A DNA stretch of 64,000 nucleotides, counting the filler, from Sphacelaria rigidula (taxonomy: Eukaryota), in the NCBI GenBank assembly GCA_964200075.2. It is 4 parts of 4 records of this genome, joined end to end, with 100 filler letters (N's around TTAATTAATTAA, not from the genome) between each part and the next. Parts side by side here need not be neighbours in the genome. Positions count along the whole stretch, not along the records: positions 48,219 to 64,000 come from CAXNAA020001595.1; 3 more parts are not named here. One strand, written 5' to 3'. Under the pieces are notes generated by a model. The model saw only the letters and a list, made by a program, of their open reading frames with translations, ran no database searches and was not told the origin of the DNA. The position numbers and the translations under genes were made by a program. Of this stretch, positions 1-64,000 are shown piece after piece (positions within the stretch are counted from its first letter, which is position 1; each line of letters starts with the position of its first letter).

Positions 1-2804
1 TTCGTCACGAGTCGACTCATCATACTAAAACCAAGTAATTTTCAGACAAATGATTATTTGTCCGACCCTTGTATTGTTTCATTGTGGATTTCTTCATATT
101 AGAATTCGTTTCTGATCTCACGAAAATACTGTTCTTTCTGCCTCGATGTTGGGAGTGAAAAAGGGACGATTGTCAGCTCGGGAATGCGTTATGAATTTCT
201 CACCTACTCTTCGGGAGGAGGCATGGAAGGCCAGATACCGCCATAAATAGTTCCAGGGAGGGCGGAAGGCATGAGACATATGAAAATGATTCGTAATGAC
301 TAAAACTCAGGGAATGCACTGTTTATGGCGTGTACTTATTACAGCGACTCATTATCCTACCCAGGGGTGTCATAAACTTCAGCGGCAAGCTACTCCACAA
401 AGCATATCGGACCTCGTGGAGGGGCATTTCGAAGCTGAAACGGTTCACTCACTCATCGACCGCTCCTCACTCTCAAGACGAAAACAGTGTGGCCCTGGGT
501 ACACAGGCATTCGACTTCACGGTTGACGAGGGGAAGGGGATCGCCGAACACTTCTCGCGAAAAGGATCAAGGCAAGTACCGCACAAGGAGGATGGGAGTA
601 TTGAGGCAAAATAAAATGAAGAACTCCCTCGTTGATTTCCCTCCTGTGTGGCCCCCGCCCGATGCGCCACCATTTTGTACCAAGAGGTATGGAAGACTTG
701 CGGCATCCAATATAGATCGGATGACAACAGACGAGGTGTAGACAGTAGGCACGCTGCGTCCCGGCTTTGTAAAGACAACACAGCAGATTGCCGTCAAGAA
801 GGGTAGTGAGTCGTCGCGTGGCACTCCACCTTCCCTGGACTGTCCAAAACTGCGAAAAAGTATCCACGTTGTCGTTTTTGTTCTTCGCAGTTTGGCCCTC
901 GCCTCTATTCCATTCCTGGCCCACCCTGATTCTCTGTCCGATAACGAACGCATCACCTCTGTTCAGCACAATCACAAAATATAAAAGTGAGGAGAGTCCG
1001 ATGTAGTATGTACATGCGTGACAAAAGATCGAGCTTCTCACTACAGCAGTTGTAGCAGCATGGGCAGCAGCAGTAGTAGTAGAATAATGCATGCTGGCCC
1101 ATGAAATGTCCACAACAATTAAGCCCAACGGACACATGTTCTCCGTTCCCATTCTCCCGAAGAGTGTGTGTGTACCGCAACAAACTGCAATACAACCGCG
1201 AAAGCCACACCCGTTCCTGGAAGCACAAACAAAACCCGCCAAGATTGAAAAGGAGATACTTGTCCAGCGGATATCCCGAGTCTTCGACCGTCATAATTTT
1301 CTCAACTTGAAGTTAGACCCGTAGTTCCCAATACGGAGACATGACGAGGTACGCATGGACGTGACATTCCCGACGGCCGGATCCTCCACACGCCATGGTG
1401 CCGAGATAAACCTGCCTGTATGATATGCTGTACGTCCTGTACCACGCTACGGTGATGTTGCTGTATGGTGGGCACATGGCCCAAACAGAGGTGTGGTGTA
1501 GACAGATACGAAAAAGAAGCGAAGGGGGCGAAGAACCCTCGTTCATTTTCCTAAACTTTTATTCAATCATCAGTCTGCACAGAGAATTGATTCTACACCA
1601 AATCAAGACCGGTATGCACGTATGATTCATGAAGGAACCCCTTGCACAAGCTCCACGACTTACTTCAAGATCATCAACCCCCTCTCATTTCTCAGCGGAC
1701 CTGTCCTTTGTGGTCCATAATCTGTCCCACTACCCCCCATCCTGTAGAGAGGAAAGCCTACAAAAGGACTTTAACGCGTTTGTAACCCGTACCCTCAACA
1801 TCAGCATAAGCAATATCATCCACAATCACTCCAGGTAATATCGGCCGAACTATCCTACGATTGAGCTACAAAATAGACGAATGTTCAGTCTTCCAGGATG
1901 CAAGCGCCGTCGACGTTTCTCCACCGCAAGGCCCTTTGGAAAGCGGTGACTACAAAATTGATATGAGAACTACCGCAACTCCTCACCTCCCTCCCCCCCG
2001 CGTGCGCACACACATCTTACACGGTAGAATTAACACGAGTAAATGTCACTGGTGCAGTGTGATTATGTTCGAACCTCCTTGAAATCAAATGAAATGTGAA
2101 TCAATGCGAGAGCTTCAGAGTGAACGGCGTGGATGAAAAGCGCGAGAGGAGGGGCTCAACCACGCAGGCCTCGGTAGACCTGTCACGTCGAATCCGTTCG
2201 CTTCGTCCGCCATCGCCCCGACTTCTAGATCGCAACAACGGAGTATCGACGCTGCCGTCCGTCTGGTCAAGCCATGGAACAGAATTGCACTGTTGTTGGC
2301 CCACTCGGAAACCAAGCCTCTTCATTGTGATTGAAAAGATATTCTTTCAGGGGAAAAAATATATGATGTGCCGTTCCTCTTTTGGAAACTCAGAAAATAG
2401 CCCCGCGCCGCATCTACAAGCGATCTTTATATAGCACGAGAAGGGCAAGCGGAGCTCGACTATTCGTGAAAAAACTATTTCTCCAATAGGTGGGCTTGCA
2501 AAAGGGAACCGGAATGGACACACGACTCAGAGGGAACCATGAAAAAAAGATCGAAATAAGAGGTATATCTAAGGTGAGCGATGCAATGCAATGTACTACA
2601 AGGCATTCAAAGCTAAGACTGCAACGAAAAAAAGGAGTGGAAACTATAACAGGAGACCGATGGGCCGACAAAACACAACCTAAAGCAGCACACCGCTCCT
2701 AATGCGTTTGTGGTGCGTCCTTTCCTCGCCCACACGGTCACAAAAGTCCGTCAACGACCATCTTTTGGGGACTTGATTGGGCGAAGCCGTTTCCTTTAGT
2801 TGCT

Positions 2805-5800
2805 CTAGAGCGTGTACTCGTCGACCCACTCCACGCCTAGCTCGGAGAGCTGCTTGTGAGCCTACAAAGTAAGAAGAGGACGGGTGACGAAGCGGGTTTG
2901 GGACGAAGGCACACGGGGGAAGAAAGGGGTACAACAGGGAAGGGAGGTGTATGGGTCGAGTGGATCTGGGTCGCGGAATGCTCGTACAACAAGTGGGATC
3001 CTCAAACGAAAGTAAGGTGGCGTCCCCCCACACGCACACATGTGTATCATCACCGCCGCCCCTTTGTTTAGAGACTGGATGTTATTACACTGAAGCCTGA
3101 TGATTGTATACTTATTTTGTGTCATAGGTCAAGTTCGTTATGGGGGGGGGGGGGTCAGATCGTATCCCGCAAATAGAGTTGCCGACAATACTACAGTTGG
3201 GTTCTTCCCTAAGAACTGGTGGGTCGAAAACTGGGGATTTGGGCCATTTTTTCGAAAGTGTTCTCAAGAATATTCTGGGAATAAAGGGCATCACCGACGT
3301 TCGGACGCGCAAAACCCCCACAACCACGATGAACATTTACCTCCCCCGCCCATTCGTGAACGGGGCGCCGACCTACCGTTGGGCAAACGTTGTGCTATGG
3401 CGGTAAGATAGCGTTGGCCATTGCGCCAGGCAGAACTCGAGTCCCCAAGGGCGTTGTAGGTCCCACGGCGGAGCGTCATGGTGTTGGGTGTGACTACCCT
3501 AGAAAACATTGGTCCGGGTGCGGAGCTTAGATCGACGAAACCGGGGGCTCGACCGCTCAAACAAGACTCGTAGTCGGCGGCCGTCACTATGTATCATTAC
3601 AAATGCCGCTACGCTGGAGAGGATCAACGAGGCGAATAGGTCGGTCGTTTATTTGCGACACTTTTCAGCCGTTGTAAAAGAGGTTGAATACGACATTTGT
3701 TGGGCCAACCAATTTTTTTTTCGACGGTGCGTGCATGCAGAGTGGTGTGTGCAAAGAAGAAAACGGGTTTCAACTCGAAAAACACAATATTTCAAAATTT
3801 ATGTATACCGTCTGCGGCATCGGACACGACTCAGAGTGCGTGTGATCATGACGGACTCTACTTATGAAACAGGGGAAGAACGAAAGCGGTGGATCCACAG
3901 GTCATATCCCCTTTAATTGGCCAAGAAAGGCGCTTGTATATCATATCGTGTGAAAAATAGTGATGACGATATTGGAAAGATGTGCTCACGTATGTGACCA
4001 TGGGTTCGAGAGATGGAGGCTCATGTGCGTGAGTGATGATGAAGATAAAAATAAAAGTGATGACTTATCACAAGAATAAGGAGAACACCAATGATTATAC
4101 CAATCGATCATGCTACAACTACAAGGACTAATTCATGATGATAAGCCCTAACCCATATAACGGGAAAAATGTTGGATTTATATTTTAGCGCTCGAACATG
4201 AACCAATTACACACCGCTTTGATGCTTTTTTCTTCAGCAAACCAATGCATTGTATCGGTCCCTCGGAGACGGTGAAGTATGAACGCCTGTATGCGCAGAC
4301 GACACAATATGTCTGTTAGCCCTTCCAACTTGGATTGACGCGATAGTACCCGGAGACATGTTCAGTTGATTCAACTTAGCCGGAACTCCAAGAACCTGCA
4401 AAAAGATGCCCGGCACATGACTGCAACACTCTCTATTGTCAATCTACTGGGCGTGCTCTCGTCTGTTAATCCATCAACAACACGTACACGACACAACGTA
4501 CACACCGTCTCCTCTCGTTCTCATCTTCTTGAAAAAAAACGTTTGCCGTTTACGCTTTCTCGAAAGGAAACAAAATATGACTCCTACATGACATGTCTCG
4601 CAACCGAAATTTCGGAATAGAGCCCTCACTGCATGATACGGGTACGTGATTTTCATATCGGCGTTGCAACAAGCACAACAAACAAAACACGGCCTCATCA
4701 GGTTGTTCTTGTTTCGAGATTGCAGCGCAACACGATACGCTCGGGTCTAGCAGTCGGCAAAACTGCGGTGCGCCCGACGTTTTGACGCGAAAGCGGTTAT
4801 TTCGGTAGACATTACACCCTGGACTCAAGACTATCTCATCAAAATGTGTACTGCGTACAATATCGGACCCGTCATTATCGCAACAAACCCAATGGCCTGT
4901 ACTGTACGCGGTACGCTCATTGATAATGCAATAGACTGCCAGTATCCGGGCAATATATTGACATACTAACTCGCCTAAAACGTACCTGTCGTCGCATGTC
5001 CTCATGCTGCGTGTACCTCAAGTCGAGCACGGGGTATATGAAACGAACTTGCCCTAAATCAGTTACGTACCCGCGGTCGCGTTTTCCCGTGCTACATGTA
5101 CCCCAATCCAAGCATTTTACCGGAATTCGATTGATACACTATTAAAGGCGGTCACCTTCTTGTAGTCCTCGAAAAAAGCATCTTGGTCGTCCCTGTATTT
5201 CTGGGCAAAGGGAAGGAATCCCGGGTCGTCGAACAGAGACTTGTCCGTGCCAAGCTTGAGCAGCTCGGGGTCGGCGCTCTCATCCGGCACGGTGGCGAAG
5301 TAGCTGTCCGATTCATCATCATGTTCATGTTATTTTTTTAATTTGGAGAAGCAAAGATAACACCGGGTGGGGAAAGGACACTTATGGCGACATCCGACAC
5401 GGACCAGTGAAAATCATCAACGTCTTCGCGGCGCCAGCTGCCAGAGATGGGTCACCAGTGATCAAATGCCATGAACTACAGCATGGAAGATAACCTGTCT
5501 CTTGATATATGATAGTCTCACCACCCTTTGGTTGGAAATATCTTCCCTCATTCCTCACGAAAGGTTTGTGTGGGAAATTATAAAATAAAAATAAACTCAA
5601 TCAAGTTTCAGGACAACCGAGTTGAGGACTTGAGCCCTCTTCATTCGATTCCTTTATCGATCTCCTCTGGCACTCATCACCGGGCCGTGTCGGATATGAT
5701 GGCACACTGCTAAATGGTACAACGCGCCAGAATGATCGATCAGACTTCGCGGCGCACCCCGGGACGGTTCCGCGTCACCGGGAAAATACGCTGTATTTTT

Positions 5801-8800
5801 CTTGTTGTGCCATCATCAATATTTGTTACTGCTTGGTCTTTTGAACCAAGGATCGAGTTTGTCCCTACAAGCAGCGGGAAGCCAGCCCGTACGTCGTCTT
5901 GAGCGCCGTGATCTCAGAGGGTCCGTGTCGGCCACAACGCGGATGTGAAACGAGTCCGACGTTTCATGGTTTTACGATACACTATTCATCTGTCAACGTT
6001 TTGCCCACACACGAGCGGTCGATATCCACGGTCCAAAATTTGGGACTCATGACACCCCTGCAAACAACCAACCGACGTCTACGCCGCTTTCTGCTTGTTG
6101 AGAAGTCGCTTCTCTCGATTCCTCTGTCGGACAGCCAGAATCCCGGCTACGCGCGAACTACCACGACGTAATCTGTTCGGTCAACGACTCCATTCTCATC
6201 CTCATCGCCCGAAGATCACCTTGGCGGTTCATCATCCGACACTTTGAGCGGAGTGAAAGAAGTGGGTCTACTCGGCTGATTTCCGTCGCGGAGAGCGGGA
6301 GGCTGTGAGAGTGGTCACCGAGTGTTTCCACAACAAAATGTCGGGCGGATCTTTCTCATAACGAGGGGCTCTCAAAGTTGGGGGACTACACACAAAATGG
6401 GTCAGGACACCGCCGTTTTGAAGTTCATTCCAGATATACCAAACCCATTGTAATGCTAATCGTTGAAGGCGTTCACATTTTTGTTGTGCCCTGCTGTGGC
6501 ACCACTCCGGTACGGGAGGAGAGACACGCAGCACAGGTTCAACGAAAAAAAAATCCCAACGGCGTGTCGGGTAAAATACATCAGATACCCGAGGTATTTG
6601 AAAAAATCGAACGAAGTAGGGTGGATAATTTCAGATCATATCTTATCTACCCATACATCTGGTCATAGTATTGAAAATCGTACCCAAATTACCCGAAATG
6701 GAGTAGAGTATTGATTTTATACCCAAGTGACGCTTGACTTCAACTGACCCTCCAGAGATACGGCCGTGGTCACACTATATCAGGATATTGTTCATACGTA
6801 GTACGTTTTATTTTGGGGGTGAGGTGTGGCGTGGGGTGGGGAGGGGGGGGTTGAGTATTTGACCTTGTACCCAACATATTTTTTGGTTGGAAGTATTTGA
6901 GGGCGTACTCAACCTACCAAATCCTTGGGTGGGCCAAATACCCGGGTATTCTTCCCAGGTACTCGAGTACAAACCCTCAACAAGACCCTCGCAAGAAATA
7001 TATCGTCCTGCATGCCGCATTCCACACCTGTTGTCGAACTTAAGCCATTTCTCGGTCCACGAGCTGCCCCCCTTGCGCCCGTAGCCCGCCTTTCCGTCCC
7101 CGCGAGCCACGTGGTCGCCCGTCGTGAACTTCGTCGACTCTGCCCCCTCCCCGCTGCGGTCCTGCGGGTTGGGAATGCGAATCGAAGTGTTGAGCATCAT
7201 GAGATAATAGTACTCCCGTCACGTGTAACACGACACACGACCCTCGTATGATCAAATCAGCCCGAAAAAAAAAAGAGTGATGCGGATGATGACAAAGAAA
7301 CAAGATAAATAAAACGAAAAAAGTACAGCTGTTGTACCACCGACCTTGAAGGCACGGCCAAGTGTGTGCGCCCCGGAGAGAGCCACAATCCCCTCGTCCC
7401 CGAAGCCCATGCGGTAAAACACGTTACGGAGGTGGTCCTGCGCGTTATCGGCGTCAGGGAAAGGCTTGTTTCCGGCGGGGAGGTAACCCTCATCCACGCA
7501 GTCCTCCGGCTTCTCCGCGTCCTTGCGCCCGTACTTCATGTCGATCACCGGCCCGCCTTCATATTCACCAGCAGTATGTACACGTATTCACCGGGTACGA
7601 TGAGGTAAAACAGTCGATATTATACATACAGGCGTTGGTTGTTTTTTCCTACTGTTTCCCCCCAACACTTTCGACAACTCACTGTTCTTGGGAAGAGTTC
7701 GTCTTTTCTAGGAATAAACCCAGTATGGGTACGGAGTGCGAGAAGGGTATTTTATATTCTCTTCCCGGTACGATTTTTGCACAGTTTTGGGCCCGCACGG
7801 CGGCAGTATGTCAAATAAGACGGTGTGCATTTCGCCCCCCTTTGCGCAATATTTTGCCGTTGCCCGTCATAACCCGTTTACGAGTGGACCGTGGTAACTG
7901 TGAGAGGGAATCACGGCAACGATGGACCCGCATCATGGCCGCATCTCGATCAGGTGAAAAAAAAACGAACCCATTCAAACCTACTTGCATTTCAGACCTT
8001 GTGATACATCTTCATGTGTGTGTGGTTGGCGAATCGTGAGGGGGAAACGTACCGGCGACCTCGACGGCCGTTGCGGAAGCGAGTTGCATGAGATCAGCCC
8101 ATCCGATGTCTGAGAACTTGTTCTTGATTGGCTTCAGCAGGCCGAGAGCGGCGGTGAGTCCGGCATTTGCTCCGTGCTTGATCTCCGGCTCGAAACGGAT
8201 GGATCCATTGGCTCCCCCTTGTCTGTGGGCGAGGGTAAGTTGAATGACGCAAAAAAAGGGAGAAGAGAGTGGTTTGTGTGTGTTATGTGTTTACTCATGA
8301 CTTGGAATGCCGTAGTCATGAAACCATCGACCTCGCACTCCCAAAAAGCCGGGAAGGAGCACGCCAGGTTTTCGTCGGACCAGGCTCGGAAAAGGGGGGA
8401 AAATGCCTGAGCATTTTACCCGCATCTTTCAGGCGCCTTTCATAGATACTTTGATCTCCGGTGGCGCGGTAGTCTTTTCCTGCAAAAGTACGAGGAAGCT
8501 CGGAGCATGCGAGTAGACGGCTTACCTTGAGGGGACTGCAACATCCACCATCCATCACACGTGTATTTCACACATTGGACAATTCATGGGCCAACAAAAT
8601 TATGCGGTACAACTCAGCCAGTGTAAAACGGCAACACTGAGTTATACCTGAATAAGCTACCTCGAGCTGAGGTCAGTCGAGTTGTTGGACGTGCGGGTGA
8701 TATGTTTGTACGAAGCCATCGTGTGTAAAAAAAGGTGAACACTCAACTGACAAAAAAATCTTCGGGTGGGGTATAACTCGATCGCGAGCATACTACATCA

Positions 8801-11800
8801 TCAGAATTTTTAGCTCACCTCGGCCATCCCTCAGTGCTGTCCTTGTTGTACGTTCCTGCATCACCACCACAGACCGGAAAAAAAAATATAAGCATGGAGA
8901 ACAAAAAGCGATGGGCTCAAGGCAGTGAAAACGGGGCGGCGTACACAAATGAATGAACACCTTGTATTTTTGGTGCATTGCCAAGAAATAAAAAAAAAGT
9001 TCTCCCATGTAATCCGTTGTTGGGGATCACCGTCTCTCAACGACTCGACACGAGAAAAAAAAAGATATCTCGATGTCTGCAATTTCCCCCCACATACTTC
9101 TTGTCCAACTTTGCGGGCATTGAAACGTGTACTTGTTCCTCATGGTGGAGGAGGCCAGCTCCCGTTTCTTCAGATGCGCCGATCAATACGACAGCAGGGA
9201 ACGTATCGTAAAGTCCGCTCACGATCATGTCTGTGAACACTCGTCTTACTCTCGACATGTGGCGGTCCCAGGGTGAGCAGACGCCATCCCACTCCGAGGC
9301 TACGTACGAGGCTCTGTGCACGGATGGCTACCGTACCCGTGGACAGGGGCCGACGTGGACAGGGACGGGTTCACCTTTCCCGCGACACGGAATTACAGGG
9401 CAAGTACCCAAATCGTTCATGCCACAGCGGCAGATACATACGGAACTTGTTTTTTGCCGCGTGAAACGCTTAGGAATCATTTCTTCAGCGACGCTCGCAG
9501 TTCCGTTTCTCCCGGTTTTGTGGGTATATCGAGCATGCATGTCTCTAGTTTTCATGTGTTGATCATCCACAAGAGCTTGGGAGTATCTCGTGCTCATCAT
9601 AGGATTGCCACGTGCCGCAATTGAAGCAAGTGTTCACAGCGTCATGGACGTGCGATGTTTTCTTCTACTTCGTCAGGCCGCTCCTTGTGGCATGAAATAA
9701 ATAAATAAAAATGTGAAGATGCTTTGTGCGCCTTCATCGTTGAGAGAGATACGTGCCGCGTCCACATAACCTCTCAGACAATTAATATTCTACTGCTGGG
9801 ATGATTTTGGATTGTCGCCCCTCTCTGATAGCGACGACGAACACGTGTAGTAGGTGGGTACGCCGTCAGACACGCACGTCTCGGAGTCAATTGTAACGTG
9901 AAGAGGCATCAACAATACGTTGTTACACAATAATATGACGCTTGGCCTCGTGAAGTGTCACGGACAGACTACTTCAACGACCTCCATTAATCGGTCTTAA
10001 AAATGTCATTTTCCAATCTTCCGCCGTACCCCCCACCCCAACAGACGCCAGTCACCGAGTCAGTTACGGGCACAAGTAACGAACGATTCGGTCCTCACGA
10101 ATGTTTTCGGGTACACGCGTCGACTACGTTGAGCTGTTGTGGCGTGGCATGCGTGAAAGTATTATGATTCGATTGCTTGCCGCAAATCAACTGATCCCCC
10201 GGGAGTCATGATCCAGCCGTGGTATGGTCATTATCCACATGTAAATACCCGAGATGAAAACATAACGAGAGTGCTCTCTAAAGGAAAGTGAATAACAACA
10301 CGGAGATTAAACAGGGTATACCATGACAATATATTTTTGTATAAAAATGGTCGACTTCTGCGACATGACTCCGATGGCAAAGGTCTTGCGCACGAGCACA
10401 CCCTCATACTCAGTCGAGAAACGAAAAGCCGCGGGAACAAATGGCGACCCATCTATCTCGACCCCACTATTTGGGGGTATGAGGCTCCTATTCATGAAGC
10501 CTACGGAAGCCAGGTACCCAACTGCTACTTAGAGTGAACTAGAGAAAAATACAAGAAAGATGTGGCAAGCTTTCAACACGCACGCAGGCCTCAGCGAGCA
10601 GCGTCAACGTTGTCAATCTCACGTCCCTCTCGACAACGCCGACGGTATTTGGTCATGGTCCGACGTGGTGTTTTGTCTCCGTATGATGCTACGGTAGGGG
10701 TGCACAAATAGTTTCCGAGCTCAGAATCGTTAGGGGCCTTTAATCTCACCCAAAACAGGACTGATCAAAGATGTGAGAGAACGCCAGGATTACTCTTCCC
10801 ATGTGCTACGTCTTCGGGACATCCTGAATGAATTTGCAAGCGAGGATACTCTGACCCATATTCGTGTGCATCTCGAATCGTTGGGAGCCCTCGAACCAGG
10901 CAGGATCTTGCGCAAAAAATGCACCCCTACCGTAGCATTCCTCCTCCGTCTTCAAAAAGTGCTCACCCGCATCGTGCCAAGCCAGACGGATAAGGATGGG
11001 GTGCGAGTTCGTCCTGTCGATCATGGCCTCTAGTTCTTTCTTGCACTCCCGCAGTGTCGCCACCTTACTGGACACCTGAACAAATAAACAAACAGCACCG
11101 CAGTTTGTCCGTCACGTCGAGCGGTCGTCCGTGAAATGGGTCGCCATCAGTCACCCTCTGAAGAAATATTTTCCCGGTTTGGACTGGTACATGGATTGCA
11201 TCGCCTGCCCTCGCTGTTCAGTCAGTCGATCTGTATTGCCAACCAAAAATATATACCTCCTCTGTTCCGTAAGATGAGTTGCGCAAGGATTTTCCGACCA
11301 TAAATTCAAGCGTGGCTCGTTGTTGACAGTGTTTCACGAGGTGTTTTTGCATCATTTTCTTATCATGCTCACATTGGTAGTACGATTGAAGAAATCGCTG
11401 TTAACGGGGGAGGGTAAATTTTGAAAATGTTCAGTCGTTTCCCAGGCGGGTTTTCCAAGATCTGACAAGAAGGGAAAACTGGGGTGTCGTTATTCTCTTG
11501 TGCGGAACAAGGAAAAGCTTCTTCACGTTTTTTTCAGGTGAAATCTTGGGTATAGAGAGCGTGTTATTTATATAGACCGACATTTAGATGACAAAAACCA
11601 TCATCTTTCCTCTTGACCGTAAGAGATGACACAGGATGCCAGAAATGAAACTTTCAACAGAAAAATCAGCACGTCGGAAAAAAATGAACAAAAAATGCAT
11701 TTTTCGAAGAAAATGGCATGTTCAAAGCAGGAATCGAACTCTTGATCTCCACTAAACCTCGTCGAGCTCACTTTTTTTCAAAGTCCAATTCACGCTTGTA

Positions 11801-13881
11801 TTAGGGAACGGAAGGAGTATATATACAGGGAACAAGGGAAATAGCAGTCACTGTGCTGTCAGTATCATGAGGGGTTACAGCATCACGTCTCGTGGTGAAA
11901 TGCTCAAACCCTTCGACCGCGAGGGTAGGTTACCTGGTGAAACCGTAGTCCTTCGAGGGAGGGTGATGATGATCAACGGATGGCTTATGCTCGCCGTGGA
12001 AGTATTAATCGGCCACACGGTTTGAGCAGACGGCCGAGATCTCAGATTGTATGCGACGACTTTCATATGACCACCCCATAGCGGTCTGTGTGTCGGGTGA
12101 CTGGTGCCTTTTCTGGCACAGTTGACCTGTTGGGGTGGTAGATTATGGGTTCCAATCTTCGCAGATGCGGGAGATTCATGAAAAATGAAAAGTACCCGAT
12201 ATTCGTCGAAAACGTGAGGACGTGAAAAGTAAGAATTTGACCAAAATAGACGCAGTGCGGGGGTGCTTATCTGATATGTGTGCAAGGCGTGTACCAGGGT
12301 GGAGATCGGGAGATCCCTCAAAACTGCGGATTTGCCTCGAGGACGGTGGAGCGTTCGACGTGTGTGCTTGACGGAGAAGAAAAGAGAGTGGTTGTCGTGA
12401 TTTCCAGGAAACGCTGCTGACGTACTCGTGTGTAATCATATGAGACACGGGAATCAAGTGCAACCCGATCAGCGTCAAGTGGGACGCAACAGTAGGCTGT
12501 CCTGCACACTGTACTGTCCAAGAGCGGAAATCGTTGGGTTCCAGTGTGAGTATCGCACACGGGCCACGGAAGTATGATGCAGAGAATCTTCGACTAAGGG
12601 CACGAGAGAGGCGAGAAATATGCCGCGGATTGGGTGCGTCGAGGCAAGGAGCAGCGACCTGCCGTTGCGTTTCATTGGCTCAACCCATCGCCGGTCCGTT
12701 CGCCACCGTACACTTCCTTCAAGTAGTGTCTGTTTTTTCATCCGACTCAACTTCAGACGCGCTGGTTATCACACACTCTTTCGATTCGGTTGTGGGGGCA
12801 GCAGCACAAGTCAAACGAACTCTGGAATGCGTAGCTCAACATGGGCAAATCAGAATATAAGAAGCGGCCTACGATGGCTCTGCCGCATCATGACAAATCT
12901 CCAAACCACATGATCCTCATTCAGTGATTGTAATGCACTTGCTCAAGCATTTGCAGACACGTGTGCGTAAGCGTGCAGTCTTAGTCATCAAAACAGTGCC
13001 GGAGGCGGTTGAATATTTTTCCACGGATCATGCCGACACATGATGGAAAAATATACCGCCCGCAGGAGATACACGCCAACCACATCCAGGATACCCATAG
13101 CATTCGCTTGATGGTGTCTCTTACGGCGCACAAGATTCACCGTGTACGAGAGTTGTTGTCGCTGACGTGCCGGGTAAACACGCCCTGCTTCGGCCGTCAG
13201 TGAACAGCAACCATCAGTTCAAGCCAGGAAAGATTCTCACGTACATGCGACAAAGCCTTCCGTTTCGTACGACACTGCAACATCCAAAGGCGCGTTCATC
13301 GACAAATCAGGCAGGGGTGCGGTGCCCGCTGCTGCAGTACATTATTGTACCGTGCAGGTTCTATCTGTGCAGCTTTTCACCAGTGTAGACTTGCTCCGTG
13401 TAGAGCTATGCCTTCTTCGGGGTGACTAGAAGTAAGCAGTCAGTCGTACACTCATAGGATGGGTTGGATTTTGGTCAGGCGCCTTGTGCGGACCTTGCGC
13501 GGCTGCTAGACGGTGACATCAGTTGCATGTACGTACACGGTAAGTACGCAGGCCGTTCGTGTAGCAAAAGGGACGTTCTCCAAGACCCAGCAGCATGGCA
13601 GAGTCTCTCGTCGACAAATATCTGTGCTGTACTGCGGGTAGCCCACCTCAATGATGAACATCGGCGTTATGGTTGCTGTTATCTAGAAACCCTCGTGATG
13701 TGTAGCATCAGCTCACCGCCGTATCTGCCGACATGTGAAGACCAGGCGCACGTGATCGCACCATCCTGGAACTTCCGGTCATGCCTCGCGCAGCAAAAGC
13801 ATTAGACGAAGCAACTGGGACGAATCCCGAGGCAGTGTCAAGCACCACCGCCGCCGCGATACAACCAGCTACAACCCTCAT
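2805..13881 (-). CDS. APX: Plastid-targeted L-ascorbate peroxidase (class I heme peroxidase), 8 exons, 343 aa
   Basis: Phase-consistent GT-AG exons 13881-13717, 11075-10967, 8855-8819, 8222-8053, 7556-7345, 7161-7028, 5303-5156, 2861-2805 (1032 nt including TAG). Motifs: distal [29 protein letters not shown], proximal [39 protein letters not shown]-terminus is a signal peptide ending ASG|FVP followed by a Ser/Arg-rich transit peptide. Confidence 0.95.
10686..10938. mobile_element. MITE with ATGCTACGGTAGGGGTGC terminal inverted repeats, in APX intron 2
   Basis: TIR at 10686-10703 and its reverse complement at 10921-10938; a related copy lies at 27621-27842. Confidence 0.75.
11256..11817. mobile_element. 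Stowaway/mariner-like MITE in APX intron 1
   Basis: TA|CCTCCTCTGTTCCGTAA ... TTAGGGAACGGAAGGAG|TA: imperfect TIR resembling the Stowaway CTCCCTCCGTTCC terminus, flanked by TA; AT-rich non-coding interior. Confidence 0.7.
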
Positions 13882-15683
13882 GGTACGTGTTGTTCGTGCT
13901 GTAGTATCAAAGAGACTCCCGTGTTTTGAAGCGGACTGAGCAGGGGTGAGAAATGGCTTTGCCTGGCAGATCTCCACTTCTGTTCTGATATGGGGTACGG
14001 GTAGTACGAAACTTATCGTAGATAGTAGGACAAAAAATAGAGGGGGATTGGGGTATATATTTTATATCTGCGGAAACTCAGAACATATTTGCTTGCCTCA
14101 CGTGATAGAGTGAGTCGATTGTTTGGCGGAAGCATGGCTATGTCTGCGGTGGCAGATGGACGGGTGTTGAGGTAAGGTAGCGTAAGGTAGAAACGTTTTT
14201 GATCATTGTGTATGTCGGGTTGCATCGGTGCTTGGTACTATGGAACACTTTCAGATGGTGGATCAATAAAAAGTTGAAAATCATCATGTGTTTCCCACAC
14301 GCGACCCGTCTCTTGCTGGTCGCTGAATGATACACATCAGAAGTAGCCCTAGATGGGGCACGGTAGGATGTGGTCGATCGGGTTGGTTCCAGTTGCTACA
14401 ACAGTGTCGTACACTGGGCGACACTTGGCACCAGCATATGAGGACTTGCAGGCAGTAGAATGGTCTCCATAAGGCTCTTACATGAGGCAACATGAAGGGA
14501 AGCGTTTACTCCTTTCAGTGATGTTCGGTTCGTATCAACCTCATTTGGTGGTTGCACTAGCGGAGTCTTTTAGTACATTTCACACCGGTACTTATACTTC
14601 CTCATCATGGTTGATTGTCTTCTCTATACCGCGAAGTACAAGTTCAGTGAAGCCAGCAGCAGTGCTGACAAGGTCGTGGAGTAAAACTTCAGAGCAAAGA
14701 ACTCGTCTCTCATATGAACCGCTGCTGCCTGTAGCTCCTGCGAAGCGTATGGTGATGAATGACAGACATTATAACAGTTGTGTATTGTGTATCAAGCTCA
14801 TAGAAGTCTCCAATCATCGGGTGAGGAATTTCAGTATCATCATGGTCAACCGTGCAAAGGGGCTTGGAGGACAAACGGAGGTGCGAACTTTTTCACGACC
14901 TGACCCCATCCCCCCATCCAGGACAATGCGCTCGCTGGATTGATCTGCCGATCGCCGACGTACATGCATGGTATCGATTTGCCTCTCTCACCACTACTTC
15001 ATCATCGGTACAAACCTTACAGCGGACAGTCAGTATTGAAACGTCCGGCCCCGATGCGTTCTAACTAGTACTGAGGTGTCACCGGATTTACCAGCCATGA
15101 ACATAGTAAGGCCAATCGTTACGGGTTTGAGGGGGAAATCCTGTTGAAGACTGCCTTTTGGGCCTTTCGCCGTCATTTTAAGTCCGAAAAGAGGGCTAGG
15201 TGGATGCGGACACCTTAGAATAACTTGTTCTGCTCGTTGAGACTTTTCTAGGGCAACTTGACGCTTCCCGCTGATCGAAGTTTTATTCTCAAGCCAAACT
15301 TGCATTTTCGATGACAAACGGTCGAATGACCAACTCATTTCAAGATGTCCAGATCCGCCTGGCCCTCTTTTCGGGCGTGAAACGACGGAAAAGGGCCAAA
15401 AAAAGCAGTTTCCAACAGGATTGTTTTCCAAACCCATAAGAGTTGTCCCAAGGGCTGGCATTTTGGCATATTTTTCAGATGCCGCATGCCGCCGTTGTCT
15501 ATTAGCGTGGTTCAGGTTCCGTTCCTTTTTCATTCCTCTGTCGCTGGTCGGTACAGTGGCCGCTGAAGCGATGGGTCTTCATTCGAAATATTTTCACCAC
15601 TGATAATCCCGGCGAACAAGCTGAGGATGAACAATGTTATTTGTAATTCGTGTGTTTTAGACCAACTCTTAGGCCGTGTCGTA

Positions 15684-15870
15684 GGCCCTGTCTTAGCACA
15701 TGAGTTTTCGATCGAAATTGTGCGGTGGGAAGCAAAAATCCCGATCTGATAGGTCGTGATTTCAACCATCGTCGTAAATTTTGAAGATGGTTGAAATCAC
15801 GACCTATCAGATCAGGATTTTTGCTTCCCACCGCATTTTTTCGATCAAAACTCATGTGCTTAGACAGGCC
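15684..15870. repeat. Near-perfect ~87-bp-arm inverted repeat (foldback/MITE core)
   Basis: Arm ...GCGGTGGGAAGCAAAAATCCCGATCTGATAGGTCGTGATTTCAACCATC mirrored by GATGGTTGAAATCACGACCTATCAGATCAGGATTTTTGCTTCCCACCGC... across a 15-nt spacer. Confidence 0.85.
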
Positions 15871-15982
15871 CTTAGGCCGATTCTTGTAGACTGAAAAAAG
15901 TCTCTGAGAAAAGTCGTTTTGGTCAGTCTCCAAAGACTCTTTTCAGAACGCGATCTAACAGGGCCATTTTTAATCAAAAAAG

Positions 15983-16082
15983 NNNNNNNNNNNNNNNNNN
16001 NNNNNNNNNNNNNNNNNNNNNNNNNNTTAATTAATTAANNNNNNNNNNNNNNNNNNNNNNNNNNNNNNNNNNNNNNNNNNNN
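15983..16082. other. Artificial contig spacer (N44-TTAATTAATTAA-N44)
   Basis: Identical 100-nt spacer occurs three times; TTAATTAATTAA gives stops in all six frames. Confidence 0.97.
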
Positions 16083-16549
16083 GTCGATAAGACTCGGGGC
16101 TGGTCGTTATGGAGCCAATCCCCTGTCAAAAGGGGATTGTGAAAAAGGGGATTATCCCCTTCGTTAAGACAGTCCCTAAGGGATCTTTTGGCCTGATTCC
16201 GAGCGCTCACAAAATACAATAATAATACATATTTTTCATTCCCAGAAAACAAGTTCGTTCCTATTTTTCGGGTTCCCCCGCATGTCCTTGGCTTGCTCCT
16301 GCATCCGGCACCGCTTTCGATACGGGGCCATGGACGATAATATCGTTCTGTCATTGTCGTTGTGTATTTTTCCACGACGTCCGAACGAAACATAGTCCGA
16401 GAAGTGAACGGTATATCTGCATCAATGCCGCTGGCTCCCTCTTGTTGGTTGTCGCGTTGTTGTTCCAGATGGCTCGTTTTGATCGGCGCCGTGCAGACAA
16501 CACCCACACGGTGCCCATTGGCTGGCCAGGGCTGGCGCATCTTGCGGTA

Positions 16550-17370
16550 CAGATATAGTCGATACCGCGATAGAAAGTTATTGAGGTACGACAGCAGAAA
16601 CAACCAAGCACTCAACACACGGGGTATGAGAGAGCTAACGTCATCATTCATCTATGTTGCGCGAACGACCCCGTCTGTGGTGGAGCGACGCTGTACGGCT
16701 CGGTACTCCCTGTGAAGATATGATCGATGCTGGGCTTGATGCTGGGCGTGCACACAGGTGTTTCTTGAGCTCCATCACTGCTACTGTCCTCGGCTGTAGC
16801 ATGCTAACGGAAGGGAAAAAAAGCCCTGACCAGGCCCGAACAACAAATGCCCGAACATTGCAATCTTGTTGAGCTCTCTGCGGTAGATGGGGTTTCAGTA
16901 GCGCATGTGCATCCACCCAAACTGCGGGAAAAAAATTGACCAAGAATCATGGAAAACGACAAAAGCACTGCTGGATTCAGTTTAATTATTATATACCTTG
17001 CATATAACGGTGTCATTCCCTGCAACATTGATGTAACAACTCAGATAGTGCCTCAGCAAGTGTCTCGAATCAATTGCGCCAACACCTCAGGAAGCGTGGT
17101 CAATGTTCCCTCTAATTCAACGCTTATGATTGCCCTTGCACTCTGGGACATATGAAGGCGCTAGCTTGTCAAGTCGACAGAAAAAACGAGAAGGCATCAC
17201 CCGGTGTGGGATATCTTTTTGATCGAAACACAGCACCAACGGCATATACACCGCACGGTTGTTCACGGATCTACCATGGACGATGAACTGGCGGCTGCCA
17301 TCGCCACTACGCAACAAGAGGTGAGCGGTAGGGCATGAATGTAGCCTTGATGACAGCTGGGCAGCAGTCG
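16550..17370 (-). pseudogene. Heavily decayed Ty3/Gypsy-type reverse transcriptase relic
   Basis: Motif-like fragments in the expected order across frameshifts and stops: VIKATFMPYRSPLVA, GDGSRQFIVHGRSVN, VFSVDLTS*, MLQGMT, IISSQGV, FLLSYLNNFLSRY (compare SPWASPVVLV, KDGSLRFCVDYRxLN, FSTLDL, MPQGL, HIISAEG, FLGLANYYRRF). No intact YxDD recognised. Confidence 0.5.
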
Positions 17371-20300
17371 TGTGAATCATTGATTAAGCTCGGGAGAACA
17401 CGGGAATATGGAGCGACCCATACATATTCCACGTTTTCAGTTCTCAGGACGGCGCCGTGCAGCCCCGGGTACCACACATGAATCCAGAGAACGCCCATCT
17501 GCGTGGCAAAGATTGGCGCTTGAGTAGTTTAAATCTGGACGGCTGAGCTTCGCGAAGAACAACTCTCAACGTGCTGTTTTCTCCGTATTCCTGTCGAAGT
17601 TGACTATGTTGGGTAGGCGTGCATATGTGATAGCGCTACCTGCCTGACTAACTGCTGTAATGCGGCACTCGTGGCAAACTGATGGCACCAGCGAGCAGCA
17701 AGCAAGGTGTGATACCGGCAAGTGCACTGGTACTTTGGTAAATTGTGGTTGCCCGCGATTATAGACTTCGTTGCACGTGTTCAACGCGCTAGAGTTCTTC
17801 CAACATACTCTCTGCTTTCCCCCATCGTGGGTAGAGTGGATGTTCTTTGCGCTTGAAACAGCGACAAGCAGCACGTTCAATTTTCATACGGTATATAACA
17901 CCCCTCTGCAAAGAAAATGCAAAAGTATATCAACAGCGTCGAGGTATGGACAATATATCTGTATATTCGCACTCGCGTTGGGCGATTACCTTCATTTTTG
18001 AAAAGATCCAGAATCAGCGCGCGATAGGGATACACGCAGAATAACCCATTGTACCGAGAAGCAGAAGGCTGTACTACTACCCGGAAGTTTGCACGCACAC
18101 CCGGTCCGCTATCAGGAAACGTGAATGTGAGGCAATGCTCAACCCCTAGCAATGGCGTTCCTTTTCAATGATATGCAAGCCATTTCATAAAAAATTGAAA
18201 TTCTTTCTCTAGGGGTACATTTTAAACAGTCATGCTTCGCGGCGTGAAATGTGATGACCTTAGAGGGACACACGTCCTTGGAAGAACGGTGTCCACATCA
18301 GCACGGAGAGCTGGCAATACACACGACGTCCAGGGCTAGGGGCCCGTATGACAAAGGATTCATGCCCCTGCGAACAGCTTCGCAGAGGCCCTTGACAGAA
18401 GACACTGTCGTCTCCGATCGGGCTGTACAGCCGCGTCTTGCGCGAGACGGCGTATAAACCCTGACGGCAGCAACCCCACAGATACGACGAAGCCTGAATG
18501 GTGCCTGCTACCTGTAATGCAGCGAGCGTGAACCTATAACCAGGCTAAGCTCAATGACTATGCTGACAAGATCTGCTGCTGCCTCCGCGTCGGTTGTGTC
18601 GTACTCTCTATAATTAACATTATATAGTAGAAACGTTCCGAAATTAGTTTGTTCGTTGTCAATATTTTTCATGGTTTCAAGCCATGCAGCGCACAAAATG
18701 CTTTGGGTCGCCGGCAGTGTTGCATCCATACCTACTGGCGGCATCAACCTATACATGCGTCAAGCTTCGGCATCATCAGACGCCAGATGCGCTGTGTTTG
18801 GACTCTAATCTCCCGAAAAACAGCCTTCATATTATCGATAAGGAACAACAGTGTTGGGGAACGAGCCACCCCTCGGAGCAGTTCCGCTGGCTGACAATCC
18901 AGGAACATCTAGGGGCTTCGAGCAGACGAGAGAGTGGTTGTCGAGGGCGGAGTAGGTGCCTGTCCCTATATCAACCAAACGCTTACAAGCTTGACTATGC
19001 ATGTTCGGAAGTTTCCGAAGGTAAAATCTAAGGCGGGGACGAAACCCCAAGGGTGGGAAGTGACCATTTTGATTATTCTGGTTGGCCAATATGTTTGTTC
19101 CCGCACAGAAAACACCTACCTCACCGTCAACATCCAAGCCGCACTCGACTATTTGGGCACCGACCAGTCCACCATGGAAATATGTAAACAAGCCTTTCTT
19201 TTTTCGCTCTGTTTGTAGTCTTTACGCCCAGCCTGACCCTTCTTGTGCAGCCAAGATAGCTGCACACACTGTAGTCTTGTGTCAGACTGCAGAGAGAGCG
19301 TAATAGTAGACTCTGTCCAGCGGAGAGCAACGTGCACGCTGATTGAAGTATACCGTTGTATTCAGCCGGCGATGGAAAACGTTTGTATGATACGGTACAG
19401 CACCACAGCACCAACGCGGTACAGACGAAAAGTAAGTGCAGTTGAGAAGGTGTGACGTACGTGCAAGATTACAAATGCTTGAGGTGTGCCAGCACCGCCT
19501 CGAAAGCATCAAGACTGCGAAGGCCTAGCAGGAAGATAAAACGTATGTTGTTCAAATACATCGCAGCATAGTGGTTGCCAGCATTCACCAGTTGCAAAGC
19601 ATGAAATCATGTACCCCACGGCAACGGCTCAGCGAAGACATCACAGTTGATTTACCATGGATGGCTTGACTGCGCTGTTTCCTTCAATCTGAAAATACGC
19701 GTGCTGCCTCCAAGTGAACCCATTTATTAAGGCCTATTTTTATTTTTTGCTCCCAGGAAATCTCACGTCCATACCTCCACATTTCTCAACCCTTTTCGGG
19801 CCAAGGCTCACCAGCAACCAAAATTGGCTTTGGTGGGCTGGTCATAATAAGTGTAGACAATGTTGCACATGATCGAAACCGACCACGTACACTCAAAGTA
19901 GTGCGGTCCATGCGTACCTCATATCGGTCACAGACACTGCAACAGAAGTACAGTACAATGGTAGTAGGGCACACGCAGCACCGCGCCGCACCACAAGGCA
20001 CAGCAGGGTATAGTTCTACATAATATGCCCATCTGTATCTAACCCTGTCACCGACAGACGTGACTTCCATTCCAGGGCAGTATCGACGTGTCTTTGCGGG
20101 GTGATCGCTGACAACGAGCGTACAGTGCAGTGTAGTACAGTATATTGCAAATATGTGCCAGCCGAATCCGTGTTCGCACCAGTTTGTGATCAGTAGTTGC
20201 CAGTGGCTTGTGCCCCCGATCGTGCTGCTGTCAGCCGTGGCTGGATGGGGTACGGAGGAGTGGCAGAATCTCCCATTGCTGTGGATTGACGTCGGCTTTC

Positions 20301-20887
20301 CGTTCACCTGATCTCCGAGCTGCTTGTTAGTGTCGGTATGTTGGACGGGTTTGTTTGACTCGTATCAATGAAGGGGGTGGTACACGTGGGTATTTCGATA
20401 CCTTTGCCGTACTCTAGAACCAAAGGATGGAAGGTCGCACAAGAAAATGAAGAATATCCCCACACCATGATCAACTAGCCTTGACCTCGCGAGGACTCAG
20501 GTCGATTAAGCACTATACCCGTGTTATGTTAGCCTCGGTAGCATGAGTTATTCACAGTGTAGGACAGGTCTTGCATCGTTATCGTCTCGGCACGCTTTTC
20601 CTATATGGACGACAAAACAGCTCGTTTTTCGGTAGCTGGCAGCTTGATCGCTACACCCACTGATCGTGTGATTGGTTTAATATCACCAGAAAATAGACAA
20701 ATGACGCCATCCAACACTAGATTCATGCCGCACTAACATGTCCTAGGGCCCAAAGGGGCTATTTGGTGGTCGAGTGTACAGAGGTCTATACGTATTCTCT
20801 CCAACGCCGAAGCTTGTGGAAAACATATGGTGTTCAAGTCGATAATCGTTGACGTTAACGTTTTGTCGTGGATTCGATCGCGGGAAG

Positions 20888-23800
20888 CTTGGCGGGCTGT
20901 TCCAGAAGCCCAAATTGTCGGAGAAACTGCTGTCGAAGGCGCCGTTTCGATATTTGCACGACATCGTCTCCGCGGTCACGGCCGCCACGGGATTCGCGGC
21001 GGGTTTGTACAGGTAAGCTCGCATCAGGTGATGTGACATCTATGATATCACAGCTGCGTAAAATATGCCACCACAGCTTTTACAAGATATAGGGCCGGCT
21101 GTCGTTTTTCAAAATTCGAGCAGGGGAGATAGTACTGAGTTTTATTGGCAATAAAGTTGCTTTGGCAGTAAAGTAAGTGTAACACCCCCACCTGCAATAG
21201 TTTCTGCTTGACTTGGTTAGACATGCTGACGGACCTCGCTACGTTCGTCTCCGAGATTCTGATCTCCCCGTGTTCGTTGCGCACTATCCAATGCACAGTG
21301 CTGAGGAACTTGACTCGGGAAACATCAAGGACAAGACCTCGAAGCTGGCCTATCTCGACAAAATCGTTTTGCTGGTAGGAATTTGCAGCGGAAGGCCCAT
21401 AGAAGTCCGGCCTGCCAAGGTGGTGGCCGGATTGGAACCGGAAGGCACCAACGCCTTGTTGACGGTGAGGAAACAAGGAGGAGGTTTAGATGCAACGTGA
21501 TGGAGAAAATCGGATGCCCATCTTGCGGCCAAGCATCGAGGAGCTTGCCACTGTGAACATACTCTATAAACACGTTCCGCGTGTCGGAAAATTTCAGTGA
21601 GGGAACCTCGCATTGATTCGCGGGTGCGCAGAAATCAAGGGTCTATAGACACAGAATTACCGTGCTTTTCACATTGGCGGTAGTCCAACACCGTATGTAC
21701 TAAGAGTCGACGTGCCGAAATATGGTGTTGGTTGCTTTGAATGCCGCTTTGTACAAGGTTCGTGCCTCAGGCATCCAGAACTTCTGCTAGCATTACCCCA
21801 GCCGGCCCACAAATGGAAAGATACTTGAACCTGTCGTTGTGTGTTGTGCGCGATGCCAGCCGAAGCCATTGTGGTAAGATTGTTTATATCCACACTCGTT
21901 CTTGTCAGTGTTTGACTGTCTGTTGTGTTGCATGCCTACTCTCGTACATACTAGGGGCTAAGCGTGTATTGATGTATAGCGTAGTGTCGACGAATGTGAC
22001 GTGCCGGATCGGTTGAAATACAAGAAATGTGACTTTTGCTGAGATCCAACCAGAACAGTTGACATTCATACACGGATATGAATCGAGCCGTCTCCACTAC
22101 TCAACACCAAGCTATGCTGCGCATCGAAAGGTTTTCAATGCCTACTCTACACTACACCGTATGGACATCGGAAGTAGCTACCATCAAGTTAGTCGCGATA
22201 TGTACTGCCCCTCGCAATGGGTCACACCACCACCCGATATCCTCCTCAAGACTCCCTCCCCGTCCTTCCCCCCACCACCGACAGGCCCTGGGAAGATGCG
22301 CAAAATCTACAACCCTAGATTTTGCGGAAGGAGTGCGTCGAGCTCTAAGCGGAGATACCCCAGGCTCAGCCCCTCCGCCAACCCGGAGCGCTAGCGGTGG
22401 CAGCAGCAACGGCCGACGTGACTCCGGCGCTGCCGGCGCTGCCGGCTCTGCTGAGTCAAAAGCGGAAGCGAAGAGCGGCGGCGACGGTGGCGGCGGTAGT
22501 AGAGAAGGAACTGTGGACTCACGTAGTGGGGAAGGAAAAGAAGACGTGGGGGGACGTGGCGGGGGGGATAGTTCGGGGCGACGTGGGAGTGGCCAAAGCG
22601 ATGGAGGGGGCGAAGGGCGTAGCGGGGCTGATGAGAAGGTGAAGTTGGCGAATGGAGATGTTGTGTGTGTGGGGGGTCGTGCTCTCCGGTCGTGGTGCTT
22701 TGTTCATTGATCATGCGTCCTCGGCGCGGCGCTTGGACGCCGCAGCCGTAGGGGACACGATGAAAAACAATTAGAAACAGATGGATGAATCAATGCTTCT
22801 CGTGTGGCTCTTGAACAACTGATCCTGCGCTAGGCAGAGGGGAGGGGATGTTCTGAGCCAAATGTAGCACGAAAAAGCCACTTTGGAACGTCACTGCAAG
22901 CAGAAATATCCGCAAGAATGATCTTGTTTATCTTTCACAAAAATCAACTACTGGCGACTGAGGTCGTGAAACACACTTGTGACCCCATGTTTCGTACAGC
23001 CAACCCTCCCTTCCCGTTTCACAGCGCCCTTTGTAAAGTTGCGAGGTCAATGGTCGTACGACTATGACACACAGCATTATGAGTACACCCCCCACACCTT
23101 TCGTAGGATAAGACGAACATCATAACTGGAAGGATAGTAGATCGAACATTCTCACGACGTACACAAAACAAAGTACAAACAACTCATAGATCGTGTATAG
23201 TCTGCAGATTACACGCAGTCAGCTTGGCTGACTATATCTACGAAGGATACTTCAGCCAGTCGGATAACGTCTGTGAAATTGTGTGCGCGATATATTTTAT
23301 CGACATTGTTGTCCCATTTGTGGATCAATAGGCATCGGCGAAGCAAGAGATGGAGGAAATGGGCGCAGCAGCGAAAGCGATGGGAGTTCCGCAAAGCAGG
23401 CGTTTGGCGTCCAGGGCAGGGGTGCAGAGGGCCGAAGCCAAAAGGGACAATCCTGCTACGGGTACTTGCTCTTTTGCAGATGCATGTGCCGGAAGAAACC
23501 ACAACGCTAAGCTATTCAGTCATCCGACGATGCCAGTATTTTTTCAGATCATCTACCCACTTCTTATCCATCAGTAATAACCACCGTTGTGGGGTGTCCG
23601 GTTTGGATATCGTCAACCCCGGATCGTGTCGAATATACACCTTCTTTAGGTACTGCATTCGCTATTTTCTTCGCGAAACTTCCAATCCCCGCCCTTCCTC
23701 GGGACGCGCTCGTAGTACCGAGGGGTCAACTCAGCTTTCCCCCTGTACATGCACATGCCTGATTCTTGGGTATGGGGAGCTGGACCCGTGCTCCCGCATC

Positions 23801-26800
23801 ACGTGGACTCTCGTTGGATTATCTTGGCCACTCACGTCCGCACATTTTCAATGATGTAAAGTCAGGCAGTCCTCATCAAAATACGTATTTCCCGGGTTTT
23901 AGACCTTCACCCCTTCCCTAACCGGTTTCGAGGGGTACTTGCACCGTATATTCTTAGGTGCCTGGTGTGCGGTGGCAATGTTATCGTAAATCCCTTAAAA
24001 TTCAAATTTACGTAGATAGCGAGCACGCAAATTCTGTACAATTAATCGAAAATACTTTCAGGTCAAATCTGGAAATTCGGATTCCTGAATTCAGGCGTTT
24101 CAAGAATAGTGCGTGGTGTTTGTGCGAGGTTTTCGTTCGACTGCAATGTTTACATGTGATGGTCTGATGTTACCGCCATAGGCGGACGAGATGTGATCAA
24201 CCAATGACTCCTTCAGCGTGGGCTGACCGCACCCACGTTTCGGAGAATATTTTGAGGGCGTGTCTCTAACCCTGAGCCAGTTGCAATACCCGGGTACATA
24301 CTATTTCCACCAGCAACGTCTCACTGTGTCTCGATCTGACAGGGGGAATGGGTGAAGATCCGAGCGCAAGGGGCGGGCCAGATCTTACCAGTCAAGTGGA
24401 AGCTTGCAACGGAGAGGTGCAAATATCTCAGCAGTAGCTGCCGAAGCATGCCGCTTGTATTGATCTATTCAAAAACGTTTCATAACGAGCATACTATAGT
24501 AGAGTTGATGAAAATGGAAAATACATTTTTTTTTGGCACGGCGAAAGTCGCGGTACATGCTGAACTGTTTTTCGAAAAGGTGGTGGGGTAAAGTCATCCC
24601 CCATCCCCTGGACTTTGCAGCACACGCACACTACCCATGATTGAGCGCCAGTGGGAACTACTTGACTGGTACCAGAGGTCTCCTCCTGCAGCAGTGCAGT
24701 AATGAGCTATCCCAGAAAAATCATACATCATGGGGGAAAGGAAGGCGTTGGAAATACACTACTCTTGACGAGAAGATATGTCATGTTTCTTGAACGCGTA
24801 GTGCTACGAATCTTCACCTACGTTCCGCGACAGATTGAAGTGACGCGTCAGATGCTGGAGCCGATCATCACTCGACCCAGGCTGACGGACAAATTGTTGA
24901 ACATGCCGCCTTTCCGCTTTCTGCACGATATAGTGTCGGAGGTCATCAAGCATGTGAGTCAATCAACCCGTTGTCCCTGCTTTAATATATCATGTTTCGA
25001 ATTTTCCTCAACGGAATGTGATACGCCCTGAGGCAACAGCAAAGTCTGCGGTCAGCTTGACGCCAGAAACGCGTGCAGCGAGTGCCCTACTCCAAGGTAC
25101 GATATATTGTCGGGTTCTTGCAATAGAGCTTGTCGATTTGGTGACACGGCTAGATTCACACATCCTTTTGTTCGTCAGGTCGGTGCTCTTTATTTGAAGT
25201 TGAGTTCCGACGTTCTAGCCGGCAAGTTTTGTGGACACATGCATTTATCTTGTGACGACCGCTACATTCATGTGGTACCAGGTCAATAGAGCAATGAAGC
25301 AATAAATCGAAAACATATATGGTTGATCAGTATGCTGGTCTTGAAGTCGTACCGTTTCACATTTGCTTCGTTTGCTTTATCTTCCTCTTCTCTTTCTTCC
25401 GTCGGTGTTTTCCGTCTTGCTTACCTTGTGGACGATTTCCCTCAGATCACGGTTTGATCTCTCTGGGATCAGCTCGTATGTGGCACTCAACCAGTCAACT
25501 GAGCAACAAATCAATCAACCAATCAACCAACCAATCAAACAAGAAGTCAAATCGTGGATGCTGTTAAGCATTGATAACGCCTCCTCTCCGCCGCCGTTCT
25601 CCGATTGTTCGTGTGTTGCTGGCGGCAATGCACAGACCGGATTTGGGGCTGGACTGTACTCTGCAGAAGAGATGGATTCCGCCTTAGTCAAGGCCAAGCC
25701 TGCAAAGGTGTGAAACGTCTCGTAGCAGCACGCCTTAAGCATCGTGTTCACAACCAGTGCGCGGTCGCTAATGGCCATTTCTTCGTTTATACGTTCGACA
25801 GCCATTCATGGGTTGTGCACAGTATCACTGGTCGCAGCGGTAGGTCCTGGTAAGATAGTGCAACGTACTGCTACCGTGGCAGCGCCATGACAGCCTAATT
25901 CTTGCCGGGTATCATCATGAGAGCATCATATGAGTAGCGCGATGCCCCCTTGAAGGTAACGCGATACTGACACGGCAGTACTATGAAGATATGGTGCCAC
26001 AGCAGTTCGAGCTCGAGGAGAGTAGAGTGTCGTGGAATATTCATCATCTTGTTATGTCACTTTCACCGGGTGCATTTTCAATAGCATTGTCATACCAATA
26101 CACTGTACAGCCACAAGCCCGTGACGCAAGGTGTGCGGGTAGATAGCACACGGCTTCCGCGCTACTATCATGATATCGTCAGAAAGGTACTGTAGCATGT
26201 CAGTGTATGGCAGGGTCATGTTCACAGGTCACAAGCAAGCATGGGAGAAGTGGACGGTATTGATCCCACGGTGGTTTAGGTCGTTTGGAAAGCTTCACGA
26301 AAAACACGCAAAGTTCGTTCCTCTGCTTTGCATTCGCATGCTTGAGGAATCCGGGCAAGATTTGACGGGATTTCGGTCGTTAGGAAATGAACCTCCCTGG
26401 CCACACCGTGCCATAATAATTCCACGAATGATCGAGAACTTTACGTGCGATGACAGTCACCTCTCTCGGATCTTCCATTGTAGGATATCAGGTGCTATGG
26501 GGACGATGGACATTCCATCGCGATTCTTCCGTGCCCTCACGGTGTCATCCTCAGACACCATGACAGTGCTGTAGTGGTGTCGTTGATGACATACCGCTGC
26601 CGCCGATGTTACTAGCCCTTCCGGCTTCGTGGTTGTTGTGTTAGTTGCTCAGCTTGATCCGGCATAGCCAGGGCGAAGCCTGCAAAGTTGCGAAGTGAAC
26701 AGGGCATGACAAAGTGGACTACGTGTTGTGCGTGTAATAAATGTGGAAGTTATTTCTCATTGATAATTATGTTCTCAACCCATTGTTTTGGGTGGTAACC

Positions 26801-29800
26801 TTTTCAGAGCATGTTCGCGGGTCTAAATATTTCGCTCCGCGTAGAAGCAGCGCCTGAGACCAAGTTTGAAAACTAAAAATACCTGGGGATCTCCTGAACC
26901 GGAGAGTACCGCATTCGCACCCCGTTCGCAACTGTGATCCTCTCGCCCCGGTGATCGGCAGATAGCGTACTTGGATAAGCTCATCACTCTGGTGGGAACG
27001 TCGCTCAGTACTTTCGTGGACGCGAGACCGGCGAAAGTTGTGGCAGGGTTGGAAGCCGAACACACGAATCGGATGTTGCAGCTTTTGGCGCTGGCAGCTA
27101 CAGAACGCCCAGATTCCACAAGGTATGAGTGCAAGTAGTCGTTTTGCTCCTGGGGATACATTTCGGGTCCAAAAACAAGAAGGGATCACTGACATGATCT
27201 CTCCAGGGAAAAGGGACGAATTTGGAAATATTGGAGGCCAGCACTATCGCCGAAATCTTTAGCTGGTACGACTGATATCTGGTGAGGCCGGAGATTGAGG
27301 GTCCGAATCCTGGAAGGTGTGGTTCCACCGCTTTTGCACGAGATGCGTATGATTTTCGTTTTGAAAACGTGAGGACGTGAGTAGCGGAGAGACTGTTTGA
27401 CGAGGGTCGATGACATGCGGGGGAATTGTTGATTGATTGATTGATTGTCGAACAGTAACTGATCCCAGGTAGTCATGATCCAGCCTTACCGTGGTCATGA
27501 TTCACGTGATAGACATGTCATGATCCACATGATTGACGTACTCGAGAAAAAAACAAAACTGGAACACGAGCTGCAGGAAAGTAAACAAAACAGAATAGTG
27601 GAACAGATACAGATAGAGTGATGCTACGGTAGGGGTGCACAAATATTTTCTGAGGTTAGAATGGGTAGGAGCCCTGTATCTCATCCAAAACACGCCAGCA
27701 TCACTATTCCAATGTGCTAGAGATTTCCCGAATGAGTTCACAAACGGGGATACCCTGACCCGTATTGTTGTGCACTAAAATCGTCAGGAGCCCCTGAAGC
27801 AGACAAGACTTCGCGCAAAAAAGCGCACCCCTACCGGAGCATTGCTCAATAGTAGACTGAATAACGAAGAAACGAAGAAACGAAGGAACGAAGGAACGAA
27901 GGAACAAACACACAAACTGATCCGATTCGCGGTACCAAAACGTGTGGCAAGTACCGAAAAACAGACGGGTTGAGCCCTCGCCTGACGTCTCATCGGGAGG
28001 CGGGGGGTGGGGCGTCGAAAGTATGGCCAGAAAAGAAAGACGCAGCGGTGCTGTGTGTTATAACTATTGTCATCACATTACTCATCATACTCAGCCAGCC
28101 TTTGAGATTGCTGCGCACCATCCAGACTCCCTTCGATTCGCACAGCGCCTTGCACATCCAACTACCTGCGCCGATCGTAATCACCACTCTTTCGCCACGT
28201 AATATTACTTGCTGACATTCACCCAGAAATCAAATGATGTTGCCCGCTAGGCGTATACGCTGCAACTTGTACGCGAAAAATAGTCATGAACGCTTGTCAT
28301 CCCACCTCCCCTCCCTTCCTGCCCAACAACTCCACTTTTGTTTTTCAGGGAAGTCGCAGTGGTGCTGGGTGCTAATCCCACTTCTGCCAGGCGACGGAGT
28401 TCCACGGAAGGAAGCGGGGGTGGAGACGGGCCGGATGCAGATAGGTGTGCGTATCTTCGGGGGAATTTTGACTGTTTCAAGTCGATCCTTGAGAGTGGGC
28501 GGGAAAATGGAGGGAGGATTTGCCGCAGTTTGCATATGTCATACTCAACGTTCACATACTTCTTCATCCCCAAACGTATTTCCCTTATCTGGGTCAATAG
28601 GTGGGATATTTCGTTGAAGGGACGATCTGATCTGTTATTTAAATCGAGTCGAACATACGCTTCACGACATGAAATATCAACCTCACGTGAAGGGTGATAC
28701 GCTGGGGGTAGTGAGCGAAGGGGTCAAAAGTGGAGGGTGGAGAAGTAGTACGCTTTAGCGTACTCTGTAGCCCTCTTGTGGCTCAGCTCTCGTCAGCACA
28801 TTTAATCTGGATTGCGATATTGCTACACGTGCTACTGCTGCAGAAGGCAGAGCGAGGGACAACAACAACAGCGACAACAACAGCAACAACAGCAACAACA
28901 AGCAGAGCAAAACCCGAGGCAACCACCACGTAGATCATCATCATCATCTGCCGCGGGCGAGACGGATAGGCCGGAAGTTGATCGCGGCGGATTGCGGGGT
29001 TCGTCTGCGGGAGAGGCCAAAGCGGATACAGGTTAGACGATACACGACACTCAGTCATCCTACGATCGGAGATAGATGACCGAAGGGCCGGGGGGGCAGG
29101 AGGGATGCTCAGGTCTTTGCCGTGAAACACAAGGTTCTGTGAGTACAGCTGCCTAACAATAAGAGCACCTACGGTAAAGTTGTTGCAGGCCTGATAGTAG
29201 AGCAATTCTACGTTTTTCTTCTCCAGAAACGCTATTTTCCTTCGCATCCCGTTCACGTTGTTGTACTACCGCTGGCCCCACGTCGCTAGAGAAGCTCGGC
29301 GTATCAAGAAATACCAGGGATGCTAGTCACGCGCCTTCTCCGTGTTAGCCGTCCCACGAATAACTCGCGGGTATTTGCTTCTGTCGGCAAGCGACTCATT
29401 CAACAAAACGTTGTGTGGAGGACATGTGCAGTCAACTACGCACACAAGTCGATGAAAATATCTAACGGTGGCAAAAGTAAGAGTGTCGAAAGGGGGGAGG
29501 GGATGGGGTACTCATTTGATGCGGAGCTTTGTCGCAAAAATCTGGAGCCACTTCTTGTTTACGTACAGTGGCTTTCGACTTCTCGCAGTATATTCACCAT
29601 GGTACCGTTAAGGAGGGTGCATGTAGAAATACTCCAATCAGTCGACCTGACGCCATACCAACGGCGATTTCATGCGCATGCCACGCCTTAGTGGTTGTGC
29701 TCGCTGTTAACAGAACTTAACAGACCCTCAGCCGCTGCCCAGTAACCTCACAAGTCGCCCCTTTGTAGCCAGCCGGCTGCTACTCGGAGTCTCACCGTTA

Positions 29801-30205
29801 CAGAAGAAGTCCGTAAAAGTCCCACTCCGGGTACGTTTCCGGCCAAAACATCCCACTATATGCAGTAAGGGACAGGGCTTACAGTTGACGAATACTCCCA
29901 GAACGTTCTCCTTTTTTCTGTTAGAGTTTCGATTGATGGATACGAAGTCCATTGGAGTCCCGATTCATGGACACGGAGTGAAGGCACGATCAAAGCTTCC
30001 GTACATCTCTCAGTGAAAAGATGGAACCAGTCATCACTCCGTCTGACTCTGCGGCAGGTGTCAAGCCTCAACCTCTTGCCGACGACAAAACGCCAGGAGC
30101 TTCTACTGGCGATGAACCACCACCACGACAATTTGCGGACACGCAGGCCGATGCGGGAGGCGACGGAGAGACCAAACGGACCATGCGTCCTCGAACCGCT
30201 CGGAG
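20888..30205 (+). CDS. IFT54: Intraflagellar transport protein IFT54 / TRAF3IP1 (MIP-T3), partial; two tandem N-terminal CH-like domains
   Basis: Exons ~20888-21012, 21299-21464, 22285-22638, 23332-23461, 24343-24416, 24834-24953, 25636-25707, 26962-27122, 28349-28444, 28844-29031, ~30014-30205. Family motifs [46 protein letters not shown] occur twice; RPRTARR follows. Start exon not found, a phase mismatch remains between 29031 and 30014, and the C-terminal coiled coil was not found before the contig end. Confidence 0.9.
27621..27842. mobile_element. MITE, second copy of the 10686-10938 family, in an IFT54 intron
   Basis: ATGCTACGGTAGGGGTGC ... GCACCCCTACCGGAGCAT, with a similar interior. 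Confidence 0.7.
28859..28900 (+). repeat. Coding CAA/CAG repeat (polyQ) in the IFT54 linker
   Basis: [14 protein letters not shown] within exon 28844-29031. Confidence 0.8.
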
Positions 30206-30435
30206 GTACAGTGCGCGGCAGCGGACAAGACTCTAGTAGGTAGTACGCTAGCGGAACGTATGTATACGTATATATACAAGGTTTTCGGCGGCTTCCGCTG
30301 CCACAGTCAGCATATCAATTCGAAGATAGTTGATGGATACATTGAAGTAACTCGTTCCTCGTCCAGTCCCTATAACATGGTAAAAATTAGACCCCATCCC
30401 AACGTGTCATGGAGGCCCCCTCTGCTTGTTACATA

Positions 30436-31047
30436 CTTCCTTTGTGCCATAAGTACAGGTCCTTATGGGCGTTTAATCGTTTGGGTATTTCAACGTGGAC
30501 GATCATCCTATGGTTGGGTTCGTTAGAGAGATGAAGCGCAGACGAAGCTGATGAAGAAAAAATAACGAAATTAAAACTTGTTTTTATCACGAAAATTATG
30601 TCGAAAAATACCCCATTTTGACCCTCTTTGATCCATTTACACTTCATCATTGACCGATTTTGGACGTTTTCACGTCGAGCACTAGCAATGACATGCTAAC
30701 AAAACGTTGGATAGGACGCGCGTAGGTTAACATCACGGACATGTCCAAAATCAATGGCGATTTCGCTATTTTCATATTTTTTTGGCCCATTTTTCGCGAT
30801 TTTTCGTGTCCCCGGATCGTTCATGTTTTCCTGGGAAAACGAGCGAAAAATGGCCGTTTTTGGACCGACCTACTTTTTCTCGGCCGCGCGGCTCCATGGG
30901 TCATGGGTCAAGCGCCCACGTTGCAGAAAGAATGTCGGTTTTAGCTCAAACAACACCGACGAATGCAATAAAAAAATCGAAAATCAAATATCACACCGTT
31001 GAGGGTCCGTGCAATCATAAGGGCCTTCACTTATGGTACAGAGGAAT
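30436..31047. mobile_element. Mariner/Stowaway-like MITE with ~30-bp TIRs
   Basis: TA|CTTCCTTTGTGCCATAAGTACAGGTCCTTATG ... CATAAGGGCCTTCACTTATGGTACAGAGGAAT|TA. Confidence 0.7.
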
Positions 31048-32052
31048 TATTCACTAAAGTAAGCATTCGACACACGTACTATTACAATGTCCGCGGTGCT
31101 CGTACCGAGGGGTACTTCCGCAATATTCTATTTTTATACCAAATGGTTGCGGGTCCAATTCTGACTCGAATCGAGGAAATGAGCATATTTCCGACCGTAA
31201 TACACGCTACACGCTCTATCGACGCGTTTGTGTGTTCGAGCACATCACCATTCGTGTGTAACAGACGGAAACAACAGTAGTATACACGACCCGTGTGGTC
31301 ATGTCTGGAAGGGAGGGAAGGAGCCATTTTCAGTATTTGTTTGCATGTCCCAAGTATTCCAAGAAAACTTTGATATCATCCAATCATATTGCCTTTCACA
31401 AGGTATAGGCCAAAAGGAGGGATATTCACGGTAAAAAGCACCCCGCGGGGACGACTGTTTTCTCGTCCCCTGCGCCAAGGGCGAAAACCCGGCGTGCTCC
31501 GTCCCGGCTTTGTAGGGGCGTCGGTTGGCGATGGCGCTGTAAAGCACGCCACTCACTGCGTAAGCCAGGCAACCAGGTTACCGATTTTTCGTTGCGCGCT
31601 TGCGTTTTTTTCCCGGTAACCATGATGGTGGTCGAGCTCTATCACATTATGCGGCGTCGGAAAACCTCAACTCCACACAAAGAGGATGATTGCACTACGT
31701 AGTGTTTGAACGGTGAGACACCCATGAGGCAGTGTATAAGCGGTGGCTGTCTCTGGAAGTGGCGATACCAGAAGCTGAAGCAACTCATTGTAGACTGTCA
31801 TCTAATCAGTACGCTTCGGGCCGAACAATCTTGGCAGGATGCAGCTCACCCTCGCCGAACACACCACGGCGCTTCGCGCTTGGTGATCAAGTGCGAGCCT
31901 GGTCCGGCGAACACCCGGCGTGCTCCGTCCCGACTTTCGAAGGATGCGAGGTCAATGGTCTTATGACCATGGCATGCATGATCAAAAGTACTCCCCCCCC
32001 CCCACAAATGCGAGATAATCAGTAGGCTTCGGGCCGAACAATCTTAGCAGGA

Positions 32053-32152
32053 NNNNNNNNNNNNNNNNNNNNNNNNNNNNNNNNNNNNNNNNNNNNTTAA
32101 TTAATTAANNNNNNNNNNNNNNNNNNNNNNNNNNNNNNNNNNNNNNNNNNNN
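32053..32152. other. Artificial contig spacer
   Basis: N44-TTAATTAATTAA-N44. Confidence 0.97.
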
Positions 32153-32468
32153 CACGACGGGGCACGCAGCACACGGAGGTGGGGAGCGGGGGGGGGGGGG
32201 GGGGGGGGGGGGGGAGGGGCAGGATTTTTTTCACCACATATTGAAAAAACCCGCGCAAGAATTCGCTGGCGAGCAAAGTTTGATCGTTCAACCTGAAACA
32301 GCCTGTGTCAAGAGCTGAGTGTACGATCCGACAGCACTTCTTTTCCAGGCAGCTTTTTTCACGTCATCACGATTGACTTCGAACGTGTTCGGAGTTGTCA
32401 ACCACGGAAACGTCAATCGACGCGTAAGCCTCGCATTGAGTATTGCATATTGCAGGTCACCGACTCAC

Positions 32469-33844
32469 CACACGGAACTGAATAGCGCGCTCTGGTTCCA
32501 GCAGCTGTTTCGCAATCCATGCGTACTTTGGAGCTCGGTCGAACACAGGGGCAAGGGCGGGCAGAATATCCTCCAGCGACTGTAGGAAGTCGGTTGAGTG
32601 AGGATCTTTTCGCAACGCCTCGCTAATGCTGGAAGGGCAAGAACAAAAATAAGAACCGTTACTTGACGCAATTGCAACTACACGGAGGATCACGATTGTG
32701 AACTCAGCATGGTACTGAACCGATACTGTACAGTACTGATCTATGTGTGTGGAGTACAACGATACAACATACAGCATATCAACCATTCGTCGTCAGGCAG
32801 TTGCAAGATGAGACATCGATCTACCGATGGTGATCGACCACAGCACAAATTAGCGACAACTTGACGACACTGCTGTATGTGGTACTTCATACTGCATACC
32901 TTTTTATACAACAGTAATGCAGACAGGTACAGTGGTACTGGAGATGTCCACCGGGTCGGCGTGTCCGTGTGCCAGATGCACCTAGATTCACCGACACATC
33001 TACATCAAGGTAGGCGCTGTATTGCATGTCACGATTCACGCAACCGAAAACTCAAAGGGACGAACGCGCACACGAGAGTAGAAAATCTAGCCGCTGCTGC
33101 GGACTCGCCACTCACAGCATGTCCGTCGCCTCTGCCCCGGTTTTGAAGCGTTGATCTCCCTGGGAATAGCAAGAAAAAGCGGTGCGGTGCAGAGGGAGGG
33201 TGAAAACAAACCAGGCACATCGGCAAGCTGCGTGCATTTTTTCTCGCCGACGATCATGTATGATCATGTGTGAGATCAGAGCACAAAACGATCCAATTCA
33301 GAAAGGCACACACCAAGACTTTCGAACTCGAACACAACATTACATTTTGGGTTCGGAATTACGGCCCAGAGAAGCATCGAGCTTTGGCATTGTCGTTGGG
33401 TGGAACACAAGGTGCGGCTCACAAATGCAGAAACACAAAAGCAGTACACGACCTGAGACAGACAGGCAACAGGAAGCGTGACGGATTTCTGTTCAGGTGC
33501 TTCACGTGCATGTACTGTTTGTTTACAGCATGATAGTAACGAGACGCAACCTACAGTACGGCAATGAATAGTGCACCGTACGGCATTGCAGTAAAAAACA
33601 TGCGTGTGTCGGCGGTGCGTTTTTCTACTAAGAGCAGCAACAAGAGTAGTACCTCGCGCCTGAAGAGAGGCTTGTTCCGCCACGTCTTCTGCCCAGAGCG
33701 CGATCCATGGACACCACCGAAGGTATAGAGGGGGGAGAGAGTCTCGGCCTTGACGTTCAACGCAGATGGTGTCTGATGCAAGCCACGGGTTCCAACTCGG
33801 GCAACAAGTCGTGCTGCTTGCACCTTGACGCCCTGTTGAGCCAT
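32469..33844 (-). CDS. Glutamate dehydrogenase (NADP-GdhA-like family), 5' two exons only
   Basis: Exon 32628-32469 encodes EALRKDPHSTDFLQSLEDILPALAPVFDRAPKYAWIAKQLLEPERAIQFRV (the GdhA N-terminal EPERxIxFRV motif). Probable first exon 33844 to 33660 or 33653 encodes an Arg/Ala-rich, acid-poor presequence-like N-terminus. The rest is cut off by the contig end. Confidence 0.8.
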
Positions 33845-34469
33845 GGCAACACCCAGCTATTCTTCCAAGCCAGCTGTTGAAAACACCTCACGCAAAGCAG
33901 AGGAGGGCACAGATCAAGTATAAAATTCAATGTCGCCAACAACAGGCGGTCTGGAGTGCAGAGGAAGCAGTCCACTTGCAGCCTTCGAGGAACTCAGTGA
34001 CCAACTCCGGAGTTACAGGAGGTGCAAGTATGAGCAGCCGCTGCGTATTGGATTATGACTGTTTGCGACGTACTACTGATTTGGATTTCAGAGAGTCTCT
34101 GCGACGTAAAAAAGCGGGTAAAAAAAGAATGCATTGCAGTGCGGACGACAAACGATCCAGAAACAGACCCAGCTTATTAACTTCGAGTGATCGACGCGTT
34201 ATATTTTATTGTGTAGAGTACTACACCGTGCTTTATTTACAAGATATACATGCATATACTTTTGTGGTTTTAATCGGAACCATTTTTATAGCTATACAGT
34301 ACAGTACATCGAAAATCGATCAACGGGAGCTGATGTGGGCGAAGTCACCTCCTTCTCCAAACTCAGGTCAATGTTCAGAGTTATAGTGGCGAGGGCAACT
34401 ACGCACGCAGCACACAACAGAGCGGGTGCGGAGAAGTGTGGCAAACAGCGTTTGAAAGCACGAGGAAAT
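33845..34469. promoter_or_regulatory. Probable bidirectional promoter / 5' UTR region between GDH (-) and SRRM1-like (+)
   Basis: Divergent ATGs at 33844 and 34470, 625 bp apart. Inferred from gene layout only. Confidence 0.5.
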
Positions 34470-37400
34470 ATGTCGTCTGGTTTTTTTCGAGGAACTAACA
34501 CAGGTCAGCCTCGTCAGTTGCTCTTGACGTTTGGCCCACCTGACTGTTGTGTGCGTTTGATGCGGTGGCCGCGCGCTGGACCCGCTGAGGAGTAGCTGAG
34601 ACTGTGCTTTTCCCTGTCCGTAGCGCACCATAGATGCTCTTGGACAGTGATCAACGGACTGCAGTTAGCAAATGCTTTCCTTACAATGTGAACGACTTTA
34701 CTCTGTGTGCATTCTTTCCGTGGCTTTGCTTTTTGCACAGAGCAAGACAGTCGATGGGGAGATGCTGAGAAGAAACTTCTTCGTCGCACCAAGTTTAGCA
34801 AGGTCTTGGAGCAGAAGGTTAGCAAAGAAGGGGGCCCTTATGCTGTTGCTGCGAGACGATATTCACTGTAGAGGACGTGCTCCACTGCACTGTTGTACTA
34901 ATAGTCTGAATCATCCTCGTTTCACTCCGAAAATACTCTGGGTACATACGTGACGGCGAATAACACCCCCGTCTTGGACCCTTGGGTTGGCAAATTTCAA
35001 TGACCTGGGTTTTGTTCGGAGGGGGTGTACTCACCATACTTGAGAAAGAGGGTTCACCCCGCGCACATAATCACTGACGAGATCCTGTTTCCCCCCTGTG
35101 TAGGCGCCTTGTAGAGGAGAAAGCGTACCAGGTGGCTTTCGCTAGAGAGTGAGGATACCAGCACGGCATCAGCAAGCTGATAACGTGGTGACGAGGACAA
35201 GAGTGTGCTCTAGCGTTCCAAGGTTTCTGCAATGTGCAGTCTTGCACTTTTGTATGCGTGATTTTCTTCGAACCGCCGTGCAAAATCGTGTGGACCTCTG
35301 CACAGGTGAACATGAAAAAAGTCAACATGGACGTGATGCAGCGATGGATTACCCAGCGAATAACTTCGCTGCTTGGCTTTGAGGACGATATCGTCGTCGG
35401 TACTTGTGTCAACTACCTTTCAGAAGAGGTACGCCCCCACCTTTCTGCCATAGCGTCTTGTCGAGACTTCGCGGGCGGCATTATGACCGTGAGCATTTGG
35501 TGTTCATTTAGGGGACATGCAGTAGATTTGGTGACTTCAGCAGTCCTGTGGATTAAGCTTGAGTCGGCGATCCTAACCCCAGTTGCTCCCGTGTTCCAAT
35601 GACGAAATGCTTGGTTGTTCAGATATTTGTTGTTGAGGATATTTCGACTGGAAAGTGATGCCCCCGGTGCCACCGGACCAACTCGAGGCCAAATAAACAG
35701 TTTTTCGTGAATCACCAGGGAGGCGCATATTCTACGGTGGTTGGATGTGTATCATACTTGCCAAGCAACAGATGTAATGTTTGAACACAAAATGCATGAC
35801 ATTTGTTTGTGGGTCACTTTCTATTCGGTGTAGATCCGAAAGTCTCTGTAATTTGGCGCTCATGAATTTCCCCTTCACAGCCTACGCGCGCTGTGTGATT
35901 CTTGCGCATAGGGAAAATTGGACCCGAAGAAGCTCCAGCTGCAACTAACGGGATTTCTCGAGAAGTCTACGAGCACTTTTATGGAGGAACTTTGGGGGCT
36001 CTTGGTAGATGCCCAGAACAGCCTTGGAGGTATTCCGTCGGCCTTCTTGCAAGACAAGAAGCAAGAGATGCTCCAAGCTAAGGCATGTCATCTGTTCATC
36101 GGACGGAAACGCTATACTGGTGTTGTATTCCTGATCGGCAAAATAGACAACTTCCGCTTTGCCGAAAACAGACCGTGTTCTTGGTGATCTCTCGTGGTGC
36201 CTGATGGCACACAGCCGTCCTAACACCAAGTGGGTTTGCGTCATCCCAGCGCATTTCTTCACGATATACGCGAAGCGCGGTTCATTTTTTCATGTCGGAT
36301 GCCCATTGATTCCCTGGACCACGCAACCGTTGTGTTTTGTGACGCCGTAGTTCTTTCCAAGGTTGTGTTCTGTAGGGTACGGGTGTGTTCGATAGGGTAT
36401 GAGATTGCTTCCAGAATTACTGAAATATCGGGCAGCGGTATGAAAGTCTCACAGAAGTTACACAACCTGTCGGGTAGGGTATGGGAGGCTTGCAGAACTC
36501 ACAGAATTGGTCGGGTAGGGTATGATGTCGCACAGAAAACGGAAGCCGCAACCGGATACTTCACGAGGATTTACCCGCGCTCCGGGTAGGGTGAGTATTT
36601 TGAACAAACAGAACTTACGAGCTGGGCCAGCCGAGAGACGGATTTGTAGTTTGCAGGCCCATTCACCGGCGAATATTTAGAGTTGGACCCTGAAATTTGG
36701 TATGGACAATGAATAGGGCATAATGAAAGCACGTACCAGTGCACAAAAGTTTGTTGTCTTGTTCATGCGTTAAGGGCATTTTATTGATACCTGAAAACTC
36801 ATTATTGCCCTTAACTCATGTAAAGGAAAAAACCTTGCGTGCACTGGTATTTGTTGATATTATGCTCCATTCATTGTCCATATCAAATTTCAGGATCCAA
36901 CTCTGAATATTGGCCGGTAAATGGGCCGTTTAATGACGGGATGAGAAGAAATTCGGAACAGTATTCTGCAGGCCACTTACCGGCTAACGTTTGGTGTTTG
37001 TGTATTGAAATTTTGTGTGGGTCGCGGCTAGGGCATATTTGACAAAACAAAGTGGGTCAGTTAGTTTTTTCATTTTTTTCACTGGTTCAAGGCGTTCTAG
37101 TATGGAAACGACCATTTTTTTACGAGAATGCCCGAAACTCTCCGAGGGCCCATTTTTTTTATTTTTTTTGTTCAGCATACCTCTGGGGTTCTTTATGCTG
37201 AGTTCCGAATCATAATTCTAAAGATCGAGCCAGAAACTTGGGATAAGGCTTGAGAGCAGTGTTCATTTCTCCTCAAAACTACCCTCAAAACGGGAAAAAA
37301 ACGCGAAAGAAAGGAAAGAGCTGCTTTTTTTCGCTTTATTATGCATCCTCGGTTTTCCATACGAAATTTCATATTATACGATAACTCTCAGAAACTGAGG

Positions 37401-40400
37401 CGCAATATCCAGATTTAGTTCATCTAGGGCCTATGCTCGTGATATATTGATTTCAGTATGGAAAATTAGGTGCGCCATATCTCGAGAAATATCACGAATT
37501 AGGTGAAGGGTAGGATATCTATCGTCTCCCCGTGCTCCAGGGAGTGTCCACCCCAAAAATCGTCGTCACCCGCTGAATGTATCGATCGGGGGTTTCATGG
37601 AGATTTTAGTATGGACGCTATCTCTGTACTGTATAGGAATTACTCGACATCGGGTTTAATCAACGAGAAGATATTGGCCCAAACTTGTGAGCAGATCGGC
37701 ACCTTCCCCAGATTGAGCGATTGATACGATATGAGGATTATGGGCCAACTTGTCCATGTCGATGACATATTGCTTCAAGAGCTTAAATTCGTTTGTAGGC
37801 TGGCTCAGCTCGTACAGAACTGTCGGGTTTGAAACTGCTACAGAATTTTCAAACTTGTCGGGTACCTATTTAAAAGTCGCACACAAGTTACAGCACCTAT
37901 GGGTAGGGTGTGGAGGTTGTACACAAAACCGTACCCGCTACTGGGTATTTTTTGTAATGGTACACCACTGCCCCCCCCCCGCCCAGCGGTCAATGGTCCA
38001 ACGACTACGGCAAGCAACAAGTGAGTACGCGGTCAGGGTATGGGAGGTTTACAGAACTCTCAGAACTATCGGGTGGAGATATGAAAGTCCTACAAAAGTT
38101 ACAGAGCTGTCGGGTACTGGTATAAAAGTATTTCAGCAAGTCACAGAACTGTCGGGGGTACGGGTAATACTCTAGAAAATATCCCGGGTATACAAGAAAC
38201 CTTGCCCTACAGAACACAACCTTGGTTTTTTCTACATGTATTTAATGCGCATCTACAGTGCCCCGAAGAACCACCTGCCTCGTCCCCACGTGCTTGCCCT
38301 GTCGTATTGTTCGACCAGGAGGAGCAGCGGAGGCAGGAGGAGGAGTTGCACCGCAGGCTTACCGAACATCAGCAGGAGATGGAACGATCAAAACTGTCGG
38401 CAGACGGGTGAGTTCCACCAAGGAGACGGCCAGTTGTTGATTGATATGTTGAAAACTCTAATCTTCAGCATAGTGATTGCACTCTAATAAGATTCCGTCC
38501 TGAGTGGTGAACGAGAGATGAATAAAGTTGCCTTGGACATGGTGTTGTTGTCTAAATTCATGGTGTCTGCGCTACGTGTGTTCAACCTGTCTGCTCAGCA
38601 GTGTAGCTGCTGATGGTGGGAGTTCTAGCAGTGTCTTGGAACAGCTTCCGCGGCAAACAACCAGAGAGGGGAGACGCGCCAGCCGGTGGGGCAAGCCTGA
38701 CGCTACAAGATCGGCTTCGAGCAATGAAGCACCCATCTTGTCAACGAGCATGGACGGTGCCGTTGAAAATACGACCGAGGTGTGAACATGTTGTTACAGG
38801 CTAGGTCAACATGTATGTGGTGTGTCTTGGAACGATGAGCTAGCGTTGATTGCAACTCGATATACTGCTACGCTGTTCTGTACCAGTTGTGTTTTCTGTG
38901 CGTTCTGCCATCAGAAACGCATATAGAAATCGAATCAGAACGTTCAGTAGGGATGTATTTCGCATCTTCATGTCGCACAGTGCCGGTGTTTGTGAGCAAC
39001 CAGGACTGAAATACAAATATAGGCGGAGAAGTCATTCCAGGTTGATTGCACCCACTCGTTGTCATGAGCTACTGTGGGCGTTTCAATACCGCTGCAGTTC
39101 TTCGAGGTCAGAACAGCTCTTCAGCTGCAACTTTCATTCAACGCCCACGTGAATCTGCGCTCGTTGCCGACTTTACCCCCCATTGGAACTATTGGTGGTG
39201 CCGTGCAAGGTTCAGGGAGGCTCGACGTCGGGGGTGCTTGCCAGTCCAGCAGACGTTGCCGGTCCAGGAGACGCCCCACGTAATGACGAAACCGAAGAAG
39301 CGCACCACAGGCAAATATCCCTTCTCAACACAAACGTACACGCGCTCAGGCTACTTCTCATGTATCGAAAAAATCTTGTTGAAAAGTGCATTTTTGACCC
39401 TTCCTCATCGTTTTTCGCCCGAAAAGAGGGCCAGACGGATGTTGAACGACTTGCTGTGCTCGTTGAGACCGTTCCGGAGCGCCTTCGCGTTTTCCGTAGG
39501 TGACGATTTTGTTTTTGATCCAACTTGCATTTAAAAAAAACAGGGGGAAAACTGCCATTTTTTTTTATAACTTGACGGTTTGATATTGAAAATGCAACTT
39601 TGGTCAAAACAAAAATGTGACTTGCGGGAAACGCAAATGTGTCTGGAATGGTCTCAATGAGCACAGCAAGTCATTCCAAGGTGTTAACACCTACCTCCCT
39701 CGCCCTCTTTTCGGGCGAAAAACGATGAAGAAAGGTCAAAAATGCACTTTTCAACAAGATTTATTTTCGATTCATAAGAAGTAGTCTCAAGGAGGTATTA
39801 CTCGTACTTCAAAATCGAGGACGTAATTTTGCGTTGTGTGGCATGTTTGATGATTCGCCTTGAGCTGCAGAGAGCGTCTGATATTTGCCCCCACATGTTG
39901 ACATGTAACTCTACAAGCCAAGCTCGGAGTTTCATCGGTGTTGCGAGTGATTTTCATTATGAAATATGTCCGAACTGACAACAACGTGTGGTGCAGTTGA
40001 CTCCGGTCACTGTGTGAACGCCATGAAGTGGTCGAGTCCTCGATAGCCAGTCACACTTCATCACTTTTTTCACAGGAAAGAAGCAACTGAACCATCGTAA
40101 CCGAACACATCACTGTGGACACTTTCTTTCCGGTAACAATCAACCTTTTCCTGGAGGTGCTGTGAGTTTTGTCCAAATGTATGTAATGATTAACTGCTCT
40201 GCGCCGAGTTAAATGACCACAGTGTGCGCGCAACTGTTGCTGATTGCGCATGCTTCATCCAGACGCGAGAAGTCGGCCGACAGGAGCGAGAGTGTGGAGA
40301 GTATGAGGAAACTCTCCGGGAGCCAGCGTGAGGACACGGATGAAGATGTACCAAAGGGGAGGAAACGCAAGTCTAAGAGCAAACATAAAAAAAAATCAGA

Positions 40401-41313
40401 CCGCAAGAAAAGTAAAAGCCGGCACAGGGATGGGGAAGGGCGCGAGCGAAGGCGATCAACGAAGAACAATGAGCAAGAGACATCAGTTGCCATGAAAAGC
40501 AGCGATGAGGCCTCCTCGACCGATGACGACGATGAAGATGCAGAGGTGCAGTGCCTCCATAGGTTCATACATAGCAGGACAATACAGCGGTCGGTTGCGG
40601 GAAGAATCTCCATACCTACACGTTTCCCGCCGCGGGTCGCGATCAGCTTGGCTAGTTTCCCTTTACTTAATGCTGCAGCCTATTTAGGGAGGTCGTATCT
40701 TGGCTTGCAACTTCAGCGATGTTCCGCAGCTGCCTTCACATGTTGCCGTATCTTCTGCTGTCGATGCCTTTTTTCGTTCGCTCACTTTTCAATGCCATTA
40801 GTTATGCGATATCAGCGTTTGTGTTCGCTCCTGCAGAACTCGTGAGTCACATTCCTTGCCTTGTTTCGTTGTGTCCTTATATGGTCTTATCACTTGAAGC
40901 TCTGCGACAGGCCTGCCGTTTTTGTTCTTTCAAGGGGCCGGTAGCATAGATATTAGTTAGCTTGGCGCTTATTTTTACTCGTCTGCAGTTTACCCTGTGC
41001 TCACCTCGTTCTTCATGCTCCTGTATCCCATCTTGCGTCGACGGCCGCATTCGTGGCGGTTGAGTTGACGTCAGACAAACGATTATCGAAAACTATCTCT
41101 CGAAGGGAAAGGTGCACGGGTGTGTATATTATTTCATGTTGCTTGCCAGGTCCCCATGAGGTGCACATATTTGCATAATCTACGTACCACCCACGCCGTC
41201 CGCCTGTGCCGATGCAGGTGAAAGATGGAGTAGACGTCGAGGAGGCCCTTCGACTGAAGGCCCTCGCTGCAATGGCGGTCAAGAAGAGCCAACGTGAACA
41301 AGGGGACACCTGA
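34470..41313 (+). CDS. SRRM1: PWI-domain splicing coactivator, SRRM1/SRm160-like, 9 exons, ~383 aa
   Basis: Exons 34470-34503, 34741-34817, 35306-35428, 35912-36082, 38319-38407, 38602-38779, 39210-39310, 40263-40545, 41218-41313, all phase-consistent. MSSGFFRGTNTEQDSRW..., VMQRWITQRITSLLGFEDDIVV, LQLQLTGFLEK..FMEELWGLLVDAQ..GIP; a Lys/Arg/Ser-rich tail; C-terminal EEALRLKALAAM. Two donors are GC. Confidence 0.9.
36357..38225. mobile_element. TIR element with internal ACAGAA...CGGGTA..GTATG subrepeats in SRRM1 intron 4, interrupted by a nested insertion
   Basis: CCAAGGTTGTGTTCTGTAGGG at 36357 and CCCTACAGAACACAACCTTGG ending 38225; subrepeats on both sides of 36618-37712. Confidence 0.75.
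36618..37712. mobile_element. ~1.1-kb non-autonomous repeat (family A) with internal hairpin
   Basis: Inverted homologue at 42888-44245; internal inverted arms ~36655-36745 and ~36838-36928. Confidence 0.75.
39349..39786. mobile_element. PIF/Harbinger-like MITE in SRRM1 intron 7
   Basis: TCA|GGCTACTTCTCATGTATCGAAAA ... TTTTCGATTCATAAGAAGTAGTC|TCA: long TIRs and a 3-bp TSD; second copy at 43722-44047. Confidence 0.8.
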
Positions 41314-41502
41314 ACACACAACAATTCTTTCCTGCAACTCTCACAGCATACACATGTAGTGGGCGTGATTACCGATGAGAACAAGTCGTGACAACCACGT
41401 CATATTGCTGTGGACTACTACAGTGCTCCTCGTACGTGCCCAAATTGCCTCGACGTGTGCTCGCGTTTACTAACGCGGCAGCTGGTGCATACTGCTTGTA
41501 TT

Positions 41503-44500
41503 TCAGCGCAGCTCCACCCTCAATTGGTCTGCCACAGCCCCACGCACTTGGTCCTGCATCTGGTCGACTTGCTCATTGGTTAGTGAGCGATCCATAGATC
41601 GATATATGATGCGGAAGCAGACACTCCTGCGGCCAGTTTTCGGGTGCACGAAGTCGTCCAGCAACTGGATCTGTGGGACAACACGGCAGTGAGGAGGAAG
41701 CAAAAGCGAGGGCGGGGGGAGCAAAAGCGAGGGTGGGGAAGATCGATCGAGTGTCAATCAGCCTTTTTGGACCCCACCACGTGTTAGTCCTACATTCATG
41801 CAGTATTGGCAAGTTTTGTTTTTCGCCCGTGGTGCTGAAGTAATCACATGAGCAGAGGGCAAAGCGATCGAGCGGCAAGCGGAAGAAAACGTGTACTTTT
41901 TTTGTTCACCCAGGGAAAGCGTGCCGAGGGTAGCAAATACCTCATTCATTAAGGATGATTTTCTACAGGAGGTGAACAAAGAACGCAAGTAGTGTTGCAG
42001 CGACCTGCGTCCGCCCGGGGTTAAAATTACTTCATTATAGTCGGAAAACGACGGGAAGTGGTGGATTATTCGTTATTTTGATTTTCGACTAGGGGAAAAG
42101 TCTTGAAACGTGCCCCTGCAGACATTCCAACACTCGAAGCAAAACAAACCCACCAAATGAACACAAACCAACCAGCAGCTGGGAGACAAGGGGAACCGCA
42201 AATACGCAACGACCGCAATATGCAGCAATGGCAAGGCATCAATGGCAACGTCTGCCACTTGCTGTCTTTCTTCCCCCTAGCCTGGCAGCAGCGTAGCCGC
42301 CAGCAACAACTCCTCACACCTCACGCAAACTGGTGCAAACATGCACTCGGTTGGAATGCCTCTCGGCATACAAGCCGTACTGACTGTCCTGCATTCGACT
42401 ATCTTCCTGTCTTGGCTCGCGACCATGTTGACAAGATACGTCGCTGCTGCCCTGGTATATCAAGCTCGGAATTTTTGTCCCGCCTCGTCCTCACGAGAAA
42501 ACGTGTACGAGGTGAGCCAGCGTAGAAACGGAAGCTCTCGAAGCAATAACTCATCGACACAGACGAGTCGAGCCATGATCCGCATAGTGACAATGTTTCC
42601 GGGATATTTGAGAGTGAAAAGCGCTCAGCTAGTGAATGAATCATTTCAGTTCCGAAATGATCCTCCACGAGGCCCGATATTTTTTCTGTAGTAACTAGCC
42701 ATTGAGGCCATTGATATTCCTTAGTAGGATATCGCCGTGTAGCTGTGAGTACACGGTAGTGATGGAGGCAAAGAAAAACACACCGAATGAAGAATTGGCT
42801 AAGTTGAAGCAAAACATCAAAGCCACTCTCAATCCGCGCTCTACTCTATCTCACGAAAACGTTATTTTTGTATTAATCGTCTAACAAGGGGAAGGTGCCC
42901 ATCTGCTCAAAAGTCTACACCATACCAACATCTAAACGAAACCCCGATCGATGCATCATTCCGCGGATGACAAAATTTGGTGTGGACATTCCCTGGAGCA
43001 CGGCGAGGTCATAGATACTTTCGCCTTCACCTTCGTCATCTATCTCGATATGGCGCACCTAATTTTTATCCTAAAATCAATATATTACGAGCAGAGGCAC
43101 TCGATGAACTAAATCTGGATATCGCGTCTCAGTTTTTGAGAGTCATGCTATGAAATTTCGTATGGAGAACCACTAGCGCAATCAAGCTCAAAACAACAGC
43201 TTTCTATATATTTTTCGTTTTTCAGTCATATATTTTTTTCAAGTCGGGTTTTAGGCCAGTTTAAAGGAGAAATGAACACTGCTCTTCGGCCGCATCAATT
43301 TTTTACCTCAATTTTAAAATTGTGATTTGAAACTCAGCATGGGAAACCACAGAGGTATATGCTGAATAAAATGAAATAAAAATGAGCCTTCACTTTTGTT
43401 TTTAGAGAGGTTCCGGTGTTCTCGAAAAAAAATGGTCGTTACGATACTAAAACGCCCTAAAAGTGGAAATAAATAAATAAATACCAAACGTGCCCCACTT
43501 CTTTTGGTTCACAAAATTTCAATACACAAACAACAAACGTGGGCGGTAAGTGGCCTGCAAAATACTCTTCCGAATTCCTACCGACCCCGATACTGAACGG
43601 CCCATTTCATTTGCCGGCCAATATCAAGAGGTGGACTCTGGAATTAGTTATGGACAATCGATAGGGCACAGTGAAAAAAATTACGCGTGTACCCAAGTAT
43701 TTTTTTCTTTCTCAAGAGTGAGGCTACTTCTTGTGTATCAAAAAAAAAACTCGTTGAGAAGTGCATTTTTGACCCTTATCCAATGTTGACATCTTGGAAT
43801 GCCTTGCTTTACTCGCTGAGACGGTTCCGGAGCACCGTTGCGTTTCCCGTGGGTCACAGTTTCGATTTTGGCCAAACTTGCATTTTCAGTAACAAACGGT
43901 CAACTTATAAAAAAACACTACGGAAAATGCAACGGTGCTCTGGAATGGCCTCAGCGAGTAGAGCGAGTCATTCCAAGGTGTCAACATCCACTTAGCCAAA
44001 AATGCACTTCTCAACAAGTTTCATTTTTGTATACATGAGAAGTAAACTTACGGGCAATAATCGATTTCAGGTATCAGTGAAATGCCCTTGACTCGTGAAA
44101 AAAAAAAATCAAGTACACGCAAAGTTTTCTTCCATTTTTTGCCCTATTTATTGTCCATACCAAATTCCAGGGTCCAACTCTAAATATTGGCCAACGAATG
44201 GGCCTGCAAACTATAAATCCGCCTCGAGGCTGGCCCAGCTCGTATCGTCGCGGAGATTCTCGTCGCGTCACATCCTCCAGTTTTTTTTAATATCATTTAC
44301 TGCTGTTTGAAACCCTTCAAGGGCAAGTGGGATGGGGTATACACGATATTTTGGTATTTTTGATGCGTCGCACGTGACCTGCCTCAGTCAGTCACAATGA
44401 CTTGTATAAGCCTTAAAAAAGAGAACATACGCACTGGGCTAGCTGCTGCTGTGGGCATGGGTCGAATCTCCACTTTTCAAAACACCACAATATCGGGTAT

Positions 44501-47500
44501 ACCCCACCCGACCTACCCTTTAACCCCTCCCCTTCCTCGGGACGAGTTCGTGGTCTCAAGGGATCAACCCATCTCTCCCCGATACGCGTCTTGCGTTTTG
44601 GTCTCGCGGATTGGGTCAGCACTCCCGCTCCGCGTCATCTCTCGTCAACCAAACTCCGTCACGCACGTTTTGTTTGATCACGTACTCACGGTTTCGACCG
44701 TGGAAATCAAGTACTTCGGCAAAAAACCCAACGCATCGGGGAATGAACCCACTTTCTCTCCACCCTAATGGCAACAGTTGTACCATTGCACCACCAGGGT
44801 AATGTCAAGACAGGGGGTACCATGTGTTGTCCTGCATAAGACCGACTCTAATAGGAGTCGTTTAAATTACATTTTTTACGGGTAGTAACAACAACCACTT
44901 TTATCAGAGAAAATCGTGACGATTTTGAACAAACGTGACCCCCACAATTTTGAACGGGTCCTAAATTTCGGCCAGGCGCTCAAAATAAGGAGACGATTCT
45001 GAACGCTTGAGGACCTGTTCAAATTTTGGGACAAGAAAAACGGGACATGTCATCTTTGAGTGTGCTATAGCACGCACACACGACTGTGTCATGTGCTGCA
45101 CCTGTCACTGCACTGTCGTGTGTTTGGACCTTGCGAAAATTGTCGAGTCTCTGCTGGAATTACCTGAGCTGATGTACTGCTGTTGTGTTCCGCTCAACTG
45201 CAGTCGGTAGCCAGTGCTGTCTTGTCGGAGTTGAAAATGGTGGATAATATGTGTTCGTTGGATGTTATGTCTTTCGCAACAAGGTCCTTGGTGCGCAGAC
45301 GGAATATTCCTACCCTGTAGCTGCCACGAGTAGTGTGCTGTCCTGCAAAGACAGTTCAATCTGCGCTGAGGATTGCCTGAAATCCTGTACCGTTTGTGTG
45401 TCCCGGTTAGTAGTATAGTACCCAAGTCTAGACCCTGCCGAAAGCGCCACCATCATGGTGTGTTGGATGCGTTGTGTCATTTGTATAACCCACAATGCCA
45501 TTCGTGCCCACATCCATCATTTCTATGCTGTAGTTGTCGCTCTACTAAAAGTAGTACGCTTGAATAATACGAACACGGTTTGATCTAAGCTTGAGAGTGC
45601 GTGAGATGTTGTACTGCCGCTGGCCCGGTCTGTACAGAATCGGGGTGGGAACAAAATGCTTTTGACACAAAGTTGGAAAAGTCACGTGATGGCTGTGCAG
45701 CCGTTATGTCTTCTTTGGGTGCTGTTGTACAGAAGGTGTATAACTCCTCGGTCACGCCAACTTCAATGGATATGTACAACTACAACTTTATGCCATGAAA
45801 ATGTATTTTTTGGTCTTCGTTCAGAACCGCGACGAAATTTTGATTTTTTTTTTCGAATGGCTCCCATTAGAATCGGCCCGAAATACGTATACCGAGCGTC
45901 GGATGTTGTGCCGGCGATTATTCTTTGCTTTGCCGACGAAAATAATGCCTGATGATATATAACAACTAACTTGAGTCGAAGCATAGCAAGAACAAGCTGC
46001 TTCCCACTGCGAGTTGATTCAATTGATTGATGCTCCGTGGTACATTTGATCTCATTTGCTTTTCGCGATTCATGTAACCATTAACCTCTGTTCTAACGGT
46101 ACAGACAGTGCACAGTGTGTGAAGGGGCTGAAACAAGCGGGGAGCTTCGAAAGCCGCCGAAATATATTTCAAGGGCAAAGATTTGAACTACGCCCCGAAG
46201 ATTTCTTCGATATCTCGTTTGAATGGATGTGAAGGGGCTAAAATAAGCGGGGAGCTTCGAAAGCCGCCGAAATTCCTTTCAGGAGCAAATATTCGAACTA
46301 CGCCCCGAAGATTTCTTCAATCTCACGTTGGAATGGACGGGATTTCCCTTTCTGTTTGGTACCGTGACGAGAGGACGGGAAATAAGCACAGAGTTCTCGT
46401 AAGGACGGGACGAGACGGATTTGCCGTAACCTCAAACATGACGGGACGGAGCGGGTCGTTTTTCTCGTTCTATGAAACGATAGGACGAGACATGAAATTT
46501 GATACATTCTCGGGACAGAATGAGACGGGAAGTCCGCCCCTGTAAAAGCGACCGGATGAGAAAACACCCGTCCCGACCCGCAGGTCTTCCCTTGACATCT
46601 TTCCCTCGTGAAAAGTCCTGCTTATGAGTATGTACATGGTTGGTTTCCATCATGCGCGTCATCCTCTGCACTAGCGACCAGCCAACAAAACGCGTATTTC
46701 GTCATTCGTGCGGATGGGGCCCAGAAGGATTGAAAAAGTAAAGTCGTGTGCAACACGGAGAGCGAAGATCGCCAAGGGCATACTTTTGTTTTGATCACGT
46801 TTTGTCATTCCTCACCTCTTCCACGAGGTCGCCGGCGATATTCCGCACAACTTCGAACAAATCGTTGTTGTGAAACACGGTTATGTCTGGAAGCCAGAAA
46901 CTGATGTCCTTGAAGCATGGTGGATACTTGCTGTATGCTTTGAAGGTAGAAATTTCCCCTGCCTGCGACATAGATGAACATTTTCACCCACAAAAAAAGA
47001 GGCAAGACGTGAAAATACGTGAGAAAAATGATGTTTGCCTGGCTGTGGCCAGCAGTAGTAAGAAGCGCAACGTTCGTCATGGGCACTGCTTGTACACACA
47101 TCGTGCTCCTAAGCGAAATGATAGGGCTGGGAACAGGACTGGGTACTGAACCAGTACACACCGGCAGTACTAATGGTATTGGCAGTGTACTGGTATTGGA
47201 TGAAGAGCAGCCAGTGCTGCAAGCACTCTCCCACTTACATAAGCTCCACTATAAAGCCTCATTCATCAACGCAACCGATCTAGTTGCGCCGCCAGTGTAG
47301 CCGAATTGATTTTTTTTGCTATAGTCAAGCCAAATAACGTAGAAATGCGCCTCCGGCGGGGCTTCGCCGCTGACCCAAGGTATTGTCAAGATCAAGTATA
47401 GTAGCCGGTTGGGCCAGCACCCAGTCCTAGAAAATGAACTACCCGGGCATGCTTATGTGAACAGGTACTCGGCAACCAAAAACGATTGGAGACACGAAAA

Positions 47501-47757
47501 CCCATAGTGGTCGCACGGTGCGATATGGCAACTGCGAAATTGATTGCTGCGTTTGTCCAGCATTTGCTCGCCTGAAACTGGTCTGAAAACCGGGGGTCCT
47601 CTGACCAAAACAAGCGGATGTCAGGAATCGAAAACAGCACCATCGCCAGTCGTTCCAATCCGAGGCCGAAAGCCCATGCGACTTCGCCTGTCCTGCCGGC
47701 GTTCTCCATGACCCCATCCTGAATGACTCCGCAACCCAGCACCTCCAGCCACTTGTC
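41503..47757 (-). CDS. FARS2: Organellar (monomeric, FARS2-type) phenylalanine-tRNA ligase, last three exons
   Basis: Exons 47757-47572 ([37 protein letters not shown]), 46962-46816 ([19 protein letters not shown]), 41670-41503 ([35 protein letters not shown]; ferredoxin-fold anticodon-binding domain). The 5' part is beyond the contig end. Confidence 0.95.
42888..44245. mobile_element. Family A repeat (inverted relative to 36618-37712) carrying a nested MITE at 43722-44047
   Basis: GGGGAAGGTGCCCATCTGCTCA... through ...GCTGGCCCAGCTCG matches the reverse complement of 36618-37712. Confidence 0.75.
46118..46337. repeat. Two-unit 110-bp tandem repeat in the last FARS2 intron
   Basis: TGTGAAGGGGCT..AAGCGGGGAGCTTCGAAAGCCGCCGAAAT..GAACTACGCCCCGAAGATTTCTTC..GAATGGA, present twice. 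Confidence 0.85.
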
Positions 47758-48048
47758 CTGAGAAAAGGAAAACACAAGCTTGAGGATCAAATGTGGAAGT
47801 GGCTAACACCCTCTGCCAACTGAATGCCTCACGCCTGCCGTGCGGTTCTCGTCATCAAGGGTGACGGCCTTACCGCTTTTAGCGCCCGACGGTCAACCTG
47901 CCTATATTTCCTTCCCGCTTTTGATTGAGAGACAACGCCTGCATTGACAAAACCGTTGCCATGCACATGCCACGCGCTATAGTACAGCCACTTGTGTATA
48001 GTAAGCAGGCGCCAGCGACATTGCCATCTCAAATTTTCAAATATTACA

Positions 48049-48070
48049 GTTATTATTATCATCATCAATA

Positions 48071-48118
<48 letters not shown>
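48049..48118. repeat. (TAT)n microsatellite at the contig end
   Basis: Directly visible. Confidence 0.9.
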
Positions 48119-48218
48119 NNNNNNNNNNNNNNNNNNNNNNNNNNNNNNNNNNNNNNNNNNNNTTAATTAATTAANNNNNNNNNNNNNNNNNNNNNNNNNN
48201 NNNNNNNNNNNNNNNNNN
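48119..48218. other. Artificial contig spacer
   Basis: N44-TTAATTAATTAA-N44. Confidence 0.97.
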
Positions 48219-48722
48219 TTATCGCCTTGTATTTCGAAGTGGTGCAAGTAGCGTGATTGTATGTTCATGATGGACGATATTTTCTTGGGATATCTCGCGA
48301 GTTGTTCGGAAGTGGGGCCAGCTTGTATGGAGCTGTTGTCGAAAGAAGCGGAAGAGATTGCTATTCTTTGCGGAAAACGAAAGTACTGTCAGGCAGCAAT
48401 GATGTCTGAGTTTGTCAAGCTTTGATGTAACTACTTGTTGGTAGTAGAGAGTTTTGGGGGTGCTGTAGACTCTAGCCACCATTGTTACCTGAGGTTAGGG
48501 TCATTGTGTAGATGGAGTTGCGGGTCTGATTGCCGGACTCTGTGATGGTGACCTCCATGATGTCAGGCTTAGTCTTGCTACTCTGGTGGAGAGAAACCAT
48601 GGTCCTGTTCTCCTGTACTATGCTGAGGGTCGATACATGAATAACTGAAGCTGCTGAAGTCCATGTGCCCGTGATGGGAAGAGTCCACATGGCGATCTGA
48701 TCTTGAGTGACAGAAGTCTACA
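48219..48722 (+). repeat. Right end of the LTR-like module (ends GACAGAAGTCTACA)
   Basis: Highly similar to 58510-59007 and 54890-55145; abuts the truncated protease-coding region at 48723. Confidence 0.8.
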
Positions 48723-50290
48723 TCGGGCACCTAAGCTACTGTGCACGTCAATGCCCAGCGTCTCCAGCGCAGGGCTCAAAATGGTTATCACATAATCTGT
48801 AGCCGACATGATCGCATATGAACCTGGGTCCAGCACAACCGGTCCCCAGCTGGTGTATAAAGCGGTTCGGACAGGGTAAGTTTTCTGGTTCACGTGCTAA
48901 ACATTGCCGTTAGCCAGTTTCACCAGCTGTTCACCAAACATGGTTGTGACCACTCGAACATCCGGAACCATAGCTTCTAATTTCGCCTCTACTACACCCA
49001 CTGACATGGTCGTAGTTCCGGATCCCGAGTCTAAAATGGCCTTGACCGGACAAGCGCCTTTTTCCCCTGCACTCAGTACAGATAAGTCGACGAGACACCA
49101 TCTTTCCTCTTTTTCTACGCGTATACCCTCAGATTTTAAACCTGATACCTCACCCGGTTTAAGCGATCTCCACGACAACATCGCCTCAGATGTCCAGCGC
49201 GGGACTGTTTCTCCTATTTCCCCCCATAGGGTCTGCTGTACTTCACCAGTAGAAATGACCGGTTTTGGTGGTAGCATCGCTCCACTGCTGCTGGTAGCAC
49301 CCTCTCCATCGGCTGGAAATACAGTCCTTGTAGCGGCAGGACACTTGCCCCCTCCTCGAGGCACCTGTCCAGGGCCCTGCGACAGCTGCTGCTTTTGTTG
49401 CTGCGTGTCGCCGGCCTTCGACTGCCCACCTGCAGTACGTTGTGGAGCAGCAGCTTGGCTTTTCTGCTTACAATCCTTCACGAAGTGGCACTTGTCTCCA
49501 CATGAGAAACAACCTGCATAGCTTGGATCCGGTTTTACAGATTTCCCGGAACTGACAGTCTCACTGCCAAAGGTCGCCTTTTTTCCACCACTCGGTTCGC
49601 GCTTGGACCCGGAGGTCCCGCTGCTGCCCTTCTGTTTCAGCTGCGGCTGGTGACGGCGCTGTTTATCGGCCGCTTGTACCGTCTTCCATTCCGCTGCTGC
49701 TTCCCGAGCTGTATCATACACGAGCCCAGCATTCTCTTCCCACCCCCCCTTCATGTGCAGCATGTTGAGCACTTTTGTCTTGAACTCAGGGCGGCACATG
49801 CCAGCGAGCAATTCCCGCGTAATTATTAGAGAGCAGGAAGTCTCGTCCTCGCGGAACGCGCGCTTGATGCTCACGTTTTCGGCAAGAAACTCCTCGAGGG
49901 TATCCCACTGTCCCTCGATTCTACCCATGGCAGTCAATTCGTTGCGAGCGGCCAACGCCTTCCGCACACTCGCTGCAGCAACTGAGGGATCGATTTCTAT
50001 ATCAATCCGAAATTTTGCATGTCGGCCTACTACCTCCTTCAGATGTTCATTATCGGGTACCGATCCGTCAAATACTCTACGTGACACACACACGCGAATG
50101 TGCTTGGGCACGAGTTCTGTCACGGTCGATGAAGCGGCCTGTACCGTCCGCCCCTCATTGCTCAATTGTACGGTCTGTTCGCAATCGCTATACTTTTTTT
50201 GAACCGTCTGGAGGCACCTCCGCTGAAATGCCGTCCGTACTCCGGTGCTTTGAGCGATCCCCCTGGCATAAGGTCAGTATATCTAAACGT
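48723..50290 (-). pseudogene. Disrupted gag-protease of a Ty3/Gypsy-like LTR retrotransposon
   Basis: ORF 50165-48897 contains a CCHC knuckle (CFSCGDKCHFVKDC) and the aspartic protease motif AILDSGS. A 1-nt frameshift in an A7 run near 50194-50200 separates the N-terminus; an in-frame TAG at 48897-48899 is followed by more protease-like sequence (..ILSPALETLGIDV) up to 48723. Confidence 0.85.
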
Positions 50291-50889
50291 CACCTCATCG
50301 CCTGCACCGCTCCCACCACGTTTCCTGCGCGCTGCCATTCTTCCTTAGTTAGCTGCACGCAGTGCTTCGAGCCAACGTAGCCATCCCTCTGTTTAACGAG
50401 CTGCAACGAGCTGCAACGAGCTGCCTCGGGTTACAGACTGCACACCTGTCTGCGTACAATACAAAAATGTTTTTGCAGAGACTGTCCGCAGCAGAAAAAA
50501 ACTTTGCCAGCAACCAGTAGATTCCCTGAATGAACGTTCATTATAGACCCCTCCTGAATTCAGAACAAGGTCACAAAAGTGCTCCAAGGGCTTCCTCCCT
50601 CATTAGGGCTTGAAGACTCCAAGACGGAGGTTGTTCACAAACACACAGTCTTTGTTACCGGAAGTAATCTTGCACCGCCTTGGACACATGTACGTTTAAG
50701 CAGTCATAGTCATTCGTCGGAGAACATCTCATGATCTGACATTATGATGCAAGCCTCACACCCAAACCCCCATGCATCTGTAACTCCTCATGCACCTGGT
50801 CGTGTACTGGACGTGGACTACTCTACAAAGCGAGCTTGCCATGAGAGACAAAGGCTCTGGTTGCTTGTGGCTGTCGGACCGGCCCAAAA

Positions 50890-51540
50890 TTGGGGACACA
50901 CCTTGCATGCTCACCGCTGCAAGGGGGTGTTATCTTCGTGGTGAGAGTTAGCAGAGAAAGCTCGGGGCTTGCGATGCTCAGGGCGAGCCTATCTGCCCCA
51001 GTAATCCGGTGGGAGTTTGTTCAGATGATTCGCAGGGGTGTCTGCTTGCAGGAAAAGTGGATGCCGGGTTGGCGGGTTTGGATCCGCTGTATTGCGTGGT
51101 GTTGCGGTGGTCACCCCGCATTGCTGTTTACATCGACAGCTTTGGCGTATTTGGCGGCAATGACGGAGGTGCCTCCACTATTGCACCGCGGGGTGTTTGA
51201 GGAGGGTAGTGTGCCATCAGGAGGTGTTGCTGTTCGGGACTGTGTAGCTGTTCCCGCTTCGCCTCTCGTTTTCTCTGTAAAACTGACTGAAGCACAGGTG
51301 TTCAGCATTGCCCAAGTATCTGTGGAGGCAGATGGCTTGTCGAAGTGGTTCGGTGGTGCGGAGATACCGCTTAGTGGCGAGCTGAGTGGCTCCACGAGGG
51401 TGCGAGCTGAAGCTGGACTCATGGCGCGAGGAGCGAGTCTTCGAGTGGAAACGCTGCTCTACCCTGTGCACGAGGTCGTGGTTCGACTGCTGCTGTTTCT
51501 CAGGAGCGGGCTGGAGGACTACAAACAAGGCATTACCTGA
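50890..51540 (+). CDS. Hypothetical ORF inside the LTR-like module (copy 1)
   Basis: 216 open codons, homologous to ORF 56195-57025 with the same C-terminus LLFLRSGLEDYKQGIT*. No recognised domain; start uncertain. Confidence 0.3.
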   Translation: MGTHLACSPLQGGVIFVVRVSRESSGLAMLRASLSAPVIRWEFVQMIRRGVCLQEKWMPGWRVWIRCIAWCCGGHPALLFTSTALAYLAAMTEVPPLLHRGVFEEGSVPSGGVAVRDCVAVPASPLVFSVKLTEAQVFSIAQVSVEADGLSKWFGGAEIPLSGELSGSTRVRAEAGLMARGASLRVETLLYPVHEVVVRLLLFLRSGLEDYKQGIT

Positions 51541-53015
51541 GATGTTTGCTGTTGTGGTGAGCGCCGAGTTGGGTGCTGATGTCGAGGAGCAAGTCCTGAG
51601 GTGATTGAGTACTTGTTGAGAATGATGAACCACATTATCACTGGTATTCGCAAATCGTTTCGAGAATGATTGCAGCTTGTTATTGTGTGGTTTGTGGTCA
51701 TGTTTGCGCATGAAACATCGTTGCTGAGTGAGCATGATTGTATCGCGTGTGCAGGGTAAAATCATGGCGTACACGTGTATATTTGGCATGTGTGTGTTGT
51801 GCTGATCTGGTTGGCACGGACGACACATGGTGTTTGCTGCGAGAGAGGTCGTATTGCATGTGCTGGGTGAAAAGTTGGCATGCATGTTTGGAATTTTCGC
51901 TACAGTATGGTACTAGTGCGCATGGTATCTGGCGAAGAGTCAGGGTGAGGCAGTCCTCAATATGCTGCTGTAGGCTCGATGAGACGAACCTCGTATATTC
52001 CTGTTCACACAGACACGCGACGGAGTTCTCTTTGTGCAGTTTGTGGGTACCGATTGTAGGAGATGGTGATTGCTGCTGTTGGCGTGAACATGGGCAGTAA
52101 CTACGAAATGCGTAGGCTCGTATGTGCGCAAGGAAAACGCGAGTGTTTCTTGTGATTGAAGATGAGTAACCTTTAGCTATGGAACGTCTTGTAGGATAAT
52201 ATTTCATTTCCGTGAGGAAGGACTATATGGATGGAGTGTCCGTTTGTCTAAGAAAGCGGTGCTGGTGAGCTGCAAATCTGTTGGGATATGAGCTGCATTT
52301 TACATCGCGGTTAATCGACCGATGGGATATGACGGTCCTGGATACAAGTTGGGATATTATATCTGGGTGAGTTCTGGGGTGTACTCGGTAAATCAAATTT
52401 GAGAACGATGTCACCACGGGTGATCAATGATGGCGGAGGTCGAGATCCGTTTGTCGTTGTTGGATTGGTATGCATGGCTTGGAAAGCGGTTTGAGTCATT
52501 TTTTTTTTTTTATTATGCTCGTGTGTTGAGTGGCGCAATAAAGTTGTCAAGCATTCACGGAGAAGAGGTGTGCGATGCAGACGTTTTCACGGAGTTGAAC
52601 ATGCAAGAGACCAGCTGCATTCTAGACGTGTTGGATACTTATTTGATTCTAGTTTTAGGTATATTGCTTGGCTGTTGCATTCCGTCTGACGTTTGAGATT
52701 TTGCCGGTTTGGATTCAGGAGACTTGTTCGGGGCATGGGCTTGAGAATTGGGCGTCAGCTATCGCTCCGTGACTCGAAGCGATGCAAGTAGCGTGATTGC
52801 GTGTTCATGATGGACGTTTTGTATCTCTTGCGAGTTGTTCGGAAATTGGACAAGCTTGTGCGGCTGTCATCGCATACTGCGGTAGGGATTCCCACTCTAG
52901 GTTGACTACTTGTTGGTAGTAAGCGAGCTTTGGGGGTGCTGCAGACTCCGGGCAACATTGTTACCGTGGTTAGGTACATGACTGCAGTCGAAAAAATGCA
53001 TAGCAGGCGCTTCAA

Positions 53016-53453
53016 TACGGCACCCTACCAATTGGGGATGGATCTTTTATTGGGGATGAGAAACCCGGAGAATTAAAATCTTCGTATCCACACCAAATCT
53101 TCGAAGTATGGTTCCATGTCTTCACCTAGTGATAGCTATCGACAATTGCTACATGCCATACCAATTTGGATTTCGATCACCGGAATGTTGGGATCCTATG
53201 TGAAAAAACAAATCGGGAATCCCGGGTGTCTGAACGGACGCCTTAATGGTTCCGAAATTGTTTTTTCTCAGAGGACCCCAACATTTCGGTGATCGAAATC
53301 CACACTTGTATGGCGTGTAGCAGTTCTCAATAGCTATCAGTAGGTGAAGAAATGGAACCGTATTTCGAAGATTTGGTGTGGATACGAAGATTTGAGTTCT
53401 CCGGGTTTCTCATCCTCAATGAAAGACTCATCCCCAATTTGTAAGATCCCGTG
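53016..53453. mobile_element. Foldback MITE with ~200-bp inverted arms inserted in module copy 1
   Basis: 53026 TACCAATTGGGGATG..GAAACCCGGAGAA..CTTCGTATCCACACCAAATCTTCGAA mirrored up to CATCCCCAATTTGTA 53443; ~30-nt loop. Confidence 0.85.
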
Positions 53454-54274
53454 TTATGGGCTGGTTGATGGATAACGGGTCTGAGAGTATGATCGGTGGA
53501 CTCCATGATGTATGATGTTTGCACACGAGGTGCGCCGGCCACTTCTCGTTGTAGCGAAGACCGCTGTTTGTATAACTGCTTGAGTCTTGAAGTCTCTGGA
53601 GCCTGTGACAGGGAGGAAGCCTCTGGAGCAGCACTGTGACCTTATTCTGATTTCAGACAAGCCTACAAACTCGTGATATAGTCGAACTCTCCCCCGGTCT
53701 TCCCATCTATTCTGGACGCCGGTCTACATTTTTCTGTATATGTGGGCACACCAGCCTGGGTCACACAGGAAGAAGGTGAACACAGGAGTTGTTTTTAGGA
53801 CTCCACCTTTCTTCACCGGTGCTTGCCTTTATTTTTTATCGCGAGAGGGGTTCAGCAGCTCTTTTCCCTCGTCGACCTTCAAGTTGAATTGTGTGCTTGG
53901 GTGGCACAATCACGTGCTTGATCCTGAGTCTTGCCATGTCAAAACGTTTCGGCTGCCTCCCAAGCACAAAAACAGCGTCTCTTCCCGTAAACCAACACGA
54001 GCTTTGTCACTATGGCAACCACAGCACCTCTTTTCACGCAGTTCTCACCACATTTTGGAGTGCTTCGTAGACTCCTTGCCTGATGTCATCTTCTCAACAG
54101 CCTCCCATCATCGCAGTCGCCTTGGGTTTGTGTGGCCTGCGCCGTTCTCTCCACCGCTTCCTCCCCCCCCCTGTTATCCAACGTGAGCGTCCTCGGGTTC
54201 TATCTATTACACTGTGGGGTGCGACGTCAAAAACCTAATCCAGAAACCGACAGATTTCCTCAATACACATTTAT

Positions 54275-55145
54275 TGTAGACTTGTCTGATTTCAGAACAA
54301 GGTCACAGTGCTGCTCCAGAGGCTTCCTCCCTATCAAGGGCTCCAGAGACTACAAGACTACAGCTATCTTCCTTGAACCAGAAGTGATCCCTGCTTTGCT
54401 CTCTCTGCAAACACAAGATGTTACGCATTCAATAATGATCCTCCAATCCATTTCCACAAGATCCAACCTGATATCCACATGCTACTGTACTCCTCGTGCT
54501 AGAGAGGTGCTCCTGTACTTTCTCGATTGTGGGCCGAAAAGCAATTTCTGAAAAGCGAAGGTTCCACTTAGTTGTTGCCGCCAGACCAGCGCGTAGCTCG
54601 ACATACTCCTTGTACGCTCGAAGAACCTGCAGTGGTGAGTCGTTTGCGTCATACGAACGAGCAGAGCAAGCAAAGCGAGCTTGGGGCTCACCATGCTCAT
54701 GGCGGATCTATCTGCGCCAAAGAAATGGCGAGAGAAGGTTCAGGTGATTCGCAGGGGTGTATGCTTATGCTTGAAGGAGAGGTGGATGCCGGGTTGGCGG
54801 AGCTGCCGCCGGACCAGTGTGTAGCTGAGGTCACGCCTTACATGCTCGAAGCAGCAGAGGGGGGGGGGGTCTTATTCGCGTAATACAAGCGATGTAGACT
54901 CCAGTCACAATTGTTAGCTAGGGACATTTCTAGGTGGAGTTGCGGGTCTGGTTGACGAACTCTGTGATTGTGACCTCCATGACGAGTAGAGCCGGTTTTG
55001 CCACTCTGGTGGAGAGAGGCTATGGTCCTGTTCTCCTGTACTATGCTGAGGGTTGATACATAAGTAACTAAAGCTGCTGAAGCCCATGTGCCCGTGATGG
55101 GAAGAGTCCACATGGCAATCTGATCTTGAGTGACAGAAGTCTACA
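54275..55145. repeat. Internally deleted LTR-like module, copy 2 (TGTAGACTT...AAGTCTACA)
   Basis: Perfect 9-bp terminal inverted repeat with TG..CA ends; left end, part of the body and right end all match the other copies. Confidence 0.8.
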
Positions 55146-55735
55146 ATGAACGTTCATTAAGTCCGCTGACTAGCGGTAGGTCCGCTGAAAAGCAGCTGAC
55201 ACTTCAAGATAGGAAAGTCTGCAGGCCTGATCAGTTTGCAGCAAACAAGGCCAGCTCAAGGCGTGTTAACGTCGCGAGGAGTTGGAGAAATAGAGCCGAG
55301 GAGGTTCTGAGGCTGTGGTATCGCTCGTGCGAGAGTGCGGGGGGTTGACCGACAGCTGGCGAGCCCGCGCGCGTTCCAGAAAAAGCGGCGCAATTACCAT
55401 ACTGCCTGGTGGAGCCAGCGGGGTTTGAATGTTCCACGCTTGGCCAGGCACGGCCAGGAAGAGGAGTCTAAGGACTTCAAACGGTGACACCTGCGTGACG
55501 AAGAGGTGCTTTGGCCATTGTCGTTTGGTGGCCAAGCGCGTCTTGATATAAGGAGAGGGTTTTTGTTCCTGTGAGTGGGAGACGACTTCGTTTTTCAAAA
55601 AGACGTGTGGGGTGCTGTACTGCTGACCGAAATGTACGAGGTCAGGAGTATATCGCGGTGGATGACCATGTTGTTCGTGCGCCGTAACAATATGTTGTCA
55701 TCGATGATCGCGCTGTCCGTGTACGATTTCTGGAT

Positions 55736-56155
55736 ATGCCCTACTACGGTCGCAGGTTCTCAAGTGAAAAGTCTACTCAGTTTCTGCGGAAGTATGAAAA
55801 CTACCTTCGTAAGGTGCACGCAACGAACGTGCGTCAAGCACCCTGGCACGCTGTTGAGATTCCAGCGGTCTCTGACCTCTTGCCCGCCCATATCGAAAAC
55901 TGTCTATGTGACACATTTTTGGATGGTGCGAATGATGTCGGGCAAGAGAAATTGCTCTTTGCGCTGCGCAAGCATGGATCTTATGCATCGCCGAGTGTGG
56001 TGCAAGATAGTGTGAAGGTCGGCGGCGGTGGAGACAGGCACGACATTTTGACGGGCAAGACGGCGACACAACATAGGCTTGTCCGAGGGGACAGGCACGA
56101 GAGTGCTAGAGGCGCAAACCGGACAGAAGGTGGCGACTGTAGCGAGTATGGGTGA
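55736..56155 (+). pseudogene. Truncated gag-like ORF, divergent homologue of the 50290-48723 gag N-terminus
   Basis: PYYGRRFSSEKSTQFLRKY..V..N..VSDLLPAHIENCLCDTFLDG aligns by eye with PEYGRHFSGGASRRFKKKY..V..N..VTELVPKHIRVCVSRRVFDG. Confidence 0.65.
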
Positions 56156-56169
56156 TACTGCTGCTGCTG

Positions 56170-59007
56170 CTGGCAATGTTGAGAGGTTGTACTGGTGGGC
56201 GGAGGTCCCAGTCGCTTGTTGCCGCCGGACCAGCGCGTAGCTGGAGATACTCCTTGCATGCTCGAAGCTGCAGAGTGGTACTATTCGCGTATGGCGAGCG
56301 AGCAGGGTGAGCAAGGAGCTTGCCGTGCTCATGGTGAATCTATCTGCGCCAGTGACATGGCGGGATATCGTTCAGATGATTCGCAGGCGTGTCTACTTGA
56401 AGAACAGGTAGATGCCGGGTTGGCGGAATTGCCGCCGGGCCAGCACGTAGCTGTGGACACGCCTTGTATGATCGAAACAATAGGGGCGTGTGACCGACGT
56501 GAAGCGGGTACGCAGAGCGAGCTGCAAGCTCGTGATGCTGTTAGCAATCACTATTCTGACGGCGACGACGAGCGTCGCGTGGTGTTGGGATGGTCGTGTG
56601 CACTGCTGTATGCATGGACAGGTTTGGCGTGTTTGGCGGCGTTGATTGCGGTGTCTTTGCCGCTGTACGGTCAGGTGCTGGAGGAGGATGGCGTGATGCC
56701 ATCGGGAGGTGTTGCTGTGCGGGACTGTATGGATGTTCCCGTTTTGCCTCTTACTTCCTCTGTAAAAGCGACTGAAGAACGAGCGTTCGTGAGTGCGCAA
56801 GCATCTGTGGGGGCGGAGGATATGTCGCATTGGTTTGGCGGTGCGAGTATACCTTTAAGCGGCGTGTTCAGCGACACCATGGGGGTGCCAGGTGTAGCAA
56901 GACTGAGGGTGCAAGGACGGAGTGTCCGAGAGGAAACGCTGCTCTACGCTGTGCACGGGGTTGTGGTTCGAGTACTGCTGTTTCTCAGGAGCGGGCTGGA
57001 GGACTACAAACAAGGCATTACCTGAGGTGTTTGCTGTTGCGGTGAGAGCCGAGTTGGGTACTGATGTTGAGGAGCAAGTGCTGTGGTGATTGAGTGCTTG
57101 TTGAGAATGAGGAAACACATTACGACTGGTATTCGCGAATCGTTTTGAGAATGATTTCAGCTTGTTATCGTGTGGTTTGTGGTCATGCTTACGCATGAAA
57201 CATGGTTGTTGAGCGAGTATGATCGTATGGCGTGTGCAGGGTAAAATCCTGGCGTACACGTGTATATTTGGCATGTGTGTGTTGCGCTGATGTGGTCGGC
57301 ACGGACGATGCATGGTGTTTGATGCGAGAAAGGTGGCATTGAATGTGCTGAGTGAAATATTGACATGCATGTACGGATTTTCATACACTGAGCGGAATTT
57401 TGGCAGGCATGAGCGAATTTTTGCTCGAATGGTACTGATATGAACGGTATTTGGTGACGACCTAGGGTGGGTCAGTTTTCAATATACTGCTGTATGCTAA
57501 ATGAAGTGAAGCTCGTATGATCTTGTTCGCGTAGGAACACAGTCTCATCATATTTGTGCGGTTTGCACATACTGACTACAGGATATATGGATTGGGCTGC
57601 TAGCTAGAAAATGAGCTGAAATATACGAAATGCGTAGGCTCGTACCGACTGTAGGAGACGGTGACACCTGCTGTCAGCGTGATAATCAGCAAGAGCTATG
57701 AAATGCGTACGCTCGTCGTATGTGAGCAGGTATGACGCGAGTGCTTCCGGTGGTTGAAGATAAAGACATTATGCGGGCATGCATCAATGATCTTTCACCG
57801 TGGCACGTTTTTGTGTGGATTGTCAAGTGTTTGAACGAGCACGTGGTTGGTTTTTCGTTCATGTAAGAAGGAGCATGTGGATGATGCGTCCATTTGTTCA
57901 AAGAACTGGTGCAGGTGGACTGCAAGAGTGTTGAGAAAATCATTAGTTCTACATTTTGGCTGATGCACGGATAGGATATGACGGTCCAAGATCTAAACGA
58001 GATATAGAAATGTCTGGGATTTGCTCGAAAACAAGAGTTTGAGAACGAGATCACGAGAGATGATCGATGATGGCGGAGGTCGAGGTCCGTTCGCCGTCGT
58101 TGGTTTATAGTATGCATGACTTGAATAGCGGTTGAGTCATGGCTTTCCTTTGATTGTCTGACTAACATGATGGCAAGTTGAAGCATTGAAGCTTTGTCGG
58201 CGGGGAGGCATGCGATGCATACGTTTCTTACGGTGTTGCAGAAGCAAGAAGCCAGGCGCGTTTAGACGTGTTGGGTGCATGTTTCCTCCTAGCGTGAGGA
58301 TTTTGTATGATTTGGCTGTTGCACTCCGTTGCGCAGGTGTTGAACGTACAAAAAGTGCATTTTGTATGTTGAGAAGTACCTTGTCTCGGATGAGAGGGAC
58401 GATGAGTCACGAATGCTCTGGAGTTTGACGTTTGCTGACATTTCCGTTGTCGTGCCGATGAAGAGTCAAGAGACTTGTTTTGGGCGAAGATTTGAGAATT
58501 TCGCGCTAGCTATCGCTTTGTAAGTCGAAGTGGTGCAAGTAGCGTGATTGCATGTTCATGATGGACGATATTTTCTTGGAATCTCTTGCGATTTGTTCGG
58601 AAGTGGGGCAAGCTTGTATGGAGCTATTGTCGAAAGCAGCGGAAGAGATTGCTATTATTTGCGGAAACGACGGTACTATCAGGCAGCAATAATGTCTGAG
58701 TTTGTCAAGCTCTGATGTAACTACTTGTTGGTAGTAGAGAGCTTTGGGGGTGCTGTAGACCTAGCCACCATTGTTACCTAAGGTCAGGGACATTGTAGGT
58801 AGAGTTGCGGTTCTGATTGCCGAACTCTGTGATGGGTGACCTCCATGATGAGTAGAGCCGGTTTTGCTACTCTGGTGGAGAGAGGCTATGGTCCTGTTCT
58901 CCTGTACTATGGTGAGGGTTAATATATAACTGAAGCTGCTGAAGTCCATGTGCACGTGATGGGAGGAGTCCACATGGCAATCTGATCTTGATTGACAGAA
59001 GTCTACA
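56170..59007. repeat. LTR-like module, copy 3 (left end missing; ends GACAGAAGTCTACA)
   Basis: Diverged direct repeat of ~50860-52980 plus the right end; a further degenerate right end lies at ~59400-59853. Confidence 0.75.
56195..57025 (+). CDS. Hypothetical ORF inside the LTR-like module (copy 3), with an internal repeat and a hydrophobic segment
   Basis: 276 open codons; LPPDQRVAGDTPCMLE / LPPGQHVAVDTPCMIE repeat; hydrophobic VVLGWSCALLYAWTGLACLAALIAVSLPLY; homologous to 50890-51540. Confidence 0.35.
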   Translation: MGGGPSRLLPPDQRVAGDTPCMLEAAEWYYSRMASEQGEQGACRAHGESICASDMAGYRSDDSQACLLEEQVDAGLAELPPGQHVAVDTPCMIETIGACDRREAGTQSELQARDAVSNHYSDGDDERRVVLGWSCALLYAWTGLACLAALIAVSLPLYGQVLEEDGVMPSGGVAVRDCMDVPVLPLTSSVKATEERAFVSAQASVGAEDMSHWFGGASIPLSGVFSDTMGVPGVARLRVQGRSVREETLLYAVHGVVVRVLLFLRSGLEDYKQGIT

Positions 59008-62000
59008 TATCGCTGTAGGTCACCGTACCGCAGTGTAAAGTTGTAGAGTTCTGCGTTGCACTCTCTGTACTGCACTGGCTGTACCCTAGCACTGCAGTGG
59101 CCTGTGGTGCGCCGTGATGGATTGAAGTACAGCAGGTGCAATGAATTGTAGTGTACGGTACATACGGTGCCGCAGGGTATGATACAGTCAATGCTGCGCT
59201 GACCTGTGTATTTTCGGACTACACGCTGGTCGATCGCACAGTGGCAGCACAACCTGCAGCCGATTACTTCGAAAAAAACAATCCCGCGTCAAGCCACGTC
59301 ACATTAGCTTCCGGTATGAACTTGTTAGCGTCCACTCTGAAGTTTCAGCGCTTCCACTCTGCACTCTGACTCTATGATGAAGAAAAATATCTTCCGAACC
59401 TCTCTACTGTGTATGGAGCTATTATTTAAAACAGCGGTAGGGATGAATTGCTATCTTATGCGGAAAATGACGATACTACCAGGCAACAGTGATGTCTGAG
59501 TTTTTCAAGCTCTATTTTGACTACTTGTCGCCATCAAAATAAATGTGGGGGTGCTGTAGACTCTAGCTATCATTGTTGGCTAGGTTAGGGACTAGTAGGC
59601 GTTTACCGCTGCTTGATGTGATGAATCACGGGTCTGCGGATCTGATCGGTGGACTCTGGGAGTGTTTATCTCCATGATATGTAGGGTTACTTTTTCGACT
59701 CCATGGTAAGCGGGAAAGAGAGGCTCTGACCTCTTCTCCGGTACAATGAACAACTAAGGTTTAATACATGAATAACTAAAGCTGCTGAAATGCACGTGCC
59801 CATGATGAGAGGGGTCCATATAGCTGTCTGATCTTCAGTGACAAAGGTTTATAGTAGGTCTACCTTCTGTATCGCAATTCACCTGAGTTTTTAAACCACG
59901 ACAAGAGCACGACATAAGTTGAACACAAACAATACAAAACTACTTTTTTTCCAATACTCATTGCGCACGCTCATCGCAAAGTTACGGTGTAGCCAATATA
60001 TACATTGGGCACGCTCACGAAGGAATACATCGGGCGTTTTCGGCATCTGGTGATACATCTTTCAATGGCGCTCGAGAATACCAAAGTATATTCTACATTG
60101 ATTACTATCCACTTACTTTCCAATACATGTTAAACCAGTAATTTGTATATCTATAATATATACACCAAAGTTTCGGCGCCTGTGCCGCCACGATCAGTAG
60201 ATCGACATCCGAGTGCGTTGCGGAATGGCAAAGGTTATGGTTTGGAGAAGAAGCCGTAGCTGCTGACAGCTGAGTATGTAGTGCGTAACGAATTAAGTTT
60301 GAAAATGATGCCGATTCCAAAAATTAATATATTTGTCTCGTTTGTAGTCCGAAGAGGAACATAGATGTCCCGTTCACAGGGACACATGCAAAGGCTTAAC
60401 ATTGATAAACAACCAAGCACCATCTGTCATGCTACGAGAAGGGGGGTGTATTTTGAGCCGTTTTTTCCACGAAACTCTACGTGTAATCGTCGTTGATAGC
60501 AGCAACGGTAGCTCGAACGCGCTTGCTTCCGATTCGTAACGCTCATTCATACTGTTTGACATCGCTTTTACCCAAATACAAGCGCACCACGAGTGTGTTG
60601 GGTCATCTAGTGCACCTATGAGCCCATTTTTTCGTGGAATCGAACCCCCCCCCCCCTATCGTAGCAGTACAAGGCTCAAGCCGTAGCTGCTCATCACCTG
60701 AGCTGTGGGTGACCTTGCATATATCTGTCAAGAATTCAATGAGAAACGGTGATTCGTTCGAGACCCTCGAGTACCGGTGATAATAGTGTGCGTTGCGTAG
60801 TGGCACAGGTCATACTTCGAAGAAAACGCCGTAGCTGACCCCTGCTATAATGCAGCAGTACAATATGTCAACACCCTGAGTGCGAGCATATCCTGCGTTA
60901 CAAGCAGTGTAATGTGTCAGTACCCTGAGTGCGGGCATGTTGGAATTCGATGTGTGCGCCGAGGCACATATGGCACCGGTATCGAAAGCTGGAACGTACA
61001 TTTTTTATGCAGAGGAGCGTGTGCCGACGTGCAGACTGGTTTCGGCGACAAAGATGGAGGAGAATCAGTAGACGACGGACGGGTTAGATCTGGTTGAGCC
61101 TCCTGGACGAGTCACTTACTACAAACCAGAGTCAGAGTGCATCACGAAGGAGGACGTGTTTCATCACGGAAGGAAGCAGAGGGGGTACTGTTTGGGGAAG
61201 GAAGCAGAGTGGACATCGGCGAGGATGGGCGGTCGGGTTGGCCATTGACGTTGGTGAGGGCAGATCGGAATATTGCCGACTGAAATCTGGGATAGTAAAA
61301 ACCGGTACGCTACATCGTGAAAACGGTTACATGTGCGGTAGAGTAGCAGTTTGGACCGCCATACACGTGCAGGCTATTTCATCTAGCCGTTCACTTTGTG
61401 GGGTCGATGCTTGGCATGGGAAGCGAGAAAGAGGTAAATCGTATGAAGCCGCTGGCTGTTTGTTGTGCACCGGACAATCTCTCCAAAGACGTCTATTATG
61501 ATGATTCAGTGCCGACTTTCGCCGGCATACGTGGGTTGGCGTGGTTTAGCGGATTGTGCCACTTCATACAAAATTGCTCTTATACTCTCTGGGAGGATTC
61601 TAGCCCACGTTTTCGAACTTTCGTGCGCCCAGTTTGACTTTTGACCAGATAAATAATTTGTCGAACAGCCCACAAAAATTGTCACTCAAGTGAGCCAAAA
61701 ACAAGTCTGGGAGAGACCTCGAAGGTTTTTGTGGACTGTTTACCGTTTGAGAAATCAGCAAGACTTTTTCGAGGTGTCACAATCTGCAAAGCCTCGACCT
61801 GCTATTACTACCGTACTCCGTGGAAATTCGGCGCTGAATCGCCGAACAATACTGTATTGGTACTACGTACGACTTTCTTGGAGAAATTGTGTCCCTTTCC
61901 CTACTGAAATTTAATTTAAATTTTCGCGTGGTGATACTCGTAGTGTGACCCGTTTTTTCCGCACATCAACTACGTGCCGATATACTTAGTAGTCCTCCCT

Positions 62001-62213
62001 GTATCACGAGTGTTTCTTGAGTGTCAAAACGCGATGCACATCCCGCGAAAGCACCCACCACCTACACAAACGGTCAAAAACATCTCAGACGAAAGCAAAC
62101 ACCACCACCAAGTACAAATCCCGCGAAGCAATTCGCTCCATAGAGGAAAATTCACGCCAAATGCTGTCACGACGAGTAACAGTAGGTCGATTTACTACCT
62201 GTTGCCCATATTA

Positions 62214-62930
62214 AACCTTTGACCGCAAGAATAGATGGACATCTGTTCAATCAGCATCATTTCAACTTATGGAATGAGTACATAGGAACGGATTTTTTCC
62301 CGAACGAAAGGTCTTTCGTGATTTACATCAACACGGTCGAATCGTCCGAAACGACCGTCACCCCCCTGAAAGTCTGTAATCTGACGGAAATTTCGAAGTC
62401 ATCCTACGATAGGGGGGGCGGGGTATTTTGGGCCACTTCTTGCACGAAATTCCAAGCCAAATCGACGCTGAAATCAGGAACGGTTGATCGAACGAGCTTG
62501 TTATAGATAAATGACGCTCATTCATACCCATTGACACCGTTTTGAACCAAATACAAGCGCATCGCGAGTGTGGCAGGTAATCTGACACACTTATCAGTTT
62601 TTTTTTTCGTGCAATCAAATACCCTCCCCCCTATCGTAGGATGACTCTACGGTGCAAAAATATTTGAAATCGCTGAGGTCAGAACAGAGCTAAAATAAAT
62701 AATGTATCCAAATGAATAAAAATACAAATGCATATTTTCAGCCGTATCTCCTGGAAGGGGTGCGTCACCGATGTTTAATCTGATGAGCTGAATTCCCGTC
62801 AGATCACGGGCTTTCAGGGGGATGACGGCCGTTTCGGACGATTAGACCGCCTTTGTGTAAATAACAAAATACCTCCCGCTCAGAAAACATGTTATCATAG
62901 CCAGATTACCTACCCTCGCGGTCAAAGGGT
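62214..62930. mobile_element. Long-TIR MITE containing a nested MITE (62398-62645)
   Basis: Outer ACCTTTGACCGC ... GCGGTCAAAGGGT plus inverted arms 62335-62395 / 62790-62850; inner GTCATCCTACGATAGGGGG ... CCCCCTATCGTAGGATGAC, with a related copy at ~60426-60670. Confidence 0.75.
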
Positions 62931-64000
62931 GAAGCGATTCCATTCAAGCTATGGTTCGCGGCTGAACTCCTCGCATATAGAGAAAGGTGTGCCCTCATGT
63001 ATTCGGCACCAAATCGCAGCTGCTTCGGGCTATATGGAGGTTATTTTGCCCTTCGTGGCGCAGAAAACGACTGCTGCTTTCCTAATTTAATTCGACGCGA
63101 CGGATTCCAATCTCTGGCAGTCGGATGTTTGAACGTAGCACACCACTACCCTGTATGCACCTTCGTGTGTACTGTAGTACTGCGCCGTTTTCCCTTCATC
63201 TTACTCTACGTCTCCTGTATCATCCCCGAGAGCACATGGCCGAGGGTACACTATCTACGATAACCCCCCCCCCAAAACCAGCCCCAAATTGTCACGATAA
63301 CAAATGGTCATACAGCGCCTGATGTTTAGGTTCGTTCAGGCTGCATGAAGTGCCTCATATGAGCGACGTTGGCGAAAACGAACCCAAGCGTGGGAATTCC
63401 CAGCTGCTCGTTGTGCTCGGCTTCTTCTATTCCGATTTACGTGTAGATTTTGCCTCCCCAAAACCAGCCACTTTTGGGGGGGGGCGGCTATCGCAAAAAG
63501 TGTCAGGGTTGCTCGGTGCGCTCAGATATAGATGTGCGTATATATTGTGCTGGTGCTGGTGACGTGTTGATGATGCGAAAATTACCATGTGTCGTGTTAA
63601 TAATACACAACTCTTTGACCGCCACGATACATGGATCATCTCTTGAATCGTCAATGGTCCAGATGACTTATCTTGGCAGTCAAAATATAGATCATCTGTT
63701 GAATCGTCAATGAATGGTCCAGATGACCTACTTTGGCGGTCAAAGGATAAATCCATACACCGCGAGGGTAGGCCATCTTTTGGATCGGCATCATTTACAC
63801 CTGAAAAATAATATCAACGGCGTCGATTCAACAGATTGCCCACGCTCAGGGTCAAAGGATTCACCGTTTGACTGCGAAAATCGTCCATCTGGATCATGCA
63901 CACTTATTTTAGGTGGAGTTGGTGTAGTTTCCAAGGGTCGGACAAATAATGATTCGTCTGAAAATTACTTGGTTTTAGTATCATGAGTCGACTCATGACG

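What the first reader, a model, noticed from the sequence alone, without database searches (positions are those of the whole stretch)
50530..55157. 12-bp palindrome ATGAACGTTCAT sits exactly at the module terminus ahead of both gag genes, in place of a tRNA PBS
Seen: GTCTATA|ATGAACGTTCAT on the minus strand (palindrome 50530-50541) and GTCTACA|ATGAACGTTCAT on the plus strand (55146-55157); the leaders beyond it are dissimilar. Ends not followed by a gag start (48722, 53667, 54275, 59007) lack it. Established: the primer-binding site follows the 5' LTR and normally begins TGG, while Tf1-type elements self-prime. Inference: a non-tRNA priming signal (self- or dimer-priming through a self-complementary sequence), an RNA dimerisation site, or a recombinase/target site.
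Basis: partly seen in the sequence, partly recalled or inferred. Interest (0 to 1): 0.7.

Follow-up and report, generated by a model that had tools for sequence, protein, structure and literature searches.

The report
Palindromic primer site in algal retrotransposons
A deep branch of gypsy-type jumping genes, including those of this probable brown alga, carries a perfectly self-complementary 10-16-letter sequence exactly where such elements normally bind a host tRNA, which suggests that two copies of the element's RNA likely pair there and one primes the copying of the other.

Summary
Confirmed and wider than reported. The 'module termini' are 5' LTR ends of a chromodomain Ty3/gypsy family and its gag-only dependant, probably in a brown alga. 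The palindrome is 14 bp when the LTR's last A is counted. It occurs 116 times in the genome against 13 for the control. The autonomous family mostly carries ATAAACGTTTAT, a double change that keeps the symmetry. In distant relatives from metagenomes a blind rule found an LTR-end palindrome in 24 of 37 loci (2.2 expected). There are 21 different palindromes with 7 different centres, and palindrome-bearing and TGG-primed elements lie on opposite sides of one branch (SH-aLRT 100). No tRNA match above chance, no Tf1-type complement in the LTR and no GalEa-type second arm were found. The perfect but variable centre points to an RNA-RNA dimer. I favour priming in trans, where one RNA is cut after its palindrome and primes on its partner (about 0.5; no RNA or cDNA evidence). 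Closest published case: the palindromic CHSeq1 of fungal GalEa copia elements, mechanism unknown. This scan noted similar sites before in Aduncisulcus gypsy and diatom copia elements.

The parts
50529..50542 (-). 14-bp palindrome AATGAACGTTCATT (12-mer 50530-50541 plus the LTR's last A and the next base) at the primer-binding position of element A (family 2)
50542..50827 (-). 5' LTR of element A, family 2 (TGTAGAG...GTCTATA, 286 bp)
48723..50380 (-). gag-protease of element A (CCHC-type finger, LDSG protease motif; open frame 48897-50273), cut off by an inserted family-1 element
48464..48722 (+). 3' LTR of a family-1 element, preceded by the polypurine tract; no palindrome after it
54893..55145 (+). 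5' LTR of element B, family 1 (TGTAGAC...GTCTACA)
55145..55158 (+). 14-bp palindrome AATGAACGTTCATT (12-mer 55146-55157) at the primer-binding position of element B
55552..56122 (+). decayed gag-like frame of element B; no protease, RT or integrase match in the element
58754..59007 (+). 3' LTR of family 1 after the polypurine tract; probable right end of element B (no target duplication with 54893)
54263..54274 (-). decayed family-2 palindrome ATAAATGTGTAT after the LTR end at 54275
54275..54446 (-). part of a decayed family-2 5' LTR (aligned part only)
53541..53667 (+). part of a family-2 LTR (3' or solo), no palindrome after it
59555..59853 (+). diverged family-1 3' LTR after a polypurine tract, no palindrome after it

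Best explanation
The palindrome takes the place of the tRNA primer-binding site in a whole Ty3/gypsy branch, and it likely primes reverse transcription in trans through an RNA dimer. Shown: position at the 5' LTR end, overlap with the LTR's last A, conservation of symmetry rather than sequence, perfect centres, absence at 3' LTRs, and no tRNA or LTR complement. Inferred: (1) the two packaged RNAs pair antiparallel over the 10-16-nt palindrome; (2) one RNA is cut at the 3' edge of its palindrome, probably by the element's RNase H as published for the Tf1 duplex; (3) the new 3'-OH sits opposite the partner's U5 end and starts minus-strand strong-stop DNA; (4) plus-strand strong-stop DNA copies the palindrome from the primer, so the second strand transfer uses it like an ordinary PBS; something (RNase H trimming or the U5 hairpin) must stop copying into the primer's R-U5 tail.
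For: Own genome: 63 of 83 family-1 junction rows read ATGAACGTTCAT (one site counted twice) and 37 of 57 family-2 rows read ATAAACGTTTAT. All 27 family-2 loci picked by gag protein in which a 5' junction was found carry the motif, 13 of them perfect. Relatives: 24 of 37 scorable loci against 2.2 expected; 6 of 6 foreign loci whose LTR end is fixed by a repeat pair. The 21 distinct palindromes have 7 different central 4-mers; the loop of a hairpin need not be symmetric. Isolated palindromes give hairpins of 0 to -1.8 kcal/mol but duplexes of -4.4 to -16.5. 24 palindrome rows and 7 TGG rows are split by one branch, SH-aLRT 100. Precedent for RNase H cutting an RNA duplex to make a primer: Tf1 (title of Levin 1996 seen in the reference list). 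One LTR-palindrome-inverted-LTR junction, the predicted read-through product, exists in the assembly.
Against: No RNA end, cDNA or particle data support cleavage or priming. The palindromes are AT-rich (18% GC) and some duplexes are weak (-4.4 and -5.0 kcal/mol), so other contacts or Gag chaperoning would be needed. In local folds the palindrome is often partly paired in cis (mean unpaired 0.33-0.96). The model needs an unexplained stop for plus-strand synthesis, and only one of the two RNAs may be cut. Swaps of palindrome type between co-packaged families are rare: 2 of 57 family-2 copies (about 0.4 expected from independent changes) and 1 of 83 family-1 rows, which belongs to an older subfamily. 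Mismatched A/C forms were as common as or commoner than G-U wobble forms (8 against 2 of 100 rows). The single inverted junction lies at a contig end and may be an artefact. One clade member (L179) shows no palindrome.
Confidence: 0.5

Rival explanations
1. The palindrome is only a dimerisation and packaging signal (like a retroviral DIS or Ty1 PAL); priming uses another, unidentified primer at or next to it.
For: It explains perfect, variable, intermolecular symmetry equally well. Palindromic dimer signals are published for HIV-1 and proposed for Ty1 (PMC3592414, passages). The gag-only family keeps it.
Against: A dimer signal need not abut the LTR end to the base. Here it starts at the last A in 27 of 29 listed sites and at +1 in the other 2, leaving no room for a separate PBS. 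No tRNA or LTR complement was found there.
Confidence: 0.22
2. Fold-back priming in cis: one RNA is cut after the palindrome and its 3' half snaps back onto its 5' half.
For: Same geometry, needs no partner; MFE folds of the window sites show a 5-6-bp stem with a 4-nt loop for some.
Against: Isolated hairpins are predicted unstable (0 to -1.8 kcal/mol). Loop bases would be free, yet nearly all clade members with a visible 5' end have a symmetric centre, where about 9% would by chance. Cutting the only RNA also separates the PBS from the template for the second transfer (inference).
Confidence: 0.1
3. A DNA-level symmetric site, bound by a dimeric host factor or by integrase or a recombinase.
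For: Perfect Watson-Crick symmetry with few G-U-type forms; ACGT cores are common.
Against: Seven different centres and 21 sequences do not fit one sequence-specific protein. The elements encode a DDE integrase and make 4-bp target duplications. It leaves priming unexplained.
Confidence: 0.08
4. Priming by an internal tRNA fragment, for instance of elongator tRNA-Met.
For: A nuclear tRNA-Met(CAT) gene can pair 10 nt (3 of them G-U) with both own-genome variants, ending at its position 32; L162 and L104 also reach 10.
Against: 41 and 51 of 150 shuffles reach 10 or more; 13 of 15 foreign palindromes pair 6 nt or fewer. The best Watson-Crick match is 5-6 nt. No TGG. It would not explain symmetry. 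Caveat: only 45-47 distinct tRNA genes were tested, many organellar.
Confidence: 0.04

Closest known systems
Conserved Hairpin Site (CHSeq1) of fungal GalEa Ty1/copia elements (Donnart et al. 2017, PMC5445492; section 10, passages and supplement hits read)
   Same: No tRNA PBS; a palindrome directly after the 5' LTR that includes the LTR's final A; proposed to replace the PBS; mechanism unknown.
   Different: Ty1/copia in fungi versus Ty3/gypsy here. 10 bp with two main sequences versus 10-16 bp with 21 sequences. GalEa usually has a second complementary arm (CHSeq2) 12-41 nt downstream; 0 of 29 sites here have one.
Tf1/Tj1/sushi/Tcn1 self-priming (PMC4600332 and PMC6317226, passages)
   Same: tRNA-independent; the primer is a cut 5' piece of the element's own RNA; Ty3/gypsy with chromodomain.
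   Different: Tf1 needs a complement of the PBS inside the 5' LTR and pairs in cis; here the best complement is 3-6 nt, and the site is its own complement.
ECR-1/ECR-2 and related unclassified chromodomain Ty3 elements of brown algae and oomycetes (PMC11541908, PMC12477816, bioRxiv 10.64898/2025.12.07.692804; passages)
   Same: About 6 kb, LTRs of 250-290 bp, 4-bp target duplication, C-terminal chromodomain, a dependent family sharing the polypurine-tract region, nearest named relatives in Ectocarpus, Phytophthora and Aphanomyces.
   Different: These papers say nothing about the primer site (0 hits for PBS, primer binding or palindrom in the main texts). Their sequence files could not be read, so identity with ECR is untested.
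Retroviral DIS and Ty1 PAL motifs (PMC3592414, passages)
   Same: Self-complementary RNA motifs for genome dimers.
   Different: They are 6 nt, lie in loops or elsewhere in the leader, and exist in addition to a tRNA PBS.
TR-GAG non-autonomous elements (PMC4350172, abstract start only)
   Same: Family 1 is under 4.2 kb with LTRs and only a gag-like frame.
   Different: Its primer site is a palindrome shared in form with the autonomous family.

Membership tests
Ty3/gypsy LTR retrotransposon | LTRs with TG...CA ends, polypurine tract, target-site duplication | tested here: met
   LTR pairs 86-99% alike; exact 4-bp duplication in 4 of 8 full pairs, 3 of 4 bases in 3, none in 1; many ends read TA instead of CA
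Ty3/gypsy LTR retrotransposon | domain order PR-RT-RH-INT | tested here: met
   RVT_1, RT_RNaseH, Integrase_H2C2 and a weak Chromo hit in that order in L063; protease hits below cut-off in L055
tRNA-primed elements | TGG-starting complement of a tRNA 3' end within 0-5 nt of the LTR | tested here: not met
   no TGG; best Watson-Crick match 5-6 nt over 45 tRNA genes
half-tRNA-primed elements | complement of an internal tRNA segment ending in the anticodon arm | tested here: inconclusive
   10-nt match with 3 G-U to tRNA-Met, reached by about 30% of shuffles and not by most relatives; tRNA set incomplete
Tf1/sushi self-priming | at least 10 nt in the 5' LTR complementary to the post-LTR site | tested here: not met
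   3-6 nt in 12 of 12 elements; 4 of the 12 LTRs are cut by the contig start
Tf1/sushi self-priming | RNase H cleavage of the RNA duplex yields the primer | not testable with these tools
   needs RNA-end or cDNA data; only contigs were available
fungal GalEa CHS | palindrome after the 5' LTR including its last A | tested here: met
   27 of 29 listed sites start at the last A
fungal GalEa CHS | second complementary arm CHSeq2 12-41 nt downstream | tested here: not met
   0 of 29; some GalEa families also list none
fungal GalEa CHS | Ty1/copia domain order and GalEa motifs | tested here: not met
   Ty3/gypsy order
ECR / ECR-like brown algal elements | RT phylogeny with ECR-1 and centromeric location | not testable with these tools
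   ECR sequence files unreadable; assembly in 27,214 contigs
tyrosine-recombinase retroelements (DIRS-like) | YR instead of DDE integrase, no target duplication | tested here: not met
   integrase and 4-bp duplications

The most novel reading that the evidence does not exclude
A fourth way to start LTR reverse transcription, beside whole tRNA, half tRNA and Tf1-type cis self-priming: one genomic RNA primes its partner through a palindromic dimer at the LTR edge. It would be ancestral to a large unnamed Ty3/gypsy branch (brown algae, oomycete-related and many environmental lineages) and reached independently by fungal GalEa copia elements.
Probability: 0.5. Interest if true: 0.85.

Novelty: new variant of a known kind. 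Interest (0 to 1): 0.7.

Why it matters
A plant-wide survey (PMC6317226) lists three primer types for LTR elements, and the fungal GalEa palindrome has had no mechanism since 2017. A deep gypsy branch with many independent palindromes, perfect in the centre and lacking a second arm, narrows the options to an intermolecular RNA duplex and makes the question testable with short RNAs. If priming is in trans, dimerisation and priming are one step, partner choice is written in 10-16 bases, and the element is free of host tRNAs and of tRNA-fragment silencing (inference). It also explains why PBS finders miss these elements.

Tried and rejected
Pfam found nothing for 8 window frames, bar one faint F-box hit at E 0.08; identification came from other copies. 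The viral-contig scan gave no relative. Sequencing runs: no RNA holder listed; laying three guessed-RNA runs and one untyped run, all contigs, showed cover of the LTR and leader but no pile-up of ends, and contigs cannot show ends, so this is no evidence either way. The profile search of representatives failed for length and was not repeated. Five MAGs that hold relatives gave no further clade member with a visible 5' end; other gypsy elements in them show TGG-type sites (L263, L264, L267, L269) and served as controls. Palindrome swaps between families looked like a signature of trans priming, but the counts are too low. The L186 and L122 hits of the blind test are probably chance. The LTR ends of L158, L168 and L190 (TA instead of CA) are uncertain. 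The figure 6e-23 printed is biased by selection for perfect palindromes and is not used. Levin 1996 is not held. Llorens 2009 has no passage on these terms, and Ustyantsev 2017 none on the primer site. Literature searches behind 'not found in print for gypsy elements'; subscription journals, Repbase reports and the unreadable FASTA and PDF supplements of PMC12477816 and PMC11541908 may hold a mention.
Full report
Observation. The window is four contigs joined by N linkers; the finding lies in G000:C1595. ATGAACGTTCAT is at 50530-50541 and 55146-55157 and nowhere else in the window with up to 2 mismatches. Each follows an LTR end at +1, and each is a 14-bp palindrome when the LTR's last A is included. 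The genome holds 116 exact sites against 13 for the control, and 13 of the 15 loci returned are LTR junctions. Of the ends said to lack it, 48722 and 59007 are 3' LTRs after a polypurine tract, 53667 is a 3' or solo LTR, and 54275 carries a decayed variant with a matching leader.

The elements. Element A (5' LTR 50827-50542, minus strand) encodes gag-protease and is cut by a family-1 insertion. Fuller copies show RT, RNase H, integrase and a weak chromodomain hit in gypsy order. Eight full LTR pairs give an exact 4-bp target duplication in 4, three of four bases in 3 and none in 1; the palindrome follows the 5' LTR only. Element B belongs to family 1, which has only a gag-like frame (26% identity over 100 residues to family-2 Gag) and no pol match, and which shares the polypurine tract with family 2. 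Several family-2 copies also lack RT-RNase H. The only relative of the gag-protease is labelled as a brown algal protein. Pol relatives are Ectocarpus at 65% and Phytophthora and Aphanomyces at 33-36%, so the host is probably a brown alga. The anatomy resembles ECR-1/ECR-2 (PMC11541908, passages), but their sequences were unreadable.

Symmetry, not sequence, is kept. In family 1, 63 of 83 junction rows read ATGAACGTTCAT (one site counted twice). In family 2, 37 of 57 read ATAAACGTTTAT and 2, including element A, the family-1 form. In the 100 rows listed of 164 matches, positions 3 and 10 were G/C 43 times, A/T 43, A/C 8, G/T 2 and other 4 (counted by hand). This is essentially one compensatory change between families. 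Among 30 loci picked by protein, 27 showed a 5' junction; all 27 have the motif, 13 perfect.

The clade. Scans gave 80 metagenome and 21 MAG contigs with related pol. I passed 60 of the 101 to a blind rule: a perfect palindrome of 10 bp or more starting at or right after a CA, within 450 nt upstream to 150 nt downstream of the polyprotein frame's start. 37 were scorable (23 lacked a 5' boundary), and 24 were positive against 2.2 expected from dinucleotide shuffles. Of the 13 negatives, 6 lie in the outgroup, 2 lack the 5' LTR, 1 was clipped by the window edge, 3 have a palindrome after TA, and 1 (L179) is unexplained; 2 positives (L122, L186) are probably chance. Where a repeat pair fixes the LTR end independently, 6 of 6 foreign elements have the palindrome there, for example AATAACGTTATT, AAAGAATTCTTT, ATTGATCAAT and AATAAACGTTTATT. 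The 29 listed sites give 21 distinct palindromes with centres AATT, ACGT, TTAA, AGCT, GATC, GCGC and TCGA. On an RT-RNase H tree, 24 palindrome rows and 7 rows with a TGG-type site (labelled by eye) lie on opposite sides of one branch (SH-aLRT 100, quick search, midpoint root); the Ectocarpus and oomycete proteins fall among the palindrome rows, but their DNA was not seen. The hosts of the environmental contigs are unknown.

Known priming modes fail. The best Watson-Crick match to 45 host tRNA genes is 5-6 nt. A 10-nt match with three G-U pairs to a nuclear tRNA-Met exists, but about 30% of shuffles reach it and 13 of 15 foreign palindromes do not; the tRNA set is incomplete. The Tf1 criterion (10 or more complementary bases in the LTR; PMC6317226, passages) is not met: 3-6 nt in 12 elements. 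A GalEa-type second arm is absent in 29 of 29.

Mechanism. A hairpin leaves its loop free, and a protein site fixes its sequence. A perfect, variable centre is what an antiparallel duplex of two identical RNAs requires. The isolated palindromes fold to 0 to -1.8 kcal/mol as hairpins and -4.4 to -16.5 as duplexes. Because the duplex abuts U5 to the base, a cut at the 3' edge of one strand would leave a 3'-OH ready to copy the partner's U5-R, the same geometry as the cut Tf1 primer but in trans (Tf1 account from PMC4600332 passages; the RNase H step from the title of Levin 1996 only). I put this at about 0.5, and a pure dimer signal with another primer at 0.22. Against it: weak AT-rich duplexes, partial cis pairing in local folds, no G-U excess, and an unexplained stop for plus-strand synthesis. 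Two weak hints: 2 of 57 family-2 copies carry the family-1 palindrome (about 0.4 expected), and one LTR-palindrome-inverted-LTR junction sits at a contig end. RNA data could not test any of this.

Comparison and novelty. The closest published case is CHSeq1 of fungal GalEa copia elements, a palindrome that also includes the LTR's last A and has no known mechanism (PMC5445492, section 10 and passages; supplement hits). Dictyostelid Skipper elements replace the PBS by a pyrimidine tract, a different solution (PMC5006619, passages). Ten library searches found no description of a palindromic site for gypsy elements, and three brown algal papers do not mention the primer site. Earlier notes of this scan report similar sites in Aduncisulcus gypsy and diatom copia elements; I did not check them, and they are not counted as support. 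What is added here is the clade-wide spread, the controls and the exclusion of a second arm.

Verdict. Real, ordinary in its carrier, unusual in its primer site: a new variant of a known but unexplained kind, with an even chance of being a fourth priming mechanism. Interest 0.7.

Noticed in passing
G000:C24191:5700-5823 (L227): LTR end, palindrome and inverted LTR end form a perfect 122-bp palindrome running to the contig end; the only such junction in the genome. Read-through or dimer by-product, or an assembly or library artefact.
   Followed up: partly
G000:C3765:1-390 (L228) and C2072:8751-8779 (L229): Head-to-head LTRs with two palindromes 24 nt apart; and a tandem duplication of the palindrome plus 5 nt of leader. 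Rearrangements centred on the palindrome.
   Followed up: partly
window 53014-53455: Long inverted repeat (206-nt arms, 86% complementary, 30-nt spacer), MITE-like; a related copy lies inside the family-1 element of L057.
   Followed up: no
family-2 palindrome, e.g. L047:1230-1243: AATAAACGTTTATT contains AATAAA on both strands, and many clade palindromes start with AATAA-like words; many are followed by AG. Meaning unknown.
   Followed up: no
window 50845-51540 and 56183-57025; 51217-51912 and 56855-57478: Related open frames on both strands in the 3' part of family-1-type elements, without Pfam match; possibly extra ORFs.
   Followed up: no
L176-L196, G001, G003: Bacterial MAGs carry many eukaryotic gypsy contigs as contamination (24 matches in G003).
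   Followed up: partly
window about 15982, 32053, 48119: N runs with TTAATTAATTAA are contig linkers, not biology.
   Followed up: yes
LTR ends genome-wide: About half of the LTR ends read TATA instead of TACA in both families.
   Followed up: no
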